Assembly (NCBI GenBank): GCA_965228475.1 | Contig: OZ245817.1 | Coordinates: 704,001 to 768,000, forward strand | Direction of reading: 5' to 3' | From: Myxococcota bacterium | GTDB lineage: Bacteria > Myxococcota_A > UBA9160 > JAFDDA01 | Length of the DNA: 64,000 nt | Part shown: piece by piece, positions 1 to 64,000 of the stretch | Layout: each line of letters starts with the position of its first letter | How positions within the stretch are numbered: the first letter of the stretch is position 1 | Notes under the pieces: generated by a model | The model's database searches: none | Told to the model about the DNA's origin: nothing | The model's input: only the letters and a program-made list of their open reading frames with translations | Translations under genes and position numbers: made by a program

Positions 1-1
1 C

Positions 2-243
2 GGCCACGGCGGCCACAACGGCCTTCGCGACGTCATCGCGGCCTTCGACGCCCGCGTCTTCCCCCGGCTCCGGTTCGGCATCGGGCGCCCGGACCCAGGC
101 GTGAGCGTCCTCGACCACGTCCTCACGCTCTTCCCCGCCGCGGACCTGCCCGCGATCGAAGCCAGCGTCGACCGCGCGTCCGAGGCCGTGACCGTCTTCC
201 TCGCCGAAGGCATGGACGCGGCGATGAACCGCTTCAACGCAAA
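2..243 (+). CDS. pth: Peptidyl-tRNA hydrolase, C-terminal part (5' truncated by window; no stop before nhaA)
   Basis: Frame 2 from base 2 reads GHGGHNGLRDVI...FPRLRFGIGRP...VLDHVL..F...GMDAAMNRFN, the Pth C-terminal signature. Confidence 0.9.
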
Positions 244-346
244 CCCGGAGCCGGCGGTGAAGGGTTCCCCCGGCGCCGGCGCGGGCCGGGCCTCCGAGGA
301 AGAACCCGCTATAAAGTCGGCTACTTCGGCAGACGATTCAGCCACC

Positions 347-1819
347 ATGGCGAGTCCGATCCGCGAACCCTCGAACCCGGAAGAACACTCCGGGCCCGAT
401 GACCGGGAAGCAACCAACGTCTACGATGCTGGCAACGTCCACGATGCTGGGGATGGGACACCCGGAATGAGCCTCGCCGCGCCGGGCGCTGCGCAGCCGA
501 AGCTGGCCGAGCGCATCGCGCGGCCCTTCGTCCAATTCATGCAGCTCGAGACCGGCAGCGCCGTCCTGCTGCTGGTGATGTCGGGCGTCGCGCTCGCCTG
601 GGCCAACTCGCCCTGGGCCGAGAGCTACGAACACCTGCTCCACGAGCCCGTGGCGTTCTCCTTCGGGACGCATGCGCTCTCGCTCTCCGTCCACCATTGG
701 ATCAACGACGGACTGATGGCGATCTTCTTCTTCCTGGTCGGGATGGAGATCAAGCGCGAGATGGTCATGGGCGACCTCTCGACGCCGACGCGCGCCATGA
801 TGCCGGTTCTCGCCGCGCTCGGCGGGATGGTCGTCCCGGCGGGCGTCTACGCGTTCCTGCTCTGGGGAGACCCGGCCGTCAAGGGCTGGGGGATCCCGAT
901 GGCGACGGACATCGCCTTCGCGGTCGCCGCGATGTCGGTGCTCGGCAAGCGCGTACCCCCCTCGCTGAAGGTCTTCCTGCTCGCCCTCGCCATCGCCGAC
1001 GACCTCGGCGCCGTCATGGTGATCGCCGTCTTCTACACGGACACCATCCACGTGGGCGCGCTCGCTTGGGCGTTCGGCTTCCTCGCCATGATCTTCGGCA
1101 TGAACCGGGCCGGCGTCCGCGCGTTCCTCCCCTACTGGGTGGTCGGCGCGGTCGTCTGGTTCTTCATGCACGAGTCCGGCGTCCACGCCACGATCGCCGG
1201 CGTGGCGCTCGGCCTGCTCACGCCGGCCCACCCGGACCCGCACCGGCAGAACAGCCTCGTCGAGCGCGGGCGGGATGCCCTCGATCACCTGCGGGAGTGG
1301 GTCACGCGCGACCACGAAGACCACGGCGGGCACAAGCGTCACCACGCCGTGCTGACGCTCCAGGACGCCTCGCGCGATTCCCTCTCGCCCCTCGACTACC
1401 TGACGAACCGCCTCGAACGCCCGGTCCTCTTCGTGGTGATGCCGCTGTTCGCGCTCGCGAACGCCGGCGTCGCCCTCGAGACGGAGACGCTCGGGAACCC
1501 GGTCTCGCGCCAGGTCGCCGTGGCCGTGATCGCCGGCCTCGTGCTCGGCAAGCCGATCGGGATCACCGTCTTCAGCTGGATCGCGGTGCGGCTCAAGCTC
1601 GCGGAGATGCCGCGCGGCGTGAACTTCGCCGCCATCTTCGCCACCGGCATGCTCGCCGGCATCGGCTTCACGGTGGCCCTCTTCATCGCCGCGCTGTCCT
1701 TCGACGATGCCGCCATCACGGCCGGCGCGAAGGTGGGCATCCTGATCGGTTCGGTGCTCGCGTGCGTGATCGGCCTGGCCGTGTTGGCGCGCGCGCTGCC
1801 CGCCGAGCCCCAGAGCTAG
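347..1819 (+). CDS. nhaA: Na+/H+ antiporter NhaA (start uncertain: ATG 347 or 467, or fused to Pth)
   Basis: Motifs HWINDGLMAIFF, GMEIKRE, GWGIPMATDIAF, LAIADDLG, SGVHAT, LGKPIG, GIGFT; many TM segments. Confidence 0.93.
   Translation: MASPIREPSNPEEHSGPDDREATNVYDAGNVHDAGDGTPGMSLAAPGAAQPKLAERIARPFVQFMQLETGSAVLLLVMSGVALAWANSPWAESYEHLLHEPVAFSFGTHALSLSVHHWINDGLMAIFFFLVGMEIKREMVMGDLSTPTRAMMPVLAALGGMVVPAGVYAFLLWGDPAVKGWGIPMATDIAFAVAAMSVLGKRVPPSLKVFLLALAIADDLGAVMVIAVFYTDTIHVGALAWAFGFLAMIFGMNRAGVRAFLPYWVVGAVVWFFMHESGVHATIAGVALGLLTPAHPDPHRQNSLVERGRDALDHLREWVTRDHEDHGGHKRHHAVLTLQDASRDSLSPLDYLTNRLERPVLFVVMPLFALANAGVALETETLGNPVSRQVAVAVIAGLVLGKPIGITVFSWIAVRLKLAEMPRGVNFAAIFATGMLAGIGFTVALFIAALSFDDAAITAGAKVGILIGSVLACVIGLAVLARALPAEPQS
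415..450 (+). repeat. 18-bp tandem duplication (NVYDAG/NVHDAG) in the Pth-NhaA linker
   Basis: caacgtctacgatgctgg followed by caacgtccacgatgctgg (1 mismatch). Confidence 0.85.
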
Positions 1820-1844
1820 CGGCCGCAGCCGCGCCCCAGCTCTG

Positions 1845-1891
1845 TTGACCGCCGCTGCGCGCTAGAGCGATTGACCGCCGCTGCGCGCTAG
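1845..1891. repeat. Perfect 21-bp direct repeat (period 26) between convergent genes
   Basis: ttgaccgccgctgcgcgctag at 1845-1865 and 1871-1891. Confidence 0.9.
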
Positions 1892-2508
1892 CGCCGCCAG
1901 CGGACGTAGCCCCGCATCCCCGCGATCAGCACGACCGTCCCGAAGCCCGCCCAGTGGGTTCCGGCTTCGGCGACGCGTCCGCCGTAGGAGACCAGGTAGA
2001 TCGCCCAGATGTACCAGCCTCCCAGCAGGTGGAGCCGCTTCCAGTTGCGCCCGAGGGCGCGAACGGCCGCGTCGTTCGAGGTGGCCGTCATCGCGGCGGC
2101 GAGCACGAAGCCGAAGCCGCCGAGCAGGTTCGAGACGTCCGGGTCGAGGGTGCGTTCCGTTCCGGCCATGACGGCAACGACGGCCGCCATGTGGATCATC
2201 TGCGAGACGCCGTAGGCAATGCCGACCGCGCGGCGGTTGCGCAGCAGCGTCCGGCTCACCGGGCTCCGCCAGAGCGCGTACAGGGACGAGGCGGCGAAGG
2301 CCAGGGCGAAGGGCACGAAGGCGATGCGTGCCGTGAAGCGCGCCGCCCGGTTCAGGCCGAGCTCCCCCGAGCCGAAGGCCAGCAGGGCGTAGGCCACGGC
2401 CAGGACCGAGACGGTGCCCGCGAGCACCGGCGCCCAGGGCAGCCAGGCGATCCGGTTCGCCCCTTTCGTCGAGGCCAGGCGGGCGGAGGCGTCTTGCTGG
2501 GTGGTCAT
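1888..2508 (-). CDS. Ferric reductase-like / MsrQ-like transmembrane protein
   Basis: Hydrophobic 206-aa protein with [12 protein letters not shown]...IH and [18 protein letters not shown] motifs; ATG 2508 with GGAG upstream. Confidence 0.75.
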
Positions 2509-2661
2509 GGAGAACTCCCGGGCGCCTGGCGACCCTACCGCTCCCGGGCCGATTTCGGCAAATCCCGACAAAATGTCCGGTCAAAAGGGGGTCAATAGGC
2601 CAGGATCTGCACGAATTGTGCGGATTGAAGCCTCTTTGTCCCCGGATTATCCTGCCCGCTC

Positions 2662-4161
2662 ATGGAGTTCTCGATCGAGCGCAGATCCGTTTCCGGGCTG
2701 CCGGTCTACCGGCAGATCGCCGACCAGATCCGCAGGGCCGTCGTCGCCGGCGCGCTCGTGCGCGGCGACCGCCTGCCGACGATCCGGGCCCTCGCGGAAG
2801 AGCTCGGGGTGAACCGCGACACGGTCTCCCTCGCCTACGACACCCTCGCCCAGAACGGCGTGATCGAGTCCACCGTCGGGCGCGGGACCTTCGTCGCCGA
2901 TCCGCCGGCCGTCGAATCCGAGCTGCCCGAGCCGCTCGGCGCGCCGCCGCCGCTCTCGCCGCTCGTCGACCGCCTGCTCGAGTTCGGCCGCACGCGGCCG
3001 AGCTACGCCTCCGGCGGCGGTGCGGTGCCGATGCATTCCCTGATCCCCGACCCGACGCTGTATCCCGTCGACGCCTTCCGCCGCTCGATGAACCGCGCGC
3101 TCGCCGAGGGCGGCTCGGACCTGCTCGTCTACGGCGGGCCGGACGGTCACGAGGGGCTGCGCGGCGTCATCGCCGAGCGCCTTCGCACCGAGGGCATCGA
3201 GGCCGCGAACGACGAGAACGTGATCCTGACCCAGGGCGCGAGCCAGGGCATCTCGCTCGCGCTGCGGCTGTTCGCCGCGCCCGGCGATTGGGTCGCCGTC
3301 GAAGAGCCGACGTATCACAACCTGCTCGCGGTGCTCGTCGGGCTGGGGCTCCGGCCGACGCCCGTTCCCATGACGCCCGAGGGGCCGGACCTCGAAGTGC
3401 TCTCGCGCGTGCTCGCCCGGCCCGAGGTGAAGGCCTTCTACACGATGCCGAGCTTCCACAACCCGATGGGGACGACGACGAGCCTCGCCCACCGCCGGCG
3501 CCTGCTCGACGTCGCGGCCCGGCGCGGCAAGCCCGTCGTGGAAGACGCCTTCGAGATGGACCTGCGCTTCGCCGGCCGCCCGGTGCCGCCGCTCGCCGCC
3601 CTCGACGACCACGGCCTCGTCGTGCACCTCTTCTCCTTCTCGAAGTCGCTCTTCCCGGGCGTGCGCGTCGGCTCCGTGATGGCGCGCGGCCGCGCCCTCG
3701 AGGGCCTGCGGGCCCTCAAGCGAACGATCGACCTCTCGGGCGCGCCGGTGCTCCAGGCCGCGGTGGCGGACTTCGTCGCCAGCGGCGCCTACGACCGGCA
3801 CCTCGGCCGTCTGCGGAAGACCCTGCTCGAGCGCTGCGATGCCCTGCTCGAAGCCCTGGCCGACGAGATGCCCGAGGGCACGCGCTTCACGCGCCCCGAG
3901 GGCGGCTACCAGGTCTGGGTCGAGCTGCCCGGCGGCATCGACTCCGGCGAGCTGCTCGAAGACGCCCGCCGCGCCGGCGTGCTCTTCGCGCCGGGCTCGC
4001 TCTTCCACCACGACGGGCGCGTCTCGTCCGGCCTGCGGCTGACCTTCGCCCTGGCCGACGTGGACGAGATCCGCCGGGGCGTCGCGGCCCTGGCCGAGGT
4101 CACGCGCCAACACCTCGAGGCGGGGCCGCGTCGGCCCCGCGACCACGGAATCTACGTCTAG
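2662..4161 (+). CDS. pdxR: MocR/GabR-family (GntR wHTH + PLP aminotransferase-like) regulator, PdxR-like
   Basis: [29 protein letters not shown] w[19 protein letters not shown]-lysine motif; directly upstream of pdxST. Confidence 0.85.
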
Positions 4162-4196
4162 GGGCGGATCGACGCCCGGGAACAGGAGGGACGACG

Positions 4197-5111
4197 ATGT
4201 CCACGAACACGAGCAACGGAAACGGAAAGAGCGACGCGCGCTCCTTCGAGATCAAGGTCGGCCTGGCCGAGATGATGAAGGGCGGCGTCATCATGGACGT
4301 GACGAACCCCGAGCAGGCGAAGATCGCCGAAGACTCGGGCGCCGCGGCCGTGATGGCCCTCGAGCGGGTGCCCTCGGACATCCGCAAGGACGGCGGCGTC
4401 GCGCGCATGTGCTCGATCGAGGTGATCGAGGGCATCCAGAAGCAGGTCTCGATCCCGGTAATGGCCAAGGTGCGGATCGGACACTTCATGGAGGCGAAGA
4501 TCCTCGAGCAGCTCGGCGTCGACTTCATCGACGAGAGCGAGGTGCTGACGCCCGCGGACGAAGAGCACCACGTCGACAAGGCGGGCTTCCGCTCGCCCTT
4601 CGTGTGCGGTGCGCGCAACCTCGGCGAGGCGCTGCGGCGCATCGGCGAAGGCGCGGCCATGATCCGCACCAAGGGGGAGGCGGGCAGCGGCAACATCGTG
4701 GAAGCCGTGCGCCACCTGCGGACGGTGATGGGCGACATCCGCGCGCTCACGGTGCTGCCGCCGGAGGAGATCCCGGCCCGTGCCAAGGAGCTGCAGGCCC
4801 CGGTGGACCTCGTCCGCTACGTCGCCGAGAACGGGAAGCTCCCGGTGCCGAACTTCGCCGCCGGCGGCGTCGCCACGCCGGCCGACGCCGCGCTCTGCCG
4901 CGCCCTCGGCGCCGAGGCGGTGTTCGTCGGCTCGGGCATCTTCAAGGCGTCGGATCCGGAGAAGCGCGCGCGCGCCGTCGTCCAGGCCTGCACGCACTGG
5001 GACGACCCGGAGCAGCTGCTCGGCTCCTGCCGCGGCCTCGGCGAGGCCATGGTCGGCATCGAGATGGAGACGCTCAGCGAGAGCGAGCGCCTCGCCAACC
5101 GCGGCTGGTAG
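4197..5111 (+). CDS. pdxS: Pyridoxal 5'-phosphate synthase lyase subunit
   Basis: [64 protein letters not shown] before ATG 4197. Confidence 0.97.
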
Positions 5112-5133
5112 CGGACCCGGGCAGGGCGCTGCG

Positions 5134-5703
5134 ATGAAAGTCGGCATCCTCGCCATCCAGGGCGACGTGGAGGCCCACGCGCGTGCGCTCGCGCGCGTGG
5201 GTGCCACGGCCGTTCCCGTGCTCGCCGAGAAGGACCTCGACGGCCTGCACGGGCTCATCCTGCCCGGCGGCGAGAGCACGACCATCTCGAAGGGGCTCGA
5301 GCGCCTCGATCTCTACGAGACCCTGCGCTTCTTCGTGCACTCGGGCCTGCCCGTGCTCGGCACCTGCGCGGGGGCGATCCTGCTGGCGCGCGAGGTCGAG
5401 AACCACCCGGTCGAGACGCTCCACGGCATCGACGCCGTGGCCGTGCGCAACGCCTACGGCACCCAGGTCGACTCCTTCGCCGCGGAGGTGGACGAGGGGG
5501 CCGCGCGCGGGCTCGAGGGGCTTCGCTGCGTCTTCATCCGCGCGCCGCGGCTGCGCGAGATCGGCGACGGCGTCGAGATCCTCGCGCGGGTCGACGGCGA
5601 GCCCGTCCTGATCCGCCACGGCAACGTCCTGGCCGCGACCTTCCACCCCGAGCTGACCGACGACCCGCGCGTCCATCGGCTGCTGGTGGAATCGGCCGGC
5701 TAG
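5134..5703 (+). CDS. pdxT: PLP synthase glutaminase subunit
   Basis: GILAIQG, LPGGEST, GTCAGAIL, RNAYGTQ, FIRAP, FHPELT. Confidence 0.96.
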   Translation: MKVGILAIQGDVEAHARALARVGATAVPVLAEKDLDGLHGLILPGGESTTISKGLERLDLYETLRFFVHSGLPVLGTCAGAILLAREVENHPVETLHGIDAVAVRNAYGTQVDSFAAEVDEGAARGLEGLRCVFIRAPRLREIGDGVEILARVDGEPVLIRHGNVLAATFHPELTDDPRVHRLLVESAG

Positions 5704-7409
5704 CTCCCGGCCAGCCAGGCGGTTCGGCGGCGGGTCCCCACACGAGCAAGCAGGGCGATGGCCATCCCGGCGCCCCCGCCTCCGCAGCCCGCGGGCTTCT
5801 CGCCGAGCGTCCAGGTCGCGTTCGTCGGGAGCGCGTGCCAGCCGATCACGCGGCCGGTCGCCGGCCAGGTCACCCGCACGCGGTCGACCCGTTCGATGCC
5901 CGGGCCGAGGCCGAAGTGGAGCTCGGGTTCGCTCTGGCCGAGAAAGTGGCTCGCGGCGCCGACTTCGCGGACCTGCGGCGGCCCGTCGTAGCGCGGCCAG
6001 ACCTCGACCCGGGCGCCGAGGGCCTCGCGGCTGCTGCCGTCGCCCTCGATGCGGAGCCGCAGCCAGCGCGCGTCGCCCGCGAGATCGTTGCGGTAGAGGC
6101 GCGGCGCGCCGGCGTTGTTCACGACGAAGAGGTCGAGATCGCCGTCGCCGTCGTAGTCGAAGGTGAGGAGCCCCTTGCCCGACGCCGTGTCCGTGAGCCC
6201 CGCCGCCGCCGAGACCTCGGTCATCGCGCCGCTGCCGTCGTTCTCCCAGAGCCGCATCGGGTCGGCGTTGAAGGCGTCTTCGATTCCCGTGTGCGCGACG
6301 TCCATGCCGTTGGTCATGACGAGGTCGAGATCCCCGTCGTTGTCCATGTCGAAGAAGACGGTGCCCCAGCCCCAGCGGCCGTCGCGGACGCCGGCGTCGT
6401 CCGTGGCGTCGCGGAAGACGCGGCCGCCCTCGTTCTCGTACAGCCGGTTTCCGGTGTAGCCCCAGATGCAGTTGCCGCCGTCGCAGGAGGCGTCGGGGTC
6501 GAAGATGCTCGTCACGAACCAATCGAGGTCGCCGTCGCCGTCGTAGTCGCCGAAGGCCGAGCCCATGCCGTTCTCGTCGGTGCCGACGCCCGCGGCAACG
6601 GTGCCGTCCGTGAAGGTGCCGCCCTCGTTCCAGAAGAGCCGGCTCGTTCCGAAATCGCCGGCCACGGCGAGCTCCTGCCAGCCGTCCCCGTCGAGATCCA
6701 CGAAGGTCGAGGCGAACCCGTTCACGCCGGCGAAGGAGAGCCCCACCGCTTCGGTCACGTCCTCGAAGTGGCCGGGCGCCGCGGCGCCGCGGTTGCGCAG
6801 CAGGCGGGAGTGGGCGCTCGCGAGCCACTCGGTCACGTGGAAGTCGACGAAGCCGTCGCGGTCGAAGTCGCCGAACGCGACCGACCAGGTGAGCCGCGGG
6901 TCGGTCGAGGCGAGGGCCGCGCCGCGGGCCACCGCCTCCTCCGTGAAGACCCCGCTCCCGTCGTTCACGAACAGGTAGTTGCGGTTCGACGGCCCGCTGC
7001 CGTTCCCCACCACGGTGACCAGGAGGTCCGGGTCGCCGTCGTTGTCGATGTCCGCGAAGGCCGCGCCGTTCGAGTGGAGGTCGAAGCCCGCGAGCCCCGC
7101 GGCGGCGGTGGCGTCCGTGAAGCCCCCCGCGCAGTCGTTGCGGAAGAGCAGGTCCGGGGCGTCGAGCCGGGTGGCGAAGAGGTCCGGGCAGCCGTCGCCG
7201 TCCACGTCCGCCACGGCCGCGCCGCCGGTCATGCGGTCGACGTCGCAGGCCAGGCTGCCGACGATGCAATCCGGCGGCTCCGGGGGAGCGTGCTGGAGGT
7301 AGGCGAGGCCGGCCTCGGCCGTCACGTCCGTGAAGGTCGTGCCGGCGTGGGCCGGAAGGGCCAGGAGGGCCATCGCCGGGAGCCAGGGCAGCAGGGCCGA
7401 GCGCAGCAT
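5700..7409 (-). CDS. Secreted CRTAC1-family protein (FG-GAP/VCBS repeats + ASPIC/UnbV domain)
   Basis: Signal peptide; repeated DxDxDGxxDL motifs; C-terminal GARVEV...SHFLGQSEPELHFGLG (UnbV_ASPIC). Confidence 0.88.
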   Translation of the reverse strand: MLRSALLPWLPAMALLALPAHAGTTFTDVTAEAGLAYLQHAPPEPPDCIVGSLACDVDRMTGGAAVADVDGDGCPDLFATRLDAPDLLFRNDCAGGFTDATAAAGLAGFDLHSNGAAFADIDNDGDPDLLVTVVGNGSGPSNRNYLFVNDGSGVFTEEAVARGAALASTDPRLTWSVAFGDFDRDGFVDFHVTEWLASAHSRLLRNRGAAAPGHFEDVTEAVGLSFAGVNGFASTFVDLDGDGWQELAVAGDFGTSRLFWNEGGTFTDGTVAAGVGTDENGMGSAFGDYDGDGDLDWFVTSIFDPDASCDGGNCIWGYTGNRLYENEGGRVFRDATDDAGVRDGRWGWGTVFFDMDNDGDLDLVMTNGMDVAHTGIEDAFNADPMRLWENDGSGAMTEVSAAAGLTDTASGKGLLTFDYDGDGDLDLFVVNNAGAPRLYRNDLAGDARWLRLRIEGDGSSREALGARVEVWPRYDGPPQVREVGAASHFLGQSEPELHFGLGPGIERVDRVRVTWPATGRVIGWHALPTNATWTLGEKPAGCGGGGAGMAIALLARVGTRRRTAWLAGS

Positions 7410-7609
7410 CCGCCCAGTCTACCCCGGGGCACCCCGGTCCCCGCGGGTGAAAAGCGGCAATCGTCCAGGAATCCGAGGGTTTGCACCCGGCAGGCGGCGC
7501 CGCCCGGGCGGCCGTGCTACCCGTACGGCCCTTCGCGGGCCCGAGGCCCGTCCACCTTCGGTCCCGATTTCGGGGCCCGGGCCCAGGGCCCGTCCACGGG
7601 GGACACGAC

Positions 7610-8206
7610 GTGCGCGAGTACGAAACCACCTTCATCGTCCAGCCCGAGATCACCGACGACGTGCGCGAGGCCTTCCTCGCCAAGCTCGACGGCCTGCTCG
7701 AGAGCGGCGGCGCCCTGCGCCTGATGCTCGACGATTGGGGGAAGCGCAAGCTTTCCTACGAGATCAACAACTTCCAGAAGGGTCACTACTACTCGCTCAA
7801 GTACCTCGACGAGGGCGGCGTGGTGATCGACCTCGAGCGCACGCTGAAGCTCGAGGAGTCCATCCTCCGCTATCTGACGGTGCGCGTGGCCGACGAGGTC
7901 GCCGACATCGAAGCCCGCCGCGCCGACGCCGCGGAGGAAGAGAAGAAGCTGCGCGAGCGCCTCGAAGCCGAGCGCGCCGCGCGGGAAGAAGAAGAGAAGG
8001 CCCGCCGCGAGGCCGAGGCCCGCGCCGCCGCCGAGGCCGCGGAAGCCGCTGCGGCCGCCGCCGCCGCGAGCGAAGCCGCGGAAGGGGCCGAAGGCGCGGG
8101 CGAGGGCGAAGCCGGCGAAGCGGCGCCCGCCGCCGACGTGGATGAAGCCGCCGAGGCGCCCGAAACGGTGGCCGAAACGGCGGCCGAAGAAGGCGAGGAG
8201 CGCTGA
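7610..8206 (+). CDS. rpsF: 30S ribosomal protein S6 with long Ala/Glu-rich C-terminal tail
   Basis: (V/M)REYETTFIVQP...DDWGKRKLSYEI...GHYY...ILRYL; GTG start at 7610. Confidence 0.95.
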   Translation: MREYETTFIVQPEITDDVREAFLAKLDGLLESGGALRLMLDDWGKRKLSYEINNFQKGHYYSLKYLDEGGVVIDLERTLKLEESILRYLTVRVADEVADIEARRADAAEEEKKLRERLEAERAAREEEEKARREAEARAAAEAAEAAAAAAAASEAAEGAEGAGEGEAGEAAPAADVDEAAEAPETVAETAAEEGEER

Positions 8207-8209
8207 GCG

Positions 8210-8665
8210 ATGGCCCAGATCGAACTCATCCTGAACGAGGACGTCGACAACCTCGGTGATGCGGGCGATCTCGTCCGTGTGAAGCCGGGCTTCGCGCGCA
8301 ACTACCTGCTGCCCCAGGGCAAGGCCATCATCGCCACCAAGGCGAAGATCGCCGAGGTCGAGCACCACAAGCGGATCATCGCCGAGCGCGTCGCCAAGGA
8401 GATGAAGAATCTCGAGGCGACGAAGAAGGCGATCGAGAAACTCGAGCTCTCCGTCGAAATGCAGGCGGGGGAAGAGGGCAAGCTCTTCGGCTCGGTCACC
8501 TCGGCGGCGATCGCCGAGCTGCTGGCCGAGAAGGGCTTCGAGGTGGATCGCCGCAAGATCCAGCTGAAGGACCCGATCAAGGAACTCGGCGAGCACGAAG
8601 TGCCGCTGAAGCTGCGCGGCGAGCTCGTCGCCAACATCAAGCTCAGCGTCACCGCCTCCGAGTAA
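8210..8665 (+). CDS. rplI: 50S ribosomal protein L9
   Basis: LGDAGDLVRVKPGFARNYLLPQG and GKLFGSVT motifs. Confidence 0.97.
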   Translation: MAQIELILNEDVDNLGDAGDLVRVKPGFARNYLLPQGKAIIATKAKIAEVEHHKRIIAERVAKEMKNLEATKKAIEKLELSVEMQAGEEGKLFGSVTSAAIAELLAEKGFEVDRRKIQLKDPIKELGEHEVPLKLRGELVANIKLSVTASE

Positions 8666-8759
8666 CGCCGTTCGAGCGCATTCGTGCCCTCGGTTGCCGC
8701 CTCTGCGCCACCCCAGCGCCATCGGGTTGAGATAGAATCGGCCTCGAGAGGGGTGAGCG

Positions 8760-10262
8760 TTGGCGGAATCCTTTCCGACACCGCCGAGCGACCGCCGTGA
8801 ACGCGCAGGGCGCGGAGCGCGCGGGAGCGAAACGGCCGCGGCCCGGGTGCCGCCGAACGACGTCGCTGCGGAGAAGGCCGTGTTGTCGAGCGTGTTGCTC
8901 GACAACACCGCGCTGAACGCCGTCTATCCCGAGCTGAAGCCCGAGGACTTCTACCACCCGGCGCATCAGCGGCTCTTCACCGCGATGATCGCGCTGTTCG
9001 ATTCGAGCCAGCCCATCGACGTGCTGACGCTTGCGGACTACCTGACCGGGGAGAAGCTGCTCGAGGCGATCGGCGGCGCTTCCTTCCTGGCCGAGATCGC
9101 CGAGTACGAGGCGACCGCGGCCAACGTCGAGCACCACGCGAAGCTCGTGCGCTCGAAGGCGCTGCGGCGCCGGCTGATCGAGACCGCGACGGACATCGTG
9201 CGCACGGGCTACGACTGGACGGGGGGTGGCGAAGAGCTCCTCGAACAGGCCGAGTCGCGCATCTTCGAGCTCTCGCAGAAGCAGTCGTCGTCGAGCTTCC
9301 GCAGCATGCACGACGAGCTGCCCGACACCTTCAACTACGTCGACGAGATCATGCATCGCGCCGGCCAGCTCACGGGCTGCCCGACCGGCTACCACGACCT
9401 CGACGAGATGACGGGCGGTCTGCAGCCCGGCGAGCTGATCATCCTCGCGGCGCGCCCTTCGATGGGGAAGACGGCGCTCGCGCTGAACCTGATGCAGAAC
9501 GCCTCGCTCGAGCACGGCAAGAAGTCGGCGATCTTCTCGCTCGAAATGACCCGCCGCTCCCTCGTGCTGCGCATGCTCGCGAGCGAGGCGCGGATCGACA
9601 TGTCGACGCTCCGGCGGGGCTACCTCGCGCCGGTCGACTACCAGAAGCTCACCACCGCCGCCGGGCGGCTCTCCCACACGGACGTGTGGATCGACGACAG
9701 CGGCACCGTCACCATCCTCGAGATCAAGGCCAAGGCGCGGCGGCTCGCAGCGCAGCAGGGCCTCGACCTGCTCGTGATCGACTATCTCCAGCTCGCCCAC
9801 GGCGACAAGGACGCCGCCTCGCGCAAGGACCTCGAGATCGCGCAGATCAGCCAGGGGCTGAAGGCGCTCGCGAAGGAGCTCGACATCCCGGTGATCGCGC
9901 TCTCGCAGCTGAACCGCGGCCCGGAACAGCGCGACCCGGACAAGCGCCGGCCGAACATGGGCGACCTGCGCGAGTCCGGTGCCATCGAGCAGGACGCCGA
10001 CGTGATCGGCTTCATCTACCGCGACGTCGTCTACAACAAGGACACGGAGGATCCGAACCGGGCCGAGCTGATCATCGCGAAGCAGCGAAACGGCCCGACC
10101 GGCACCGTCGACCTCCACTTCGACGGGCGCTTCGCGCGCTTCTCGAGCCGGGTCCGCCAGGAGGTGGGCGACGACCTGCCCCCGCCCGCGCCGCCGCCAG
10201 GCTACGACGGCCCGGCCGGCGGGGATCTGCCGCCCGCTCCCGAAGACGATCTGGATTTCTAG
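8760..10262 (+). CDS. dnaB: Replicative DNA helicase
   Basis: AARPSMGKT Walker [42 protein letters not shown] start. Confidence 0.97.
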
Positions 10263-11195
10263 GTGGCCGGCGTCGCCAAGCCGCACGCACTGCGTCCCGG
10301 CGGGACCGTCGGGCTGGCGGCGCCCGCCGGGCCGGTCGACCCGGAGCGCCTGGCGCGCGGCGTCGCCTGGCTCGAGGACGCGGGCTTCTCGGTCGTGCAG
10401 CGGGACGACCTGGTGGCCCGCCGCGGCTACCTCGCCGGAGACGACGAGCGGCGCGCGAAGGAGCTGATGGAGCTCGTCCGGGACGACCGCGTCGATGCGA
10501 TCCTCTGCACGCGCGGCGGCTACGGCTGCCACCGCATCGTGGCGCGCCTCGACGCCGGGGCGGTGGCCGCGGCCCGCAAACCCCTGGTCGGCTTCAGCGA
10601 CATCACGACCCTCCACCTCTGGCAGCTCCGCCGTGCGGGGCTCGCGAGCATCCACGGGCCGATGCCCGCCCGCGCCGCCGAGGGCGACGAGCCCGAGCGC
10701 GAGCGCCTCGTCCGCATGCTCTGCGGCGACGATGCGGGCGACCGCAGCATGGCCGGCCGGGCCTGCGGCGGCGGCGTGGCCGAGGGCCGCCTGGTGGGCG
10801 GGAACCTCGCCGTGCTCGTGGCGAGCCTCGCGTGCCCCTGGGAGATCGAAACCGAGGGCGCGATCCTGATGATCGAGGACGTCGGCGAGCGCCCCTTCCG
10901 CATCGACCGGCTGCTCGCCCAGCTCGGCGCGGCCGGCAAGCTCTCGGGCCTGGCCGGCGTGGCCGTCGGCGGCTTCGACGGCTGCGAGGACGAGCACTAC
11001 CCGGTGCCCACCGCCTGCGACGTGCTCGAAGAGGCGCTCCGCCCGCTCGGCGTCCCGCTGGTGATGGACTTGCCCTTTGGCCACGGAGAGCGGAACGTTC
11101 CCTGGCCGCACGGCGTACCGGCGCGGATCGACGGGGACGCAGGGACCGTCGAGTGGCTTGAAGCAGCAGTGGAGACGGGAGCCTCGCAGGAATGA
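10263..11195 (+). CDS. ldcA: LD-carboxypeptidase (peptidase S66)
   Basis: TRGGYG, GFSDIT (Ser), IEDVGE (Glu), PFGHG (His). Confidence 0.9.
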   Translation: MAGVAKPHALRPGGTVGLAAPAGPVDPERLARGVAWLEDAGFSVVQRDDLVARRGYLAGDDERRAKELMELVRDDRVDAILCTRGGYGCHRIVARLDAGAVAAARKPLVGFSDITTLHLWQLRRAGLASIHGPMPARAAEGDEPERERLVRMLCGDDAGDRSMAGRACGGGVAEGRLVGGNLAVLVASLACPWEIETEGAILMIEDVGERPFRIDRLLAQLGAAGKLSGLAGVAVGGFDGCEDEHYPVPTACDVLEEALRPLGVPLVMDLPFGHGERNVPWPHGVPARIDGDAGTVEWLEAAVETGASQE

Positions 11196-12352
11196 AGTGG
11201 AGTCTGATCAAGCGCAAGCTCGAACGGGTGGATCGTGCCCTCGCCAAGGCCGTCGAGAAGGGCGAGACCCCGGGCGTGGTCGTGCTGGCCTCGATGCCGC
11301 GGGAGGGCGAGCAGGTCTCCTACGAGGCCGTCTACGGGGACGCCGTCGTGCGCCCGCAGCGGGTCGCCATGCGGCGCGACACGATCTTCGATCTCGCGTC
11401 GCTGACGAAGCCCCTCGCGACCACGGGCGCCGTGCTGCTGCTCGTGCGCGACGGGCTCGTCGACCTCGACGACCCGGTCGCGAAGCACCTGCCCCACTTT
11501 GCGGAGCGCGACAAGGAAGAGGTCACGGTCCGTCACCTGCTCACGCACTCCGCGGGGCTTCGGCCGGTGCGCTTCTTCCACGAGGATCTGCTCGATCGCG
11601 AGCGCAAGAAGGGCGAGCGCTGGATCGGCGAGCCCGCCGCCCGGCCCTGGGTGATCGAGCGCATCTGCAAGTCGAAGCTCGTCCACGAGCCCGGCGAGGC
11701 CGCCGTCTACGGCGACCTCGACTTCATCGTGCTCGGCGCGCTCGTCGAGGCGGTCAGTCAGGAGCGGCTCGACGCGTTCTGCGCGCAGCGCATCTTCGAG
11801 CCGCTCGGCCTCGCCGATACCGGCTTCGGGAGCGTCGGACGCACCGGCCCGGAGGGCGCAGACCCGAAGTGGCTCGCGCGCACCGCGGCGACCGAGCAGT
11901 GCGAGTGGCGCGGCCGGATCCTCCGCGGCGAAGTCCACGACCCGAACGCCTCGGTGCTCGGCGGCGTCGCGGGGCACGCGGGCCTGTTCGGTACGGCCGA
12001 CGACGTCGTCACCCTGGCCAAGGCCTGGCTCGACGCCTGGCACGGCCGCGAGAGCCTCTTTCCGCAGGAGCTCGTCCGTACCTTCTTCACCCGCCAGGAG
12101 CTGCCGCCGGGCTCGGACTGGGCGCTCGGCTGGGACACGCCGACGGAAGGGCAGTCCTCCTCGGGCCGCCACTTCGGCAAGCACTCCGTCGGCCACCTCG
12201 GCTTCACCGGCACGTCGCTCTGGATGGACCTCGAGCGCGAGCTCGTCGTCGTGATCCTCGCGAACCGCATCCATCCCCTGGTCCGCCGCGCCCGCTTCGG
12301 GCTCCGGCCGCTCGTCCACGACCTGCTCGTGGAGGGGATGACCGCGGAGTGA
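11192..12352 (+). CDS. Serine hydrolase, beta-lactamase/PBP family
   Basis: FDLASLTK (SxxK), LLTHSAG, GEVHDPNA, AGHAGLF, GHLGFTGTS; ATGA-coupled to ldcA. Confidence 0.88.
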   Translation: MKWSLIKRKLERVDRALAKAVEKGETPGVVVLASMPREGEQVSYEAVYGDAVVRPQRVAMRRDTIFDLASLTKPLATTGAVLLLVRDGLVDLDDPVAKHLPHFAERDKEEVTVRHLLTHSAGLRPVRFFHEDLLDRERKKGERWIGEPAARPWVIERICKSKLVHEPGEAAVYGDLDFIVLGALVEAVSQERLDAFCAQRIFEPLGLADTGFGSVGRTGPEGADPKWLARTAATEQCEWRGRILRGEVHDPNASVLGGVAGHAGLFGTADDVVTLAKAWLDAWHGRESLFPQELVRTFFTRQELPPGSDWALGWDTPTEGQSSSGRHFGKHSVGHLGFTGTSLWMDLERELVVVILANRIHPLVRRARFGLRPLVHDLLVEGMTAE

Positions 12353-13779
12353 GCGTGGCGGCGCGCGGCGAGCACATCCACTTCATCGCCATCGCCGGCA
12401 CGGGGATGGGCGCGCTGGCCGGGCTCCTGCGCGAGCGGGGCCACCGCGTGACGGGCTCCGACGAGGGTGTCTATCCGCCGATGAGCACGGCCCTCGAGAA
12501 GTGGGGCATCCCGGTCCATGAGGGGTTCTCCGCGGAGCACGTCGCCGGCCCGCGGCCCGATCGCGTCGTGATCGGCAACGTCGTGCGGCGCGAGAACCCC
12601 GAAGCGCGCGCGGCCATCGACGGCGGCATCCCGTATCTCTCCTTTCCCGATGCGCTCCACGAGTACGCGATCCGCGGGAAGCACTCGGTGGTCGTCTCGG
12701 GGACCCACGGAAAGACGACGACGACCTCGCTGCTCGCCGCGCTGCTGCTCGAGACCGGGCAGGATCCGTCCGTGCTCGTGGGCGGGATCGCCGCGAACCT
12801 CGACGGCAGTTTTCGCGACGGGGGCGGGCCGCACTTCCTGGTCGAAGGCGACGAGTACGACACCGCCTTCTTCGACAAGACCCCGAAGTTCCTCCACTAC
12901 GGCGCCCGCACCGCGATCCTGACCTCGGTGGAGTTCGATCACGCGGACATCTACCGCGACCTCGACCACGTGAAGTCGGAGTTCCGCAAGTTCGTTGCGT
13001 CCCTGCCCGAGGACGGCGCGCTCATCGCGAACTTCGACGATGCGAACGTGCGCGACGTCGTCACCGGCGCTGCGTGCCGGGTCTACGGCTACGGGCTCGA
13101 CGTGCACGAAGGCGCCTGGCACGCGGCCCTCGGCGAGGTCGGGCCGGAAGGCCAGGCCCTCGCGATCACGCTTCCCGGCGGGGTGCAGGTCGAGGCGTCC
13201 CTGCCGTTCCCGGGCCGCCACAACGCGGCCAACGCGCTGGCGGCCATCGCCTGCGCCGCGGAGCTCGGGATCCCGGCGGACGAGGCCGCGACCGCGCTGG
13301 CGGCCTATCGCGGCGTGAAGCGCCGGCAGGAGCTGCGCGGCGAGCCGCGCGGGATCGCCGTCCTCGACGACTTCGCGCACCACCCGACGGCCGTCCGCGA
13401 GACCCTCGCGGCGGTGAAGTCGCAGTACGCCGGCCGGCGGCTCGTCGCGATCTTCGAGCCGCGCAGCAACACCAGCCGGCGGGCCGTCTTCCAGGACGCC
13501 TACGCCGAAGCCTTCGACGCGGCAGACCGCGTGCTCATCGCCGAGGTTCCGGACACGCCGATCTACTCGAACACGGGCGAGGTCACCGAGCGCCTCTCCT
13601 CGGAGCGGCTGGCCGAAGCGCTGCGCGCCCGGGGAACCGACGCCACGTGTCCCGGCGCGGCCGATGCCATCCTCGCGGACCTGCTCGAAGCGAGCCGCCC
13701 GGGCGACGTCCTGCTCGTCATGAGCAACGGCAGCTTCGACGGGCTCTGCGCCCGTCTCGTCGAAGGCCTCGCGGCCTAG
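12349..13779 (+). CDS. mpl: Murein peptide ligase (UDP-MurNAc:tripeptide ligase)
   Basis: HIHFIAIAGTGMG, VYPPMS, GTHGKTTT, EGDEYDTAFFDK, EFDHADIY, DDFAHHPTA, FEPRSNT, MSNGSF; GTGA overlap. Confidence 0.92.
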   Translation: MSVAARGEHIHFIAIAGTGMGALAGLLRERGHRVTGSDEGVYPPMSTALEKWGIPVHEGFSAEHVAGPRPDRVVIGNVVRRENPEARAAIDGGIPYLSFPDALHEYAIRGKHSVVVSGTHGKTTTTSLLAALLLETGQDPSVLVGGIAANLDGSFRDGGGPHFLVEGDEYDTAFFDKTPKFLHYGARTAILTSVEFDHADIYRDLDHVKSEFRKFVASLPEDGALIANFDDANVRDVVTGAACRVYGYGLDVHEGAWHAALGEVGPEGQALAITLPGGVQVEASLPFPGRHNAANALAAIACAAELGIPADEAATALAAYRGVKRRQELRGEPRGIAVLDDFAHHPTAVRETLAAVKSQYAGRRLVAIFEPRSNTSRRAVFQDAYAEAFDAADRVLIAEVPDTPIYSNTGEVTERLSSERLAEALRARGTDATCPGAADAILADLLEASRPGDVLLVMSNGSFDGLCARLVEGLAA

Positions 13780-13798
13780 CGACTCCGCAGCGAGCGGC

Positions 13799-14344
13799 TC
13801 ACGCCCGGCGCCGGGCGAACCCCCCGAGGCCGAGCAGCGCGAGGGTCGGCAGCCAGATCACCACGAACTCGTTGGCGAGGATGCGGAGGGCCGGGCCGGC
13901 GAAGAAGGCGGCCACGCCGGACGCCGAGGTCGCGATCGGCGAGGTCGAAAGCGGTCGCCAGGGCGCGAAGAAGCGAGCGTCGTCGAAGGGCAGGAAGAAG
14001 CCGACGCCGAGCCCGGCGTCCGTCATCGCGTCGAGCAGGCCGTGGGAGGCCGTCGCGCACGCGAGGAGCGCGGCGGTGGCGAACCAGCTTCGCCCCCTCG
14101 GCCGCGGGACCAGCCAGGTGGCGACGAGCGCACCCAGCGCGGCCGCGAATGCCAGCGAGTGCGTCGCGCCCCGGTGACCGAGCGGGTGCTCGTAGGGGAT
14201 CCCGAGCGCGAAGGCCGCGACGTCGACGTCCGGCAGGGCGGCGCAGGCTGCGGCGGCGATGGCGAGCCTCCGCTTCGGTACCCCCGGCGAGCCGATGCGC
14301 GCGAGCGCGGCACCGAGAAAGGCATGGGTGAAGACCGTCGCCAC
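13799..14344 (-). CDS. Membrane-bound metal-dependent hydrolase, YdjM/YbcI family
   Basis: TH, LPDVDV, GHRGATHS, SHGLLDAMT, RFFAPWRP motifs. Confidence 0.85.
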   Translation of the reverse strand: MATVFTHAFLGAALARIGSPGVPKRRLAIAAAACAALPDVDVAAFALGIPYEHPLGHRGATHSLAFAAALGALVATWLVPRPRGRSWFATAALLACATASHGLLDAMTDAGLGVGFFLPFDDARFFAPWRPLSTSPIATSASGVAAFFAGPALRILANEFVVIWLPTLALLGLGGFARRRA

Positions 14345-14356
14345 GGGGTGGGGCGC

Positions 14357-15226
14357 TCACGGCCGTCCCAGGTGCCGCGCGAAGAAGGCGAGCACGCGCG
14401 CTTCGTACGCGGCCGGGGCGTGGGCGTGGAAGTTCTCGTGCCGGGCGTTCGGCAGGACCCAGAGCTCCTTGGGCTCCGGCGCCGCCGCGAACAGGGCCCG
14501 CGACTCCCCGAGGGTCGTTCGCCGGTCGGCGCCGCCCGCGATCAACAGGATCGGCGCGCGAGCCCCGGCGATCGTCTCGACCGGGTTCAGGGCGTGTGGG
14601 TCGAATCCGAGGCGAGGTGCGGCGGGGAGGAGAAGAAGGCGGGTGGCCAGCGGGGCGACCGTCCGGCCGAGCCGGAGGGCGATGCGGTTCTCGACGGCGG
14701 AGACGAGCTCCGGGTAGACGGCCTCGAGCACGAGGGCGGAGACGTCGAGGGGCTCCGGTCCGAGCAGCGCGGCGGCCCCGGCGAGGGACGGGCCGATGAA
14801 TCCGATCGGCGCCGCGGGGCGGCCCTCCCGGACGAAGGCGACGACGGCCGCGGCGTCGCGCGCCTCGAGCCAGCCGAAGCTCATGCGATCGCCCGAACTC
14901 TCCCCGTGGGCCCGCGCGTCGTAGAGCAGGACGCCGTACCCCGCCCGCGCGAGGAAGAGGGCGCGCCCGAGGAGCTGGCGGCGGGAGCCCCGGACGCCGT
15001 GGGAGAGCACGACGGTCGGTGCGCCCGCCGCGGCCGGCGCGAACCACGCCGCGAGTTCCACGCCGCCGTCTCCCGGAATCCGGACGTCGCGCGCTCCGAG
15101 CTCGGGCGGAGGCGGGCCGGCCTCGGCGGGCACGGGCGCGCTCAGCCAGGACCCGGCCACCCACGCTGCCGCGAGCGCGGCCAGGGCCGCGGCCGCGAGG
15201 GCCGCCCCGGCCAGCCGTGCGGTCAT
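14357..15226 (-). CDS. Alpha/beta hydrolase with N-terminal membrane anchor
   Basis: SHG, YDARAHGES, nucleophile GPSLAG, Asp in GGADRR, His in ARHENF. Confidence 0.85.
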   Translation of the reverse strand: MTARLAGAALAAAALAALAAAWVAGSWLSAPVPAEAGPPPPELGARDVRIPGDGGVELAAWFAPAAAGAPTVVLSHGVRGSRRQLLGRALFLARAGYGVLLYDARAHGESSGDRMSFGWLEARDAAAVVAFVREGRPAAPIGFIGPSLAGAAALLGPEPLDVSALVLEAVYPELVSAVENRIALRLGRTVAPLATRLLLLPAAPRLGFDPHALNPVETIAGARAPILLIAGGADRRTTLGESRALFAAAPEPKELWVLPNARHENFHAHAPAAYEARVLAFFARHLGRP

Positions 15227-15237
15227 GAAGTCGTCAT
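15223..15237 (-). other. 4-aa upstream ORF (MTTS*) whose stop overlaps the hydrolase start (ATGA)
   Basis: aaGGAG-7nt-ATG ACG ACT TCA TGA; the hydrolase ATG has no SD of its own at normal spacing. Confidence 0.4.
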
Positions 15238-15277
15238 CGGCGCGCTCCTTCGCCGTCGAAGATCGCTGCGAAAGCTA

Positions 15278-15793
15278 TCACTCCGGCGGGGGCGGGTCCG
15301 CGATTGCTCGCCGCAGGTAGAGGTCGCCGTCCCTTCGCTCGTACGGGCGGAAGCCGTGTCGCTGGTAGAACGCGACGACCTCGCTCCAGGTCTCGGTGGT
15401 CTCGAGCATGGCCGTCCGAAAGCCGCGGCGGTGAGCGACGCCGAGGAGGTGGTCGAGCATCCGGGAGCCCAGCCCCTGGCGCCGCAGCCCTCGGGCGACC
15501 GACATGCGGTGGATCTGGACGGTCTCGGACGATACGGGAAGGAATGCGCCGGTGCCGACGAGGGCTTCGCCCTCGAAGGCGCAGGCGAAGTAGCCGGCGG
15601 CGTAGCTCCGGGCGATTTCCCGGAGGTCGGGGTTCAGGCTCTCGTCGATCGAGCCCCAGTGCTCGCCAAGCCCTTCGAGCACGAGCGCGCGCGCGGCAGC
15701 CTAATCGGCTGCCGCGAACGCTCGGAACGTGATCGGGGAGTCGGCCGGCGTCGCTGCGCCCCGCTCAGGCGCGGCGCCGACGGCGCAGGGCAT
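15278..15793 (-). pseudogene. GNAT N-acetyltransferase interrupted by an in-frame TAG near its N terminus
   Basis: ITFRAFAAAD*AAARALVLEGLGEHWG...RMSVARGLRRQGLG...AFYQRHGF; TAG at 15703-15701. A shorter product could start at GTG 15682. The 5' boundary is uncertain. Confidence 0.65.
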
Positions 15794-18791
15794 GGGCCAG
15801 GCCGAGCAGGGCGAGCCCCTCGGCGCCCAGGAGACCGCAGGCCGCGCCAACCTCGTTGTCGTCGGACGCGTCGGTGCAGTCCAGGTCCGCGAGGTCGGTG
15901 GCGCCGTCGTTGTCCGTGTCGAAGCCGTCGTTGCACTCCGGGTTCTCGATGTTCGGCGTGCCGCCGCCGGTGCAGCCCGGGTCGGCCGCGTCGATCGTGC
16001 CGTCGCCGTCGTCGTCGATGCCGTTGCTGCAGGCGCCGACGATCGAGCCCGGGTTGCCCGGGTCCGTGCCCGCATCCCGCTCGTCGCCATCGAGCACGCC
16101 GTCTTCGTCGCGGTCGATGCCCACGCGCTGGCCCGAGCCCGGCGGGACGCAGGTGTAGGTGAGCTCCTGCCCGGCCGTCGCTGCCTGTGCGCGAAGGCCC
16201 GCATCGGTGATGGTCTCGCCCGCGCGGTCGCTCTGGAAGCTCCCGGCCAGGGGCTGCCAGAGCCAGCCGCGCGCTTCGCCCGCGACCTGGCCCTTCACCA
16301 CGAGGTCGCACTCGGTGACCGTGCCGCCGAGGACGAGCGAGTCGAAGGCCGCGCCGGCCCGCTGGATCAGCAGGTCGATGCGGCCGTTCACGTCCGCGCT
16401 GCCCGCGCCGGCCAGGGTGACCTGCTGCCCGACGATGGGCGCCAGGTCGGTCGGGAATTCGAGCGCGAGCTGTTCGAGCTCGTCTTCCTGCGCGGGCGAG
16501 AGCGAGAAGACCGGCGAAGACAGGAAGGTCGTGACGGTGTCGATGCTGCCGTCGTGGAGGAAGCCGAAGCCCCGCACCTGGTCGCCGAGGTGCGCGCCGC
16601 CGCCGGACGTCCCGAACATGCCGACCTTCTGATAGGTGTTGCGCATGTGCGGGACCTTGAAGGTCTCGGGCAGCCCCTCGACGCTCTGGAATCCGCCGCT
16701 CCCGAAGAAGCCCTGGGACGGATCCGTCACGTGGCAGCCGTTGCAGTTGAGGATCAGGTCCGTGATCGGCCCGAAGAAGGTCGAGTTGCCGGCCTGGGCC
16801 GCGGCGCTCAGGGAGTTGTCGAGGGCGCGGATCGGGTTCGGGGGCAGCTGGACCTGGAGGATGAAGTCCGTGAAGGCCTGCATCTCGAGGGCCGTCGGCA
16901 GATGCTCGCGCCCGACGAGGCCCTCGAACGCCACGATGAAGTTGTTGAAGGAGAGCTCTTCGCTGCACGGCGCGCCGGTCGGCTCGGTGCACGGGTCGAG
17001 GCCGAAGAAGCCGTCCACGCGGTCGCCGCGCCAGTGCAGGGCGCCGTGGGTGGACATGCCCCGCAGCGTCTGGGTCGTCATCGGGCCCTTCATCGGGTGG
17101 AGGGTCGAGCCCGGGAGCACGCCGGGCTGGGTGTTCTGGCTGACGGCGCCGTCCGGGTCGCCGAGGTTCCAGGCGAGGCTGTCGAAGTCCGCGAAGATGT
17201 GACAGCTCGAGCAGGACGCTTCGCCGTTGCCGGAGGAGAAGTCCGCGTCGTAGAGGAACGGGCGTCCGGCCACGAGCGAATCGGGCTCCGGGTTGTGCAG
17301 CGGGATCCGGTTCGTCTCGCTCCCGCTGCCGAGGTCGATCACCGCGACCGAGTTGTCGAAGCGGGTGAGGACGTAGAGGCGGTCGTTCGCTTCGTCGAGG
17401 GCCAGGCCGGCGGGGCCGCCCGGGACGTCGAGGTACTGGCTGCTCTCGGTGGTCGGGTCGAAGTTCGTCTCGAAGGCGGGGTCTTCCACGTCGCTCGTGT
17501 CGAACACGCCCACCTTGCCCGAGCCGAAGGCCGCCACGTAGAGCGTGGCGCCGTCCGAAGAGACCACCGGCTGGAGCGGCGTCGCGAGGCTGTGGAGCTT
17601 CTGGGTCGGGTCGACGAGGTCCGGCACGTCCGTGTGGAGCCGCGAGTAGTCGATGTGCTGATTCAGGTGCTGCGGGTCGACGCCGCCGGTGCTCGGGTCG
17701 AGCACGGTGATGCGCGATTCCGAGAGGTGGCCCTGGACGGTGCTCCCGCCGTGGACGCCCGGGCCCTCGAAGCGCACGTGGTTCGGGAGCTCGGTGTTCG
17801 TGACGTAGACCTTCCCGTTCACCGGGTTCACGGCCATGTTGAACAGGATCGTGCCGACGTGGTCGTACTCGGGGACCGGCTGCGGCGCGAGCGTCGAGGC
17901 GTCGATCGCGAAGACGTCATGGTCCGGCAGGTCGAGGTTCACGACGGCGCTCCAGTCGCGGCCGACGGCGTCCCGCCAGGCGGCGCCGTCGAACTTCACG
18001 ATCACGCCGCTCTCGGGGGCCGCGTCGCCGGCGGCATTGTCGTCGGGGCCCGGCACGCCGCCGGGCGCTCCGCCCGAGGGGCCGGCCGAGTCGAAGCCGT
18101 TCGGGACGACGCTCTCCGTGATCGCCGTGGTCTGGTTCCCGGAGTGGAAGGCGCCGACGTAGACGGCGTTGCCGTCGGCGCTCACGGCCAGTGCCCGGGG
18201 CGTGTCGGCGAAGAAGGTCAGGATCTCGACCGGCGTGCCGCCGAGGGTCGAGCCGAGGGCGCCCGCGTCGAACACCCAGACGTCCGCGCGTCCGATGCCT
18301 TCGGTGGTGAGCTGGGGGTCGCCGGCGCCGGGCACGGCGCTGATGGAGCCGTGTTCGCGGTGCTGGCCGCGGTGGGCGGTGGTGATGAAGGCGCGGTCGC
18401 CGCCCGGGTTCGCGAACACGATGTCGCGCGGCTCGTCGCCGACCAGGAGCGTCCGAACCACGCGCCGCGAGGGGATGTCCACGATGCTCACGCTGTCCGA
18501 GAGGTGGTTCACCACCCAGACCTCGGTGGCCGAGCGCGCGGCCACCGCCACCGGCTCCATGCCGACGGCCACGGAGAAGAGGTGGGAGATCCCGCTCCCG
18601 CCCACCGTGAAGACCTCGAGCGCGTTGTCCGGCGTGTTGGCGACGAAGAGGAGCTCGCCGCCCGGCGAGAGCGCGACCGGCCGGACGGGTCCGGACTCGA
18701 AGGCGACGAAGGAGGTCTGCGCCTCGCTTCCGGCAGACGAGAGGACGGCGAGGGAAAGAGAGGCCAGGAGAGCCAGGCGGAGCGAGCGCAT
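15765..18791 (-). CDS. Secreted YVTN/YncE beta-propeller fused to a diheme cytochrome c (peroxidase-like) domain, with Cys/Asp-rich repeats and a C-terminal TM-Arg tail
   Basis: Signal peptide; VGMEPVAV/VGDEPRDI propeller blades; CSSCH and CNGCH heme motifs; FKVPHMRN; CSNGIDDDGDG repeats. Confidence 0.85.
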   Translation of the reverse strand: MRSLRLALLASLSLAVLSSAGSEAQTSFVAFESGPVRPVALSPGGELLFVANTPDNALEVFTVGGSGISHLFSVAVGMEPVAVAARSATEVWVVNHLSDSVSIVDIPSRRVVRTLLVGDEPRDIVFANPGGDRAFITTAHRGQHREHGSISAVPGAGDPQLTTEGIGRADVWVFDAGALGSTLGGTPVEILTFFADTPRALAVSADGNAVYVGAFHSGNQTTAITESVVPNGFDSAGPSGGAPGGVPGPDDNAAGDAAPESGVIVKFDGAAWRDAVGRDWSAVVNLDLPDHDVFAIDASTLAPQPVPEYDHVGTILFNMAVNPVNGKVYVTNTELPNHVRFEGPGVHGGSTVQGHLSESRITVLDPSTGGVDPQHLNQHIDYSRLHTDVPDLVDPTQKLHSLATPLQPVVSSDGATLYVAAFGSGKVGVFDTSDVEDPAFETNFDPTTESSQYLDVPGGPAGLALDEANDRLYVLTRFDNSVAVIDLGSGSETNRIPLHNPEPDSLVAGRPFLYDADFSSGNGEASCSSCHIFADFDSLAWNLGDPDGAVSQNTQPGVLPGSTLHPMKGPMTTQTLRGMSTHGALHWRGDRVDGFFGLDPCTEPTGAPCSEELSFNNFIVAFEGLVGREHLPTALEMQAFTDFILQVQLPPNPIRALDNSLSAAAQAGNSTFFGPITDLILNCNGCHVTDPSQGFFGSGGFQSVEGLPETFKVPHMRNTYQKVGMFGTSGGGAHLGDQVRGFGFLHDGSIDTVTTFLSSPVFSLSPAQEDELEQLALEFPTDLAPIVGQQVTLAGAGSADVNGRIDLLIQRAGAAFDSLVLGGTVTECDLVVKGQVAGEARGWLWQPLAGSFQSDRAGETITDAGLRAQAATAGQELTYTCVPPGSGQRVGIDRDEDGVLDGDERDAGTDPGNPGSIVGACSNGIDDDGDGTIDAADPGCTGGGTPNIENPECNDGFDTDNDGATDLADLDCTDASDDNEVGAACGLLGAEGLALLGLAHALRRRRRA

Positions 18792-18897
18792 TCGGAACCT
18801 CGGAAGGGTGGGCGGATGTGCCCGAAGGGAGACGAAGCCGAATTCTCTCACCTGCCAAGGCCGGTTGGCAAGCCTCGGCCCGGCAGCCGGAGAGGCC

Positions 18898-19239
18898 CTA
18901 GACCCAGCAGTCGATCCAGTCGAGCGCCATGTGGATCACCAGACCCAATCCGAAGAGGTGCACCCGGAGCCCCCACGGTTTCCATCCGTCGCCCTCGGAG
19001 CGCCGTCCGAGCCAGAGCGGCAGCAAGCAGGCAGCGGCATAGAGCGCGATCGGCACGGCCGTGTGCAGCGGATGGAAGCCGATCGAGCAGCGCTCGGGGT
19101 CGTAGATCGGGTCCGCGACCACGTGATCGAGATCGACCCCCATGGTCGCGACGAGGATCCCGAACGCCAGGTGCCAGCGGTCGCGATGGAAGACGAGGGC
19201 CACGGCCAGCGGGACGAGGAAGTGGAGCGCGAGGTGCAT
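18898..19239 (-). CDS. DUF6122-family membrane protein
   Basis: HLALHFLVP...VDLDH..ADPIYDPERCSIGFHPLH...IHMALDWIDC. Confidence 0.8.
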   Translation of the reverse strand: MHLALHFLVPLAVALVFHRDRWHLAFGILVATMGVDLDHVVADPIYDPERCSIGFHPLHTAVPIALYAAACLLPLWLGRRSEGDGWKPWGLRVHLFGLGLVIHMALDWIDCWV

Positions 19240-19260
19240 GGCGGCGCGGCCGGGGCCGCC

Positions 19261-20118
19261 TCAGTCCCGGTCTTCGTCCATGAAGGCGGCGAAGCGGTCC
19301 GCCCAGTCCGGGTGCCAGCGCGAAAGGGCGGGTCGGTTTTCCGTGAGGTCGCCGGCCGCCCACTCGATGCGGCGCCGGTCCATCTCCTCGGTGACCTCGT
19401 TGTCGGGACAGATCAGGTAGAAGTGGCCGCGGTCGAGCCCGGCGAGCAGGAAGTCCGCGACCTCCTCCGGGAGCCACGCGCTCGGCGGCTTCTCCTTCAG
19501 GAAGCGGCGCACCATCCCCGTGTACGTGAAGCCCGGGACGAGCAGGTGCGCCGTCACCTGGCAGCCTTCGGTGGCGCGCAGCTGGTGCGCGAGGCTCTCG
19601 GTCAGGCTCTTGATGCCCGCCTTCGAGACGTTGTACGCCGCGTCGCCCGGCGGGTTGGTGATGCCCTGCTTCGAGCCCGTGTTCACGATCGCGCAGGGCG
19701 TGCCCTGATCGATCATGGCTTGGGTGAAGGCCTGGAGGCCGTGGACCACCCCGAAGAGGTTCACCCCGATCACGCGGGTCCATCCTTCGGGGTTCTGCCA
19801 GGGGCCGCCGCCGCCGCCCGTCCCGGCGTTGTTCATGAGCACGGCCACTTCGCCGAAGCGCTCGAGGACGGCGTCGCGGAGCGCTTCGACGGACTCGAGG
19901 CGTGCGACGTTCGTCGCGGCGGTCAGCACGGCGTCCGCGCCGCCCGGGGCGGCCCGGGTGACGGCCTCGGCCGCGGCGGCGAGCGCTTCTTCGTCGAGGT
20001 CGGCGAGGCACACGTTCATGCCGCGCGCCGCGAGCTTCTCGGCGACGGAGAGGCCGATCCCGCTCGCACCCCCCGTGATGACGGCGGTGCGGCCGGAGGC
20101 CAGGGCCGGATGGGACAT
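19261..20118 (-). CDS. Short-chain dehydrogenase/reductase
   Basis: TGGASGIG, NNAG, YNVSK. Confidence 0.92.
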   Translation of the reverse strand: MSHPALASGRTAVITGGASGIGLSVAEKLAARGMNVCLADLDEEALAAAAEAVTRAAPGGADAVLTAATNVARLESVEALRDAVLERFGEVAVLMNNAGTGGGGGPWQNPEGWTRVIGVNLFGVVHGLQAFTQAMIDQGTPCAIVNTGSKQGITNPPGDAAYNVSKAGIKSLTESLAHQLRATEGCQVTAHLLVPGFTYTGMVRRFLKEKPPSAWLPEEVADFLLAGLDRGHFYLICPDNEVTEEMDRRRIEWAAGDLTENRPALSRWHPDWADRFAAFMDEDRD

Positions 20119-20129
20119 GTGGGCTCGCT

Positions 20130-20339
20130 CTAGTGGCAGTGGTAGTGGCCGAGCGCGCTGTGGCACCCGAACTCGTCGATGCCGCCGTGGTGGGACGGGG
20201 CGCCTTCCGTCACGCCGCCCTCGTGGCTGTGGCCGGGGTGGAACTCCACGGGTTCCGTCGTCGCGGTGCGGTTCAAGCCGGCGTAGGCCAGGGTCCCCAC
20301 GGCGAAGAGGGCCGCGGCGGTCAGGATGCGAAGCTTCAT
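20130..20339 (-). CDS. Small secreted His/Cys-rich protein (YHYH-domain-like)
   Basis: Signal peptide followed by HPGHSH...HHGGIDEFGCH...YHCH; SD AAGGAG. Confidence 0.7.
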   Translation of the reverse strand: MKLRILTAAALFAVGTLAYAGLNRTATTEPVEFHPGHSHEGGVTEGAPSHHGGIDEFGCHSALGHYHCH

Positions 20340-20427
20340 GGGACGACTCCTTCCGGCGCGGGCCGGCGCGGCTCGCGACCGCCCGAGTGTACCGCTTCGC
20401 CCGCCGAAGTCGCGGACGTCCGCGGCC

Positions 20428-20898
20428 TCAGTCGGTTCCGGTCTCCGGCAGCAGGGAATCGACGAGCGAGGCGAAATCCTCTCGAAACCAGCGCCGGTTC
20501 ATTCCCCACCAGACCGCGACGCCGGGCGGGGTCACGCTCAGGCGGATCGCCTCGCGCTGGGCCTTGAAGCTCTCTTCGTCGAGCATGCCCTTGCAGTACT
20601 GGTAGTAGTAGTTCTCGTAGCCCTTGAAGTTGCTCCGCATCCAGGCGTCGAACTGGAAGCGGACGGAGCCCTCGAGGCGCGACGGGTCGATCATGCCCTC
20701 GACGAAGCGCTCGGCCAGGACGTCGTCCCGGGCCAGGGTCATCAGGCGTCCGACGGAGGCGTCGGAGATGGTCTGGAACGTGTTGGCCTCGAGCGAGCGC
20801 GTGTTCTGGCGGATCTGCATCGCCAGGTAGATGAGCGACGCGATCACGCCGATGGCTCCGACGAGCTCGGCGATCGCACCGACGGCTTCCCAGTTCAT
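20428..20898 (-). CDS. Hypothetical protein with N-terminal TM helix (MNWEAVGAIAE...QIRQNT type)
   Basis: SD GGGGAG, ATG 20898, typical codon usage; C-terminal ENYYYQY..G and PGVAVWW. Confidence 0.75.
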   Translation of the reverse strand: MNWEAVGAIAELVGAIGVIASLIYLAMQIRQNTRSLEANTFQTISDASVGRLMTLARDDVLAERFVEGMIDPSRLEGSVRFQFDAWMRSNFKGYENYYYQYCKGMLDEESFKAQREAIRLSVTPPGVAVWWGMNRRWFREDFASLVDSLLPETGTD

Positions 20899-20930
20899 GG
20901 CGCTCTCCCCTGCAAGGCGTTTCCTTTCAT
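20895..20930 (-). other. 11-aa bridging mini-ORF (MKGNALQGRAP*) linking thiD to the next gene
   Basis: Its ATG overlaps the thiD TGA (ATGA 20930-20927); its TGA overlaps the next ATG (ATGA 20898-20895). Confidence 0.5.
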
Positions 20931-21715
20931 CGCGGCGCGCCGAGATCGAGGACGGGCGCGCCCTGCCCGATGGCCCGGGCGCCCGCGATGGCCGAAGCCA
21001 CGAAGGCCTGGGCGCGGGCGGTCGCCTCGGGGACGCTCTTCCCGGCCGCCAGGCCCGCCGCGATCGCCGCCGAGAGTGCGCAGCCGGTTCCGTGGGGGCT
21101 CGGGCCGTCGATCCGCGGGGATTCGTGCCAGATCGTCCGGACCTCGCCGCGCAGGGCGAGCAGGTCCCGCGGTGCCCCGTCGCGGTGGCCGCCTTTGACG
21201 AGGACCGCCTGCGCCCCGGCCTGCTCGAGGAACCAGGCTGCGGCCCGCTCCGCCCCGGCGTCGCTGCTCGTGTCTTCGCCCGAGAGTTCCATCGCCTCCG
21301 GGCGGTTCGGCGTGACCAGGGCCGCCATGGGAAAGAGCCCGACGAGCGTCGGCCGGGCACGCCGCTCGAGAAGCTCCGCGCCGTTGCTGGCCGCGAGGAT
21401 CGGGTCGATCACGATGGGGATCGATGCGTCGACCCCCGAGAGCGCGAGCGCCACGTTCCGGGCGACGTCGTCGCTCGCGAGCATGCCGAGCTTGATCGCC
21501 GCCGGGCGGACGTCCGCGAAGAGCGCGCGGAGCTGGTCGAGGACGACGCTCGGGAAGGTCGGCAGGACCTGCTTCACCCCGGTCGTGTCCTGGATGGTGA
21601 GCGCGGTCGGCACCGCGGCGCCGTGGAGCCCGTGGACGCGGAAGACCTGCACGTCCATCTGGAGACCGGCGCCGCCCGTCGGGTCCGAGCCAGCGATCGA
21701 GAGGGCGACTTTCAT
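20927..21715 (-). CDS. thiD: Hydroxymethylpyrimidine/phosphomethylpyrimidine kinase
   Basis: LSIAGSDPTGGAGLQMD, KLGML, VIDP, TPN, VKGGH, HGTGCALS. Confidence 0.93.
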   Translation of the reverse strand: MKVALSIAGSDPTGGAGLQMDVQVFRVHGLHGAAVPTALTIQDTTGVKQVLPTFPSVVLDQLRALFADVRPAAIKLGMLASDDVARNVALALSGVDASIPIVIDPILAASNGAELLERRARPTLVGLFPMAALVTPNRPEAMELSGEDTSSDAGAERAAAWFLEQAGAQAVLVKGGHRDGAPRDLLALRGEVRTIWHESPRIDGPSPHGTGCALSAAIAAGLAAGKSVPEATARAQAFVASAIAGARAIGQGAPVLDLGAPR

Positions 21716-21788
21716 CCGCCGAAGGGTACACGGGTGCGGCCCGCCCGCTCGGGTCCCCGCGGATCGGGGGACTGGTAAGCTCCCCGCC

Positions 21789-23021
21789 ATGCGCTCGCGC
21801 GCGCCGCTCGTTCCGGCGCTCTTCGGTCTCCTGCTCGCCTTCGCCCCCCTCGAGGTTCCCGCCGGCGAGGCCCCTCTCGAGGTTCCGGGCGAGCCGCCCT
21901 CGACCGTGGTCCTGATCTCCATGGACGGCGTCCGGCCCGCCGACCTGGAAGCCCAGGAGCTGCCCGCCCTCGGCCGCATGGCGCGCGAGGGCGCTCGCGC
22001 CGCGCGCATGGTGCCAGTTTTCCCGACCAACACGTTTCCGAACCACGTGACGCTCGTGACGGGCGTCTCGCCCGAGCGCCACGGCATCGTGAACAACACC
22101 TTCCTCGACCCGGAGCGCGGCGAGTTCTCCTACGGGAACGACCCGGCCTGGCTCGAAGCGGAGCCGCTCTGGGCGATCGCCGGCCGCCACGGTCTCGTCT
22201 CCGCGGCCTACTACTGGATCGGCTCCCAGGGGAAATGGAAGAACGGCCACGGCCCGCGCTACTGGAAGGCCTTCAACAGCCGCACCGGCGAGCCCGAGAA
22301 GGTCGATCAGATCCTCGCCTGGCTGGCCCTGCCGGAGGGCGAACGCCCGCAGCTCGTGACGGCCTGGTTCCACGGTGCCGACTACGCGGGGCATCGCCAC
22401 GGCCCGGGTTCCCGCCAGGTCCTCGAGGCGATGCGGGAGCAGGACGCCGCCCTCGGGCGGCTGCTGGCCGGGCTCGATGCCCGGAAGGCCTGGCGGCACA
22501 CGACCCTGATCGTCGTCTCGGACCACGGCATGCACGCGATCGAGGAGTCGATCCACCTCCAGGGCCTGCTCGACGACGCCGGCATCGCCGGCCGCGTCCG
22601 CGGGGGCGGCGGGTTCGTGACGGTCACCCTCGAGGATGCGGCGGATCTCCCGCGCGCCCTCGAGACGGCGCGCGGCGCGGGCCTCGAGGCCTGGGCGCGG
22701 GGGCAGGGGCCCGAGGGGCTCGCCACCGCCCACCCGAGGTTCGGGGACTTCGTCGCCCTCGCGCCGCCCGGCACGGCGATCCGGCGCTCGGGCGTGGTGA
22801 ACCGGATCCGCGCGGCCTTCACCGGCGGAGGCCACGGCTATCGGCCGAGCGAACCGTCCATGGCCTCGATCTTCCTGGCGCTCGGCCGCAGGGCCGCGCC
22901 CGGACATTCCGTGAACTTCGTGCATGCCCGCGACGTCGCACCTACCGTACTGTCCCTGCTCGGGGTGCCCGTGCCGGAAACGATGGAGGGGAGCCCGATT
23001 CCCCTCGCACCCGTCCCATGA
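21789..23021 (+). CDS. Alkaline phosphatase superfamily nucleotide pyrophosphatase/phosphodiesterase, exported
   Basis: LISMDG, PTNTFPNH (catalytic Thr), DYAGH, VSDHG, GHGY. Confidence 0.9.
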   Translation: MRSRAPLVPALFGLLLAFAPLEVPAGEAPLEVPGEPPSTVVLISMDGVRPADLEAQELPALGRMAREGARAARMVPVFPTNTFPNHVTLVTGVSPERHGIVNNTFLDPERGEFSYGNDPAWLEAEPLWAIAGRHGLVSAAYYWIGSQGKWKNGHGPRYWKAFNSRTGEPEKVDQILAWLALPEGERPQLVTAWFHGADYAGHRHGPGSRQVLEAMREQDAALGRLLAGLDARKAWRHTTLIVVSDHGMHAIEESIHLQGLLDDAGIAGRVRGGGGFVTVTLEDAADLPRALETARGAGLEAWARGQGPEGLATAHPRFGDFVALAPPGTAIRRSGVVNRIRAAFTGGGHGYRPSEPSMASIFLALGRRAAPGHSVNFVHARDVAPTVLSLLGVPVPETMEGSPIPLAPVP

Positions 23022-23704
23022 GGAAACGAATGCCCGCCCGCCCGATCCTGCTGATGTGGCTCCTCACCCTTCTGTTGCCGCTCCCGGCCCATGCCGAGGA
23101 GGAGACCTGGCACGCGGAGACGCTCTCGAGCAGCCCGCGCGGCGTCCACGTCACGCAGTATTGGGCGAAGAAGAACGACCGCCTGCGCGCGGAGACCGTG
23201 ATCGCCGGCCACCGGCTCGTGACGATCATCAACGGCGACACCTACTACGCGATCGACGCGAACGAGGGCATCGCGATCGCGGTGAAGCGCAACGCCCGCG
23301 CGCGCAAGAACGACAAGAAGTTCCCCCGGCTGGTCGGCACCGAAGGGTTCGTCATCCGGGAGCGCGGCGGCGAGAAGGTGAAGACCGAGCGGCTGGCTGG
23401 CCAGAAGTGCGACGTGTGGCGGCTGACGGACCAGCGCGGCCGCCGCGCGGTCTGGGTCCAGCAGAGCGGCAAGGAAGAAATGCTGCCCCTGCGCGTCGAG
23501 GTCTACAACCGCCAGGCGGCGACGGAGATCCGCACCGACTACACCCAGTGGGCGAGCGGTCTCGAACTCCCCGACCGGCTGTTCGAGCCGGACCCGCGCT
23601 TCGACGTCAAGGAACTCAGCTACGAGGAATACGTGAAGCAGGCCGGCGAGGGCGCGCGCTTCCCGCCCGTCCTCCACGCGAACCTGCTCCACGGCGAGCG
23701 CTAG
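23018..23704 (+). CDS. Exported hypothetical protein, LolA/DUF4412-like beta-rich fold
   Basis: Signal peptide (PAHA|E); TERLAGQKCDVW...VWV...LPLRVE...LPDRLFEP; ATGA-coupled. Confidence 0.65.
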   Translation: MRKRMPARPILLMWLLTLLLPLPAHAEEETWHAETLSSSPRGVHVTQYWAKKNDRLRAETVIAGHRLVTIINGDTYYAIDANEGIAIAVKRNARARKNDKKFPRLVGTEGFVIRERGGEKVKTERLAGQKCDVWRLTDQRGRRAVWVQQSGKEEMLPLRVEVYNRQAATEIRTDYTQWASGLELPDRLFEPDPRFDVKELSYEEYVKQAGEGARFPPVLHANLLHGER

Positions 23705-24261
23705 GACTCGGGGAAGAGCTTCGCGACGTCGAGGATCGGGCGCGTCGAGCGCCGCGCGCGCGCCAGGAGCAGCGCCCCCTCCATGGCCGAGAGCACGAGC
23801 CCGGCCCGCGTCCGGGCCTCGCGCCGCGCGACGCCGGCGCCTTCGAACACGCCCGCGATGACCTCCGCCCAGCCGTCGAGCGCGGCTTCCCCGGCCGCCG
23901 TGATGCCCGGGGAGCCCGGCGCGGTCTCGAGCAGGGTCGTGGCGATCGGACAGCCCGAGCGGAACTGCGACTCCTCCATCCAGCCGGCCATCGTCCGCGC
24001 GTAGGCGCGCAGGAAGGCCTGCGGGTCGCGGTGGCGGGTGGCGAGCTCCGTGAGCTTCTCGGTGAGCAGGCGGCCCGCGAGTTCGACGGCCGCCTCGCCG
24101 AGGCCCTCCTTGCCCGCCGGGAAGTAGTGGTAGAGCGAGCCCTTGGGGGCGCCGCTCTCCTCGACGATCTGCGCGAGGCCCGTCGAGGCGTAGCCCTGGC
24201 GGCGGAAGAGGCGCATGGCGGTCCGGACGAGGTTCGCCTTGTGCTGGCTGGCTTTGGGCAC
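23701..24261 (-). CDS. TetR-family regulator (LmrA/YxaF type)
   Basis: LFRRQGYASTG...SGAPKGSLYHYFP..KE; GCPIAT. Confidence 0.92.
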   Translation of the reverse strand: MPKASQHKANLVRTAMRLFRRQGYASTGLAQIVEESGAPKGSLYHYFPAGKEGLGEAAVELAGRLLTEKLTELATRHRDPQAFLRAYARTMAGWMEESQFRSGCPIATTLLETAPGSPGITAAGEAALDGWAEVIAGVFEGAGVARREARTRAGLVLSAMEGALLLARARRSTRPILDVAKLFPES

Positions 24262-24268
24262 CGATCAG

Positions 24269-24296
24269 ATTATAATGACTGGTCGACATAGTTCAA
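24269..24296 (-). promoter_or_regulatory. Sigma70 promoter for leaderless tetR with a GACYRGTC operator in the spacer
   Basis: Minus strand TTGAAC-N16-TATAAT-N7-GTG; GACTGGTC at 24277-24284. Confidence 0.7.
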
Positions 24297-24312
24297 GCGC
24301 CCGGAGGACCCC

Positions 24313-25011
24313 ATGTCCACACCCGCCACGATCGAGATCCGCGAAGGCATCGGCCGCGTCCGCATGGACGACGGCAAGGTGAACGCCATCAGTCACGCCA
24401 TGCTCGAGGCCCTCGGGGCCGCCTTCGACCGGGCCGAGGCCGAGGGGGTCACGGCCGTGGTGATCGAAGGCCGCGACGAACTGTTCTCCGCGGGCTTCGA
24501 TCTCAAGACCTTCGCCAAGGGCGGGACGGCCGGGCCCGAGCTCGTCTTCGCCGGGGCACGATTCTACGAGCGCATGCTCCGCTTCCCGCGCCCGATCGTC
24601 ACCGTCTGCCGCGGCTACGCGTACCCGGCGGGGGCGTTCCTGCTGCTCGCCGCCGACGTCCGCTTCGCCGCGGCCGGCGCCTCGCCGATCGGGATGAACG
24701 AGGTCGCGATCGGTCTGACCGTCCCGCGCTTCGCGATCGAGCTCGCCCGCCACCGGCTGACCCCGGCCGGCTTCGCGGCCATCAGCACGGCCACCCTGTT
24801 CGGAACCGAAGAGGCCGCGAGGGCCGGCTACGTCGACCACGTCGTCGCACCCGAGGCGCTCGGCGCGGCGGTCGAGGCGGAGGTCGAGCGGCTGCGCGGG
24901 CTCGACGCGAACGCGTACGCGGGGACGAAGGCGCGGCTCAACGGCGAGGCGCTCGCGCGGATCGGCGCGGCGATCGACCAGGAGGCGAAGGAGGTGGGGA
25001 TCGAGGTCTAG
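24313..25011 (+). CDS. Crotonase/enoyl-CoA hydratase family protein
   Basis: DDGKVNAI, FSAGFDL, FPRPIV, IGMNEVAIG; SD GGAGG. Confidence 0.9.
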   Translation: MSTPATIEIREGIGRVRMDDGKVNAISHAMLEALGAAFDRAEAEGVTAVVIEGRDELFSAGFDLKTFAKGGTAGPELVFAGARFYERMLRFPRPIVTVCRGYAYPAGAFLLLAADVRFAAAGASPIGMNEVAIGLTVPRFAIELARHRLTPAGFAAISTATLFGTEEAARAGYVDHVVAPEALGAAVEAEVERLRGLDANAYAGTKARLNGEALARIGAAIDQEAKEVGIEV

Positions 25012-25152
25012 CGGGTCGTTCCGGGAGGCGTCGCCCACCCGGACGGGCCTGATTGAGAGTTCCCTGAGGGTTCGGGGCGTGCCGCGGTCCGCAGGTCCCC
25101 TGCCGGGGCGGAAACCGCCCACGCCGATCCTCGCCGGCCGTAGCTTCGGGCC

Positions 25153-25257
25153 ATGGAACCGTTGGACCTGAAGCTCTGGGCCACCCTGCTCGTCGCCGTT
25201 GCCGTGGCCCTCGTTCGTGCCGCGCTGCCCGCTAGGAAGGGTCGGCGACCCAGGTGA
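25153..25257 (+). CDS. Putative 34-aa single-pass membrane peptide
   Basis: MEPLDLKLWATLLVAVAVALVRAALPARKGRRPR*; TAGCTT 6 nt upstream of the ATG. Confidence 0.45.
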   Translation: MEPLDLKLWATLLVAVAVALVRAALPARKGRRPR

Positions 25258-26335
25258 TGTTGGCGTCGGCGATGGGCGGCGACTGTGCCTCCATCACGGC
25301 GAGCTTGCGCACCACCGACCCGGCGACGTCGCGGATGCGTTCGGCGACGTCGCAGTCCGGCGAGAACTCGAGGATGGGTTTCCCGACGTCGCCGCCCTCG
25401 ACCACGCGCGGGTCGATCGGCAGCTCGCCGAGGAAGTCGACACCGATCTCCTCGGCGGTCCGCTGGCCGCCGCCCTGGCCGAAGATGTAGTAGCGCTTGT
25501 CCGGCAGCTCGGGCGGCGTGAAGTAGGACATGTTCTCGACGATGCCGAGCACCGGCACGTTCACCTTCTCGAACATGGCGAGGCCCTTGCGCGCGTCGAT
25601 CAGCGAGAGGTCGTTCGCCGTCGTCACGATCACCGCGCCCGAGAGCGGCGCCATCTGGGTGAGCGTGAGCGCGGCGTCGCCGGTGCCGGGCGGCAGGTCG
25701 ATCACGAGGTAGTCGAGCTCGCCCCACTCGACGTCGCGCAGGAACTGGGTGATGAGCCCGTGCACCATCGGGCCGCGCCAGATCACGGGCGACTGGTCGT
25801 TCACGAAGAAGCCCATGCTCATGAGCTTCAGACCGTACTTTTCGTGGGGGACGATGCGCTTCTCGGTCGCCTCGGGCCGGCCGCTCACGCCCGTGAGCAG
25901 CGGGAGCGAGGGTCCGTAGACGTCCGCATCGAGCAGGCCGACCTTGGCGCCCATCTGATGCAGGGCCAGCGCGAGGTTGGTCGAGACCGTGCTCTTGCCG
26001 ACGCCGCCCTTGCCGGAGGCGACGGCGATGGTGTTCTTCACGCCGGGGAGCAGGTCGCCCTTCGGCCCTTCGATCGGCCGCCGGCCGCGCTGCTGGGCGG
26101 TTATGTTGACGTCGACCTCGTCGACGCCGTCGAGCTGGCCCACGCGCTCGCGCGCCGCCTTCTCGAATTCGGCCTTCACCGGGCAGGCCGGCGTGGTGAG
26201 CTCGATGTCGAAGGCGACGCGGCCGCCCTGGATCGACACGTTCTTCACGAAGCCGAGCTCGACGATGCTCTTGCCGAAGTCGGGGTCGACGATGGGGCGC
26301 AGGGCGTCGAGAACCTGCGGCTCGGTCACGGGCAT
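25232..26335 (-). CDS. mrp: Mrp/NBP35 (ApbC) Fe-S cluster carrier ATPase with N-terminal DUF59 domain
   Basis: LTTPACP, SGKGGVGKST, DADVYGPS, WRGPM, DLPPGTGD, ENMS. Confidence 0.93.
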   Translation of the reverse strand: MPVTEPQVLDALRPIVDPDFGKSIVELGFVKNVSIQGGRVAFDIELTTPACPVKAEFEKAARERVGQLDGVDEVDVNITAQQRGRRPIEGPKGDLLPGVKNTIAVASGKGGVGKSTVSTNLALALHQMGAKVGLLDADVYGPSLPLLTGVSGRPEATEKRIVPHEKYGLKLMSMGFFVNDQSPVIWRGPMVHGLITQFLRDVEWGELDYLVIDLPPGTGDAALTLTQMAPLSGAVIVTTANDLSLIDARKGLAMFEKVNVPVLGIVENMSYFTPPELPDKRYYIFGQGGGQRTAEEIGVDFLGELPIDPRVVEGGDVGKPILEFSPDCDVAERIRDVAGSVVRKLAVMEAQSPPIADANITWVADPS

Positions 26336-26436
26336 GGGGCCTCCGAGGGGGGCGCGTTGCGAGACGCGGGGACGCTAGCGCACGGCCCGGCGGGTGGCCT
26401 CGTGGCGCCGTGCCGGCCGCGCGCGCCGGGGCCCGG

Positions 26437-29400
26437 CTACTCGGCGCAGAGCTGCGCCGCCCGGAGCGCGGCGCTCCGCTTGGCGACGTCCTCGAAGTCC
26501 GTGTTCGGCGTCGTGCGCGCGGCCGCGAGCTGGGCCGCGGCGTCGTCCCGGCAGGCCTCGCACGCGGCGTCGCCGCCCGCGCAGGCGACCGCTGCGATCT
26601 CGGCCTCGGCGGTGTCGTCCACGCTCGCGATCAGCCGGTCCCGCAGCGGCGCCATCAGGCCCTCGAGCTCGTAGGGAAGCAGCAGGCTCACGAGGGCGAG
26701 GGCGAGGTCCGTCTGCGGAATGGGCTGCCCGGTGGCGAGCGACCCCGCGATGCGCCCCCGGACCCAGGGCAGGATCTGGCCGCCGAAGGTGTTGGCGAGC
26801 TCCGGGTGGGTCGCCGTCATCGCGTCGAGCTCCGCATCGAGGGAGTCGAGGGTCCAGAGCAGACGCTCCATGGGCGCGCGTGCCGCAGCCAGGGGGGAGA
26901 CGTTCGATTCGTGATTCTGCGTGTTGCGCCGGTCGTGGCCGAAGCCCTGCCAGGGGATGCTCGTGGCGGTGGCCGGAGCCGGCGTGTCCCAGACGAAGAG
27001 GTCGCCCTCCCGGGTCCCGACCACGATCTCGACGAGGCCGTCGCCGTCGACGTCGCCCGCGAGCGGCGAGGTGATGATCCAACCCATCGTGAGCTTCGGC
27101 CAGCCGGCCGGCTGCACGGCGCTTCCGACGGGCACGCCCGCGGCGGCGGCCTCCGAGGCCTCGTCGAGGATCTCGAAGGCGCGCACGAGATAGGTGCCGC
27201 TGCCCTGGACGACCTCGGGCACGCCGTCGCCCGTCACGTCCGCGAGGCCCGGGCTCGCGATGAACTGCATGTCCTCCATCGGCTGCGGGAAGGCGGGGAC
27301 GAGCTCGCCGAGGCTCGCCGGGTCCGCGTTCCAGGCGGCGATCTGGTGGTCGCCGCCGAACTGCTGCCCCGGGACGAGCACGTCGAGGAGCTTGCGGAAG
27401 CCGGCCGTCGGCGCGACCCACTCGGGCAGGCCGTCCTGGTCGATGTCGCCGAAGGCGCCGGAGCCGAGGGTGGGGAAGAAGGGGCCGTCCGCGGAGCCGG
27501 CTTCCGGCGGAACGCCCGGGAAGCCGCCGCCGGCGAAGTCGATGGCGAGGGAGCGCGGCAGGCCGTTGTGATCGCCGAGGATCGGCTCGCCCGCGCCGTT
27601 CACGACGAGCGCCGGCCCGGCGTAGCCGTGCACCACGGCCTCGAGGCTGCCGTTGCCGTCCGTGTCGGCGAGGGCGACGGAGGTCGAGGTGCCGGTCGCC
27701 ACGCTCGGCAGGAGCTGGGAGATCAGCAGCGGGACCGCGACGGGCCAGCCGTCCACCATTTCGCCCGTGGCGTCGACGGCATAGATGCGGCTCGTCACGT
27801 CGAGGTCGAGCTCGTCCTCGAAGCCGAGGGTCGCGAGCAGGCCGAAGAGCGAGGAAGGCGCGCTCCACACCGTCGGGCTGTCGCCGTACTCCTCGGTGGT
27901 GCCGACGATGATCTCGGGCCGTCCGTCCCCGGTGAGGTCGCCCACCGCCGGTGAGCCGATGATCTTGCGCGCGCGCGACTTCGCGTCCGTGCCGGGGAGC
28001 GGCGTGCTGGCGCCGGTGTTCGGGTCGACGCTCACCAGCGACGTGTCGGCGAGCCGCACCGGGAAGCCGGTGACGAGGCTCCCGTCGGCGCGCCAGGCGT
28101 AGAGGTAGCCGTCCATGGCGCCGGCGATGATCTCGAGCGCCGGGTCCACGCCGGCCGGGTCGAGGTCCGCGAGGGTCGGCGCGCTGAACAGGCCGGGGTC
28201 CGCGTCGTTCAAGCGGTTGCGGTTTTCCGGCGCGGAGAAGGCCGGGTTCGTCTGGACGGGGAAGCCCGGGCGCGGGTTGCCCGTCTCGTCCCAGACGTAG
28301 ATGCCGCCCTGGGTTCCGACGGCGACGATCTCGACGCCGCCGTCGCCGTCGAGGTCGTCGGCGGCCACCGCGCCGCCGATGGCTTCGCGAGGCAGGTCGA
28401 CCGCGCCGCTCCCGAATCCGTTCTCGGGGCTCGCTTCGCCCGAGGGCAGGGTGGCCGTGAAGACCGGGAAGCCCGGCAGGTCGTCGCCCGTGGCGCCGTC
28501 GAACACGTGGACGCTGCCCGCGCCCGTCGCGTAGACGATGTCGAGCACGCCGTCGCGGTCGACGTCGGCGAGGGCCGGAGAGCTCTCGCCCGAGGCGCCG
28601 ACGTGGCGCGTCCAGGCCTGGGTCGGGTCGTGGTGGATCGCGACGGCCCGCCGGTCTTCGCCGAGGTTGCCCTCGACGTCGGTGACCTGGAGCCGCAGGG
28701 TGACGGTGTGTTCGTCGGGCTCGCCGACCGGGGTCGCCGGATCGAACGCGCAGGCCTCGGCGATCAGGCCCGGGTCGAAGCTGCCGAGCACGGCGTCTTC
28801 GACGGCCGTCATCGAGAAGCCGCTTCCGATCTCGACGAAGTCCTCGTCGAGCCCCGCGTCCCAGCCGCAGCCGATCTGGAGGCTCCAATCGAAGCCCGTC
28901 GAGCGGACGGCGCGCGCGCTCCCGCGCACCTCGACGCTCGAGCTCGCCTCCGGGTCGACGATCTCGAACCAGCGCAGGCCGCCGGCGAGGTCGGCCTCGG
29001 GCGGGATGCGCACCGTCGTGCCGCCCATGCCGTCCGGCTCGACCAACTCGGCGAGCCGCGCGACGTCCGGGCGCCCGTAGCCCGTGATCGGGTCCCAGCC
29101 CGGCCCGGCCGGGAAGTGGGACGTCCCGAAGTCCATGCCCACCGCGGCGTTGCTCAGCACGAACTGCGCCACGAGGTCGAAGGTCGGCGTGAAGTTCAGG
29201 GCGAAGCCGTCCGGGGTGTGGTCGATGTCCTGGGTCATGAAGCGGAAGATCTGGCGGACCTCCTCCGCCGAGAACGGTGCGGCGTGGTCGCAATCGCCGG
29301 CGTCGTCGCAGTAGGACGAGAGGAGCCCCCGGTCGATCAGGTTCAGGCCGTGGGAGACGATCAGCGCCGCCACGCCGCCCGAGCGGCCCGTCGCTTCGGA

Positions 29401-30669
29401 GGAGCAGCCCGTCGAGGGGATCGCCGCGAAGGCGCGCGGCCCGAAGTTCGTGCAGCCGTTCAGGAGGTCGAAGCCCAGGTTCACGACGCTGCCGTCGCTC
29501 GCGACGTTGTTCGGCACGATCGAGCCGTCGCCGTTCTGGATCGAGTTCACCCAGATCGTGTGGTCGTAGTTAGCCGGGTAGTTGTGGTGCTGGGCCTGCT
29601 CGTCCGCCGCACTGGCGATGAGCGGGACCCCGCGTTCGTAGGCGTAGTCCACGGCCTGCTGGCCGACGGGGCCGACGGTAATCGTCCCGAGCGCCTCGGA
29701 GATCACGTCGACGGGCCAGTCGGTGGCGTAGACCGTGGCGCGCGCGAACTCGGTGCCGATCGCCACGAAGCTGTCGGCGACCTTCAGGGGCAGGTAGAGC
29801 TCGTTCGGGGCCGTTCCCGGGAAGCCGCCGCCGTTGTTCGCCTCGCCCGCCTGATCCTGGGCCTCGCCCGTGCCGTGGCCGTAGTCGACGTCGTCGAAGG
29901 GGTCGTTGTCGTCGTCGTGGAAGTCCCAGCCGGCGATGTCGTCGACGTAGCCGTTGCCATCGTTGCCGCCGCCGTAGCCGTCCTGGCCGTCGCTGCAGGC
30001 GCGGATCAGGTCCTGGCCGTCGAGCAGGGTCGGGCTTCCGCCGAGGGCGGCCGAGACCACCGTCGGGCCCGACAGGCCCTGGCAGGTGATGCCGTCGAAG
30101 TCCTCGACGGAGACGAGGCCGTCGCCGTTGCAGTCGTAGCCGGGGCCCGTGCAGGCGACGGGCGGGGAGGCGTCGGCCGGCATCGGAAGCTCTTCGAGGC
30201 GGAGGGCGACCTTGCGGGCGATGTCCGGCGAGCTCCAGCGGATCCCGCTGTCGAGCACGGCGACCACGACGTCGGGCCGCCCGGTCGTCGTCTGCCAGGC
30301 GCGGAGCAGGTTCAGTCCGGACACGAGGCCGTCGGCCGGGCCGCCTTCGATCTCGCCCTGGTACTTCCAGCCGCTGCCGGAGTCCGGGTTGTCCGGATCG
30401 AAGGCGTAGTCGTTCGGAGTTTCGTCGCTCTCGCCGGGTCCGGGGGCCGGGAGGAACAGGTACTCCGCGTAGTCGTCGGCGCCGATGCAGCTCGCGTCGC
30501 CGATCGGGCACTCCGGGTCGCAGGCGTTGTCCGCCCGCGAGCAGGCGGGGTAGGGGAACTCGGCGTGCGCCGCGGGGGCGCCGAGCAGGGCGAGTCCGAA
30601 CGAGAGAGTCGCCGCCCGCAGCCAGGCGCCTCCGGATCGGACCGTCGAAACACCGCGCAGCATCACCAT
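26437..30669 (-). CDS. Large secreted S8-like peptidase with FG-GAP repeats
   Basis: Signal peptide; VAVLDSG, DGNGYVDDIAGWDF, YGHGT, variant Ser motif GCSSEATG; many PALADxDxDG repeats; SD GGAGG before ATG 30669. Confidence 0.82.
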   Translation of the reverse strand: MVMLRGVSTVRSGGAWLRAATLSFGLALLGAPAAHAEFPYPACSRADNACDPECPIGDASCIGADDYAEYLFLPAPGPGESDETPNDYAFDPDNPDSGSGWKYQGEIEGGPADGLVSGLNLLRAWQTTTGRPDVVVAVLDSGIRWSSPDIARKVALRLEELPMPADASPPVACTGPGYDCNGDGLVSVEDFDGITCQGLSGPTVVSAALGGSPTLLDGQDLIRACSDGQDGYGGGNDGNGYVDDIAGWDFHDDDNDPFDDVDYGHGTGEAQDQAGEANNGGGFPGTAPNELYLPLKVADSFVAIGTEFARATVYATDWPVDVISEALGTITVGPVGQQAVDYAYERGVPLIASAADEQAQHHNYPANYDHTIWVNSIQNGDGSIVPNNVASDGSVVNLGFDLLNGCTNFGPRAFAAIPSTGCSSEATGRSGGVAALIVSHGLNLIDRGLLSSYCDDAGDCDHAAPFSAEEVRQIFRFMTQDIDHTPDGFALNFTPTFDLVAQFVLSNAAVGMDFGTSHFPAGPGWDPITGYGRPDVARLAELVEPDGMGGTTVRIPPEADLAGGLRWFEIVDPEASSSVEVRGSARAVRSTGFDWSLQIGCGWDAGLDEDFVEIGSGFSMTAVEDAVLGSFDPGLIAEACAFDPATPVGEPDEHTVTLRLQVTDVEGNLGEDRRAVAIHHDPTQAWTRHVGASGESSPALADVDRDGVLDIVYATGAGSVHVFDGATGDDLPGFPVFTATLPSGEASPENGFGSGAVDLPREAIGGAVAADDLDGDGGVEIVAVGTQGGIYVWDETGNPRPGFPVQTNPAFSAPENRNRLNDADPGLFSAPTLADLDPAGVDPALEIIAGAMDGYLYAWRADGSLVTGFPVRLADTSLVSVDPNTGASTPLPGTDAKSRARKIIGSPAVGDLTGDGRPEIIVGTTEEYGDSPTVWSAPSSLFGLLATLGFEDELDLDVTSRIYAVDATGEMVDGWPVAVPLLISQLLPSVATGTSTSVALADTDGNGSLEAVVHGYAGPALVVNGAGEPILGDHNGLPRSLAIDFAGGGFPGVPPEAGSADGPFFPTLGSGAFGDIDQDGLPEWVAPTAGFRKLLDVLVPGQQFGGDHQIAAWNADPASLGELVPAFPQPMEDMQFIASPGLADVTGDGVPEVVQGSGTYLVRAFEILDEASEAAAAGVPVGSAVQPAGWPKLTMGWIITSPLAGDVDGDGLVEIVVGTREGDLFVWDTPAPATATSIPWQGFGHDRRNTQNHESNVSPLAAARAPMERLLWTLDSLDAELDAMTATHPELANTFGGQILPWVRGRIAGSLATGQPIPQTDLALALVSLLLPYELEGLMAPLRDRLIASVDDTAEAEIAAVACAGGDAACEACRDDAAAQLAAARTTPNTDFEDVAKRSAALRAAQLCAE

Positions 30670-30847
30670 GGGAACCTCCACCGAACCACTCTTTTACCAC
30701 GGGGCGTCCGCGGCTGAACAGTGGGTCGGTCGGGATTTCCCTCATCGGAACGCGGGTTTCGAGGCTTGGCGTGCATTTCCGGCGATGCCTGCGTGTGATC
30801 GCCGGTGGCTGTGGTACCCCTGCGCCACCTCGGAGAGGAGGCCGCCT

Positions 30848-31123
30848 TTGAACTGGGAAGACACACCCTTCTGGTTGGCATTCGGACTGCTCGGGAACGC
30901 GGCCTTCGCCTCGCGCTTCCTGGTGCAGTGGGTCGCCTCGGAGCGTGCCGGGGAGAGCGTCGTCCCGAAGGCGTTCTGGTACCTGTCGATCGTCGGCTCG
31001 GTGATCCTGCTGATCTACGCCATCCACCTCGAGAACCTGGTCTTCACCCTGGCGTACCTGCCGAACTGCGTCGTCTACGTGCGCAACCTGATGTTGATCC
31101 GCCGCAAGGAGGTCGCGACCTAG
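30848..31123 (+). CDS. Lipid-A-disaccharide synthase N-terminal (LAB_N) domain membrane protein
   Basis: GLLG..FASRFLVQW.ASE..GESVVP.AFWYLS..G..LLIYAI; TTG start after GGAGAGGAG. Confidence 0.85.
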   Translation: MNWEDTPFWLAFGLLGNAAFASRFLVQWVASERAGESVVPKAFWYLSIVGSVILLIYAIHLENLVFTLAYLPNCVVYVRNLMLIRRKEVAT

Positions 31124-31136
31124 GCCCAGCCAGGGC

Positions 31137-31955
31137 CTACCAGGCGCCCGGGGCGAACATCCCGTCGAGGGCGTGCTGGCGCCGGCGGAGGATCTCCTTC
31201 TGTTCGGCGTGGGTCAGGATGTAGAGATCGTTGCGCTCGATCCCGCGCAGGACGCGCCGGACGACCTCGTCGACTTCGATCACGCCGTTCTGGCCGGCCG
31301 TGATCTCGGTCTGGGTGAGGAGTTCCGGGACCTCCTTCTTGATCGCCTCCGGCCGGAGCCGCGTCGCGTTCTGGTTGATCGGCGTCGCCACGATCATCGG
31401 GCAGAGCACCGAGACGCCGATGCCCTGGTCCGCGACGTCGCGCCGCAGCGCCTCCGAGAGGCCGACCACGGCGAACTTGCTCGCCGCGTAGACCCCGAGG
31501 CCGCGCATGCCGACGAGGCCGGCCATCGACGCCGTGTTGACCACGTGCCCTTCGCCCTGCTCGGCGAGGCGCGGCACGAAGGCCTCGACGCCGTGCACGA
31601 CGCCCCAGAAGTTCACGTCCATCACGAAGCGCCACTCTTCCGGCGAGGCCCTGTGCAGCTCCCCGTAGGAGAAGACGCCGGCGTTGTTGCACACGACGTG
31701 GGCGGCGCCGAAGGCCTCGAAGGTGCGCTCGGCCAGGGCGAAGACGGCATCGCGGTTGGTCACGTCGGTGGGGACGGCGAGCACCTCCGCGCCCTCGGCG
31801 CGCAGCTCCTCGCCAGCCCGTTCGAGTGCCTCCTCGTCGCGGTCCGAAAGGACGAGCTTCGCCCCGCGCGCCGCGAAGCCTGCGGCCAGGCCGCGGCCGA
31901 TGCCGCTCGCCGCGCCCGTCACCACGGCCACGCGTCCTTCGAAGGGGTCGCTCAT
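31137..31955 (-). CDS. Short-chain dehydrogenase/reductase
   Basis: TGAASGIG, NNAG, YAASK; ATGA-coupled to cysE. Confidence 0.92.
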   Translation of the reverse strand: MSDPFEGRVAVVTGAASGIGRGLAAGFAARGAKLVLSDRDEEALERAGEELRAEGAEVLAVPTDVTNRDAVFALAERTFEAFGAAHVVCNNAGVFSYGELHRASPEEWRFVMDVNFWGVVHGVEAFVPRLAEQGEGHVVNTASMAGLVGMRGLGVYAASKFAVVGLSEALRRDVADQGIGVSVLCPMIVATPINQNATRLRPEAIKKEVPELLTQTEITAGQNGVIEVDEVVRRVLRGIERNDLYILTHAEQKEILRRRQHALDGMFAPGAW

Positions 31956-32569
31956 CGTTCCATCGCCTTTCCCGCCCGCGGCCACGCATCGTCGTGGACC
32001 GGAATCGATCGTTCGGAGAGAACCGTCTCCGGCAGGGCCCGCTCGGTGCGCTCGCCGTGGAGCTTCACGATGCGCGCCGGGTTGCCGACGGCCGTCGCGT
32101 CCGCCGGGACGTCGTGCATGATCACGAACGAGTTGGCGCCGACCCGGGCGTTGCGCCCGACGCGGATCGGGCCGAGCAGCACCGCTCCGGTTCCGACGAA
32201 CACGTTGTCCTCGAGGGTCGGGTGCCGCTTGCCGTGCTGCTTCCCCGTTCCGCCGAGGGTGACGTTGTGGAAGAGGGTGCAATCGTCGCCGATCTCGGCG
32301 GTCTCGCCGATCACGGTGCCCGTCCCGTGGTCGATGAAGAAGCCCCGGCCGATGCGCGCGGCCGGGTGGATCTCGATCCCGGTCCAGAAGCGCGCGATCG
32401 CCGCGATCAGGCGCGGAACGATGGGGACGCCGAGCCCGGCGTGCAGCCAGTGGGCGATGCGGTGCAGCCAGATGGCGTGCAGCGGGGTGTGGCACAGGAG
32501 CGTTTCCGCGAGGTTCCGCGCGGCGGGGTCGTTGCGCGCCACCGCATGCAGGTCGTCGAGCCAGGACAC
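31952..32569 (-). CDS. cysE: Serine O-acetyltransferase
   Basis: DPAA, GIEIHPAARIG..FFIDHGTG.VIGETA, KRHP hexapeptide repeats. Confidence 0.95.
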   Translation of the reverse strand: MSWLDDLHAVARNDPAARNLAETLLCHTPLHAIWLHRIAHWLHAGLGVPIVPRLIAAIARFWTGIEIHPAARIGRGFFIDHGTGTVIGETAEIGDDCTLFHNVTLGGTGKQHGKRHPTLEDNVFVGTGAVLLGPIRVGRNARVGANSFVIMHDVPADATAVGNPARIVKLHGERTERALPETVLSERSIPVHDDAWPRAGKAMER

Positions 32570-32659
32570 CGGGCCATCTTATAAGGTCCCGTTCTGCGGC
32601 GCGAACGGCCCGAATCATCGGCCCGTGAACCCGAAGCGTGCCCCGTGCGTAGGGTGGGT

Positions 32660-32965
32660 ATGGTGGAGCGGCTCTTCCGGCTCGGATACAAGGCGGCCCG
32701 GCGCGTGGTCGTGGGCGTCGTGGGCGGCACGGTCGTCCTGCTCGGCTGCGCGATGCTGGTGCTCCCGGGCCCGGCCTTCATCGTGATTCCGGTGGGCCTG
32801 GGCATCCTCGGGCTCGAGTTCGCCTGGGCCCGCCGCTGGCTGCGCAAGCTCAAGGAGACGGCCGCCGCGACCGCCTCGAAGTTCCAGACGAACGCGAACG
32901 GCCCGGCAGATCCCGAGCCCGCGGTCTCCGAGACCTCGGAGCCGCCTGCTAGCCTCCGCGGATGA
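32660..32965 (+). CDS. PGPGW-domain membrane protein
   Basis: MLVLPGPAF...GLGILGLEFAWARR; start ATG 32660 or GTG 32663. Confidence 0.8.
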   Translation: MVERLFRLGYKAARRVVVGVVGGTVVLLGCAMLVLPGPAFIVIPVGLGILGLEFAWARRWLRKLKETAAATASKFQTNANGPADPEPAVSETSEPPASLRG

Positions 32966-34044
32966 GCTACGACCCCTTCTCCCGAGGCCCGCACCCGGTG
33001 GGCGTGATCACCTTCCGGAGCCAGGACCCCGCGCGAAAGCGCGACCTGCCGCTCGAGATCTGGTACCCGGCCACCGCCGCCCACCGCGGGCAGGACCTCG
33101 CCGAGGCGAGCCAGGCGAACTACCAGCCGATGCCGATGGCGCCGCCGAGCCTCCAGGCCGCCGTGCGCGATGCCGAGGCGCTCGCGGGCCCGCACCCCGT
33201 CGTGGCGTTCTCGCACGGGTTCGCCGGGCACCGCTGCCAGTCGACGTTCCTGTGCACCCACCTCGCCAGCCACGGCTACCTCGTCGTCGCGCCGGACCAC
33301 GTCGGCAACACCACGCTCGACGTCATGACCCAGGCGATGAAGCTCTATCAGGAGGGCGGCGGCATGCCCGGGCACGAGGACATGCTCGAGCCGATCCAGG
33401 AGATCGCGGCGCTGCGGCCGGGCGACGTCGGGCAGGCCCTCGACGCCGTCTTGAAGACCGGAGCGCCCGGTGCCCCGGAGGCCGACGCCTCCCGCGTCGG
33501 CGTCTCCGGCCACAGCTTCGGGGGTTGGACCACGCTGATGACCGCGGGTGCGGACGAGCGCATCCGGGCAGCCGTTCCCCTCGCGCCCGCCGGCGGTTCG
33601 ACCGACCTCCCCGTGGACCCCTTCGCGGATTCCATGCAGCTCGACTGGAATCGGGAGGTACCGACGCTCTACATCGTCTCGGACCGCGATTCCGTGCTGC
33701 CCCTGCGCGGCATGCACGAGCTCTACGAGAAGACCCGGGAGCCGCGCCGCATGGTCGTGCTCGAGAACGCGGACCACCAGCACTTCTGCGACAACGCCGA
33801 GCAGATCCACGAGCTCATGCGGGCGATGCCGATGCCCGGGCTCTCGGCCGGGGACGTCGCCTTCGGAAAGGACATGGCCCCGTTCTCGGAGCTCACCCCG
33901 GCGGAGGCGGCGGCGGACGCCGTGCGCGGCCTGACCCTGGCGCACTTCGACGCCGTCCTGGGCGAGCGGGCCGAGGCCGGGGACTGGCTGGCCGAAGCGG
34001 TCGCGAGACTCGCGGACCGCGGGGTCGACGTCTCCGCGCACTAG
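32962..34044 (+). CDS. Alpha/beta hydrolase (dienelactone hydrolase/PAF-acetylhydrolase-like)
   Basis: IWYP, FSHGFAG, LASHGY, GHSFGG, DH..F.D. Confidence 0.87.
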   Translation: MSYDPFSRGPHPVGVITFRSQDPARKRDLPLEIWYPATAAHRGQDLAEASQANYQPMPMAPPSLQAAVRDAEALAGPHPVVAFSHGFAGHRCQSTFLCTHLASHGYLVVAPDHVGNTTLDVMTQAMKLYQEGGGMPGHEDMLEPIQEIAALRPGDVGQALDAVLKTGAPGAPEADASRVGVSGHSFGGWTTLMTAGADERIRAAVPLAPAGGSTDLPVDPFADSMQLDWNREVPTLYIVSDRDSVLPLRGMHELYEKTREPRRMVVLENADHQHFCDNAEQIHELMRAMPMPGLSAGDVAFGKDMAPFSELTPAEAAADAVRGLTLAHFDAVLGERAEAGDWLAEAVARLADRGVDVSAH

Positions 34045-34068
34045 CAGCACGTCGGGCGGGCCGGGCGT

Positions 34069-34590
34069 TCAGCCCCCTTCGCCCCGGACCTCGCTCGCGG
34101 GCAGCACGCGGGAGCGCAGCCGGAAGTACCAGCGGTCCTCGGACGGCTCCCAGCCCGGCTCGGGCTCCTCTTCCTGGTACTTGCGGTAGCCGGTCTTCGC
34201 CGCGTGAACACGCTCGCGCTCGTCCTCGATGCGCTCGATGGTGACCGGGTAGATCGTGTCGCCGATCCGGAGGCGGGCGCTCGGGTCCGCGGTGGCCCAC
34301 TTCGTCCAGCGCTTGCTGTCCCCCATGATCGCCGGCACGTAGATCACGTCGCCGTCCGCGAAGCAGGAGGTCGTGACCGAGTGCGGATCCTCGGGCCGCA
34401 CCTCGAGCACGCAGCGGGAATGGGCATCGCTGAAGGACCAGTCCGTGACGGGCTCGGTGTGGACGGAGCCTTCGAGCGCATCGCCCGGAATGGGTCCGCA
34501 CGGCTGGTTGCCGAGCAGCGCGGTGAAGCTCGCGACGACGAGCAGGTGGGTTCGGCCCGCCGCCGGCCGGAGCGTACGCGGGCCCTTCAT
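34069..34590 (-). CDS. Exported hypothetical protein (split-barrel, DUF2255-like)
   Basis: Hydrophobic N terminus, GPIPG, PHSVT, KRW...DP..RLRI, KY...WYFRL; ATGA-coupled. Confidence 0.55.
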   Translation of the reverse strand: MKGPRTLRPAAGRTHLLVVASFTALLGNQPCGPIPGDALEGSVHTEPVTDWSFSDAHSRCVLEVRPEDPHSVTTSCFADGDVIYVPAIMGDSKRWTKWATADPSARLRIGDTIYPVTIERIEDERERVHAAKTGYRKYQEEEPEPGWEPSEDRWYFRLRSRVLPASEVRGEGG

Positions 34591-34964
34591 GACGCCGGCG
34601 GAACGATGAACTCGAGGATGTAGCCGTCCGGGTCCTGGACCCACATCTGGCCGCGCTCGGCGCTCGGCGCCAGAACGTCGAGTCCGTGGGAGGCGAGGTG
34701 CTCCCGGGTCTTCTCCCAGTCTTCGACGGCGAAGGCGAAGTGCGGCGCGACCGGGTTGTTGCCCGGCGGCCGCGAGCCCGTGTCGACACCCTCCGGCGTC
34801 ACGATCAAGTGGAGCTCGGCGTTGCCGACCCCGTACCAGACGCCGCCGAGGCCCATCTCGGGCCGGGGGATCGTCTCGAGGCCGAGGACGCCCTCGTAGA
34901 AGGCGCGCGAGCGCTCGAGGTCGCTCACGGAGAGCGAAACGTGGTGGACGGCGGTGGGGGTCAT
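34587..34964 (-). CDS. VOC/glyoxalase family protein
   Basis: HHVSLSVSDLERSRAFY, ELHLI, HFAFAV, DPDGYILE. Confidence 0.9.
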   Translation of the reverse strand: MTPTAVHHVSLSVSDLERSRAFYEGVLGLETIPRPEMGLGGVWYGVGNAELHLIVTPEGVDTGSRPPGNNPVAPHFAFAVEDWEKTREHLASHGLDVLAPSAERGQMWVQDPDGYILEFIVPPAS

Positions 34965-35198
34965 CGGGTCTCCGGTGGCGCCCGCCCATGGGAGCGCAGC
35001 ACCCTCGGGGCCGTCAAGCGGAATCGCGCGAGCGCGGGGGGATGTCGCCACGGTCGGCCCCGGATCCGCTTCATCCGAACGCATCGAATCCGGGAGAACG
35101 CCGAAAGAGGAAAACTTTTCGGCACCTTCGACCGATGTTCGGTAAAACAGGGCTGCGTCGCCGACGCACTCACTTTGACGCACCGGGAGGGGGAATCC

Positions 35199-35930
35199 GT
35201 GCGATTCATCAGCAAGCTCTTCACCATCACTCTGGTCCTGTCGCTCGGGATCTCCGGCGCGGCCACGGCCGACGACATGGGCGGGAGCGGTTTCACCGTC
35301 AACCCGTCGAGTCTGAGCAGCTCCGAGCTCGACGCACGCATCGCCTTCATCGAGGAGCGCCTCGATGCCCACCGCAAGCACGCCTACTACTGGCAGTGGG
35401 GATGGACGGGCTTCTACGGCGCCGGCCTGGTCGTCCAGTCGCTGCGCGCCGGGCTCTCCGAAGACAACGAGCACCAGGCGGACTACGTCGTCTCGGCCGT
35501 GAAGGCCGCCGGCGGCGTCGCCCGCATGCTGCTCTCGCCCCACCCGGGCCGCCAGGGTGCAGACCCGATTCGCGCCATGGGCGGGACCAGCCGCGAAGCC
35601 AAGGCGCGCAAGCTCGCCAAGGCCGAAGAGCTGCTGGTGGAGAACGCCAAGGCCGCGGATCGCCGCTGGTCGACGAAGGCCCACGCGGCCAACGTGCTCG
35701 TGAACCTCGCAGGCGGCGCCATCGTCTGGGGCCTCGGCGCTCCGAGCGACGCGCTCTCCGCCACGCTGCTCGGCATCGCCGTCGGTACGGCGAACATCAT
35801 GTCCTCGCCGTGGTACGCGGACAAGGACTACGCCGAGTACCAGCAGCGCTTCGGCAACCGCACCAGCCGCAAGTGGGACTGGAAGCTCGTGCCCACCATG
35901 GGCGGCGCGGCGGTCCACGTCACGTTCTAG
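35199..35930 (+). CDS. Exported/membrane hypothetical protein
   Basis: SD GGGAGG, GTG start, signal peptide, helical hydrophobic core, C-terminal beta strand ending in Phe; strong codon bias. Confidence 0.75.
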   Translation: MRFISKLFTITLVLSLGISGAATADDMGGSGFTVNPSSLSSSELDARIAFIEERLDAHRKHAYYWQWGWTGFYGAGLVVQSLRAGLSEDNEHQADYVVSAVKAAGGVARMLLSPHPGRQGADPIRAMGGTSREAKARKLAKAEELLVENAKAADRRWSTKAHAANVLVNLAGGAIVWGLGAPSDALSATLLGIAVGTANIMSSPWYADKDYAEYQQRFGNRTSRKWDWKLVPTMGGAAVHVTF

Positions 35931-35952
35931 CTCGCGGCGGAGCCTGAAAAAT

Positions 35953-35990
35953 GACGGGGCGTCCTCGAAAGAGGGCGCCCCGTTTTCGTT
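35953..35990. terminator. Rho-independent terminator, probably bidirectional
   Basis: gacggggcgtcctc-GAAA-gagggcgccccgtt then ttcgtt; A-tract on the 5' side; lies between convergent genes. Confidence 0.85.
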
Positions 35991-36007
35991 GGCGTGAGAT
36001 TCCCGGC

Positions 36008-37021
36008 CTAGAAGAAGGCCCGCCCGTGCTCTTCGCTCGTGTGGGGGTTCGGGCCGTCGAGCCGCCGGTCCTTCGAGGCCGCGCGGGACAGCACCTCCCG
36101 GTAGCCGTGCGCGACGTTCGCCCCGTCGAGGGCGCCCCGGGCGCAGAGCAGCTCGTGCATCTCCCCGAGCTTGTAGTGGGGCACGGTCATGAGCAGATGG
36201 TGCTCGAGGTGATAGTTCACGCCGTTGGGCGCGATGAACAGCCGCTCGAGCCAGTTCGCCCGCGTCGTGCGCGTGTTCTGCAGCGGGCTGCTCGGGTCCG
36301 TCGTCATGCTGTGTTCGGCGATGGCGCGGATGCGCGTCACGAGCATGTTCGTCGTGAAGAACGCTGCCAGCCAGAGCAGGTAGAGCGCCGGGTGCCCCGC
36401 CGCCGCCAGCACGCCGAAGAGCACCAGATTGGTGAGGATCATCCCGCGGAAGGCCCGCGTCGTGCCGTGGGTGCGCTTCATCTTGCCCTGCCGGAGGCCG
36501 AGGTCGCGCAGGACCGTGTACTTCGCGCGCTTCCAGCCGGTCTGGCCGGAGAGGTCCCGCCAGATCTTGCGGCGCAGGCTCGCCCGCGTGACGGGGAACG
36601 GCTGCGCGAGGTTCAGGTCCGGATCCTCCCGCGTCCAGGTCTTGGCGTGGTGGGCCATGTGGTACTGGCGGTAGGAGACGAGATCCGTCCAGACCGGGAA
36701 CGCGCAGAGCCACTCGGCGACCCAATCGTTCGTGCGCTTGTTCGAGAACAGCGAGAAGTGCGCGGCCTCGTGCATCATCACCGCCATGCCGAGCTGGCGC
36801 GCGCCGATCACGAACACCGCGAGCAGCACGGTGAGCGGATTCGGCCAGGCCGCGACGAGCGCCATCGAGGCGAAGACGAGGCCCCAGTTGACGGCCACCG
36901 AGAGCCAGGAGCGCCAGTCCTCCATCTCCCGAAGGCCGGCGAGCTCCTCCTTCGAGAGGTAGTCGCGCCAGGGCCAGGGCGAGAGCTTCTCGGCGGGTTC
37001 GGTCACGTAGACATCACTCAT
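36008..37021 (-). CDS. Membrane fatty acid desaturase family protein
   Basis: Three His boxes HEAAH, HMAHH, YHLEHH, plus AEH. Confidence 0.9.
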   Translation of the reverse strand: MSDVYVTEPAEKLSPWPWRDYLSKEELAGLREMEDWRSWLSVAVNWGLVFASMALVAAWPNPLTVLLAVFVIGARQLGMAVMMHEAAHFSLFSNKRTNDWVAEWLCAFPVWTDLVSYRQYHMAHHAKTWTREDPDLNLAQPFPVTRASLRRKIWRDLSGQTGWKRAKYTVLRDLGLRQGKMKRTHGTTRAFRGMILTNLVLFGVLAAAGHPALYLLWLAAFFTTNMLVTRIRAIAEHSMTTDPSSPLQNTRTTRANWLERLFIAPNGVNYHLEHHLLMTVPHYKLGEMHELLCARGALDGANVAHGYREVLSRAASKDRRLDGPNPHTSEEHGRAFF

Positions 37022-37878
37022 GCAGCTTCTCCGTGAGCGGCCGCGAGCGGCCGGTCGGTCATGCGGGTATCGAGGGGGGCGCGCTCGGAGAGCACGCCGT
37101 GGGCTTCCATGAAGCCGCGCCAGGCATCCCGGCCCAGGCGGTCGTAGCGCTTCATCGCGGCGACGAGGGCGCGGCGTTCGTCGCCGGGGACCAGCTCGTC
37201 GGGGAGCAGCGGGTCGAGGACGATGGCGCGCAGCGCGCGGCCGCCGACGCGGAAAGATTCGACCATCGCCTCGCCGTCCGGGAGGTCCGGCAGCCGATCG
37301 AGACCGGCTTCGATGCCCTCGCGGATTCCGCGAAGCTCCGCGGTCAGGGCTTCCGCACCCCAGAGGCTCCGGGCCCGGACGTCGCGCGCCTCGTCGAGGT
37401 CCGCGAGCCGCACGACCAGCGCCGACGGGTCGTGGCCGAGGTGGAGCAGGTCTTCGCGCAGCGCCGCGGCCCCGCCCGCCAGATTGTTCGGGCGCAGCTC
37501 GAGGCCCGCTTCGAAAGGAGCGAATCCGAGCAGCCGCCGCGCGCGTTCGTCGCGCCGTGCGCGCGCTCGCCCGCCGGGCCGGCTCGCGGCCGTCATCACG
37601 GCGACCCAGTCGCCCCGCCAGGGCACGATGCGCTGCTCGACGTCCCGCCAGCCCGAGACGCGCCGGTTCACGCCCTGGCCGGCAGCGCCGATCCGGTAGC
37701 GACCGCGCTCGTCGCGCTCGGCCTGCCCGGAGCGCAGCAGCCGCGCCAGGGCGACGCGCAGGTTGTTCTCCGGGATGCCGAAGCGCTCGCCCGCCGCGAC
37801 CAGCGCGCGCACGGGCATGGCGCCCCGGCGGAGGGTCGAGAGGAGGTCGAGGATCAGGCTCTTGGGAGACGGCTCCAT
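37018..37878 (-). CDS. PaaX-family transcriptional regulator
   Basis: KSLILDLL...LVAAG..FGI.EN.LRVALARL...RGRY wHTH; C-terminal DPLLPDEL; ATGA-coupled to the desaturase. Confidence 0.85.
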   Translation of the reverse strand: MEPSPKSLILDLLSTLRRGAMPVRALVAAGERFGIPENNLRVALARLLRSGQAERDERGRYRIGAAGQGVNRRVSGWRDVEQRIVPWRGDWVAVMTAASRPGGRARARRDERARRLLGFAPFEAGLELRPNNLAGGAAALREDLLHLGHDPSALVVRLADLDEARDVRARSLWGAEALTAELRGIREGIEAGLDRLPDLPDGEAMVESFRVGGRALRAIVLDPLLPDELVPGDERRALVAAMKRYDRLGRDAWRGFMEAHGVLSERAPLDTRMTDRPLAAAHGEAA

Positions 37879-37884
37879 GGCGGC

Positions 37885-37929
37885 AGACATTACATCGGAA
37901 GGTCTGGTTCTGCCATTGATGTAATGTCT
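37885..37929. promoter_or_regulatory. Perfect 12-bp inverted repeat with 21-bp spacer (candidate PaaX-like operator)
   Basis: AGACATTACATC-N21-GATGTAATGTCT; the proximal arm contains the -10 TAATGT 8 nt before the ATG. Confidence 0.75.
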
Positions 37930-37986
37930 AGAGCCGCAGCTCCGGGCAGCCGGGTGAATTCTTGAGGAGCCCCCCGGGGAGCCGGT

Positions 37987-38640
37987 TTAGTGGAGCCAGC
38001 GCATTCCCGCCGAGGCCCCGACGCCCACGGCGTAGACCCAGAGCGGGATCTCGGTGAGGCCGCGGAAGGCGGCCGCGCTCGAGAAGGGCAGGAAGGAGGT
38101 CGCCTCGAGGTAGGCGCCGAACTCGGGGCCGCGGTCGGCCTTCATGCGCAGCTCCTGGTGCCGGCAGCCGACGATCGCGAACAGCGGCAGCCCCGCGAAG
38201 AAGGCGACGTCCGTCGCGCTCGCGTTGGCGACGAGGTGCCAGAGACCGATCCAGCCGAGGCCCATGAAGAGCGGGTGGCGGGTGATGCGGTGGACGCCGC
38301 GGACGTCCGGCGTCGCCCCGCCGGCGGTCATCGACATCGGGGAGGGCGAGACGATGCCCGCCACCATCAGGATCACCCCGACGGTCATGAGGGCGTAGAG
38401 CGCCCAGGTGAGGGCCGGGGTCATGGTGACGGTCCAGAGCCACGCGCCTTCGTGGCGGTGCCCGAGGTAGACCCAGACGAGAGGCACGAAGAAGAGGAAC
38501 GAAACGATCGAGTAGAGGACCTGGAAGCCCATGTCGCCGAAGCGCGCCACGAGCAGCGGCCGCAGTCCGTGACTCGAGAGCCACATGTGGGTCCCGGCGA
38601 AGCCGAGCCAGAGCAGGACGATCGAGAGCACCGGGGACAT
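37987..38640 (-). CDS. NnrU-family membrane protein
   Basis: FAGTH, YSIVS, GVHRITRHP...W.HLVAN, TSFLPF; SD AGGAGG. Confidence 0.85.
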   Translation of the reverse strand: MSPVLSIVLLWLGFAGTHMWLSSHGLRPLLVARFGDMGFQVLYSIVSFLFFVPLVWVYLGHRHEGAWLWTVTMTPALTWALYALMTVGVILMVAGIVSPSPMSMTAGGATPDVRGVHRITRHPLFMGLGWIGLWHLVANASATDVAFFAGLPLFAIVGCRHQELRMKADRGPEFGAYLEATSFLPFSSAAAFRGLTEIPLWVYAVGVGASAGMRWLH

Positions 38641-38734
38641 GGCGAGCCTCCTGGGCGCAGGCCGATCATGCAGGCCCGGTCGACGCTCGCGCAAGGATGA
38701 ATCGCAGGGCCGGGCGGCCGCGCCCGGGCGCGCT

Positions 38735-39553
38735 TCAGAACCAGGCGATCCCCGCCGCCACGAAGCTCGCGCCGATCACCAGGAGGAGCGCGGCCGCACC
38801 CGCGCGCGGCGCTTCGAAGGACCCGCGGCGGAGCCTCGCGACCAGGCCGCCCCCGAAGACGCCCGCCAGGAAGACCAGCGCCGTGTAGCCGACGGCGAAG
38901 GCGAGCATGGTGACGACCGAGAGGCCCGCCACGCCCTGGGCCGAGGATGCCGCGAGGACCCCGCCGAGGAGCGGGCTCTGGCACGGCGAGGTGAGCAGGG
39001 CGAAGGTCGCGCCCGCGCCGACGGGGCCGAGGCGGGAGTTTCCACCGAGCGCCTGGCCCGCGAAGGGCACCGGCACGAGCTCGAGCGAGGCCAGCCCGAG
39101 GTAGACGAGCAGTCCGCCGACGAGGACGAGCATCGGCCCGCGTTGGGAGATCAGCACGAAGCCCGCGAGGTCCGCCGCGAGGCCGAGCACGGCGAGCGCG
39201 AGGGCCGCTCCCAGGACGAAGCGCGCCGAGAGCAGCGCCGCCCGCGCCCCGCTCGCGTCCGCGGCCCCGATGTAGGCGACGTTCAGCGGGACGAGCGGAA
39301 GCACGCAGGGGGAGAGGCTCGCGAGCAGGCCGGCGGCGAGCCCCGCCGCGGGCAGCACGAACCATGCGGCGCTGGCGACGCTCTGCTCCGGAAGCAGGCG
39401 CGCCGCCGCGAACTCGAGATCCGTCAGCAGCGAGGCGAGCGGGGTCCACCAGAGCCCGGCCGTGGCCGCCGCCAGCGCGCTGGCGGCGAGCACGAACCCG
39501 AAGGCCCGGTGTCGCCAGAGCGGCAGGGGTGCAGAGACGTCGGCGACGGCCAT
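38735..39553 (-). CDS. ccdA: Cytochrome c biogenesis / disulfide reductase CcdA
   Basis: SLSPCVLPLVP and TSPCQSP redox Cys pair in a TM protein. Confidence 0.88.
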   Translation of the reverse strand: MAVADVSAPLPLWRHRAFGFVLAASALAAATAGLWWTPLASLLTDLEFAAARLLPEQSVASAAWFVLPAAGLAAGLLASLSPCVLPLVPLNVAYIGAADASGARAALLSARFVLGAALALAVLGLAADLAGFVLISQRGPMLVLVGGLLVYLGLASLELVPVPFAGQALGGNSRLGPVGAGATFALLTSPCQSPLLGGVLAASSAQGVAGLSVVTMLAFAVGYTALVFLAGVFGGGLVARLRRGSFEAPRAGAAALLLVIGASFVAAGIAWF

Positions 39554-39586
39554 GGCAGGGCTCCGCGGGCTCGACGCCCGCGTGGT

Positions 39587-40012
39587 TCAGGACGGGTTCG
39601 CGCGGGCCTCGGCCAGGGGTGCCTCGTAGCTCGCGGCGTCGGTCACGCCCTTCATCGCGGCGACCTTGCTGCGGTCGTCGCCGCGCAGCACCGCGACGGT
39701 GCCCGTGCGGGCCTTGTACTCGGCGAAGAAGGCGGCGATGCCGAGCCGGTCGGCCTCGGCCTGGGCCGCCTCGAGAGCCGGCTTGTCGGTCACGTCGAGG
39801 ATCACGAGGCGGGCTTCACTGCCGACCGTCTCCTCGAGGGCCTCCCAGGTGGCGTTCAGCTTGGTGCAGGTCCCGCACCAATCCGCATGGATCTTCACGA
39901 GGAAGGGCTTGGTGGCGTCCGCTTTCGCCGAGACTTCGCCGGCGGAGGCCTGGCCGGCAGCGAGGGCCAGGACGGCCAGGGCGAGCATTCCGGTGCGCAA
40001 GGCGATTCGCAT
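39587..40012 (-). CDS. Exported thioredoxin-fold protein
   Basis: Signal peptide; VKIHADWCGTC; SD AAGGA. Confidence 0.85.
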   Translation of the reverse strand: MRIALRTGMLALAVLALAAGQASAGEVSAKADATKPFLVKIHADWCGTCTKLNATWEALEETVGSEARLVILDVTDKPALEAAQAEADRLGIAAFFAEYKARTGTVAVLRGDDRSKVAAMKGVTDAASYEAPLAEARANPS

Positions 40013-40021
40013 TCTTCGTTC

Positions 40022-40061
40022 CTTTCGATGGGTCCAGAGCGCTTTCGATGGGTCCAGAGCG
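40022..40061. repeat. Perfect 20-bp tandem repeat in the thioredoxin 5' leader
   Basis: ctttcgatgggtccagagcg x2. Confidence 0.92.
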
Positions 40062-40085
40062 TCAGGCCTGGATCGCCACCCCTTG

Positions 40086-40112
40086 TACGAACGAAGGCCG
40101 GGCCGGGTTACA
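40086..40112 (-). promoter_or_regulatory. Candidate ECF sigma promoter for trx-ccdA
   Basis: Minus strand TGTAAC-N17-CGTA. Confidence 0.4.
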
Positions 40113-40122
40113 GCGAGGGCGG

Positions 40123-41355
40123 CTAGAGGAGGAGGCCCGCCACGCAGCCCGTCATGAAGGTGGCGAGGGAGCCCGAGAGGATCGAGGTGAAGCCCATCCG
40201 GGCGATGTCGCTGCGGCGCCCCGGGGCGACGGATTCCATCGCCCCGATCAGGATCGCGAGCGAGCCGAAGTTGGCGAAGCCGCAAAGCGCGTAGGAGGCG
40301 ATCACCGCGGTGCGCTCGGAGAGCAAGCCCTGCTCGATCATGCCGCCGAGCTGCTGGTAGGCGAGGAACTCGTTCAGCACCGTCTTCACTCCGAGGAGCG
40401 ATCCCACCTGGGTGGCCTCGCTCCAGGGGATCCCCATGACGAAGGCGAGGGGGGCGAGCAGGACCCCGAGCACGCGCTCGAGGGTCAGCCCCTCGATGCC
40501 GACGACGCTCCCGGCCAGGCCGAGCGCTCCGTTCGCGAAGGCGACCAGGGCGACGAAGGCGATCAGCATGGCGCCGACGAAGGCGCCGAGCTTGAGCCCG
40601 TCGATGGCGCCCGAGGCCGCCGCGTCGATCACGTTGACGGTGGGCACCTCGACCGTGGTCTCCGCCCCGCCCGCGGTCTCCGGCACCTCGGTCTCGGGGA
40701 CCATGACCTTCGCGAGCAGGATCGCGGCCGGCGCCGAGAGCAGGCTCGCCGTCACGAGGTGCCCGGCGAAGTCGCCGCCGCCGAGCATCGTCACGTAGGC
40801 GAAGAGCACCGAGCCCGCGACGGTGGCCATGCCCGTCGTCATCAGGGTGAAGAGCTCCGAGCGCGTCATGCCGTTCACGTAGGGGCGGACGAGCAGCGCG
40901 GATTCCGCCATGCCGACGAAGATGTTCGCGACGGCCGCGAGGCTCTCCGCGCCCGAGAGCCGCATCGTCCGCGAGAGCGCCCGGGCCATGGCGCGGATCA
41001 AGACCTGGATCACGCCCAGGTGATAGAGGACCCCGTAGAGGCTCCCCATGAAGATGATGATCGGGAAGACGGTCATCAGGAAGGACGGGCCGACGTCGTA
41101 GAGCGAGCCGAAGATGAAACGCGAACCCGCCTCGGTGACCGAGAGGATGGCCTCGGCGACGCCGTTCACCGCGGCGAAGAAGGCCCGCCCGACGGGCGTT
41201 CGCAGGAGCAGCAGCGCGAGACCGAGCTGCGCGCCGACGCCGAACAGCACCGTCTGCCACGGGAAGGCGCGCCGGTCGTTCGAGGCGAGCCAGGCGATGC
41301 CGATCATCACGAAGAGGCCGAAGCCGGAAAGGGCGCGCAGGCCGATCTCGTCCAT
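40123..41355 (-). CDS. nupC: Concentrative nucleoside transporter (CNT/NupC family)
   Basis: ANIFVGMAES, GMATVAGS, KTVLNEF, ALCGFANFGS. Confidence 0.93.
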   Translation of the reverse strand: MDEIGLRALSGFGLFVMIGIAWLASNDRRAFPWQTVLFGVGAQLGLALLLLRTPVGRAFFAAVNGVAEAILSVTEAGSRFIFGSLYDVGPSFLMTVFPIIIFMGSLYGVLYHLGVIQVLIRAMARALSRTMRLSGAESLAAVANIFVGMAESALLVRPYVNGMTRSELFTLMTTGMATVAGSVLFAYVTMLGGGDFAGHLVTASLLSAPAAILLAKVMVPETEVPETAGGAETTVEVPTVNVIDAAASGAIDGLKLGAFVGAMLIAFVALVAFANGALGLAGSVVGIEGLTLERVLGVLLAPLAFVMGIPWSEATQVGSLLGVKTVLNEFLAYQQLGGMIEQGLLSERTAVIASYALCGFANFGSLAILIGAMESVAPGRRSDIARMGFTSILSGSLATFMTGCVAGLLL

Positions 41356-41366
41356 GGAGACGGATT

Positions 41367-42011
41367 CTACTGATCGGGAGCGAAAGCCGCGGCGAGTTCT
41401 TGGACCGCGGCGGCGGGGTCGTCTGCCGCGGCGACCGCCGAGATCACCGCGGCGAAGCGGGCGCCTGCAGCCGCGACCGCGCCGACGTTCTCCCGGTCGA
41501 TGCCGCCGATCGCGGCGAGCGGCCGCGGCGCCGCGGCGCGGACGGCTTCGGCCAGGGCGGTGAGCCCGCGCGCGCCGTAGGCGGAAGCCTTCGATTCGGT
41601 GCCGAAGACCGGACCGAAGGCGACGTAGTCGAGCGGGAGCCGCGCGGCCTCGGCCCAGTGGGCCGGCTCGTGGGTCGACGCGCCGAGGAGCAGGCGCTCG
41701 CGAGCGGCCGCCGGCAGGCGCTCGACGGGCAGGTCCCCGCGGCCGAGATGCACGCCGTCGGCTCCGGCCAGCAGGGCCAGATCGAAGCGGTCGTTCACGA
41801 AGAAGAGCACGCCGGCGCGCTCGGTCTCGCGGCGGATCGCCTCCGCGAAGCGGAGGCACTGACGGTCCGTCGCATGCTTCGCCCGCAGCTGGACGACGGC
41901 GGCGCCGCCCCGGCAGGCGGCCTCGGCCTGCTCGACCGGGTCCCACTTCCAGCGCGGGTCGTCGTCGGCCAGGACCATGAGCCCCCGGCGCTGCGCGAGG
42001 GAGGGCTTCAG
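41367..42011 (-). CDS. thiE: Thiamine-phosphate synthase (probable CTG start at 42011; ATG alternative at 41978)
   Basis: VQLRAK, VNDRFDLA, ADGVHLG..D, GASTH, DYVAFGPVFGT.SK, AIGGI. Confidence 0.92.
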   Translation of the reverse strand: MKPSLAQRRGLMVLADDDPRWKWDPVEQAEAACRGGAAVVQLRAKHATDRQCLRFAEAIRRETERAGVLFFVNDRFDLALLAGADGVHLGRGDLPVERLPAAARERLLLGASTHEPAHWAEAARLPLDYVAFGPVFGTESKASAYGARGLTALAEAVRAAAPRPLAAIGGIDRENVGAVAAAGARFAAVISAVAAADDPAAAVQELAAAFAPDQ

Positions 42012-42021
42012 GCCGCCCTCC

Positions 42022-43479
42022 TCAGTCCCGGCCCGGCAGCGTGATGCCGAGCTCGACGATCTTCTTGCGCAGCGTGTTGCGGTTGATTCCGAGCAGGGCC
42101 GCGGCGCGGATCTGGTTGCCTCCGGTGCGCTCGAGGGCCGCCGCGATGAGCGGGCGCTCGACGCTCTCGACGAGGCGCCGGTGCACGTCGCTCGTCCCTT
42201 CGGGCGCTTCGAGCGCCGCATCGAGGGCCTCGCCGATGAGGTCGTTCATCGAGCCCGGCTCCTCCGCCTCGACGACCGGCGCGTCGAGGAAGCCGAAGTC
42301 GTCCGGGGAGAGCACCTCCCCCGAGGCGAGCACGAGCGCGCGCTTCACGGCGTTCTCGAGCTCGCGCACGTTTCCCGGCCACGGGTGGTGGGCCAGGTGT
42401 TCGAGGGCCGCCTCGGACAGGAAGCGCGGCGCGCCCACGAGCTCCTCCGCGTAGAGGGTGGTGAAGTGCTCGGCGAGGCCGCGGACGTCGTCCTGGCGCT
42501 CGCGCAGGGCGGGCAGGTGGATCGGAACGATGCGCAGCCGGTAGAGGAGGTCTTCGCGGAAGCGTCCCTCCCGGACCATCTGGTCGAGGTCGCGGTGAGT
42601 CGCCGCGACGACGCGCACGTCGACGCGGTCCGCGCGCCGGCCGCCCACCGACGTGACCTCGCCGTTCTGGAGTACGCGCAGGAGCTTGGCCTGGAGGTCG
42701 ATGGCCATGTCGCCGATCTCGTCGAGGAGCAGCGTGCCGCCCGATGCCTCGCGAAAGCGTCCGGGCCGGGCATCGACGGCGCCCGTGAAGGCGCCGCGTT
42801 CGTGGCCGAAGAGTTCGCTCTCGAGCAGCTCGCGCGGGATGGCCGCCGTGTTCACCGCGACGAAGCGCTCGCCGGCCCGGTCGCTCGCTTCGTGGATGGC
42901 GCGGGCGACGCGCTCCTTGCCCGTGCCCGTTTCGCCCGTCACGAGCACCGGGATGTCGCTGGCCGCGACCTTGCCCACGGTCTTGAACACCTCGAGCATG
43001 GCGTTGCAGCGCCCGATCAGCCGGTCGGTCACGGGGACGGAGCCGGCCTCGCGCCGCAGCAACCGCACCTCGCGCTCGAGGTCGCGGTTGCGCAGGGCCT
43101 TCGCGACGAGGAGGCTCGTTTCGGAGAGCGCGAACGGCTTGCGCAGGTAGTCGAGGGCGCCGAGCTTCATCGCCTCCATCGTGTTGTCGAAGGTGCTCTC
43201 GGCCGTCATCACGACGATCGCGGTCTGGCTGCCGAGCGTGCGCACGCGCTCGAGCACCTCGAGTCCCGTTGCGCCCGGCATGCGGATGTCGAGGAAGGCG
43301 ACGTCGAAGTCCTGGCCCGCGAGCGCTTCGAAGGCGGCCTCGCCGTCGCTCACGGTCACGACCTCGTGGCCTTCGTCCGCCAGCCACTCCTGCATGTTCT
43401 CGAGGATCGAGGCTTCGTCGTCCGCGACGAGGACGCGGGCGCGCTCTCCGGGCGGGCTTTGCGTTCCGGGATCACTCAT
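42022..43479 (-). CDS. ntrC: Sigma-54-dependent response regulator, NtrC-like
   Basis: REC (VADDE, LDIRMP), GETGTGKE, ESELFGHERGAFTGA, WPGNVRELEN, Fis HTH GGNQIRAAALLGINRNTLRKK. Confidence 0.85.
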   Translation of the reverse strand: MSDPGTQSPPGERARVLVADDEASILENMQEWLADEGHEVVTVSDGEAAFEALAGQDFDVAFLDIRMPGATGLEVLERVRTLGSQTAIVVMTAESTFDNTMEAMKLGALDYLRKPFALSETSLLVAKALRNRDLEREVRLLRREAGSVPVTDRLIGRCNAMLEVFKTVGKVAASDIPVLVTGETGTGKERVARAIHEASDRAGERFVAVNTAAIPRELLESELFGHERGAFTGAVDARPGRFREASGGTLLLDEIGDMAIDLQAKLLRVLQNGEVTSVGGRRADRVDVRVVAATHRDLDQMVREGRFREDLLYRLRIVPIHLPALRERQDDVRGLAEHFTTLYAEELVGAPRFLSEAALEHLAHHPWPGNVRELENAVKRALVLASGEVLSPDDFGFLDAPVVEAEEPGSMNDLIGEALDAALEAPEGTSDVHRRLVESVERPLIAAALERTGGNQIRAAALLGINRNTLRKKIVELGITLPGRD

Positions 43480-43561
43480 GGTCTTGCTCCGGCGAGCCAG
43501 GGCGTCGTTCGCTCACTCATAATCTTGCTCCGGCGAGCCAGGGCGTCGTTCGCTCGCTCAT
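43472..43561 (-). repeat. 41-bp tandem repeat (2.2 copies) encoding two chained 14-aa mini-ORFs between ntrB and ntrC (MIRU-like)
   Basis: ORF1 43561-43517 MSERTTPWLAGARL*, ORF2 43520-43476 MSERTTPWLAGARP*; ATGA overlaps at all three junctions; GGAG 7 nt before each downstream ATG. Confidence 0.9.
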
Positions 43562-44664
43562 GTGGGTTCTCCGGCGGTTCGCAGGGGGAGGTGCACCCGG
43601 GCGCGCGTGCCCTTGCCGGGCTCGCCCTCGAGGGCGAGGCGCCCACCGTGGCCCGCGACCCAGTGCTGGGCGATCGCCAGGCCGAGGCCGGTGCCGGCCG
43701 CGCGCGTGGTGAAGAAGGGTTCGGTGATGCGGTCGCGCAGGTCGTCCGGAATCCCGGGCCCGCTGTCGCGGATGGAGATCTCGACGGCGGGGCCGCGCGA
43801 CCGCTCGCCGGTGGCGAGCCGCAGCGCGAGGTCGATGCGCGTGCGGATCTCGAGGCGCGCGTTGCCCTGGGGTTCGCCCTCGTTCATCGCCTGGAGCGCG
43901 TTGCGCACGAGGTTGTGGAAGATCTGGGCGAGGCGGTCCCGGTCCGCCATCAGCTCGGGGATCGAGGGGTCGTAGAGCCGGACGATCTCGACGCCCTCCG
44001 AGAGCGGATCCAGGTCGTGGAGGTCGAGCACGTCGTCGAGCACGCGGTGGAGGTTCACGGCCCTCGGGCGCAGGCGTTCGTCGCGGGCGAGCTCCATGAA
44101 GTCGTCGAGCAGCGCGCTGATGCGGTCCGTCTCGCGCATCACGAGCTCGGCGGTCTTCTTGGCCCGCGGGTCGTCCGAGCGCCGGGCCAGGAGTTCACCG
44201 GCGCCGCGAATCCCGCCGAGCGGGTTCTTCACCTCGTGGGCGATGCCCGCGGCGATGCGTCCGAAGGAAGTCATGCGGTGGCGCTCGGATTCCGCGTCGA
44301 GCAGCTCCCGCTGGATGCTCCGGTCCCGGATCTCGAGGACCACGCCGTCGCCGCGCTCCTCGGCGTCCCGGAACGGCGAGACCGCGATCTCGACGAGCCG
44401 GTTGCCCGAGCCGGTCGCGTCGCCGACCCGCGGCTCGAGCAGGATCTCGTTCTCGACGAGGCCGCGGCCCTCGGCGAGGACCGTGCGCACGTAGCGGGAG
44501 AGCTCGCGGCCGAGCACCTGCTCGACCGGCCGCCGCCGCGCCGTCTCGGCCGAGGTCATGAGCAGCCGGCAGGCGGCGGTGTTCATCTCCCGCACCGTCC
44601 CGCCGGCGTCGATCACCACGACGCCAGAGAGCAGCGCGTCGATCACGAGAGCCAGGTTCTGCAA
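43558..44664 (-). CDS. ntrB: PAS histidine kinase, NtrB/GlnL-like
   Basis: AHEVKNPLGGIRGA, YDPSIPE, NLVRNA, DSGPG, PFFTT, GTGLGL; TTG start after GAGGGG. Confidence 0.83.
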   Translation of the reverse strand: MQNLALVIDALLSGVVVIDAGGTVREMNTAACRLLMTSAETARRRPVEQVLGRELSRYVRTVLAEGRGLVENEILLEPRVGDATGSGNRLVEIAVSPFRDAEERGDGVVLEIRDRSIQRELLDAESERHRMTSFGRIAAGIAHEVKNPLGGIRGAGELLARRSDDPRAKKTAELVMRETDRISALLDDFMELARDERLRPRAVNLHRVLDDVLDLHDLDPLSEGVEIVRLYDPSIPELMADRDRLAQIFHNLVRNALQAMNEGEPQGNARLEIRTRIDLALRLATGERSRGPAVEISIRDSGPGIPDDLRDRITEPFFTTRAAGTGLGLAIAQHWVAGHGGRLALEGEPGKGTRARVHLPLRTAGEPT

Positions 44665-44822
44665 TCCGGCCCCCTCGCTTCGCGCCGCCCCTCGGCCCGC
44701 GCAACCCACCGAAATCAAAGAAGATCGGCGGGTGAGTGCCTATTATTTGGGCAGGCTAGCCGCTCTGCCGCGCTGCGTCGAGCGGCCTTGGCCGAGGCGC
44801 GCGTGCGGGGTAGGGTCCGGCC

Positions 44823-46076
44823 ATGAGGGAAGGGCTCAGCGTCGAAGAGGCCCGCCGTTTCGTGCTCGACGCGGCCGAGCCGCTCGGAGCGGAGACGGTG
44901 CCCGCCGCGGAAGCCCTCGGCCGGGTGCTCGCCGAGCCGGTGCGCTCCGGACGGACCCTCCCCCCGGAAGACAACTCCGCCATGGACGGATACGCCGTGC
45001 GCGCGGCGGACGTGGCGGCCCCCCCGGCGGAACTGCCGGTCGTCTACGAGGTGCCCGCCGGCGGGCACGCGCCGCGCCCCCTGGCTCCCGGCGAGGCGGC
45101 CCGCATCTTCACCGGCGCGCCCGTTCCGCCCGGGTCGGACGCCGTCGTCCGCCAGGAGGACACCGAGCGCACGGGGGATCGCGTCCGCATCGACGTCGGC
45201 GTGCCGGCCGGGGAGAACGTGCGCCGCGCGGGCGAGGACGTCGCGGCGGGGGACGAGGTCTTCGTCGCCGGCGAGCGCCTGCGCCCGGCGCATCTCGGGA
45301 TGATCGCCTCCCTCGGCCGCACCCAGCTGGCCGTGCATCGGCGGCCCCGGGTGGCGCTGCTCTCGGGCGGCGACGAGCTGGTCGAACCGGACGGCGACGT
45401 CACCGGCGGCAAGATCGTCTCCTCGAACTCCTACACGCTGGCCGCCCAGTGCCGCGAGATCGGCGCCGAGCCGCGCTACCTCGGGATCGCCCGCGACGAG
45501 CCCGCGGACATCGAGCGCCGCCTGCGCGCCGGCCTCGCCTGCGACGCCCTCGTGAGCTCCGCGGGCGTCTCGGTCGGCGACCGCGACCACGTGCGCAGCG
45601 TGCTCGAGGCGCTCGGCTGCAAGCTCGAGTTCTGGGGCGTGCGCGTGAAGCCCGGCTACCCCTTCGTCTTCGGCCGCTTCGCCGACGGCCGCGGCCCGCT
45701 GGTCTTCGGCCTTCCCGGCAATCCGGTCTCCGCGATGGTGACCTTCGAGCTGCTCGTCCGGCCGGTGCTGTTGCGTCTCGCAGGCTGGAGCGCCCTTGAC
45801 CGGCCGGTCCTCGACGTCGTCCTCGGCGAGACGCTCACCAAGAAGGCCGGCCGCGCGCACTACGTCCGCGTGCGTCTCGAGCGCCGCGAAGGCCGCGTCG
45901 TCGCGCGGACCACGGGGAACCAGAGCTCGGGGGTGCTCCGCTCGATGGCCCGCGCCCACGGCCTGCTCGTCTTCCCGGAAACGGCGACGCGCCTGGCCGA
46001 AGGCGACTGCGCCCGGGTGCTCCTGCTCGACGACGACTTCCTCGGTGGCGCACCGGACGATGCGGGCGCTCCGTGA
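44823..46076 (+). CDS. moeA: Molybdopterin molybdenumtransferase
   Basis: NSAMDGYAV, RIFTGAP, GDEL, SAGVSVG, KPG, LPGNPVS. Confidence 0.95.
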   Translation: MREGLSVEEARRFVLDAAEPLGAETVPAAEALGRVLAEPVRSGRTLPPEDNSAMDGYAVRAADVAAPPAELPVVYEVPAGGHAPRPLAPGEAARIFTGAPVPPGSDAVVRQEDTERTGDRVRIDVGVPAGENVRRAGEDVAAGDEVFVAGERLRPAHLGMIASLGRTQLAVHRRPRVALLSGGDELVEPDGDVTGGKIVSSNSYTLAAQCREIGAEPRYLGIARDEPADIERRLRAGLACDALVSSAGVSVGDRDHVRSVLEALGCKLEFWGVRVKPGYPFVFGRFADGRGPLVFGLPGNPVSAMVTFELLVRPVLLRLAGWSALDRPVLDVVLGETLTKKAGRAHYVRVRLERREGRVVARTTGNQSSGVLRSMARAHGLLVFPETATRLAEGDCARVLLLDDDFLGGAPDDAGAP

Positions 46077-46099
46077 GCGCGCCGCGCGATCCTCGGTGA
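46073..46099 (+). other. 8-aa bridging mini-ORF (MSAPRDPR*) linking moeA to mobA
   Basis: GTGA at 46073-46076 (moeA stop) and GTGA at 46096-46099 (mobA start); both followed by GCGC; 23-nt period. Confidence 0.5.
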
Positions 46100-46722
46100 G
46101 CGCTTCGCGGTTCCCGGTCCGCGCTTCGCTCGACGGCGCCGTCCTCCTGGGCGGTGCTTCCTCGCGCATGGGCACCGACAAGGCCACGCTCGAGTTCGCG
46201 GGCCTGCCGAGCGTGGAGCACGTCGCGCGGGCGGTCGCGAGGGTCTGCGAGACGCTCTACCTCGTCGGCGGCGCGCCGCCCGAGACCACCCGCGGCCATC
46301 GCATCCCCGACCCCGAAGGGCCCCAGTGCGCCCTGCGCGGCCTGGTCGCCGCGCTCGACGCTTCGCGAGCCGAGTACGTGCTGGTCCTCGCGACGGATCT
46401 CCCGCTCGTGACGCCGGACCTGTTGCGTGCGCTGGCCGTCGCGCCCGAGGCGGCGGCGGTGGTGCCGCGCGACGAAGGCGGAATCCACCCCCTGTGTGCG
46501 CGCTACCGGCGGGAGCCCGTGCTCTCCGCGGCCGCAGCGCGGCTGGCGTCGGGAAGCCTCGCCCTGCGCGGCGTGCTCGAGGACGTCGGGTTCCATCCCC
46601 TCGAAGGCGACGCTCTGCGCGCGGCGGACCCCGAAGGGCGGGCGCTGTGGAACGTGAATCGGCCGGAGGAGGCGAGGAAGGCGGCCGGCTGGCTCGAGGA
46701 GCGCGCGCAGCGCTCCGGGTGA
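46096..46722 (+). CDS. mobA: Molybdenum cofactor guanylyltransferase
   Basis: LLGGASSRMGTDKA, LATDLP, HPLCARY, NVN.PE; adjacent to moeA. Confidence 0.88.
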   Translation: MSASRFPVRASLDGAVLLGGASSRMGTDKATLEFAGLPSVEHVARAVARVCETLYLVGGAPPETTRGHRIPDPEGPQCALRGLVAALDASRAEYVLVLATDLPLVTPDLLRALAVAPEAAAVVPRDEGGIHPLCARYRREPVLSAAAARLASGSLALRGVLEDVGFHPLEGDALRAADPEGRALWNVNRPEEARKAAGWLEERAQRSG

Positions 46723-46729
46723 ACTCGGG

Positions 46730-47077
46730 TCAGCGCCCGAGGAGCCGTTCGATCTGCTCGCGGACGCGGTCCACGGAGAGTGGCCGCCGAAGCAACGCCG
46801 GCTCCGGGCTCTCTTCCGCCGAGGAGGAGAGCAGCACGAACGGCACGGTCGGGAAGCGGCGTTCGCAGAGGTGGCGCAAGAAGAGTCCGGCGCGCGCGCC
46901 TTCGAGCACGTCGTCGGCCACGATCAGGTCGTATCCGATCTCGGAGAGGCGTTCGACGGCGCTCGGAACGCTCGAGGTCGAGTCGATCTCGAAGGCGGGG
47001 TCGATGGCGCTGAGGCCTTCGCGCAGGACCGGGTCCGGCGCAGCGTGGGCTTCCACGATCAGGACGCGACGGGGCAT
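46730..47077 (-). CDS. Stand-alone atypical receiver-domain protein
   Basis: VLIVE...YDLIVAD...PFVLLS...RRP; degenerate REC domain. Confidence 0.7.
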   Translation of the reverse strand: MPRRVLIVEAHAAPDPVLREGLSAIDPAFEIDSTSSVPSAVERLSEIGYDLIVADDVLEGARAGLFLRHLCERRFPTVPFVLLSSSAEESPEPALLRRPLSVDRVREQIERLLGR

Positions 47078-47091
47078 GGGAGGGTTTCCGG

Positions 47092-47796
47092 TTACTGCGT
47101 GCTGAAGCGGTAGCCGATGCCCCGCACGGATTGGATGTAGTTCGAGCGCAGGCCGAGCTTCTTGCGCAGGTTCGAGAGGTGGCTGTCGATGGTGCGTTCG
47201 TAGACCACGACGTTGCCCCACACCGCGCTCATCAGTTCTTCCCGCGAGACGGGCTGGTTCTCCTCCCGAGCGAGCTGGAAGAGCAGTCGGAACTCGTGGG
47301 GCGTCAGGTCGAGCTCTTCCTCGCCTTCGCTCCCGTTCAGGAAGGCACGCTGGAGGGTCAGATCGAGGCGGAGGTCGCCGCGCTCGAAGTGTGCGCTCGA
47401 CTCGCGCCGGCCCTGGAGCCGGCGCAGGCGAGCCATCACCCGCGCGTGGAGTTCGCGGCCATCGAGGGGCTGCTCGACGAAGTCGTCGGCGCCCACCGAG
47501 AAGGCGTGGATGCGGTCTTCGGTGTCGCTTCCCGAGGAAACGAAGACGATCGCCGTATCCGCGTGGCGTTCCTGCTGCTGGAGTTCACGGCAGAGGGCGA
47601 AGCCGTCCCCGTCCGGCAGGCGAACGTTCACGACGACGGCGTCGAAGCGGTCGGAGGCGATGCGCTGGCGCGCGGCCTCGATTGACGCCACGGAGGTCAC
47701 GTCGAAGTCGTTGCCGAGGGCCGCAGCGACGATCTCTGCACATTCGATTGAGCTTTCGACCAGCAAGGCCTTCCACATCCGCACCCGCTCCTCCAT
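47092..47796 (-). CDS. OmpR/PhoB-family response regulator with a degenerate receiver
   Basis: wHTH LTPHEFRLL...SREELM..VWG...RTIDSHLSNLRKKL..IQSVRGIGY; phospho-Asp position is Asn. Confidence 0.9.
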   Translation of the reverse strand: MEERVRMWKALLVESSIECAEIVAAALGNDFDVTSVASIEAARQRIASDRFDAVVVNVRLPDGDGFALCRELQQQERHADTAIVFVSSGSDTEDRIHAFSVGADDFVEQPLDGRELHARVMARLRRLQGRRESSAHFERGDLRLDLTLQRAFLNGSEGEEELDLTPHEFRLLFQLAREENQPVSREELMSAVWGNVVVYERTIDSHLSNLRKKLGLRSNYIQSVRGIGYRFSTQ

Positions 47797-47880
47797 GCGG
47801 AGGTATCGGAGCGTCCTGCGTTCCGCTTGAATGCCGTGGGGACATTGTGTCGTTCGATGCCGACGCCGTGCGAGCGTCCG

Positions 47881-49137
47881 CTAGCGACGGCGGCGGAAGA
47901 GCGCTCGGATCGCGTCGGCGTCGACGGCGTGTGCATCGCCCGCGAAGCGCGCGCGCTCGAGCGACGCGAGGGCGTCTTCGCATGCGGCCGGCGTCGCGTC
48001 GGGGAAAGCCTCTAGCGAAGGCTGGGTCCCATGCCCGTCCGCGCCGCGGCGAAACCCCGGCGGCGCGGCGTCGACGATGCTGCGGACGGCCCGTTCGAGC
48101 GCCGCCAGGCGGGCTTCCGGGCTCTCGGCGCTGTCCGCCTCACGCAGGGCGGCGCGAACCGTTCGCAGCGTGCCGTCACGAGCTCGTCGCGCTCTCACGG
48201 CGCGCACGGCCAGCACGGCGACGAACCCGAATGCGAGAACGACGGCGGCCATGCCCGGCCCGATCGCGCGGGCCGCGCCCGATGGGGAGGCGGCGGCGGG
48301 TTCCTGCGCCGACGCGGCGGGGGCTCCTCCCTGGGGAGCGGGCTCGCGTGCGCCGGGGCCCTCGTGGACGCGGACCTCCACTGGCTCGCTTTCGGCTACG
48401 GCATACCGTTCCGTCTCAGGGTCGAACCACGGGATGCGGAGCGCCGGGATGCGCAGGAGTCCGGGCGCCCGCGGGACGAGGTCGAAGCCCTGGGTGCGGA
48501 CGGTCCGGAGGGCCTGGGTCCCCTGGAAGGTGAGGCGCGCCGGCCGCGGAAAGACCTCGGCCCGGGCGGGGTCGAGGGGGAGCTCCACCCGCGCGAGCGA
48601 GAGGTCCGCCCTTCCTTCGATGAACACGTGGAGCCGGGTGCTTTCCCCGAACCGGAGTTCCGGAGCGACCCGAACCGAAACCGCCGTCGGTCCGACGACG
48701 CCGGTGAACCCTTCGGGCCGTCCCGCCGCCGGGGGCGGGCGGGCCTCGAAGACGGCGGCCGGAAGCACCGCCTCCTGCTCGCCGCAGCGAATGCCGGCCG
48801 CCGGGAGCGTGAGCTCGCCCGCGCGGACCGGGAAGAGCCACACGCGCTCCTCGGTGCGGAGCGTCGAGCCCGAGGGGGACTCGACGCGCGACGTGGTCGA
48901 TCGTGCCTCGAGCCGCTCGACGCGGAAGCCCGGGTAGCGGCGCGCCACGGTCCAGCGAAAGTCCGCCTCCGCCGGACGCACGGTGACCGTGCGCTGGAGG
49001 ATCGGCTGTCCGACGAAGCCCGCCGAGGGTTCGAGGCGGGCGGAGACGAGGCACTCCGCTCCCGCGGAAGGGCCGGGAAGCACCAAGACGCTCGCAAGTA
49101 GCAGCGCACGGAGGACGAGCCTTCGACGCGCGGTCAC
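47881..49137 (-). CDS. BatD-like protein
   Basis: Signal peptide, Ig-like repeats (FPVRAGELTLPA, VPRAPGLLRIPALRIPWFDP), FTGVVG, TM helix; last gene of the Bat operon. Confidence 0.75.
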   Translation of the reverse strand: MTARRRLVLRALLLASVLVLPGPSAGAECLVSARLEPSAGFVGQPILQRTVTVRPAEADFRWTVARRYPGFRVERLEARSTTSRVESPSGSTLRTEERVWLFPVRAGELTLPAAGIRCGEQEAVLPAAVFEARPPPAAGRPEGFTGVVGPTAVSVRVAPELRFGESTRLHVFIEGRADLSLARVELPLDPARAEVFPRPARLTFQGTQALRTVRTQGFDLVPRAPGLLRIPALRIPWFDPETERYAVAESEPVEVRVHEGPGAREPAPQGGAPAASAQEPAAASPSGAARAIGPGMAAVVLAFGFVAVLAVRAVRARRARDGTLRTVRAALREADSAESPEARLAALERAVRSIVDAAPPGFRRGADGHGTQPSLEAFPDATPAACEDALASLERARFAGDAHAVDADAIRALFRRRR

Positions 49138-50735
49138 CAGGGGGAACCCTCGGCGCGCGGGTCGTTCTCGCGAAGCCCGCGCAGCGCGCGCGTCGGGTCG
49201 TCGCGCGTGCGTTCGAGGAAACGCGCGACCTCTTCGGGGGTGAGTTCGGGCGGCGGGGGAAGGCGGGCACGCTCGGGTTCGGGGGTCTCGTCGCTCGAAT
49301 CGTCGGGCGGCTCGGGGGACGAAGCGTCGGCTTCGGAAGGGCTCGGCTGCGGCGGAGGCGGCGGCGGATTCGCTTCGAGCGCCTGGAGCGTCCACTCGAG
49401 ATTGAAGCGCGCCTCGAGATCCTCGGGCGCGAGCGCCACGGCCTCGAAGAAGGCGTCGCGCGCGGCCTCGAAGCGGCCCGCTTCCAGCGCGGCCACCCCG
49501 GCGCCGTAGTACGCTCGCGCGCTTCGCTCGGCTCGGGTACCGAGCAGGGCCGCGGCGCGGAAGGCGCGTTCGGCTTCTAGCCAATGCCCGGCGTCCGCCA
49601 GGGCCAACCCCCGCTCGAAGGCGCGCTGGTCGCGGGGGGCCGAGCCCGGAGCTGCGGCGACGAGACCCAGCGCGACGAGGATCCCGGCGCGCCCCGCGCT
49701 CGGGATGCGCAGCGTCGGCCAGGAAAACGTTCCGAACGATCCGGCGCGGCCGGGCCGGCCCGCGCCGCCCGGGCGGCGGAGCGCATCGAAGAGCAGGAGC
49801 GCCAGGGCGAGGGCCGCCACGGGCACCGTTCGGACGGCGGGGACGCGCCGCTCGATGAAGCCGGTCTCGGCCGCGAGGGCGGCGTCGCGGCGGACGGCCG
49901 CGAGCAGGGCGGCTTCGTCGACGGCGCCGAAGCGGTCCGTCGCGAGCAGCTCGCCGCCGGTGGCCGAGGCGAGGGCGAAGAGCCGCTCGGTGTCGAGCCG
50001 CGTTCGGACGGGGCGGCCGCGCCGGTCGCGCAGTTCGAGCCCCTGGTTCGGGATGGCGGCGCCCTCTTCGCTTCCGAAGCCGACCGCGACGACCCGCACA
50101 CCGTCGCGCAGGAGTTCGGCCCGTCCGAGGTCGGGCGTGGCGTCGGCGTCTTCGCCGTCCGAGAGGACGACGAGCACGCGGGGCCGCTCACTGCCGGGGT
50201 CGAAGGCTTCGAGGGCGCGGGCGACGCCGGCGCCGAGGCGCGAGGCGCCGGGCCGCACGAGGGTCGTGTCGAGGGCGGGAAGCAATCCGGCGAGGGCGGC
50301 GTGGTCGTGACTGAGCGGCGCGACCAGCACGCCGCGCGCCGCGAAGGCGGCCAGTGCGGCGCGGTCGCCCGGCGCGAGGCCGGCGAGCAGTCCCTCGGCC
50401 GCGCGGCGCGCGCGGTCGAGCCGGCTCGGCGGGACGTCGCGCGCGTCCATGCTGCGCGAGACGTCGAGCAACACGACGACGTCGAGGCCCGAGGCCGAGA
50501 CCCGTTCGACGCGCGTACCCGAGCGCGGCCCGAGGGCGGCGATCGCCACCGCGGCGAGCGCGGCAAGCAGGAGGAGTTCTCTCGCTCCGCCGGCGCCTCC
50601 GCGGGCCGAACTCCCGAACAGGAGCCGACGCCTCCGGGCGGCGCGCACGCGGGCCATCGCGACGGCGGCGGCGAGACCGAGCCACGCGAGCGCGAGCGCC
50701 GGGATCCACTCGGGACGGACGAAGAAGGCGGTCAC
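49134..50735 (-). CDS. vWA + TPR protein (BatB/BatC-like fusion)
   Basis: MIDAS DVSRSM, LSDGED; C-terminal TPR (AYYGAG...ARFNLE). Confidence 0.82.
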   Translation of the reverse strand: MTAFFVRPEWIPALALAWLGLAAAVAMARVRAARRRRLLFGSSARGGAGGARELLLLAALAAVAIAALGPRSGTRVERVSASGLDVVVLLDVSRSMDARDVPPSRLDRARRAAEGLLAGLAPGDRAALAAFAARGVLVAPLSHDHAALAGLLPALDTTLVRPGASRLGAGVARALEAFDPGSERPRVLVVLSDGEDADATPDLGRAELLRDGVRVVAVGFGSEEGAAIPNQGLELRDRRGRPVRTRLDTERLFALASATGGELLATDRFGAVDEAALLAAVRRDAALAAETGFIERRVPAVRTVPVAALALALLLFDALRRPGGAGRPGRAGSFGTFSWPTLRIPSAGRAGILVALGLVAAAPGSAPRDQRAFERGLALADAGHWLEAERAFRAAALLGTRAERSARAYYGAGVAALEAGRFEAARDAFFEAVALAPEDLEARFNLEWTLQALEANPPPPPPQPSPSEADASSPEPPDDSSDETPEPERARLPPPPELTPEEVARFLERTRDDPTRALRGLRENDPRAEGSPW

Positions 50736-50785
50736 GGGAGGCACTCCCAAGCGCTCACGAGAGGCACTCCCCCGGGCTCACGAGA
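50732..50785 (-). repeat. 23-bp tandem repeat encoding two chained 8-aa mini-ORFs between batA and batB
   Basis: ORF A 50781-50755 MSPGECLS*, ORF B 50758-50732 MSAWECLP*; GTGA overlaps at all three junctions; GGGAG-tgc-CTC(T/C)C hairpin before each GTG. Confidence 0.88.
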
Positions 50786-51803
50786 TCACCCGCCGCAGGA
50801 CGGAGAACCCGAGCAGCTCGAGCGCGATGAAGCATCCGGCCGCGGCCAGGAAGGGTTCCGGGCGGGGCCGCTCGAGGCGCTCCCCCCGCGCCGGCCGCTC
50901 GACGCGTTCGAGGGCGTCGATGGCCTCGTAGACGGCGCCGAGATCCGCGCCGCTGCGCGCCCGGAAGAACCGGCCCCCGGTGTGCTGCGCGATCGCCTCG
51001 AGCGTTTCCGCGTCGAGGTCGTGGCGGCCGAAGCGCAGCCCGCGCGCGGCCGCACCCTCGGCGGCGCCCATCGCCACGCGGCCCTCCCCGCCGATGCCGA
51101 CGGTGTGGACCCGCACCTGGCTCGCGCGCGCGAGCTCCATCGCCACGTCGACGGGGATCTCGCCCGTGGTGTTGCGGCCATCGGTCAAGAGCACGACGAC
51201 ACGGCCTTCGGGGGACGCGCCGCCGCGTGCGGTGACGCGCCGGACGGCGAGCGCGAGCGCCTCGCCGAGGGCCGTCTCGTTCCCGGCGACGCCCGGCCGC
51301 ACGCGTTCGAGGGCGGCCGCGAGCAGGGCGCCGTCCTGGGTCAGGGGACACTGCGTGAACGCGTCGTCGCCGAAGACCACGAGCCCGACCCGGTCGCCCG
51401 CTTCGGCGCGGGTCCGGGCGAAGCGCGCGACGGTGCGCTGGGCGAGGGCCAGGCGGGTTCCCGGTTCGCCATCGATCTGCGCGTCGAGGGCCTGCATGCT
51501 CCCGGACGCGTCCACGACGAGCAGGAGGTCGAGCCCGAGCTCCGGGGGTGGCGCCGAGGGGCGCAGGCTCGTCGGACCGGCGAAGACGAGGGCCAGGGCC
51601 ACGAGCGCGCCGGCGCGGAGGAAGGCGCGAACGAACCGCTCGAGGTCGCGGGTGCGAAGACCAGCGGTGCGCGCCTCGGCGAAGGCCGGCCAGCTCGCGC
51701 CGCGCGCGCGCCGCCGGAGCAGGGCGGCCGCCGCGAGGAGGCCGGCCCCGCACAGCAGGAACCACTCGGGATGCAGGAAGGTGAAGTCCGCGGGCACGGT
51801 CAC
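50778..51803 (-). CDS. vWA domain protein (BatA-like)
   Basis: FLHPEW N terminus, DASGSM MIDAS, DRVGLVVF, TALGEAL, LLTDG, GGRFFRA. Confidence 0.88.
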   Translation of the reverse strand: MTVPADFTFLHPEWFLLCGAGLLAAAALLRRRARGASWPAFAEARTAGLRTRDLERFVRAFLRAGALVALALVFAGPTSLRPSAPPPELGLDLLLVVDASGSMQALDAQIDGEPGTRLALAQRTVARFARTRAEAGDRVGLVVFGDDAFTQCPLTQDGALLAAALERVRPGVAGNETALGEALALAVRRVTARGGASPEGRVVVLLTDGRNTTGEIPVDVAMELARASQVRVHTVGIGGEGRVAMGAAEGAAARGLRFGRHDLDAETLEAIAQHTGGRFFRARSGADLGAVYEAIDALERVERPARGERLERPRPEPFLAAAGCFIALELLGFSVLRRVIS

Positions 51804-52756
51804 GTCTCCCGCGGCCGCACCGAGCGGGCGACGAAGGCGAGGGCGTCCTGGAACCAGGCGCGCAGGGCTTCCCGCGAAGCCGGCTCGTCGACGCCGCCGG
51901 GGAAGCGCAGGGCGTCGAGCCGCCGCAGCAGCGCGACGAACTCGGGCCAGTGCGAGAGCAGGCGGCCCGGCGGCCGCCGCGCGGCGATCTCTTCGGTCGT
52001 GAGGCTTTCGAGAGGGCGTGCGCTGCGGATGGCGGCGTAGCGCCGGAGGGCCAGCGCCGCCGCGTCGGCGGCTTCACGCGGATCCGCCTCGGCTTCGGCC
52101 AGCGCCCGGCGCAGATCCCGCTCGGCTCGCTCCCACGCGGGCGTCGTATCTTCCGCTTCGCCGGCACCCGCGGCCCGGGCCCGGCGTCTCCGCAGGAAGC
52201 GCCAGCCCGCCAGCGCGATCAGGGTGGCGAGCGAGCCGGCGGCGGCCGAGCCCCAGGCGGGGAGCCGGCCGCGCGGCGCGGATTCCGGCGCGTCGCGGAG
52301 TCCGAAGGGCACGAGCTGGTCCGGCAGTGCGTCGGAAGCCGAGACGACGACGAAGGGACGCGCCTCGAGGCGGAGCGTGCTCGTTTCGCCCCCGGGCCCT
52401 TCGACGGCGATCTCGCGCGCCGGCCATTCGTATTCTCCCGGGACGTCGCGCACGCGGGCACGGACCTGCGTCGTGTGGGTCCAGCGCCCGCCGTCGCGTT
52501 GCACCGGTCGGCGCTCGGCGTCGAGCAGCCAGAGCGGCGGGATCTCCTTCGGGAACTCGATCGGCGGAAGGTGGTGATCCGGCGCGGTCACGACGACGAC
52601 GTCGATCTTCACGAGCTCGCCCACGCGCAGGGCCGGCGGCTCGAAGACCACCGCGCCGTGGGTTGCGGACGGAGGCGGCGAGGGCTCGGGCGCTTCGCCG
52701 CAGGAAAGCAGAGCGCATCCAGCGAAGAGCGCGCCGAGCACGGTCCGGGCCCTCAT
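51800..52756 (-). CDS. Bat-operon membrane lipoprotein-like hypothetical protein
   Basis: Lipobox-like LLSC, Ig-like region, TM helix, ALRRY...LTTEE...LRF. Confidence 0.7.
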   Translation of the reverse strand: MRARTVLGALFAGCALLSCGEAPEPSPPPSATHGAVVFEPPALRVGELVKIDVVVVTAPDHHLPPIEFPKEIPPLWLLDAERRPVQRDGGRWTHTTQVRARVRDVPGEYEWPAREIAVEGPGGETSTLRLEARPFVVVSASDALPDQLVPFGLRDAPESAPRGRLPAWGSAAAGSLATLIALAGWRFLRRRRARAAGAGEAEDTTPAWERAERDLRRALAEAEADPREAADAAALALRRYAAIRSARPLESLTTEEIAARRPPGRLLSHWPEFVALLRRLDALRFPGGVDEPASREALRAWFQDALAFVARSVRPRET

Positions 52757-53724
52757 GCCGCGCCCTCTCCGCGCGCACTCCGCTCGCGAACGAGCGCGAG
52801 CAGGGCGGTCAGCGGGTCCCGGTCGGTTCGCAGCCAGGTGCAGTCCGCCCCGAGGCTCCGCACCCGGCGGGTCACGTCGACGCGGCGCGCGCGCGCCGCG
52901 GCGGCATAGGCTTCGCGGACGCGCCGTCGCCCGGTCTGGAGAACGCCGGAGGGCCCGCCGCCGGCGGCATCGCGCAGCCGCACCGGCCCCGCCGCCGGGA
53001 GCGCGAGTTCGCGCGGATCCACGGGGAGGACGGTCACCAGATCCCGGTGCCGTGCGAGGCTCGCGAGGCCGGGGCCGACGCCGCCGCGCGGCGGCAGTGC
53101 GCCGTCGTCGCGCAGGTCCGAGAGCAGGACGAGGATGCCGCGCCGCGCCCGGCGCGCGTGGAGGTGGCGCGCGAGGCCTTCGACGTCCGCCGCGCCGGCG
53201 CAGGCGCTCGCATCGGCGACGGCGGTCTGGATCACCCGCCACGCGTGCCCCTCGCCGCGCCCGGCCGCGAGTTCGCTGCGGACGCCATCGGCGAAGGTCA
53301 CCAGCGCGACGCGATCGCCCGCGTGGGTCGCGGCCGCGGCCAGCAGGGCCGCCGCGTCGGCAGCGGTCTGGGCCTTGCTCCGGCCGGTGGTGCCGAAACC
53401 CATGCCGGCCGAGACGTCGAGCAGCAGCGTCAGGGTCTGGTCGCGTTCTTCGCGGAAGCGCTTCACGTAGGGGTGACCGCGCCGGGCCGTCGCGTTCCAG
53501 TCGAGGCTGCGCACGTCGTCGCCCGGGGTGTAGGGGCGGAGTTCGTCGAACTCGATCCCGGCGCCGCGGAAGGCGCTCGCGTAGCCGCCGGCGTAGAGGC
53601 TCGCCGCCATGCGGCGGCTGCGCAGGGCCAGCACCCGTGCGGCGCGCGCGAGCTCCGGCATCGCGTCCGCCGAGGTCTGCCAACGGTCCCTGGGGTTTCC
53701 GGCTGCGTGCGCGGGGGCGGCCAT
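52753..53724 (-). CDS. DUF58 domain protein
   Basis: GAGIEFDELRPYTPGDDVRSLDWNATAR, VKRFREE, LSD. Confidence 0.92.
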   Translation of the reverse strand: MAAPAHAAGNPRDRWQTSADAMPELARAARVLALRSRRMAASLYAGGYASAFRGAGIEFDELRPYTPGDDVRSLDWNATARRGHPYVKRFREERDQTLTLLLDVSAGMGFGTTGRSKAQTAADAAALLAAAATHAGDRVALVTFADGVRSELAAGRGEGHAWRVIQTAVADASACAGAADVEGLARHLHARRARRGILVLLSDLRDDGALPPRGGVGPGLASLARHRDLVTVLPVDPRELALPAAGPVRLRDAAGGGPSGVLQTGRRRVREAYAAAARARRVDVTRRVRSLGADCTWLRTDRDPLTALLALVRERSARGEGAA

Positions 53725-53734
53725 GGAGGGGCGG

Positions 53735-54727
53735 TCAGGGGCTTTCGACGGCGGCCAGCACCGCGGTCACGACGTCGTCCGCCGTGATGCCGTCGGCCTC
53801 GGCCTCGTAGGACAGGACGAGGCGGTGGCGAAGGACCGCCGGGGCGATGCGCTTCACGTCGTGCGGAGTGACGAAGCGCCGGCCGTCGAGGAGGGCGCGG
53901 CCCTTGGCCGCGCGAACGAGGAAGACGCTCCCGCGCGGGGACGCGCCGAGGGCGACGGCCGCGCCGGCCGGTCGGCCCGCCAGGGTGGCACCGACGGCGT
54001 CGGGCGTCCGCGTCGCGCGCACCAGGCGCACGGCGTAGTCCGCGACGCTCGGCTCGACGTGGACGTCGGCGGCTTCCGCCTGGAGGCGCCGCACGCCCTC
54101 CGCGTCGAGCAGGCTCGCGAGGTCCGGGGCGGCCTCGCCGTCGCGCGCGACGATCCGGGCTTCTTCCTCGGCCTCGGGGTAGCCGACGAGGATCTTCAGC
54201 AGGAACCGGTCGAGCTCGGCTTCGGGGAGCGGGTAGGTGCCTTCGAGTTCGACCGGGTTCTGGGTCGCCATCACGAAGAACGGCGCGGGCAGGGGGATCG
54301 TGCGGTCGCCGATCGTCACCTGGCGCTCTTCCATCGCTTCGAGCAGCGCCGATTGCACCTTGGCCGGCGCGCGGTTGATTTCGTCGGCCAGCAGGACCGG
54401 CGTGAAGATCGGCCCTTCCTGGAGTTCGAAGCGGCCCTGCTCGTGCAGGTAGATCGGCGTGCCGAGCAGGTCGCCGGGCAGGAGATCCGGCGTGAACTGG
54501 ACGCGTCGGAACCCGAGGCCCAGCACCTCGGCCAGGGTACGGACGGCCGTCGTCTTGGCCACGCCCGGGACGCCCTCGACCAGCACGTGGCCGCCGGCGA
54601 GCAGCCCGAGCAGCAGGCCTTCGACCATCTCGTGCTGGCCGACCACGACCCGCGCGACCTCTTCGAGGAGACGTTTGGTCCCGGCCTCGTCGCCGCTCAT
54701 CCGTTCGATGTCGCTCTCGGAATCCAT
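53735..54727 (-). CDS. moxR: MoxR-family AAA+ ATPase
   Basis: EGVPGVAKT, RVQFTPDLLP, LADEINRA, ATQNPVE.EGTYPLPEA.LDRF, GASPRG. Confidence 0.95.
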   Translation of the reverse strand: MDSESDIERMSGDEAGTKRLLEEVARVVVGQHEMVEGLLLGLLAGGHVLVEGVPGVAKTTAVRTLAEVLGLGFRRVQFTPDLLPGDLLGTPIYLHEQGRFELQEGPIFTPVLLADEINRAPAKVQSALLEAMEERQVTIGDRTIPLPAPFFVMATQNPVELEGTYPLPEAELDRFLLKILVGYPEAEEEARIVARDGEAAPDLASLLDAEGVRRLQAEAADVHVEPSVADYAVRLVRATRTPDAVGATLAGRPAGAAVALGASPRGSVFLVRAAKGRALLDGRRFVTPHDVKRIAPAVLRHRLVLSYEAEADGITADDVVTAVLAAVESP

Positions 54728-54765
54728 TCGGCGCCCCTCGGGCCGGGTTCGATCGGAGCCCAGGC

Positions 54766-55326
54766 CTAGTCTTTCCGACGCCTCACGGGGCGGCTCCGTT
54801 TCGGGCCCGCGGATTTCTCGACCAGCGTGGTCGTCCGGACCCCGGGAACTTCGCGCAGCCGCACCACACGTCCACCGGCCGCTTCGACCTCGGCACGCCC
54901 GACGATCTCGTCGAGGGCCCAGTCCCCGCCCTTGGCGAGTACGTCGGGCAGGACGGCGCGGATCACCGCGAGCGGGGTGTCGGCGCTGAAGCTCGTCACC
55001 CAGTCTACGCATTCGAGGCCCGCCAGGACCTCCATTCTTTGCCGCGCGGTCACGAGGGGGCGCGTCGGGCCCTTGAGCCGGCGCACGCTGGCGTCCGAGT
55101 TGACGGCGACGATCAGCCGGTCTCCGAGCGAGCGGGCCTGTTCGAGGCTCCGCACGTGGCCGACGTGGAGCCAGTCGAAGCAGCCGTTGGTGAAGACGAC
55201 GCGTTCGCCGCGCGCCTGGGCGCGCCGGACGGCCGCCACCAGCCGCTCGCGGTTGAGCAGCTTCGAGCGCGCGCGGCGCGGCGTGGCGCCGGCGCGCGGT
55301 TTCCCGGGGGCGCTAGGAATCCTCAC
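54766..55326 (-). CDS. rfaE2: D-glycero-beta-D-manno-heptose 1-phosphate adenylyltransferase
   Basis: VFTNGCFD.LH.GH, VAVNSDASVRRLKG, PDVLAKGGDW. Confidence 0.9.
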   Translation of the reverse strand: MRIPSAPGKPRAGATPRRARSKLLNRERLVAAVRRAQARGERVVFTNGCFDWLHVGHVRSLEQARSLGDRLIVAVNSDASVRRLKGPTRPLVTARQRMEVLAGLECVDWVTSFSADTPLAVIRAVLPDVLAKGGDWALDEIVGRAEVEAAGGRVVRLREVPGVRTTTLVEKSAGPKRSRPVRRRKD

Positions 55327-58141
55327 CTCGGGTCGGGGGCGCCGGAGGCGCCGCGACGTTGGGCGTCGAGAGATCCGGCGTCGAGCCTTCGTCGGCGGGG
55401 CTCTCGAAGGCGGACTGGATGGCGGTGATCGCGCGCCGCACGAAGCGCGGCACGCCCTCGACGGCCATGCTCGCCGGGCCGGTCGCGAGGGTCTTCAGCG
55501 GGACGAGGCTCGCATCGGGCGAGCGCCAGGGCCCCGTCACCTCGACGTAGGCGCCCATCAGGTTGTCGTCCTCGCCGAGGATCAGATCCGAGAGCACGGG
55601 GACCACCCCGATCACGCGGTCGATCGCCTTGAAGAAGAAGACGCCCACGACGGCCTCCACCGGGTGCGCCGGGTCGACGCCGTCGACGGTACCCGTCGCG
55701 AGCAGGCGGACGTCCGGCCCGTCGATGCGGAGCTCCTCCGCGTGCACGGTGCCGCGGTCGATGCGGAGCACGGCGTCGATGCTCGAGTAGCGCATCTCGT
55801 CGCGGCGCCGGAACGGATTGAACGTGTCCGTCGCCTTCGCGACGGCGAGCAGCACGGGCAGTTTGCGCAGGATCGCGCCGTCGCGCGCTTCGACGAGCAG
55901 CCGGCCTTCCATGCCCGCGATGACCCGGCGGCCCGGCCGCATCTCGCCGCGGAAGTTTCCGTCGAGCACGACGTCGCCCGTGGCTTCGTGGGGCTCGAGG
56001 CCGATCTTGTCGACGATGCCCGGTGCCTTCGCGCCCTCGACGCGCACCGTCGTCCAGTAGGGGAGCTCGTCCGGCTTCGAGAAATCGATCGTGCCCTCGC
56101 CGAGGCCGCGGCCCGCGATGCCGAGGTCGAGGTCGTAGCTCACGAGCCGGACGTTCTGGCCCTTGGCGTGGAAGCGGCCCGTGCTCTTCAGGACGCGCCA
56201 ATCGCCGAGGTTGTGCGGGTCGAGGTGCCAGCGGCCGCGCGCCCAGACCGGGTCCGCGACGTCGAGCGGTTCGAGCCCGGCGATGGCCGGCCTCACGCCG
56301 ACCTTCACGGAGACGCGCTCGACCTTGCGTTCGCCCTTCGACTGCTGGATCGCCCAGATGCCCTCCGCGCGGATCGGCACGCGGCCCCAGATGCCGTGCT
56401 CGACGAGGATGCGGATGCCGTCCTCGCCCGGGATGGCGCGCGCGAACAGGTTGCGCAGGGGCCAGAGCAGGGTCGGGTGCACGACGTGGTCGAGGTCGAG
56501 GAGCAGCGCGCCCGGCATCTCGCCCGGCGGGCGGTTCGGATCGACGACGATCTGGTACATCGGGCCGAGGCCGAGCATGAGCGGGGCGTTCGGGTCGTCG
56601 GGGATCTCGCGCAGGCCGCGGTTGCCGCCGAGGTTCGTGACGCCGTCGAGGGTGGCGTCGAGCGTCGGCATCCAGTGGCCGCCGCGGCGCCCGCGCACGC
56701 CGCGCAGCTCGAGGCGGTCGCCGCGGAAGGCGACACGGCCCGAGAGGTCCGTCAGGGTGTTGCCTTCGCCCGCGCGCACCGCGAAGCCGGCGAAGCGCGC
56801 CGAGGCTTCGACGGTCTCCGGCAGCAGGCCCACGATGTCGTCGTCGAAGGCGCGCCACCATTCGCCGAGGGTCGCGTCGCCCGAGACCTCGACGTCCTCG
56901 AGCCGCCCGGAGCGCAGCGGTTCGAGCACGCTTTCGACCGTCGCGAGCTGCCGCGGCGGGAGCAGCGCGATCAGGTGGCGGCGCTGCTCGAGGTCGTAGT
57001 GGTCGACGCCGACGCGCGCCATCGTGTGCGAGGGGAGGCCGAGGGGGCGGGCGATCTCGGCCGAGGCGGAGAGTTCGGTCTGCTCCGCGGCGACGAAGGC
57101 CCGTTCGATGCGCAGGCGTTCGGGGTCGATGTCGGCGTCGAGCCCGGCCCGTACGGTCTCGAGGTCGACCGGAACGGGCTCCGCATCCCCGAGCCGGGGC
57201 AGGGAGCCGGCGACCCGCTCGGCGTCGAGGCGCGCCGTGATCTCGAAGACGCCGGGCTGGGGCCGCGCGGCGCGCACGGCGAGCTGGCCGAGGCCGTCGA
57301 TCTCGGCCGTCGGCAGGAAGCTGCGGAGCACCGGACCGGCGGAGGCGAGGGGCCACTCGCGCAGCCGCAGGTCGGCGGCCAGGGCGCCGCGGCGGTCGCG
57401 ATCGAGGTCGAAGGCGAGGGCGGCGGATTCGGCGCCGGCGTCGAGCTTCGCCACCAGGGCGAGCTCGGCCTGGCCGCCGCGGCGCGAGCGCAGCGTGCCG
57501 CGGACGTCCTTCAGCCGGAGCGCCAGGGGCGGGCCCTCCGGGCCGAGGGGCGGCGCCTCGAGCAGGAGTTCCGAGCGCTCGAGGGAGATCTGCTGGCCGC
57601 GCAGGGGGCCCGCGAGGGCGGTCTCGAGCTGGCTCGCGATGGCTTCGAGGAAGCCGACGAGGGGCTCCGGCGGAGCGGCCTCCTCCGCGGCCACCTCCTC
57701 CTCGAGGGCTTCCGGCGAGCGGAGGATCGGGCCCGGCGGCGGCGCGGAGACGGCGGGGAGCGCCTCGCTCTGGCCCAGGCGGGCCCGCACGCCGTCCAGG
57801 GCGAGGGCGCGAAGGTGGACCTCGCCCCGCAGCAGGGCCAGGGGGGCGATCTCGGCCTGGAGCCGGTCGATGGAGAGGGCGGCGACGGCGCCGCCGTTTC
57901 CCGCGGTCTCGATCTCGCCGGCATCGAGCAGGACGCCCTTCATCCAGGCCAGCGCCCCGGCGCCGAAGAAGAGCCGGGCCGAGCCGACCGTGACCGGGGA
58001 GCCGAAACGCTCGGAGAGGGCGGTTTCGAGGCTCGCGCGCGTCCGTTCGGGGCCCCACTGCGAGGCGGCGAGCAGCCCCGCCCCCGCCGCGACGAGGAAC
58101 AGGGCCAGACCGACGATGACGATGCGGACGGGCCGGACCAA
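55313..58141 (-). CDS. AsmA-like/YhdP-type lipid-bridge protein
   Basis: N-terminal TM, long beta-rich body, C-terminal AsmA_2-like region (IDRVIGVVPVL...VTGPWRSP); TTG start after GGAGG. Confidence 0.75.
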   Translation of the reverse strand: MVRPVRIVIVGLALFLVAAGAGLLAASQWGPERTRASLETALSERFGSPVTVGSARLFFGAGALAWMKGVLLDAGEIETAGNGGAVAALSIDRLQAEIAPLALLRGEVHLRALALDGVRARLGQSEALPAVSAPPPGPILRSPEALEEEVAAEEAAPPEPLVGFLEAIASQLETALAGPLRGQQISLERSELLLEAPPLGPEGPPLALRLKDVRGTLRSRRGGQAELALVAKLDAGAESAALAFDLDRDRRGALAADLRLREWPLASAGPVLRSFLPTAEIDGLGQLAVRAARPQPGVFEITARLDAERVAGSLPRLGDAEPVPVDLETVRAGLDADIDPERLRIERAFVAAEQTELSASAEIARPLGLPSHTMARVGVDHYDLEQRRHLIALLPPRQLATVESVLEPLRSGRLEDVEVSGDATLGEWWRAFDDDIVGLLPETVEASARFAGFAVRAGEGNTLTDLSGRVAFRGDRLELRGVRGRRGGHWMPTLDATLDGVTNLGGNRGLREIPDDPNAPLMLGLGPMYQIVVDPNRPPGEMPGALLLDLDHVVHPTLLWPLRNLFARAIPGEDGIRILVEHGIWGRVPIRAEGIWAIQQSKGERKVERVSVKVGVRPAIAGLEPLDVADPVWARGRWHLDPHNLGDWRVLKSTGRFHAKGQNVRLVSYDLDLGIAGRGLGEGTIDFSKPDELPYWTTVRVEGAKAPGIVDKIGLEPHEATGDVVLDGNFRGEMRPGRRVIAGMEGRLLVEARDGAILRKLPVLLAVAKATDTFNPFRRRDEMRYSSIDAVLRIDRGTVHAEELRIDGPDVRLLATGTVDGVDPAHPVEAVVGVFFFKAIDRVIGVVPVLSDLILGEDDNLMGAYVEVTGPWRSPDASLVPLKTLATGPASMAVEGVPRFVRRAITAIQSAFESPADEGSTPDLSTPNVAAPPAPPTRGEDS

Positions 58142-58527
58142 GGCGCCTCCAGGGGTGGGCGCAATCTAGCATCCGGGGCCTTCCCGGGTGCGAAAGTCGC
58201 GTAAAAGCCGCGCCTTGGCGGCACTCTGCGCGTCAGGGGTATGTGCTCTTTATAGGACGAGAGGGTCACCGGAGGTGTTCGTCTCCAGGGCGCCCCGAGT
58301 CAAGTTCCCTCCATCCTGCGCCCTCACTTCCCCCTCACGAATGTGCGTTTTCGGCCCTAGGTGCCCGCCCGGTCAGGGCTGGCGGGCCCCCGCGTTTCCC
58401 CCGGGGCCGAAGCCCGGCGAACCGTCCAACTCCGCCTTTTTTCTCAAGAAATTCCCCTGCGGGCCGTTCAGGACCCAGAGCGATCGCGTCTGTTGGTCAA
58501 CCACGTGAAGCAAGGGAGTGCGACGCG

Positions 58528-58803
58528 ATGGACCATTTCGGGAACGGGAATGCAATCGATGGAGAGGCTTCCCGCCCGCTCCAGATGAATCGGGTTCGCG
58601 AACTCCGCGAAAACCGGTTGATGACGCAGGCACAACTTGCCCGGAAGGCAAGAGTGGCCCTGCGCACCATCCACAGTGTCGAGAAGGGCATGAACTGTCG
58701 CATGGATACCAAGCGGAAGATCTTGCTGGCTCTCGGGCTGCGATTCGAGGATCGGGACAAGGTCTTTCCGCCGGCCCACCAGCTCGACCCGAGCTTGAAC
58801 TAG
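58528..58803 (+). CDS. Small XRE-family HTH regulator
   Basis: NRVRELRENRLMTQAQLARKARVALRTIHSVEKG; SD GGGAG. Confidence 0.88.
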   Translation: MDHFGNGNAIDGEASRPLQMNRVRELRENRLMTQAQLARKARVALRTIHSVEKGMNCRMDTKRKILLALGLRFEDRDKVFPPAHQLDPSLN

Positions 58804-58948
58804 GGCCTCGGGCCCGCCTGGCGGGCCCGGAATCGGGTGCCAAGCAGCCCCGACGCGTCAGCCGAACCTGACGTGTCGGGGCCGCGGTAACATCGGCGAC
58901 CAGGGGAGCACGAGGTCCCCGCCGGGAGTCTCGCTCCAGGAGGTCGTC

Positions 58949-61321
58949 ATTTCGGACCGAGTCACGCTGCTCTCGGACGTCGCAGGGATCGTTTCGCGAT
59001 CCCACGACCTGCCCGAGACGCTGAACAACGTCGTCGAACTGGTCGCGAAGCGGCTGGATGCCGACGTGTGCTCGATCTACCTGACCGACACCGACCTCCA
59101 GCACCTCACCCTCGCCGCGACGATCGGCCTGGCCCGCGAGGCCATCGGGAGCGTGCGGCTCGCCTTCGGCGAGGGCCTGGTCGGCTACGCCGTCGAGCGC
59201 AGCGAACCGATCGCCATCGAGAAGGCCCAGGCGCACCCGCGCTTCAAGTACTTCCCGGAGTCCGGGGAGGAGCTCTACCAATCGCTGATGGCCGCGCCGA
59301 TGGTGGTGCGCGACAACTCGATCGGCGTGCTCGTGGTGCAGACCAAGGCGCCCCGCCGCTTCGACCGGCGCGACATCGAACTGCTCACGACCTGCGCACA
59401 GCTGATCGCTCCCGTCGTGCTGAACGCGCGGCTGCTCGACTTCGTGACGCGGCCCGAGCCGGAGAAGCTGAAGGTCGTCGAGGACCTCGTGCACGCCGGC
59501 GTTCCGTTCCAGGGCGCCCAGGGCGACGGCGGGGAAGGGGAGATCCACCTCACCGGCATCCCGACCTCCTCGGGCGTGGCGATCGGTCCGATCTACCGGC
59601 TCGAAGATCCGGTCGACCACTCGGATCTCGACTACGAGCCGAACGACGACCCGGCCCTCGAGTGGGCGGACCTCGAGGACGCCCTCGTCGAAGCGCGCCG
59701 GGAGCTCGAGAGCGTCCGCTCGGAGACCGGTGCGCGCTTCGGCCCCGAGTTCAGCGCGGTCTTCAACATCCACATCCAGATTCTCGAGGACAAGGGCCTG
59801 ATCGATCGCCTGCGCGCGGCGACGGCGGCGGCGGGCAACGCCCTCGTTGCGTTGAAGCGCGTGCTCGACGACTACCGCCGGACCTTCGACCGCATCGAGA
59901 ACGAGTTCTTCCGGGAGCGCGGCGCGGACATCCAGGACGTCGGCCAGCGCGTGATGGCGAAGCTCCTCGGCGTACGACACCAGAACGTGCCGCTGACCGA
60001 GGGTGCCATCGTCGTGACGCACCAGATCCTGCCCCACCACTTCGCCATGCTCGAGGTGGAGCGCATGGGCGCGATCGTCGCGGAGCACGGCGGGCCGACC
60101 TCCCACGGCGCGATCTTCGCGCGCTCGCTCGAGGTGCCGGCGGCCACGGGCGTCGAGGGCCTGCTCTCCCTCGCGCGGCCCGGGGATCTCGCGATCGTCG
60201 ACGGCGTCTCCGGCCAGGTCCACCTGCGCCCGGACGATGCCCTCGTCGAGGAGTATCAGAAAGCGCGGCAGCGCCACACCGTCGCGGTGGAGCATCTCGA
60301 TGCCCTGCGCGGCCGGCCCGCGGAATCCCGCGACGGGCGGCGCATCGCGCTGACGGCGAACGCCGGCCTGCTGAACGATCTCGTCCTCGCGGACCGCCAC
60401 GGCGCCGAGGGCATCGGCCTGTTCCGCACCGAGCTCCTGGCCCTGGCCCAGCGCGGCTTTCCCGACGAGCGCGAGCAGGAATCGCTCTACCAGCGCGTCG
60501 CGCAGTCCGTGGCGCCGCGGCCGGTCACGATCCGCACCCTCGACGTCGGCGGCGACAAGGAGCTTCCGAACCTCTCGGGCGGGCCCGAGGAGAACCCCCA
60601 GCTCGGCTGGCGCTCGATCCGCCTGGCGCTCTCCCACCGCGACCAGTTCCTGGCCCAGCTGCGCGCCATCCTGCGGGCGAGCGCCTCGGGCAACGTGCGC
60701 ATCCTCCTGCCGATGGTCTCCTGCCTCGGGGAGCTCGAGGAGGCGATGGCGCTGATCGACGAGGCGAAGGGTTCGCTTCGGGCCCAGGGCGTGGCCTTCG
60801 ACGAGGACGTGCCCGTCGGGATCATGATCGAGGTGCCCGCCGCGGCGCTGACGGCGGAGATCCTGGCCGAGCGCTGCGCTTTCTTCAGCATCGGGACGAA
60901 CGATCTCACCCAGTACACGCTCGCGGTGGACCGCGGCAACGAGCGCGTGGCCCACCTCTACGATCCGCTCCACCCCGCCGTGCTCAAGCTGATCGATCAC
61001 ACGGTGCGTGCGGCCGAGCGCGCCGGCATCCCGGTTTCGGTGTGCGGCGAGATGGCTGGCGACGCCCTCGCCGTGCCGCTGCTCGTCGGCCTCGGCATCT
61101 CGGAGCTCTCGGCGACGCCGAGCTCGGTGCCGGTCGTGAAGGAGATCGTGCGCGCCCTCGAGATGGAAGGGGTCGCCGGCGACGCGCGCGCCGCGCTCGG
61201 CGCCCGCACCGCCGAGGAAGTGCACCGGATCGCCGTGGCGCGCCTGCGCCGGGCCGGCCTGTTCGATCACCCGGACATCGGGCCCTGGCTGCGCGCCAGC
61301 TACCCGAACCGCGGTCACTAG
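58949..61321 (+). CDS. ptsP: GAF-domain PEP-protein phosphotransferase (Enzyme I-Ntr), probable ATT start
   Basis: N-terminal GAF (DVCSIY), GGPTSHGAI phospho-His, GIGLFRTE, SIGTNDLTQY, CGEMAGD; AGGAGG 5 nt before ATT 58949. Confidence 0.93.
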   Translation: MSDRVTLLSDVAGIVSRSHDLPETLNNVVELVAKRLDADVCSIYLTDTDLQHLTLAATIGLAREAIGSVRLAFGEGLVGYAVERSEPIAIEKAQAHPRFKYFPESGEELYQSLMAAPMVVRDNSIGVLVVQTKAPRRFDRRDIELLTTCAQLIAPVVLNARLLDFVTRPEPEKLKVVEDLVHAGVPFQGAQGDGGEGEIHLTGIPTSSGVAIGPIYRLEDPVDHSDLDYEPNDDPALEWADLEDALVEARRELESVRSETGARFGPEFSAVFNIHIQILEDKGLIDRLRAATAAAGNALVALKRVLDDYRRTFDRIENEFFRERGADIQDVGQRVMAKLLGVRHQNVPLTEGAIVVTHQILPHHFAMLEVERMGAIVAEHGGPTSHGAIFARSLEVPAATGVEGLLSLARPGDLAIVDGVSGQVHLRPDDALVEEYQKARQRHTVAVEHLDALRGRPAESRDGRRIALTANAGLLNDLVLADRHGAEGIGLFRTELLALAQRGFPDEREQESLYQRVAQSVAPRPVTIRTLDVGGDKELPNLSGGPEENPQLGWRSIRLALSHRDQFLAQLRAILRASASGNVRILLPMVSCLGELEEAMALIDEAKGSLRAQGVAFDEDVPVGIMIEVPAAALTAEILAERCAFFSIGTNDLTQYTLAVDRGNERVAHLYDPLHPAVLKLIDHTVRAAERAGIPVSVCGEMAGDALAVPLLVGLGISELSATPSSVPVVKEIVRALEMEGVAGDARAALGARTAEEVHRIAVARLRRAGLFDHPDIGPWLRASYPNRGH

Positions 61322-61438
61322 CTCTCCCGGCCGCTCGGCCGTGCCCCGGGGGCCTCGTTCGTCGACCTCTGGGGCGGGTTGCGCTATCCCCTCCGCGTCC
61401 TCAATCGCGCCATCCCGTGCGAGGAGCCCCCTTCGGCG

Positions 61439-62308
61439 ATGACCACCCTGGCCCAGAACGTGCGCTCGTACGTGGAGCTGACGAAGCCCCGCGTGCTGCT
61501 GCTCGTGATCTTCACGGGGTTGCCCGCCATGGCCCTGGCCGGGGGAGAATGGCCGGCGCCGCTGTTCGCGACGACCGTCCTGCTCGGGATCACCCTGGCG
61601 GCGGGCGCCGCCAACGCCCTCAACTGCTACATCGAGCGCGACCGCGACGTGCGCATGGAGCGCACCGCCGACCGGCCGCTGCCTTCGGGGCGCATGAAGG
61701 CGCGCAACGCGCTGATCTTCGGCGTCGTCCTCTCGGTCGTCGCGACGGGGGTCCTCTGGGCATCGGGCGGGGCGGTGGCTGCCGCTCTCGGCCTGGCGAC
61801 CATCCTCTTCTACGTGTTCGTCTACACGGTCTGGCTGAAGCCCCGGTCGTCCTGGAACGCCGTGATCGGCGGGGCGGCCGGCGCGGCGGCGCCGCTGATC
61901 GCCGATGCGGCTGTGAACGGGAGCGTCGGCCCGGCCGGGCTCCTGCTCTTCGCCATCGTCTTCTTCTGGCAGCCGCCCCACGTCTGGGCCATCGCGCTCT
62001 TCCGCAAGGCGGACTATGCGGCGGCCGGCATCCCGATGCTTCCGAACGAGATCGGCGACCAGCCGACCCGCTGGCGCATGCTTGGGTACTCCCTGGCGCT
62101 GGTGCCGGTGACCCTCGCACCGCTGCCGCTCGGCCTGCTCGGCCCGCTCTACGGTGGGGTGGCCGCGGCCCTCGGGCTGTGGTTCGTCTGGCACAGCGTC
62201 CGCGTGATCCGGGAGCAGACCGACGCCGCCGCGCGCCGCATGTTCGGCGTCTCGCTCGTCTACCTCTTCGCGCTGTTCCTCGCGATGCTGGTCGACTTCG
62301 CCCTCTAG
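61439..62308 (+). CDS. ctaB: Protoheme IX farnesyltransferase (heme o synthase)
   Basis: ELTKPRV, ERDRD.RMERT..RPLPSG, YT.WLK, FFWQPPH.WA, DYAAAGIPMLP. Confidence 0.95.
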   Translation: MTTLAQNVRSYVELTKPRVLLLVIFTGLPAMALAGGEWPAPLFATTVLLGITLAAGAANALNCYIERDRDVRMERTADRPLPSGRMKARNALIFGVVLSVVATGVLWASGGAVAAALGLATILFYVFVYTVWLKPRSSWNAVIGGAAGAAAPLIADAAVNGSVGPAGLLLFAIVFFWQPPHVWAIALFRKADYAAAGIPMLPNEIGDQPTRWRMLGYSLALVPVTLAPLPLGLLGPLYGGVAAALGLWFVWHSVRVIREQTDAAARRMFGVSLVYLFALFLAMLVDFAL

Positions 62309-62316
62309 CCAGGGCC

Positions 62317-62751
62317 GTGGACCTCTCCTTCCTTCCGGCCGTCAACGCGAGCCTGAACGCCGTGGCGACGCTGCTCCTGCTCTGGGGCCGCTCGCTCGCC
62401 CGCCGTGGGGCGCTCGACACCCACCGCCGCGTCATGATCTCGGCCTTCGGGGTCTCCGCGCTCTTCCTCGTGTTCTACGTGGCGCACAAGATCTGGCGGG
62501 ATTTCGAACACACGCCCTACCACGGCGTCGGCGCGGCCAAGGCCTTCTACCTCGCCCTGCTCGGGACGCACCTGGTCCTCGCGATGCTGGTTCCGGTGCT
62601 CGCGGTCGTCTTGATCCGCCGCGGCCTGCGCGACGACCGCGAGGCCCATCGCCGGCTCGCTCGCTGGGCCTGGCCCGTGTGGCTCTACGTGTCGCTCTCG
62701 GGCATCGCGATCTACGGCATGCTCTACCACTGGAACCCGCCGGCCGTCTGA
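62317..62751 (+). CDS. DUF420-domain membrane protein (CtaM/YozB-like)
   Basis: LPAVNASLN, HRRVM, FLVFY, THLVLA, HRRLARWAWPVWLYVS.SG; oxidase-assembly context. Confidence 0.85.
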   Translation: MDLSFLPAVNASLNAVATLLLLWGRSLARRGALDTHRRVMISAFGVSALFLVFYVAHKIWRDFEHTPYHGVGAAKAFYLALLGTHLVLAMLVPVLAVVLIRRGLRDDREAHRRLARWAWPVWLYVSLSGIAIYGMLYHWNPPAV

Positions 62752-62994
62752 AAAACAGGACCGTTTTCGGTCCCAATCCGGAGCGTTCCGTAGGGGCGCG
62801 CAGCGCCCGGAAACGTCGTGATTTCGCGGCTCTTGGTTGACGCGGCGCGACCGGATCAGCTACCAAGAGCCCCGCCGGAAAGCCCCCTCTCCTTGGCCTC
62901 CGATGCCCTCTTCCGAGGTGGTGCGCCGGCCAACCAAGACCCGCAGGAGTGCTTCCGACACGAAGCCACCTTCGATGGGATGGACGACCGAACG

Positions 62995-63684
62995 ATGACC
63001 GAATCCATGACCGACCGCGCTGGCGGCACCCGCTTCGTCTTGGCGCTCGCCTGCGGAGTGTTGTTCCTGGCCGCTCCGGTCCGCGCGGACGAGGCGCCGG
63101 CAGGTGCCGAAGCCGAGATGGGCGACGTCGCCCGCGGCGAAGCCCTCTACGACCTCTGTGCCCAGTGCCACGGTGCCGACGGTGCCGGGAACCCGGACAT
63201 CGAGGCGCCGGCCATCGCCGGGCTGCCCGGCTGGTACGTCTCCTCGACGCTGAAGAAGTTCAAGGCCGGCGGCCGCGGGACCCACCCGGACGATTACTCC
63301 GGCATGCGCATGCGCCCCATGTCGATGTCCCTGCGCGGCGAACAGGACATCCCGGACGTGACGGCCTACGTGGCCCAACTCGCGCCGGTCGACCCGGAGC
63401 CCACCCTCGAGGGCGGCGACGCGGCCCGGGGCGCTGCGCTCTACGCGCCCTGCATCGCGTGCCACATGCCCGACGGCGCCGGGAACGCCGCGCTCAGCGC
63501 GCCGCCGCTCATCTACGCGAACGATTGGTACATGTTCTCGCAGCTCAAGAAGTTCAAGGGCGGCGTGCGCGGCACGAACCCCCAGGACGCGATGGGCGCG
63601 CTGATGGTCGGGATGTCCCAGACGCTGGTCGACGACCAGGCGATCAAGGACGTCATCGCTCACATCATGACGCTCTCGAAATAG
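62995..63684 (+). CDS. Diheme cytochrome c4/c553-like
   Basis: Signal peptide; CAQCH and CIACH; distal Met (MRPM, MVGM). Confidence 0.9.
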   Translation: MTESMTDRAGGTRFVLALACGVLFLAAPVRADEAPAGAEAEMGDVARGEALYDLCAQCHGADGAGNPDIEAPAIAGLPGWYVSSTLKKFKAGGRGTHPDDYSGMRMRPMSMSLRGEQDIPDVTAYVAQLAPVDPEPTLEGGDAARGAALYAPCIACHMPDGAGNAALSAPPLIYANDWYMFSQLKKFKGGVRGTNPQDAMGALMVGMSQTLVDDQAIKDVIAHIMTLSK

Positions 63685-63699
63685 GAGCCCGGCAGCACC

Positions 63700-63804
63700 A
63701 TGGGCAAGGCATATCCCGCAGACGAGTTGGCGAAGCGCATCTTCGTCGTATCCATGTTGGGCGTCGGCCTCTTCATCTCCGTCGTCTTCACCTTCATTCT
63801 CTAG
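63700..63804 (+). CDS. 34-aa single-TM peptide between cytochrome c and oxidase subunit II
   Basis: MGKAYPADELAKRIFVVSMLGVGLFISVVFTFIL*; AGGAG upstream; fills the gap between the two genes. Confidence 0.7.
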   Translation: MGKAYPADELAKRIFVVSMLGVGLFISVVFTFIL

Positions 63805-63813
63805 GAAGCAAGC

Positions 63814-64000
63814 ATGGTCGAGCGATACATCCTCCAGGCTTCCACCTTCGCCGCCGACATCGACTCGGTGATCAACCTGATCGGTTGGTTGGTCCTGTTC
63901 TGGGGTGGCCTGACGGCGGCGGTCTTCTTCTACCTCCTCTTCCGTTTCCGGAAGAAGGACGGCGTCGGCGCCGAGTACATCACCGGCGAAGAGAAGGAGC
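63814..64000 (+). CDS. coxB: Cytochrome c oxidase subunit II, N-terminal part (3' truncated)
   Basis: QASTFAADID...TM helix...RFRKK; ctaB/DUF420/cytochrome c context. Confidence 0.75.
   Translation, partial: MVERYILQASTFAADIDSVINLIGWLVLFWGGLTAAVFFYLLFRFRKKDGVGAEYITGEEKE

Follow-up and report, generated by a model that had tools for sequence, protein, structure and literature searches.

We found that the junction between an NtrB-like histidine kinase gene and an NtrC-like response regulator gene carries two tandem 41-bp units, which form a chain of two mini-ORFs linked to each other and to both genes by stop/start overlaps. With somewhat better than even confidence, we attribute this structure to local slipped-strand duplication of the junction itself, with the resulting relay of 3n+2 length kept through translational coupling; it would then resemble the interspersed repetitive units of mycobacteria (MIRUs) in function without being a MIRU. 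On this reading, the locus is a clean example of a genome-wide and apparently undescribed route to MIRU-like relays that requires no mobile element.

On the minus strand of the window (the whole 64,000-nt stretch of DNA that was analysed), the TGA that ends the kinase gene (43560-43558) shares bases with the ATG at 43561 of MSERTTPWLAGARL, the TGA of MSERTTPWLAGARL is overlapped by the ATG at 43520 of MSERTTPWLAGARP, and the TGA of MSERTTPWLAGARP is overlapped by the ATG at 43479 of the ntrC-like regulator (Table 1). The earlier note had described this chain from ntrB through both mini-ORFs to ntrC, with a GGAG in either unit placed 7 nt ahead of the next ATG, and inspection of the sequence confirmed it; the first ATG is preceded by a GGAG at the same distance, inside the ntrB tail, so that all three starts have one. 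The '41-mer' quoted in that note counts 39 letters. TRF reported the junction as period 41, 2.2 copies, 92% and a score of 161, ranking first among the 108 rows for the window, and units 1 and 2 are identical at 38 of 41 bases. The 16S tail of the genome is the canonical anti-SD, and the duplex predicted at the GGAG of the ntrC-like gene is weaker than the median of direct overlaps. Neither a sigma-70 promoter nor a terminator was found in the ntrB-ntrC gap, the fold of the unit was not significant compared with shuffles (z-scores of -0.02, 0.12, 0.65 and 0.69), and an Rfam scan of the unit returned only two chance-level matches (E 5-8).

Table 1. Features of the kinase-regulator junction, its flanking genes and a second relay in the window
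Feature	Position	Strand	Remarks
NtrC-like sigma-54 response regulator	42022..43479	-	REC, AAA+ with GAFTGA, HTH_8
Unit 2 / mini-ORF MSERTTPWLAGARP* (45 nt)	43476..43520	-	ATGA overlap at either end
GGAG before ntrC-like ATG	43487..43490	-	7 nt spacing; duplex -5.8 kcal/mol
Unit 1 / mini-ORF MSERTTPWLAGARL* (45 nt)	43517..43561	-	ATGA overlap at either end
GGAG in unit 1	43528-43531	-	7 nt before ATG 43520
GGAG (Shine-Dalgarno-like) in kinase tail	43569..43572	-	7 nt before ATG 43561; duplex -6.6 kcal/mol
Kinase tail with X4 insertion	43560..43590	-	Diverged tail repeat bounded by 9-nt direct repeat
NtrB-like PAS-HisKA-HATPase histidine kinase	43558..44718	-	Stop TGA within ATGA overlap; 5' start codon putative
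Second relay, joining two VWA-domain genes through VSPGECLS* and VSAWECLP* (2 x 23 nt)	50732..50781	-	Unrelated sequence

The kinase scored 194.6 bits against the NCBIfam NR(II) model NF008293 (cut-off 240) and higher, 218.6 bits, against the AtoS model, and the regulator scored 500.7 bits against its best NCBIfam model, TIGR01818 (NtrC; cut-off 558.6). The names ntrB and ntrC had been assigned previously, and they fit the domain order, in which a PAS-HisKA-HATPase kinase is followed by a REC-AAA+(GAFTGA)-HTH regulator; because both proteins fall below the equivalog cut-offs, we call them NtrB/NtrC-like. The evidence does not support a role for the locus in specifically regulating nitrogen signalling. 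Among named relatives, the best ones carry the labels Deltaproteobacteria, Myxococcales or Myxococcota, which bears out the suggestion of a non-actinobacterial host. As a separate observation, the receiver domain of the regulator begins with ADDEASILENMQEW, where relatives read ADDEpSIRFVLRE; the variant is partly common to a genome of the same genus (G001), which suggests that a conserved motif has changed at the level of the genus.

We compared four public contig runs (X1-X4) with the locus; the runs listed as containing it were of DNA type and included no RNA run, which has no bearing on expression. X1 and X2 come from two studies, and one of these two runs is possibly the source sample. 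Long pieces of both are free of differences from the window, and in each run a 68-nt contig (43485-43552) spans the boundary between units 1 and 2 with 0 differences. In X1, the depth of this bridging contig is 27.5, and the flanks have depths of 30.3 and 27.9. These short-read contigs thus support two units and rule out an assembly artefact, the concern that the earlier note had raised in proposing that reads be checked for a single copy. In X3, a 71-nt contig runs across the repeat at a depth of 13, compared with 2-9 nearby.

The number of units differs between strains: two are present in the window, X1 and X2, and one is present in X4, as judged from one contig of depth 2.8, so that the copy-number polymorphism anticipated by the earlier note was observed. 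X4 represents a strain that is ~99% identical, with 15 listed differences in about 1.5 kb. Its contig joins 43469 to 43511, so that 41 nt, one unit's length, are absent (43470-43510), and it shows no differences from 43511 to 43573, so that unit 1 is kept whole. The join falls inside a 10-nt ATGAGTGA microhomology and outside the 33-nt identical stretch, a position at which, we infer, an assembler working with 31-mers would have been unable to collapse the repeat. If a unit had been gained after the strains separated, 2-3 changes would be required against an expectation of 0.26 (P between 0.03 and 0.002), and loss in X4 is therefore the likelier direction; a later loss of one unit at the ATGAGTGA microhomology is probable. 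X4 lacks one unit at two relays, this one and that at 50732-50781. It also carries 30 extra in-frame bases after 43573 (one contig, depth 2.8), a repeat of the kinase tail that represents a further slippage event at the ntrB-ntrC junction.

To place the junction among its relatives, 61 genomes were searched, loci were taken from the best 30, and counts were made over 29 relatives. The ntrB/ntrC junction is a direct -4 overlap in 25 of these and a direct -1 overlap in 3, and the 41-nt unit is present in none of the 29. The empty site predicted for relatives was thus found as a direct stop/start overlap in 28 of 29 cases, and the comparison shows a direct NTGA overlap to be ancestral. The remaining relative, from another family (locus L019 in genome G050), has an independent, TTG-started 14-nt relay, LRSQR*, whose sequence is unrelated. 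Six named loci (L180-L185) also have a direct overlap, and were left out of the 28/29 since they may be the same genomes again.

Such a state could be converted into the observed one by slippage. A slip duplication across the ATGA overlap would copy the first ~20 bases of ntrC together with the last ~20 of ntrB, and the copied ntrB end would probably bring its GGAG along. If the duplicated length is 3n+2, both halves stay in their native frames, and the mini-ORF would consequently be stop-free and end in a new ATGA; this geometry would yield an open mini-ORF without selection or design. The unit would then have diverged and been duplicated again, giving the two copies that now agree at 38 of 41 bases. 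The earlier note had stated that the unit matches neither gene end beyond ATGAG and so looks inserted, which proved wrong: unit 2 is in register with the ntrC start, with which it has ATGAGTGA and ACGC in common, and it has CGCCGGAG in common with the ntrB end at an equal distance from the stop. Each unit was scored as a downstream-gene start plus an upstream-gene end, against 650 other direct junctions. For unit 2, only 4 of the 650 matched or beat its own junction; the resemblance of unit 1 was weaker, with 32 of 650 scoring equally. The likeness of the units to their own junction gives moderate support, at the level of sequence comparison, for a local origin. By eye, the unit also seemed to resemble the junction of the same-genus genome G001, but this likeness was not significant (111 and 187 of 650).

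We then consider relays across the studied genome (G000), using gene calls from a codon model built for this analysis (4141 genes; putative starts). Direct -4 overlaps join 649 co-oriented gene pairs, and NTGA relays link a further 103. In phase-2 gaps, a relay is completed downstream of 86 of 121 genes ending in NTGA, whereas for the remaining stops the count is 153 of 406 (P = 1e-10); the difference recurs in G001 (1.47 of ~4.8 Mb), with counts of 26/33 and 33/88. Because 153 of 406 other stops also complete a relay, some of the 103 relays must be due to chance. This phase-matched test replaces frame-shifted controls (16 and 32 of 187), which are not like-for-like.

The relays are seldom shared between genomes. 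Across 387 conserved adjacent pairs in G000 and G001, G000 relays correspond to direct -4 overlaps in 16 of the 26 rows (one junction appears twice, so that the count without repetition is 15 of 25) and to a relay, of unlike sequence, in only 1 of 26; conversely, 13 of 18 G001 relays are direct in G000. Direct overlaps of G000 are direct in G001 in 71 of 106 cases, and ordinary gaps in 8 of 161; in this respect the relays behave as direct overlaps do and differ from gaps. These ortholog counts are a sample, drawn from 1.47 of ~4.8 Mb of G001 and 0.4 of 5.8 Mb of G040. No sequence family was found among the units of the 103 relays, the best cross-locus matches being 10-12 nt. Resemblance to the own junction at P ≤ 0.01 was found for 14 of 79 true single relays and for 0 of 95 pseudo-relays, and 57 of the 79 had no self-resemblance detectable at P ≤ 0.05. 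Relays are a transient, lineage-specific state of direct overlaps, arising at least partly by local duplication. The second relay in the window is an example of the same process as the ntrB-ntrC relay: X4 lacks 23 nt at 50738, and G001 has a direct overlap there.

Several other relays were observed. At G000:C1:1341766 (minus strand), a three-step relay consists of 35-nt units, two of them identical, and the downstream gene starts like the unit; it is the clearest young junction duplication that we have seen. At G000:C1:3852908 (plus strand), a second kinase-to-regulator junction carries a six-codon relay, VREATR*. Three more NTGA relay candidates lie in the window at 15281 and 20930 (minus strand) and 46073 (plus strand), corresponding to 719281, 724930 and 750073 of G000.

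The lengths of the duplications bear on whether coupling has been selected. Duplications on an NTGA stop have periods of 3n+2, 3n and 3n+1 in the proportion 17:4:1, with the ntrB-ntrC locus counted and a few of the 22 possibly reflecting miscalled genes; the same counts are 8:10:8 on TAG and 3:4:4 on CTGA. Of the microhomologies available for slippage, 41% at 4 nt and 58% at 8-9 nt lie at 3n+2; they are commoner at this length through codon periodicity, since each copied half is then read in its own frame. Among microhomologies, the share at 3n+2 therefore sets the supply, and relative to it the 3n+2 excess has P values from 0.002 to 0.055 (17/22 against 0.585, P = 0.055). For the scarcity of 3n+1, the P values range between 0.0009 and 0.064 according to which supply model is used. 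Selection for coupling probably adds to the mutational bias, and the excess would then reflect codon-phase-biased slippage together with weak purifying selection. The 3n+2 period described in the earlier note is therefore real, but its reading as a design that preserves coupling has to be shared with mutational bias; the period alone does not demonstrate design, as slippage is already tilted toward this phase by codon periodicity.

Unit lengths also showed an excess at 23 nt, found in 23 of 103 relay loci, whereas among 169 pseudo-relays it occurs in 8 (P = 2e-5 in a post hoc comparison), with a weaker excess at 35-41 nt in G000. The corresponding counts for 23 nt were 5/28 and 1/49 in G001, and 0/8 and 3/8 in G040. 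Intergenic tandem repeats in the genome are commonest at ~12 and 18-23 nt, which may explain part of the 23-nt excess.

Coupling is best at short spacings and declines with distance in the part of PMC12548453 available to us, and the excerpt of PMC10666635 likewise describes a steep drop. An 80-nt gap without a relay would therefore be expected to lose coupling. We propose that ribosomes would terminate and reinitiate successively from ntrB through the first and second mini-ORFs to ntrC, with some de novo initiation likely at every GGAG; the mini-ORF peptides would have no role, and the effect on the NtrC level would be small and nearly neutral. Judging from the arrangement of starts and stops, the relay would preserve ntrB-ntrC coupling across the 80-nt insertion. 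Termination-reinitiation at NTGA overlaps (PMC12548453, PMC10666635) is the mechanism predicted at all three ATGA steps, whereas the cases in the portions of these papers at hand are single overlaps or upstream short ORFs rather than chains of duplicated overlaps.

It is also conceivable, if unlikely, that the units arose locally and that the relay is a translationally irrelevant scar, with ntrC starting de novo and the 3n+2 length due to mutational bias only. The ntrC gene has its own GGAG, which no significant structure hides (z about 0 to 0.7), and coupling may therefore not be needed. Consistent with a scar, no inhibitory structure was found at the ntrC start, the Shine-Dalgarno strength at the last start of relays is similar to that of direct overlaps (median -6.6 and -6.9 kcal/mol, P = 0.24), the relays are not conserved in G001, and the microhomology supply itself leans to 3n+2, leaving 17/22 marginal. 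However, 3n+1 is almost missing among junction duplications (17:1), and the retention of the ancestral overlap in nearly all relatives across the order suggests that coupling matters.

The earlier note had instead regarded the unit as an inserted interspersed element, and this view did not survive the search for further copies. With ≤10 mismatches allowed in 39, an approximate-match search of the genome (5.0 Mb, one contig) recovered only the two tandem copies, and BLASTN against two same-family genomes returned nothing past short chance matches and the ntrC start, so that the proposed check for copies elsewhere was negative. Exact-pattern scans of metagenome and viral contigs, in which very near genomes may be missing, gave no match. 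A dispersed repeat family is ruled out by the genome and same-family searches and by the lack of a family among the relay units. In the available excerpts of PMC12548453 and PMC3184786, MIRUs are described as units of ~40-100 bp, present in about 40-50 copies per genome, with G-C-rich internal inverted repeats; they are thought to be mobile, and they carry tetranucleotide direct repeats and an ORF that overlaps both neighbours at -4. In the part of PMC3110155 available, they are merely named among other repeats.

The present unit is like a MIRU, as described in those excerpts, in its size and position at an operon junction, in its internal ORF overlapping both neighbouring genes at -4, in its occurrence in a two-component operon, and in a tandem copy number that varies between strains (2 versus 1, X4 from one contig). 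Empty and filled sites with ATGA on both sides are a further likeness, which is not diagnostic since junction duplication predicts both. In contrast to MIRUs as those excerpts present them, the unit occurs at one locus rather than dispersed genome-wide, lacks inverted-repeat structure or a significant fold, resembles its own flanks, and belongs to a Myxococcota-type rather than a mycobacterial host, in which ~103 relays share no sequence. Because it lacks the dispersal, the inverted-repeat structure and the host of MIRUs, we do not class the unit as a MIRU; of the analogy drawn in the earlier note, the mini-ORF with -4 overlaps and the 3n+2 period stand. It is accordingly very unlikely that the locus is the relict of a mobile MIRU-like element that targeted an NTGA overlap and was then duplicated in tandem: the 4-nt direct repeat and the other likenesses would suit that description, and the resemblance to the flanks is only moderate, but no other copy, family or inverted-repeat fold was found within the sequences searched, and junction duplication predicts the empty site and 4-nt repeat equally well.

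Variable-number and other short tandem repeats arise by slipped-strand events, with near-identical head-to-tail copies, loss at microhomologies and variation between strains. The ntrB-ntrC units share the copy arrangement, the microhomology loss and the strain-level variation, and differ in being anchored on a stop/start overlap and in the 3n+2 enrichment, whereas tandem repeats in coding regions of this genome are 3n in 317 of 400 cases. A search of titles and the opening lines of abstracts, covering journals other than subscription ones, returned no published account of relays formed by junction duplication.

We regard as very doubtful the proposal that unit number is a selected contingency switch for the kinase:regulator ratio, an adaptive tuning knob. 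Strains that are otherwise nearly identical do differ in unit number, a relay is also present at one more kinase-regulator pair of the genome, and the first description of MIRUs concerned a two-component operon, according to the title of Supply 1997. However, enrichment of relays at two-component junctions is not significant (of 21 kinase/regulator pairs, 2 have a relay and 4 a direct overlap; P = 0.19, small numbers), X4 varies equally at the unrelated VWA-gene junction, the two units disagree at 3 of their 41 bases, which would be unlike rapidly switching arrays, and the unit is not conserved in relatives.

A broader, rather improbable extension of local duplication is that NTGA overlaps are self-renewing expansion sites, of which ~1 in 7 become relays, with a preferred 23-nt step set by the geometry of the ribosome, acting as a reversible stoichiometry dial and as precursors of MIRUs. 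If this were true, unit number would be a heritable and reversible dial on operon protein stoichiometry, including that of the two-component pair, and locally born units could feed the origin of mobile MIRU-type families. The natural alleles with 0, 1 and 2 units at one kinase-regulator junction provide a series for measuring successive termination-reinitiation. Elsewhere in the window, a perfect 2 x 20-nt tandem repeat (40022-40061) lies in the gap downstream of a nucleoside-transporter (NupC-like) gene.

Follow-up and report, generated by a model that had tools for sequence, protein, structure and literature searches.

In the window analyzed here (the whole 64,000-nucleotide stretch, taken from contig OZ245817.1 of a Myxococcota bacterium), the genes batA and batB lie on the minus strand and are separated by a 46-nt spacer made up of two tandem 23-nt units. 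This spacer raises the question of how such units came to lie between two neighboring genes of one operon, and of how ribosomes that have finished batA might still reach the start of batB. We consider it likely that the spacer arose by duplication of the batA/batB junction itself, in copies whose length of 3n-1 nt kept the two genes coupled, and that ribosomes are relayed to batB through mini-ORFs that serve as filler.

Anatomy of the Junction and the Start of batB

The two genes belong to a Bat operon, in which a MoxR AAA+ ATPase, DUF58, BatA, BatB, TPR, and BatD are encoded in the same orientation (Pfam: AAA_3, 1.3e-62; DUF58, 1.5e-46; VWA, found twice; TPR, in batB; BatD, 1.7e-6). Matches to batA were found in 38 of the 41 genomes searched, the window's own genome being among the 41, and its BatA N-terminal domain scored 5.6e-4, which is short of the Pfam cutoff.

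The 3′ end of batA reads ...CGG GTG ATC TCG TGA, with the TGA at 50780-50778 and the G at 50781 completing a GTGA. From this GTGA, mini-ORF 1 reads GTG AGC CCG GGG GAG TGC CTC TCG TGA, and mini-ORF 2 follows as GTG AGC GCT TGG GAG TGC CTC CCG TGA. The chain ends on the GTG that opens batB (VTAFFVRPEW...), and a second derivation gave the same chain. A 4-nt overlap of stop and start recurs at three consecutive GTGA motifs (50781-50778, 50758-50755, and 50735-50732), such that each 23-nt unit opens with an overlap and carries a GGGAG upstream of the next GTG. Of the 23 unit positions, four (7, 9, 10, and 22) differ between the copies, and all four lie outside GTGA and GGGAG. Two copies of the 17-mer GGGAGTGCCTCYCGTGA are present in the window, where 0.05 are expected (at least two copies were seen in 0 of 100 shuffles), and in the 5.0-Mb genome no copy was found outside the batA-batB junction. 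The 3′ tail of the genome's 16S rRNA is ...GGATCACCTCCTTTCT, and the GGTGATC in the batA tail is a possible Shine–Dalgarno (SD) motif for mini-ORF 1. No known RNA family, terminator, or promoter was found in 50400-51100, the promoter scan being of the sigma-70 type only. The two chained mini-ORFs, the three GTGA overlaps, and an SD 8 nt upstream of every following GTG, all described in the initial annotation, were borne out by the sequence. The likeness that it drew to the ntrB-ntrC cassette in the same window also holds, the latter having 41-nt units and ATGA overlaps.

Table 1. Features at the batA-batB junction (positions within the window).
Feature	Position	Strand	Remarks
batA, VWA-domain protein with BatA N-terminal region	50778..51803	-	Pfam VWA 1.6e-18, VWA_2 1.4e-16
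GGTGATC in batA tail, possible SD for mini-ORF 1	50784..50790	-	Complementary to GAUCACC of the 16S 3′ tail
Mini-ORF 1 (unit 1), 8 codons plus stop	50755..50781	-	GTG overlaps batA TGA; TGA overlaps next GTG
GGGAG Shine–Dalgarno, unit 1	50767..50771	-	8 nt before GTG 50758
Mini-ORF 2 (unit 2), 8 codons plus stop	50732..50758	-	TGA overlaps batB GTG
GGGAG Shine–Dalgarno, unit 2	50744..50748	-	8 nt before batB GTG 50735
23-nt tandem repeat, 2.5 copies	50728..50785	-	Tandem Repeats Finder: period 23, 85% matches, score 81; one copy absent in contigs of two other runs
batB, VWA plus TPR	49134..50735	-	Pfam VWA_2 1.6e-15 plus TPR; start GTG 50735-50733

The coding-score gene caller also placed the batB start at 50735, and the N-termini of BatB in relatives have the form M-x(5-7)-HPEW, with which the window's VTAFFVRPEW agrees in layout. 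The start at this GTG, as opposed to the TTG at 50750, is further supported by the relatives, of which 22 of 24 begin the batB frame where an NTG or TGATG shares nucleotides with the stop of batA. Starts at TTG 50750 or GTG 50744 were rejected, as neither has an SD at a usable distance and the N-termini of the orthologues disagree with them. At the other side of the spacer, the batA tail (...LRRVIS*) is equal in length to that of its orthologues (...RRxLP*).

Local Origin and Strain Variation of the Units

Comparison with the orthologous junctions of the order revealed a direct batA-batB overlap in 22 of 24 cases, 21 of them -4 overlaps and one a TGATG. In the other two, relays have arisen independently, with a 38-nt unit in one genome (G021) and an 11-nt unit in another (G023), whose genus-mate (G008) has a direct overlap. 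The mini-ORF of the 38-nt unit ends in ..LARRLP*, and the unit matches the batA tail of its own genome at 21 of 23 nt. In the frame of the mini-ORFs, the 3′ parts of the window's units give ..ECLS* and ..ECLP*, which mirror the BatA C-termini of relatives (..RRLP* and ..RCLP*) and their codons. To the present batA tail (..RRVIS*) they show by eye a weak similarity, 8 of the 15 nt before the TGA. Length variation indifferent to frame, which the initial annotation had named as grounds for refutation, was not what the orthologues showed: the variants seen (23 nt twice, 38 nt, and 11 nt) are all 3n-1.

Searches of the genome found no further copy of the 23-nt unit at up to 3 mismatches. When 107 relay units were compared with one another, the strong matches (at least 22 nt) were all between adjacent units of a single locus, and there were a few weak matches between loci (12–21 nt, E 3e-4 to 8e-3). 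JGI metagenome contigs searched for closer relatives yielded 10 loci, the best at 43% identity, none of them of use for the junction. By these sequence comparisons, the batA-batB units were produced locally, through tandem duplication of the 3′ end of batA together with the ancestral GTGA, and are not a purpose-built cassette.

The number of units varies between strains. In contigs from two further studies (X4 and X5, ~98–99% identical to the window), exactly 23 letters are missing at 50738, leaving one unit; the X4 contig has 8 other differing letters over a 501-nt stretch and the X5 contig has 2 over 266 nt, the word depth of these one-unit contigs being only ~2. As exactly one unit length is absent from them, the locus is a VNTR. 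The two-unit sequence is no assembly slip. A 13.9-kb contig from another run, with a word depth of 62, has two units and 0 differences over 501 nt, though this run is possibly the source of the DNA itself, and two units with 0 differences are also present in a 198-nt contig from a fourth run. Identity between the two units is only 83%, whereas strains ~98–99% identical differ in unit number, and the history of the units may be one of recent gain, loss, or conversion.

Relays and Frame Bias across the Genome

The genome was surveyed for similar junctions using a home-made codon-score gene caller, which superseded calls based on a GC3 threshold and gave 4297 genes, the calls being crude and their starts uncertain. 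There were 1102 stops with an overlapping NTG, of which 700 pass directly into the next gene and 138 connect to it via one (121), two (14), or three (3) mini-ORFs. Chains ended exactly on an independently called start at 96 junctions, and the batA-batB junction is one of about a hundred in this genome that are tiled by mini-ORFs. Repeat-like relays, in which the flanks of successive overlaps were at least 60% identical, made up 27 of the 96 (null 1.8%). Of the 96 final starts, 56 were preceded by an SD motif, as were 9 of the 11 internal mini-ORF starts; for random in-gene NTGA the share was 10%.

Duplications at gene ends were identified as genes in which the 14-mer ending at the stop recurs downstream, and 70 genes were found. 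At A/G/T-TGA stops, the duplication distances modulo 3 (2/0/1) were distributed 17/4/0, and at other stops they were 20/16/13 (binomial p = 1e-5; Fisher odds ratio 6.2, p = 0.0035). That 3n-1 accounts for 17 of 21 duplications at the former and 20 of 49 at the latter indicates that frame-preserving copies are preferentially retained. Per stop, 3n-1 duplications were 2.5 times as frequent at NTGA stops (17 of 1102) as at the remaining stops (20 of 3195; p = 0.007). When NTGA marked the stop as well as the start that follows it, 92 distances were 3n-1 and 17 were 3n+1, versus 144 and 123 for other stops (odds ratio 4.6, p = 1e-8); relays of the 3n class are possibly under-counted, since an upstream NTG in frame would be absorbed into the downstream gene. 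In two 400-kb samples of relatives, the numbers of 3n-1 versus 3n+1 were 4 versus 0 and 11 versus 2, with 1 and 0 recognizable young duplications, respectively. The bias toward 3n-1 is indirect evidence that termination-reinitiation takes place at the copied starts.

A Probable Ribosome Relay and Its Alternatives

In the series of events that we favor, a 23-nt piece comprising the last ~19 nt of batA, with its SD, and the ancestral batA/batB GTGA would have been duplicated in tandem. With a unit length of 3n-1, the geometry is restored in every copy: the frame opened by the copied GTG closes at the TGA within the following GTGA. A ribosome terminating on batA could then restart on the overlapping GUG, read eight codons, stop at the next UGA/GUG, and repeat this cycle once before a final restart on the batB GUG, the GGGAG 8 nt upstream assisting each restart. 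Translation of the mini-ORFs and the passage of ribosomes along them are what we infer from this layout, and the mini-ORF peptides themselves would be filler. In the reporter work described in PMC10666635, reinitiation collapses at an untranslated gap of ~20 nt, so a 46-nt insert would uncouple batB unless it were tiled with ORFs. Unit copies would be tolerated as long as stop-to-start coupling was kept and out-of-frame run-on into batB was prevented, and they might perhaps mildly tune the BatA:BatB ratio. As each start has its own SD, it is possible that batB is made mainly by de novo initiation and that the relay is irrelevant to its output.

The tuning could also be the reason that the repeats exist. 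Junction repeats would then be heritable and reversible "rheostats" that selection actively keeps at operon junctions, the slippage of 3n-1 units shifting the reinitiation yield and, with it, the BatA:BatB ratio. We think this unlikely. If it were true, it would explain both the 2.5-fold excess of 3n-1 duplications at NTGA stops and the differences in copy number between near-identical strains, and contingency loci of this type would be a general means of setting operon stoichiometry in high-GC phyla, the Myxococcota here included, with the proteins left unaltered.

The initial annotation proposed a designed gate, in which GGGAG pairs with CUCYC and hides the SD until the ribosome on the mini-ORF melts the hairpin, with batB obligatorily dependent on batA. 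A 5-bp stem with a UGC loop was indeed found in the minimum free energy (MFE) fold of both isolated 27-nt units (-8.1 and -7.0 kcal/mol), the pair survives where one unit has T and the other has C (G-U vs. G-C), and the substitution at 50766 in the X5 strain sits in the loop. However, the isolated units gained no stability over dinucleotide shuffles (z -1.16 and +0.44), with 25 of 200 shuffles of unit 2 and 127 of 200 of unit 1 folding at least as well. In a 71-nt context, the MFE fold paired unit 1 with unit 2 instead of forming the mini-hairpins (z -0.44), and the fold of a 131-nt context had a z of +1.29. There was no excess stability at the final starts (34 nt) of the 96 relays, which had a mean z of +0.17 versus +0.04 for 150 sampled direct overlaps (Mann–Whitney p = 0.33), and by eye no comparable self-complementary pair was evident in most orthologous junctions. 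A 5-bp stem is also weak relative to ribosome binding, which counts against a gate of this kind. We consider the gate improbable, and an SD-occluding hairpin is not upheld by these data. Support for that proposal extends to re-initiation, in that the genome-wide frame statistics fit the use of the copied starts by ribosomes. Nor does obligatory coupling appear to be the purpose of the units, as they are local duplications and near-identical strains have one or two of them.

Very improbable, in our judgment, is that the duplication is real and neutral, the mini-ORFs being without effect, batB translation starting de novo from that gene's own SD, and the length of 3n-1 having come about by one-in-three luck. 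The SD of batB is good, with 8-nt spacing, short tandem duplications are common at all gene ends of this genome (the 70 genes above), and unit number varies freely among strains, all of which speak for this reading. Luck does not account, however, for NTGA stops with 17 of 21 duplications at 3n-1 and 0 of 21 at 3n+1 when other stops are uniform, or for the 2.5-fold greater retention of 3n-1 copies at NTGA stops. It also leaves the 92 versus 17 genome-wide unexplained, as well as the three independent batA-batB variants, all of which are 3n-1.

Relation to Known Systems

Translational coupling by termination-reinitiation at 4-nt overlaps (ATGA or GTGA) was reportedly described by Huber et al. 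in 2019 (PMC6728339). The batA-batB chain proceeds through canonical -4 overlaps at every step, each with an SD upstream, and in 21 of 24 relatives the ancestral form of the junction is likewise a -4 overlap, to which the one TGATG may be added. The published cases of termination-reinitiation at 4-nt overlaps, as far as they are described in Huber et al. 2023 (PMC10666635) and a review (PMC12548453), involve single junctions between real genes, unlike the three serial overlaps here with 8-codon filler ORFs between them. The same review, citing Shell et al. 2015, describes short "delivery" uORFs that are coupled to a downstream gene (PMC12548453). The mini-ORFs resemble these in being short and non-conserved, with the hand-over of ribosomes to the next start as their only plausible role. 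They differ in being intercistronic, repeated, and born by duplication of a junction.

The closest layout is that of the MIRUs of mycobacteria, for example in the senX3-regX3 intergenic region (Supply et al. 1997, as summarized in PMC12548453, PMC3184786, and PMC4213456). In these summaries, MIRUs are intercistronic tandem units with each ORF coupled at -4 nt (PMC12548453, PMC3184786), have a unit size of ~40–100 bp (PMC3184786), and form a dispersed family of ~40–50 related copies that is thought to be mobile (PMC12548453, PMC3184786, PMC4213456). The senX3-regX3 MIRU has three 77-bp units in H37Rv versus two 77-bp units and one 53-bp unit in CDC1551 (PMC4213456), and by arithmetic both lengths are 3n-1. 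Like MIRUs, the batA-batB units are in tandem (period 23) between co-oriented genes of an operon, each holds a short ORF overlapping its neighbors by 4 nt, and their number varies by strain, as seen in the X4 and X5 contigs (depth ~2). As in senX3-regX3, a two-component operon of the window, ntrB-ntrC, bears the same type of repeat. Unlike MIRUs, the units are found in a member of the Myxococcota and not in an actinobacterium, and the sequence at each locus is copied from its own gene ends, with no dispersed family. A MIRU-like mobile element would be a short repeat, dispersed in the genome, that targets start codons for insertion and carries a coupled ORF of its own. It agrees in architecture (PMC12548453, PMC3184786) and in the strain-to-strain variation in unit number, but is the least probable of the explanations considered, as related units are absent elsewhere in the genome, units of different loci lack strong similarity, the unit resembles the local batA tail (as the 38-nt unit of G021 does its own), and 23 nt falls below the ~40–100 bp described for MIRUs (PMC3184786). 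The unique 17-mer and the shortness of inter-locus matches among the 107 units led us to reject the idea of a mobile family.

A MIRU-like layout can arise locally, without a mobile element. In a search of full-text literature outside subscription journals, we found no published account of the local duplication of a stop/start overlap as a source of relay mini-ORFs. Duplication of this kind also represents a route by which a gene overlap is lost, the 4-nt overlap being removed while the genes would stay coupled.

Gene-end duplications occur in all frames, and at stop/start overlaps almost only the 3n-1 copies survive, which amounts to a natural experiment in an uncultured lineage. Their survival may be read as population-genetic evidence for restart at overlapping start codons and for a cost of out-of-frame run-on. 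With respect to annotation, the start of batB is set at GTG 50735, and short "intergenic" spacers such as this one are tiled by filler ORFs, probably translated, and should not be taken for regulatory RNA. Given that near-identical strains differ in unit number, relay loci are candidate strain markers in metagenomes.

Anatomy of the batA-batB Junction

Pfam assignments identified the minus-strand gene cluster as a Bat-type operon (see table). The batA stop (TGA, 50780-50778) lies within a GTGA whose GTG, at 50781, starts an 8-codon ORF. The TGA stop of this mini-ORF falls within a second GTGA (50758-50755), from whose GTG another 8-codon mini-ORF runs to the TGA within a third GTGA (50735-50732), and the GTG of the third is the batB start. 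GGGAG is located 8 nt upstream of both the second and the third GTG. Exact re-reading of the sequence bore out the chain of two mini-ORFs and three GTGA described in the initial annotation. Tandem Repeats Finder (TRF) reported the spacer as a 23-nt repeat of 2.5 copies with 85% matches. A 17-mer motif of the unit occurs twice in the window against 0.05 expected, and the genome search that the annotation had proposed revealed no further occurrence in the 5.0-Mb genome beyond the batA-batB locus. The repeat is real and far above chance.

Features of the bat operon and mini-ORF relays (window numbering; the C1 relays lie outside the window)
Feature	Position	Strand	Description	Evidence
MoxR AAA+ ATPase	53735-54730	-		Pfam
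DUF58	52753-53724	-		Pfam
Unassigned ORF	51800 to ~52650	-		
batA	50778-51803	-	VWA	Pfam
batB	49134-50735	-	VWA plus TPR	Pfam
batD	47881 to ~49083	-		Pfam
ntrB-ntrC relay	43476-43561	-	two 41-nt units	TRF 43472-43562, 92% matches
moeA-mobA relay	46073-46099	+	23-nt period	TRF 46069-46133, 2.9 copies, 75%
Chain between called genes	~15281	-	two mini-ORFs (48, 15 nt)	census
Chain between called genes	~20930	-	single 36-nt mini-ORF	census
Relay	C1 1341766	-	three consecutive 39-nt mini-ORFs from 35-nt units, last two units near-identical	
Relay	C1 3172300	-	two 45-nt mini-ORFs from 41-nt units	

Junctions were compared by locating the batA C-terminus and batB N-terminus at the window's locus and in 24 relatives from the same order (25 loci in all). 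In 22 of these relatives batB opens directly at the batA stop, either at the NTG of the NTGA holding that stop (21 loci) or at TGATG (one locus). A direct 4-nt overlap is thus ancestral, and the window's 46 nt were inserted into it. A member of the same genus (G001), whose BatA is only 65% identical, also has the direct overlap. Most BatB N-termini in the order read M-x(5-7)-HPEW; GTG 50735 yields VTAFFVRPEW, in line with this pattern, and was chosen independently by a coding-score gene caller. Orthologues and caller therefore agree with the GTG start originally proposed. The alternative TTG at 50750, which would make BatB five residues longer and lacks an SD at usable distance, was rejected.

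Origin and Copy Number of the Units

In the mini-ORF frame the two units end in ..ECLS* and ..ECLP*, and their codons are similar to the batA tails of relatives (..RRLP* and ..RCLP*). This likeness indicates that the units are duplicates of a batA 3' end plus the stop/start overlap. Independent units were found at two orthologous junctions. A relative from another family (G021:C653, locus L017) has a 38-nt unit with a 13-codon mini-ORF ending in ..LARRLP*, in which 21/23 nt are the same as in its own batA tail. Another relative (G023:C73, locus L019) has an 11-nt unit with a 4-codon mini-ORF; in its genus-mate G008 the overlap is direct. Junction length did not vary without regard to frame across relatives: the inserts measure 23, 38, and 11 nt, and each of these is 3n-1, the length that keeps the frame chain intact.

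Contigs of four public sequencing runs were compared with window positions 50500-51000. Two matched with 0 differences and two units: X2 (13.9 kb, word depth 62), possibly the window DNA's own source, and X3 (198 nt, over 50604-50801). X4 (754 nt, 8 other letters) and X5 (243 nt, 2 other letters) each lack exactly 23 letters at 50738, and so have one unit. These last two runs are from two other studies, and their word depth is low (~2) but they are concordant. The single unit left in these strains has substitutions at 50772 (C>T) and 50775 (G>C) in X4 and at 50766 (A>G) in X5. Counting four inter-unit differences together with the strain substitutions, five distinct unit positions vary, and none of the nine GGGAG and GTGA positions does; with a chance of 0.06, this sparing is only suggestive. 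The mini-ORF peptides are not conserved.

Relays across the Genome

The whole genome (5,006,157 bases, 70.5% G+C) was searched using 4297 genes from our own codon-score caller. The census set comprised the 1102 genes with a TGA stop preceded by A, G, or T. Of these, 700 lead straight into the following called gene, and 121, 14, and 3 reach it via one, two, and three mini-ORFs joined by 4-nt overlaps; the remainder have no downstream gene (164), enter an uncalled long ORF (99), or lie at the sequence end (1). In 96 chains (86 of one mini-ORF, 9 of two, and 1 of three) the end coincides exactly with a start that the caller had placed independently. At successive overlaps, 20-nt flanks are at least 60% identical in 27/96 chains, compared with 1.8% of unrelated pairs, and these 27 can be recognised as tandem duplications. 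Their periods include 23 (ten times), 41, 35, 20, and 32.

According to the census, five relays lie in the window, the bat junction among them. At ntrB-ntrC each unit is a 14-codon ORF, and ATGA overlaps link the chain between the ntrB stop (43560-43558) and the ntrC ATG (43479); the upstream ntrB tail resembles a third, diverged copy. The moeA TGA (46074-46076) lies within a GTGA that starts an 8-codon ORF, and this ORF terminates at a second GTGA (46096), the probable mobA start; this relay was absent from the initial annotation. Neither of the other two chains is obviously repeat-like. The most striking relays outside the window are the two on C1. An intergenic 20-nt tandem duplication (x2; 40022-40061, plus strand; TRF 100% matches) exemplifies the very young short duplications frequent in this genome.

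Frame Dependence of Retained Duplications

In a frame test independent of start calls, the stop-ending 14-mer was sought 6-120 nt downstream with at most 2 mismatches, and it recurred in 70 genes. Recurrence distances mod 3 (2/0/1) were 17/4/0 at A/G/T-TGA stops (binomial p = 1e-5) and 20/16/13 at all other stops (Fisher odds ratio 6.2, p = 0.0035). A count based on start calls agreed: pairs with NTGA at both stop and next start numbered 92 (3n-1) vs 17 (3n+1), against 144 vs 123 for other stop types (odds ratio 4.6, p = 1e-8). The 42 pairs of the 3n class are difficult to read, since an NTG upstream and in frame only extends the gene that follows. Expressed per stop, the frequency of 3n-1 copies was 17/1102 for NTGA and 20/3195 for the rest (odds ratio 2.5, p = 0.007). 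These counts indicate that duplication is frame-blind and that retention at overlap junctions is frame-dependent, as expected if ribosomes initiate at the copied start and out-of-frame run-over is harmful. SD motifs precede 56/96 final starts, 9/11 internal starts, and 31/96 first mini-ORF starts, compared with 43% of all called starts and 10% of NTGA picked at random within genes. The genome has a canonical 16S tail.

In 400 kb sampled from each of two same-order genomes, NTGA-to-NTGA distances mod 3 (0/1/2) were 1/0/4 (G040) and 3/2/11 (G022), skewed the same way as for the window's genome. Only 1 and 0 stop-14-mer recurrences were found, vs 5.6 per 400 kb predicted from the rate in the window's genome (P = 0.025, 0.004). 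It therefore seems that the window's genome is unusually rich in young short duplications, and that relay geometry is more widespread. Our caller's stops in this genome were TGA 2107, TAG 2054 (mostly CTAG, 1477), and TAA 136. Such a TAG share is high for a 70% G+C genome; in the two sampled relatives it is about 32-37%.

Hairpins, Coupling, and Comparison with Known Repeats

The initial annotation had read the junction as a device in which SD-occluding hairpins, opened by ribosomes, make batA-batB coupling obligatory. That reading holds only in part: its chained overlaps stand. A GGGAG/CUCYC stem does form in isolated units, but no more stably than in dinucleotide shuffles (z -1.16 and +0.44), and in 71-nt and 131-nt contexts (z -0.44 and +1.29) unit 1 is paired with unit 2 in the MFE structure. 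Over the 34 nt up to the final start, mean z was +0.17 in 96 relays vs +0.04 in 150 sampled direct overlaps (p = 0.33), and by eye a comparable self-complementary pair was not evident in most orthologous junctions. We therefore treat the hairpin as incidental and unlikely to matter at batA-batB. A mobile MIRU-like element is ruled out by the lack of a dispersed family of the unit in the genome; MIRUs are ~40-100 bp in size, with ~40-50 copies per genome and ends overlapping adjacent genes (PMC3184786). Scans of the junction region for sigma-70-like promoters, intrinsic terminators, and Rfam families gave no match.

The best-supported reading is that the batA-batB insert arose in place by duplication of the stop/start overlap and varies in copy number. 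The duplication would survive because its 3n-1 length lets ribosomes keep passing stop-to-start from batA to batB, with the mini-ORFs presumably translated. Huber et al. 2023 (PMC10666635) show that a gap of ~20 nt nearly abolishes reinitiation, so a 46-nt insert would have to be ORF-tiled to keep coupling. A full-text search of non-subscription literature turned up no paper on junction duplications that arise locally. PMC4213456 describes a senX3-regX3 spacer with three 77-bp units in one strain and two 77-bp units plus one of 53 bp in another, and promoter activity within it. The ntrB-ntrC layout is like that of the senX3-regX3 MIRU locus, both being within a two-component operon.
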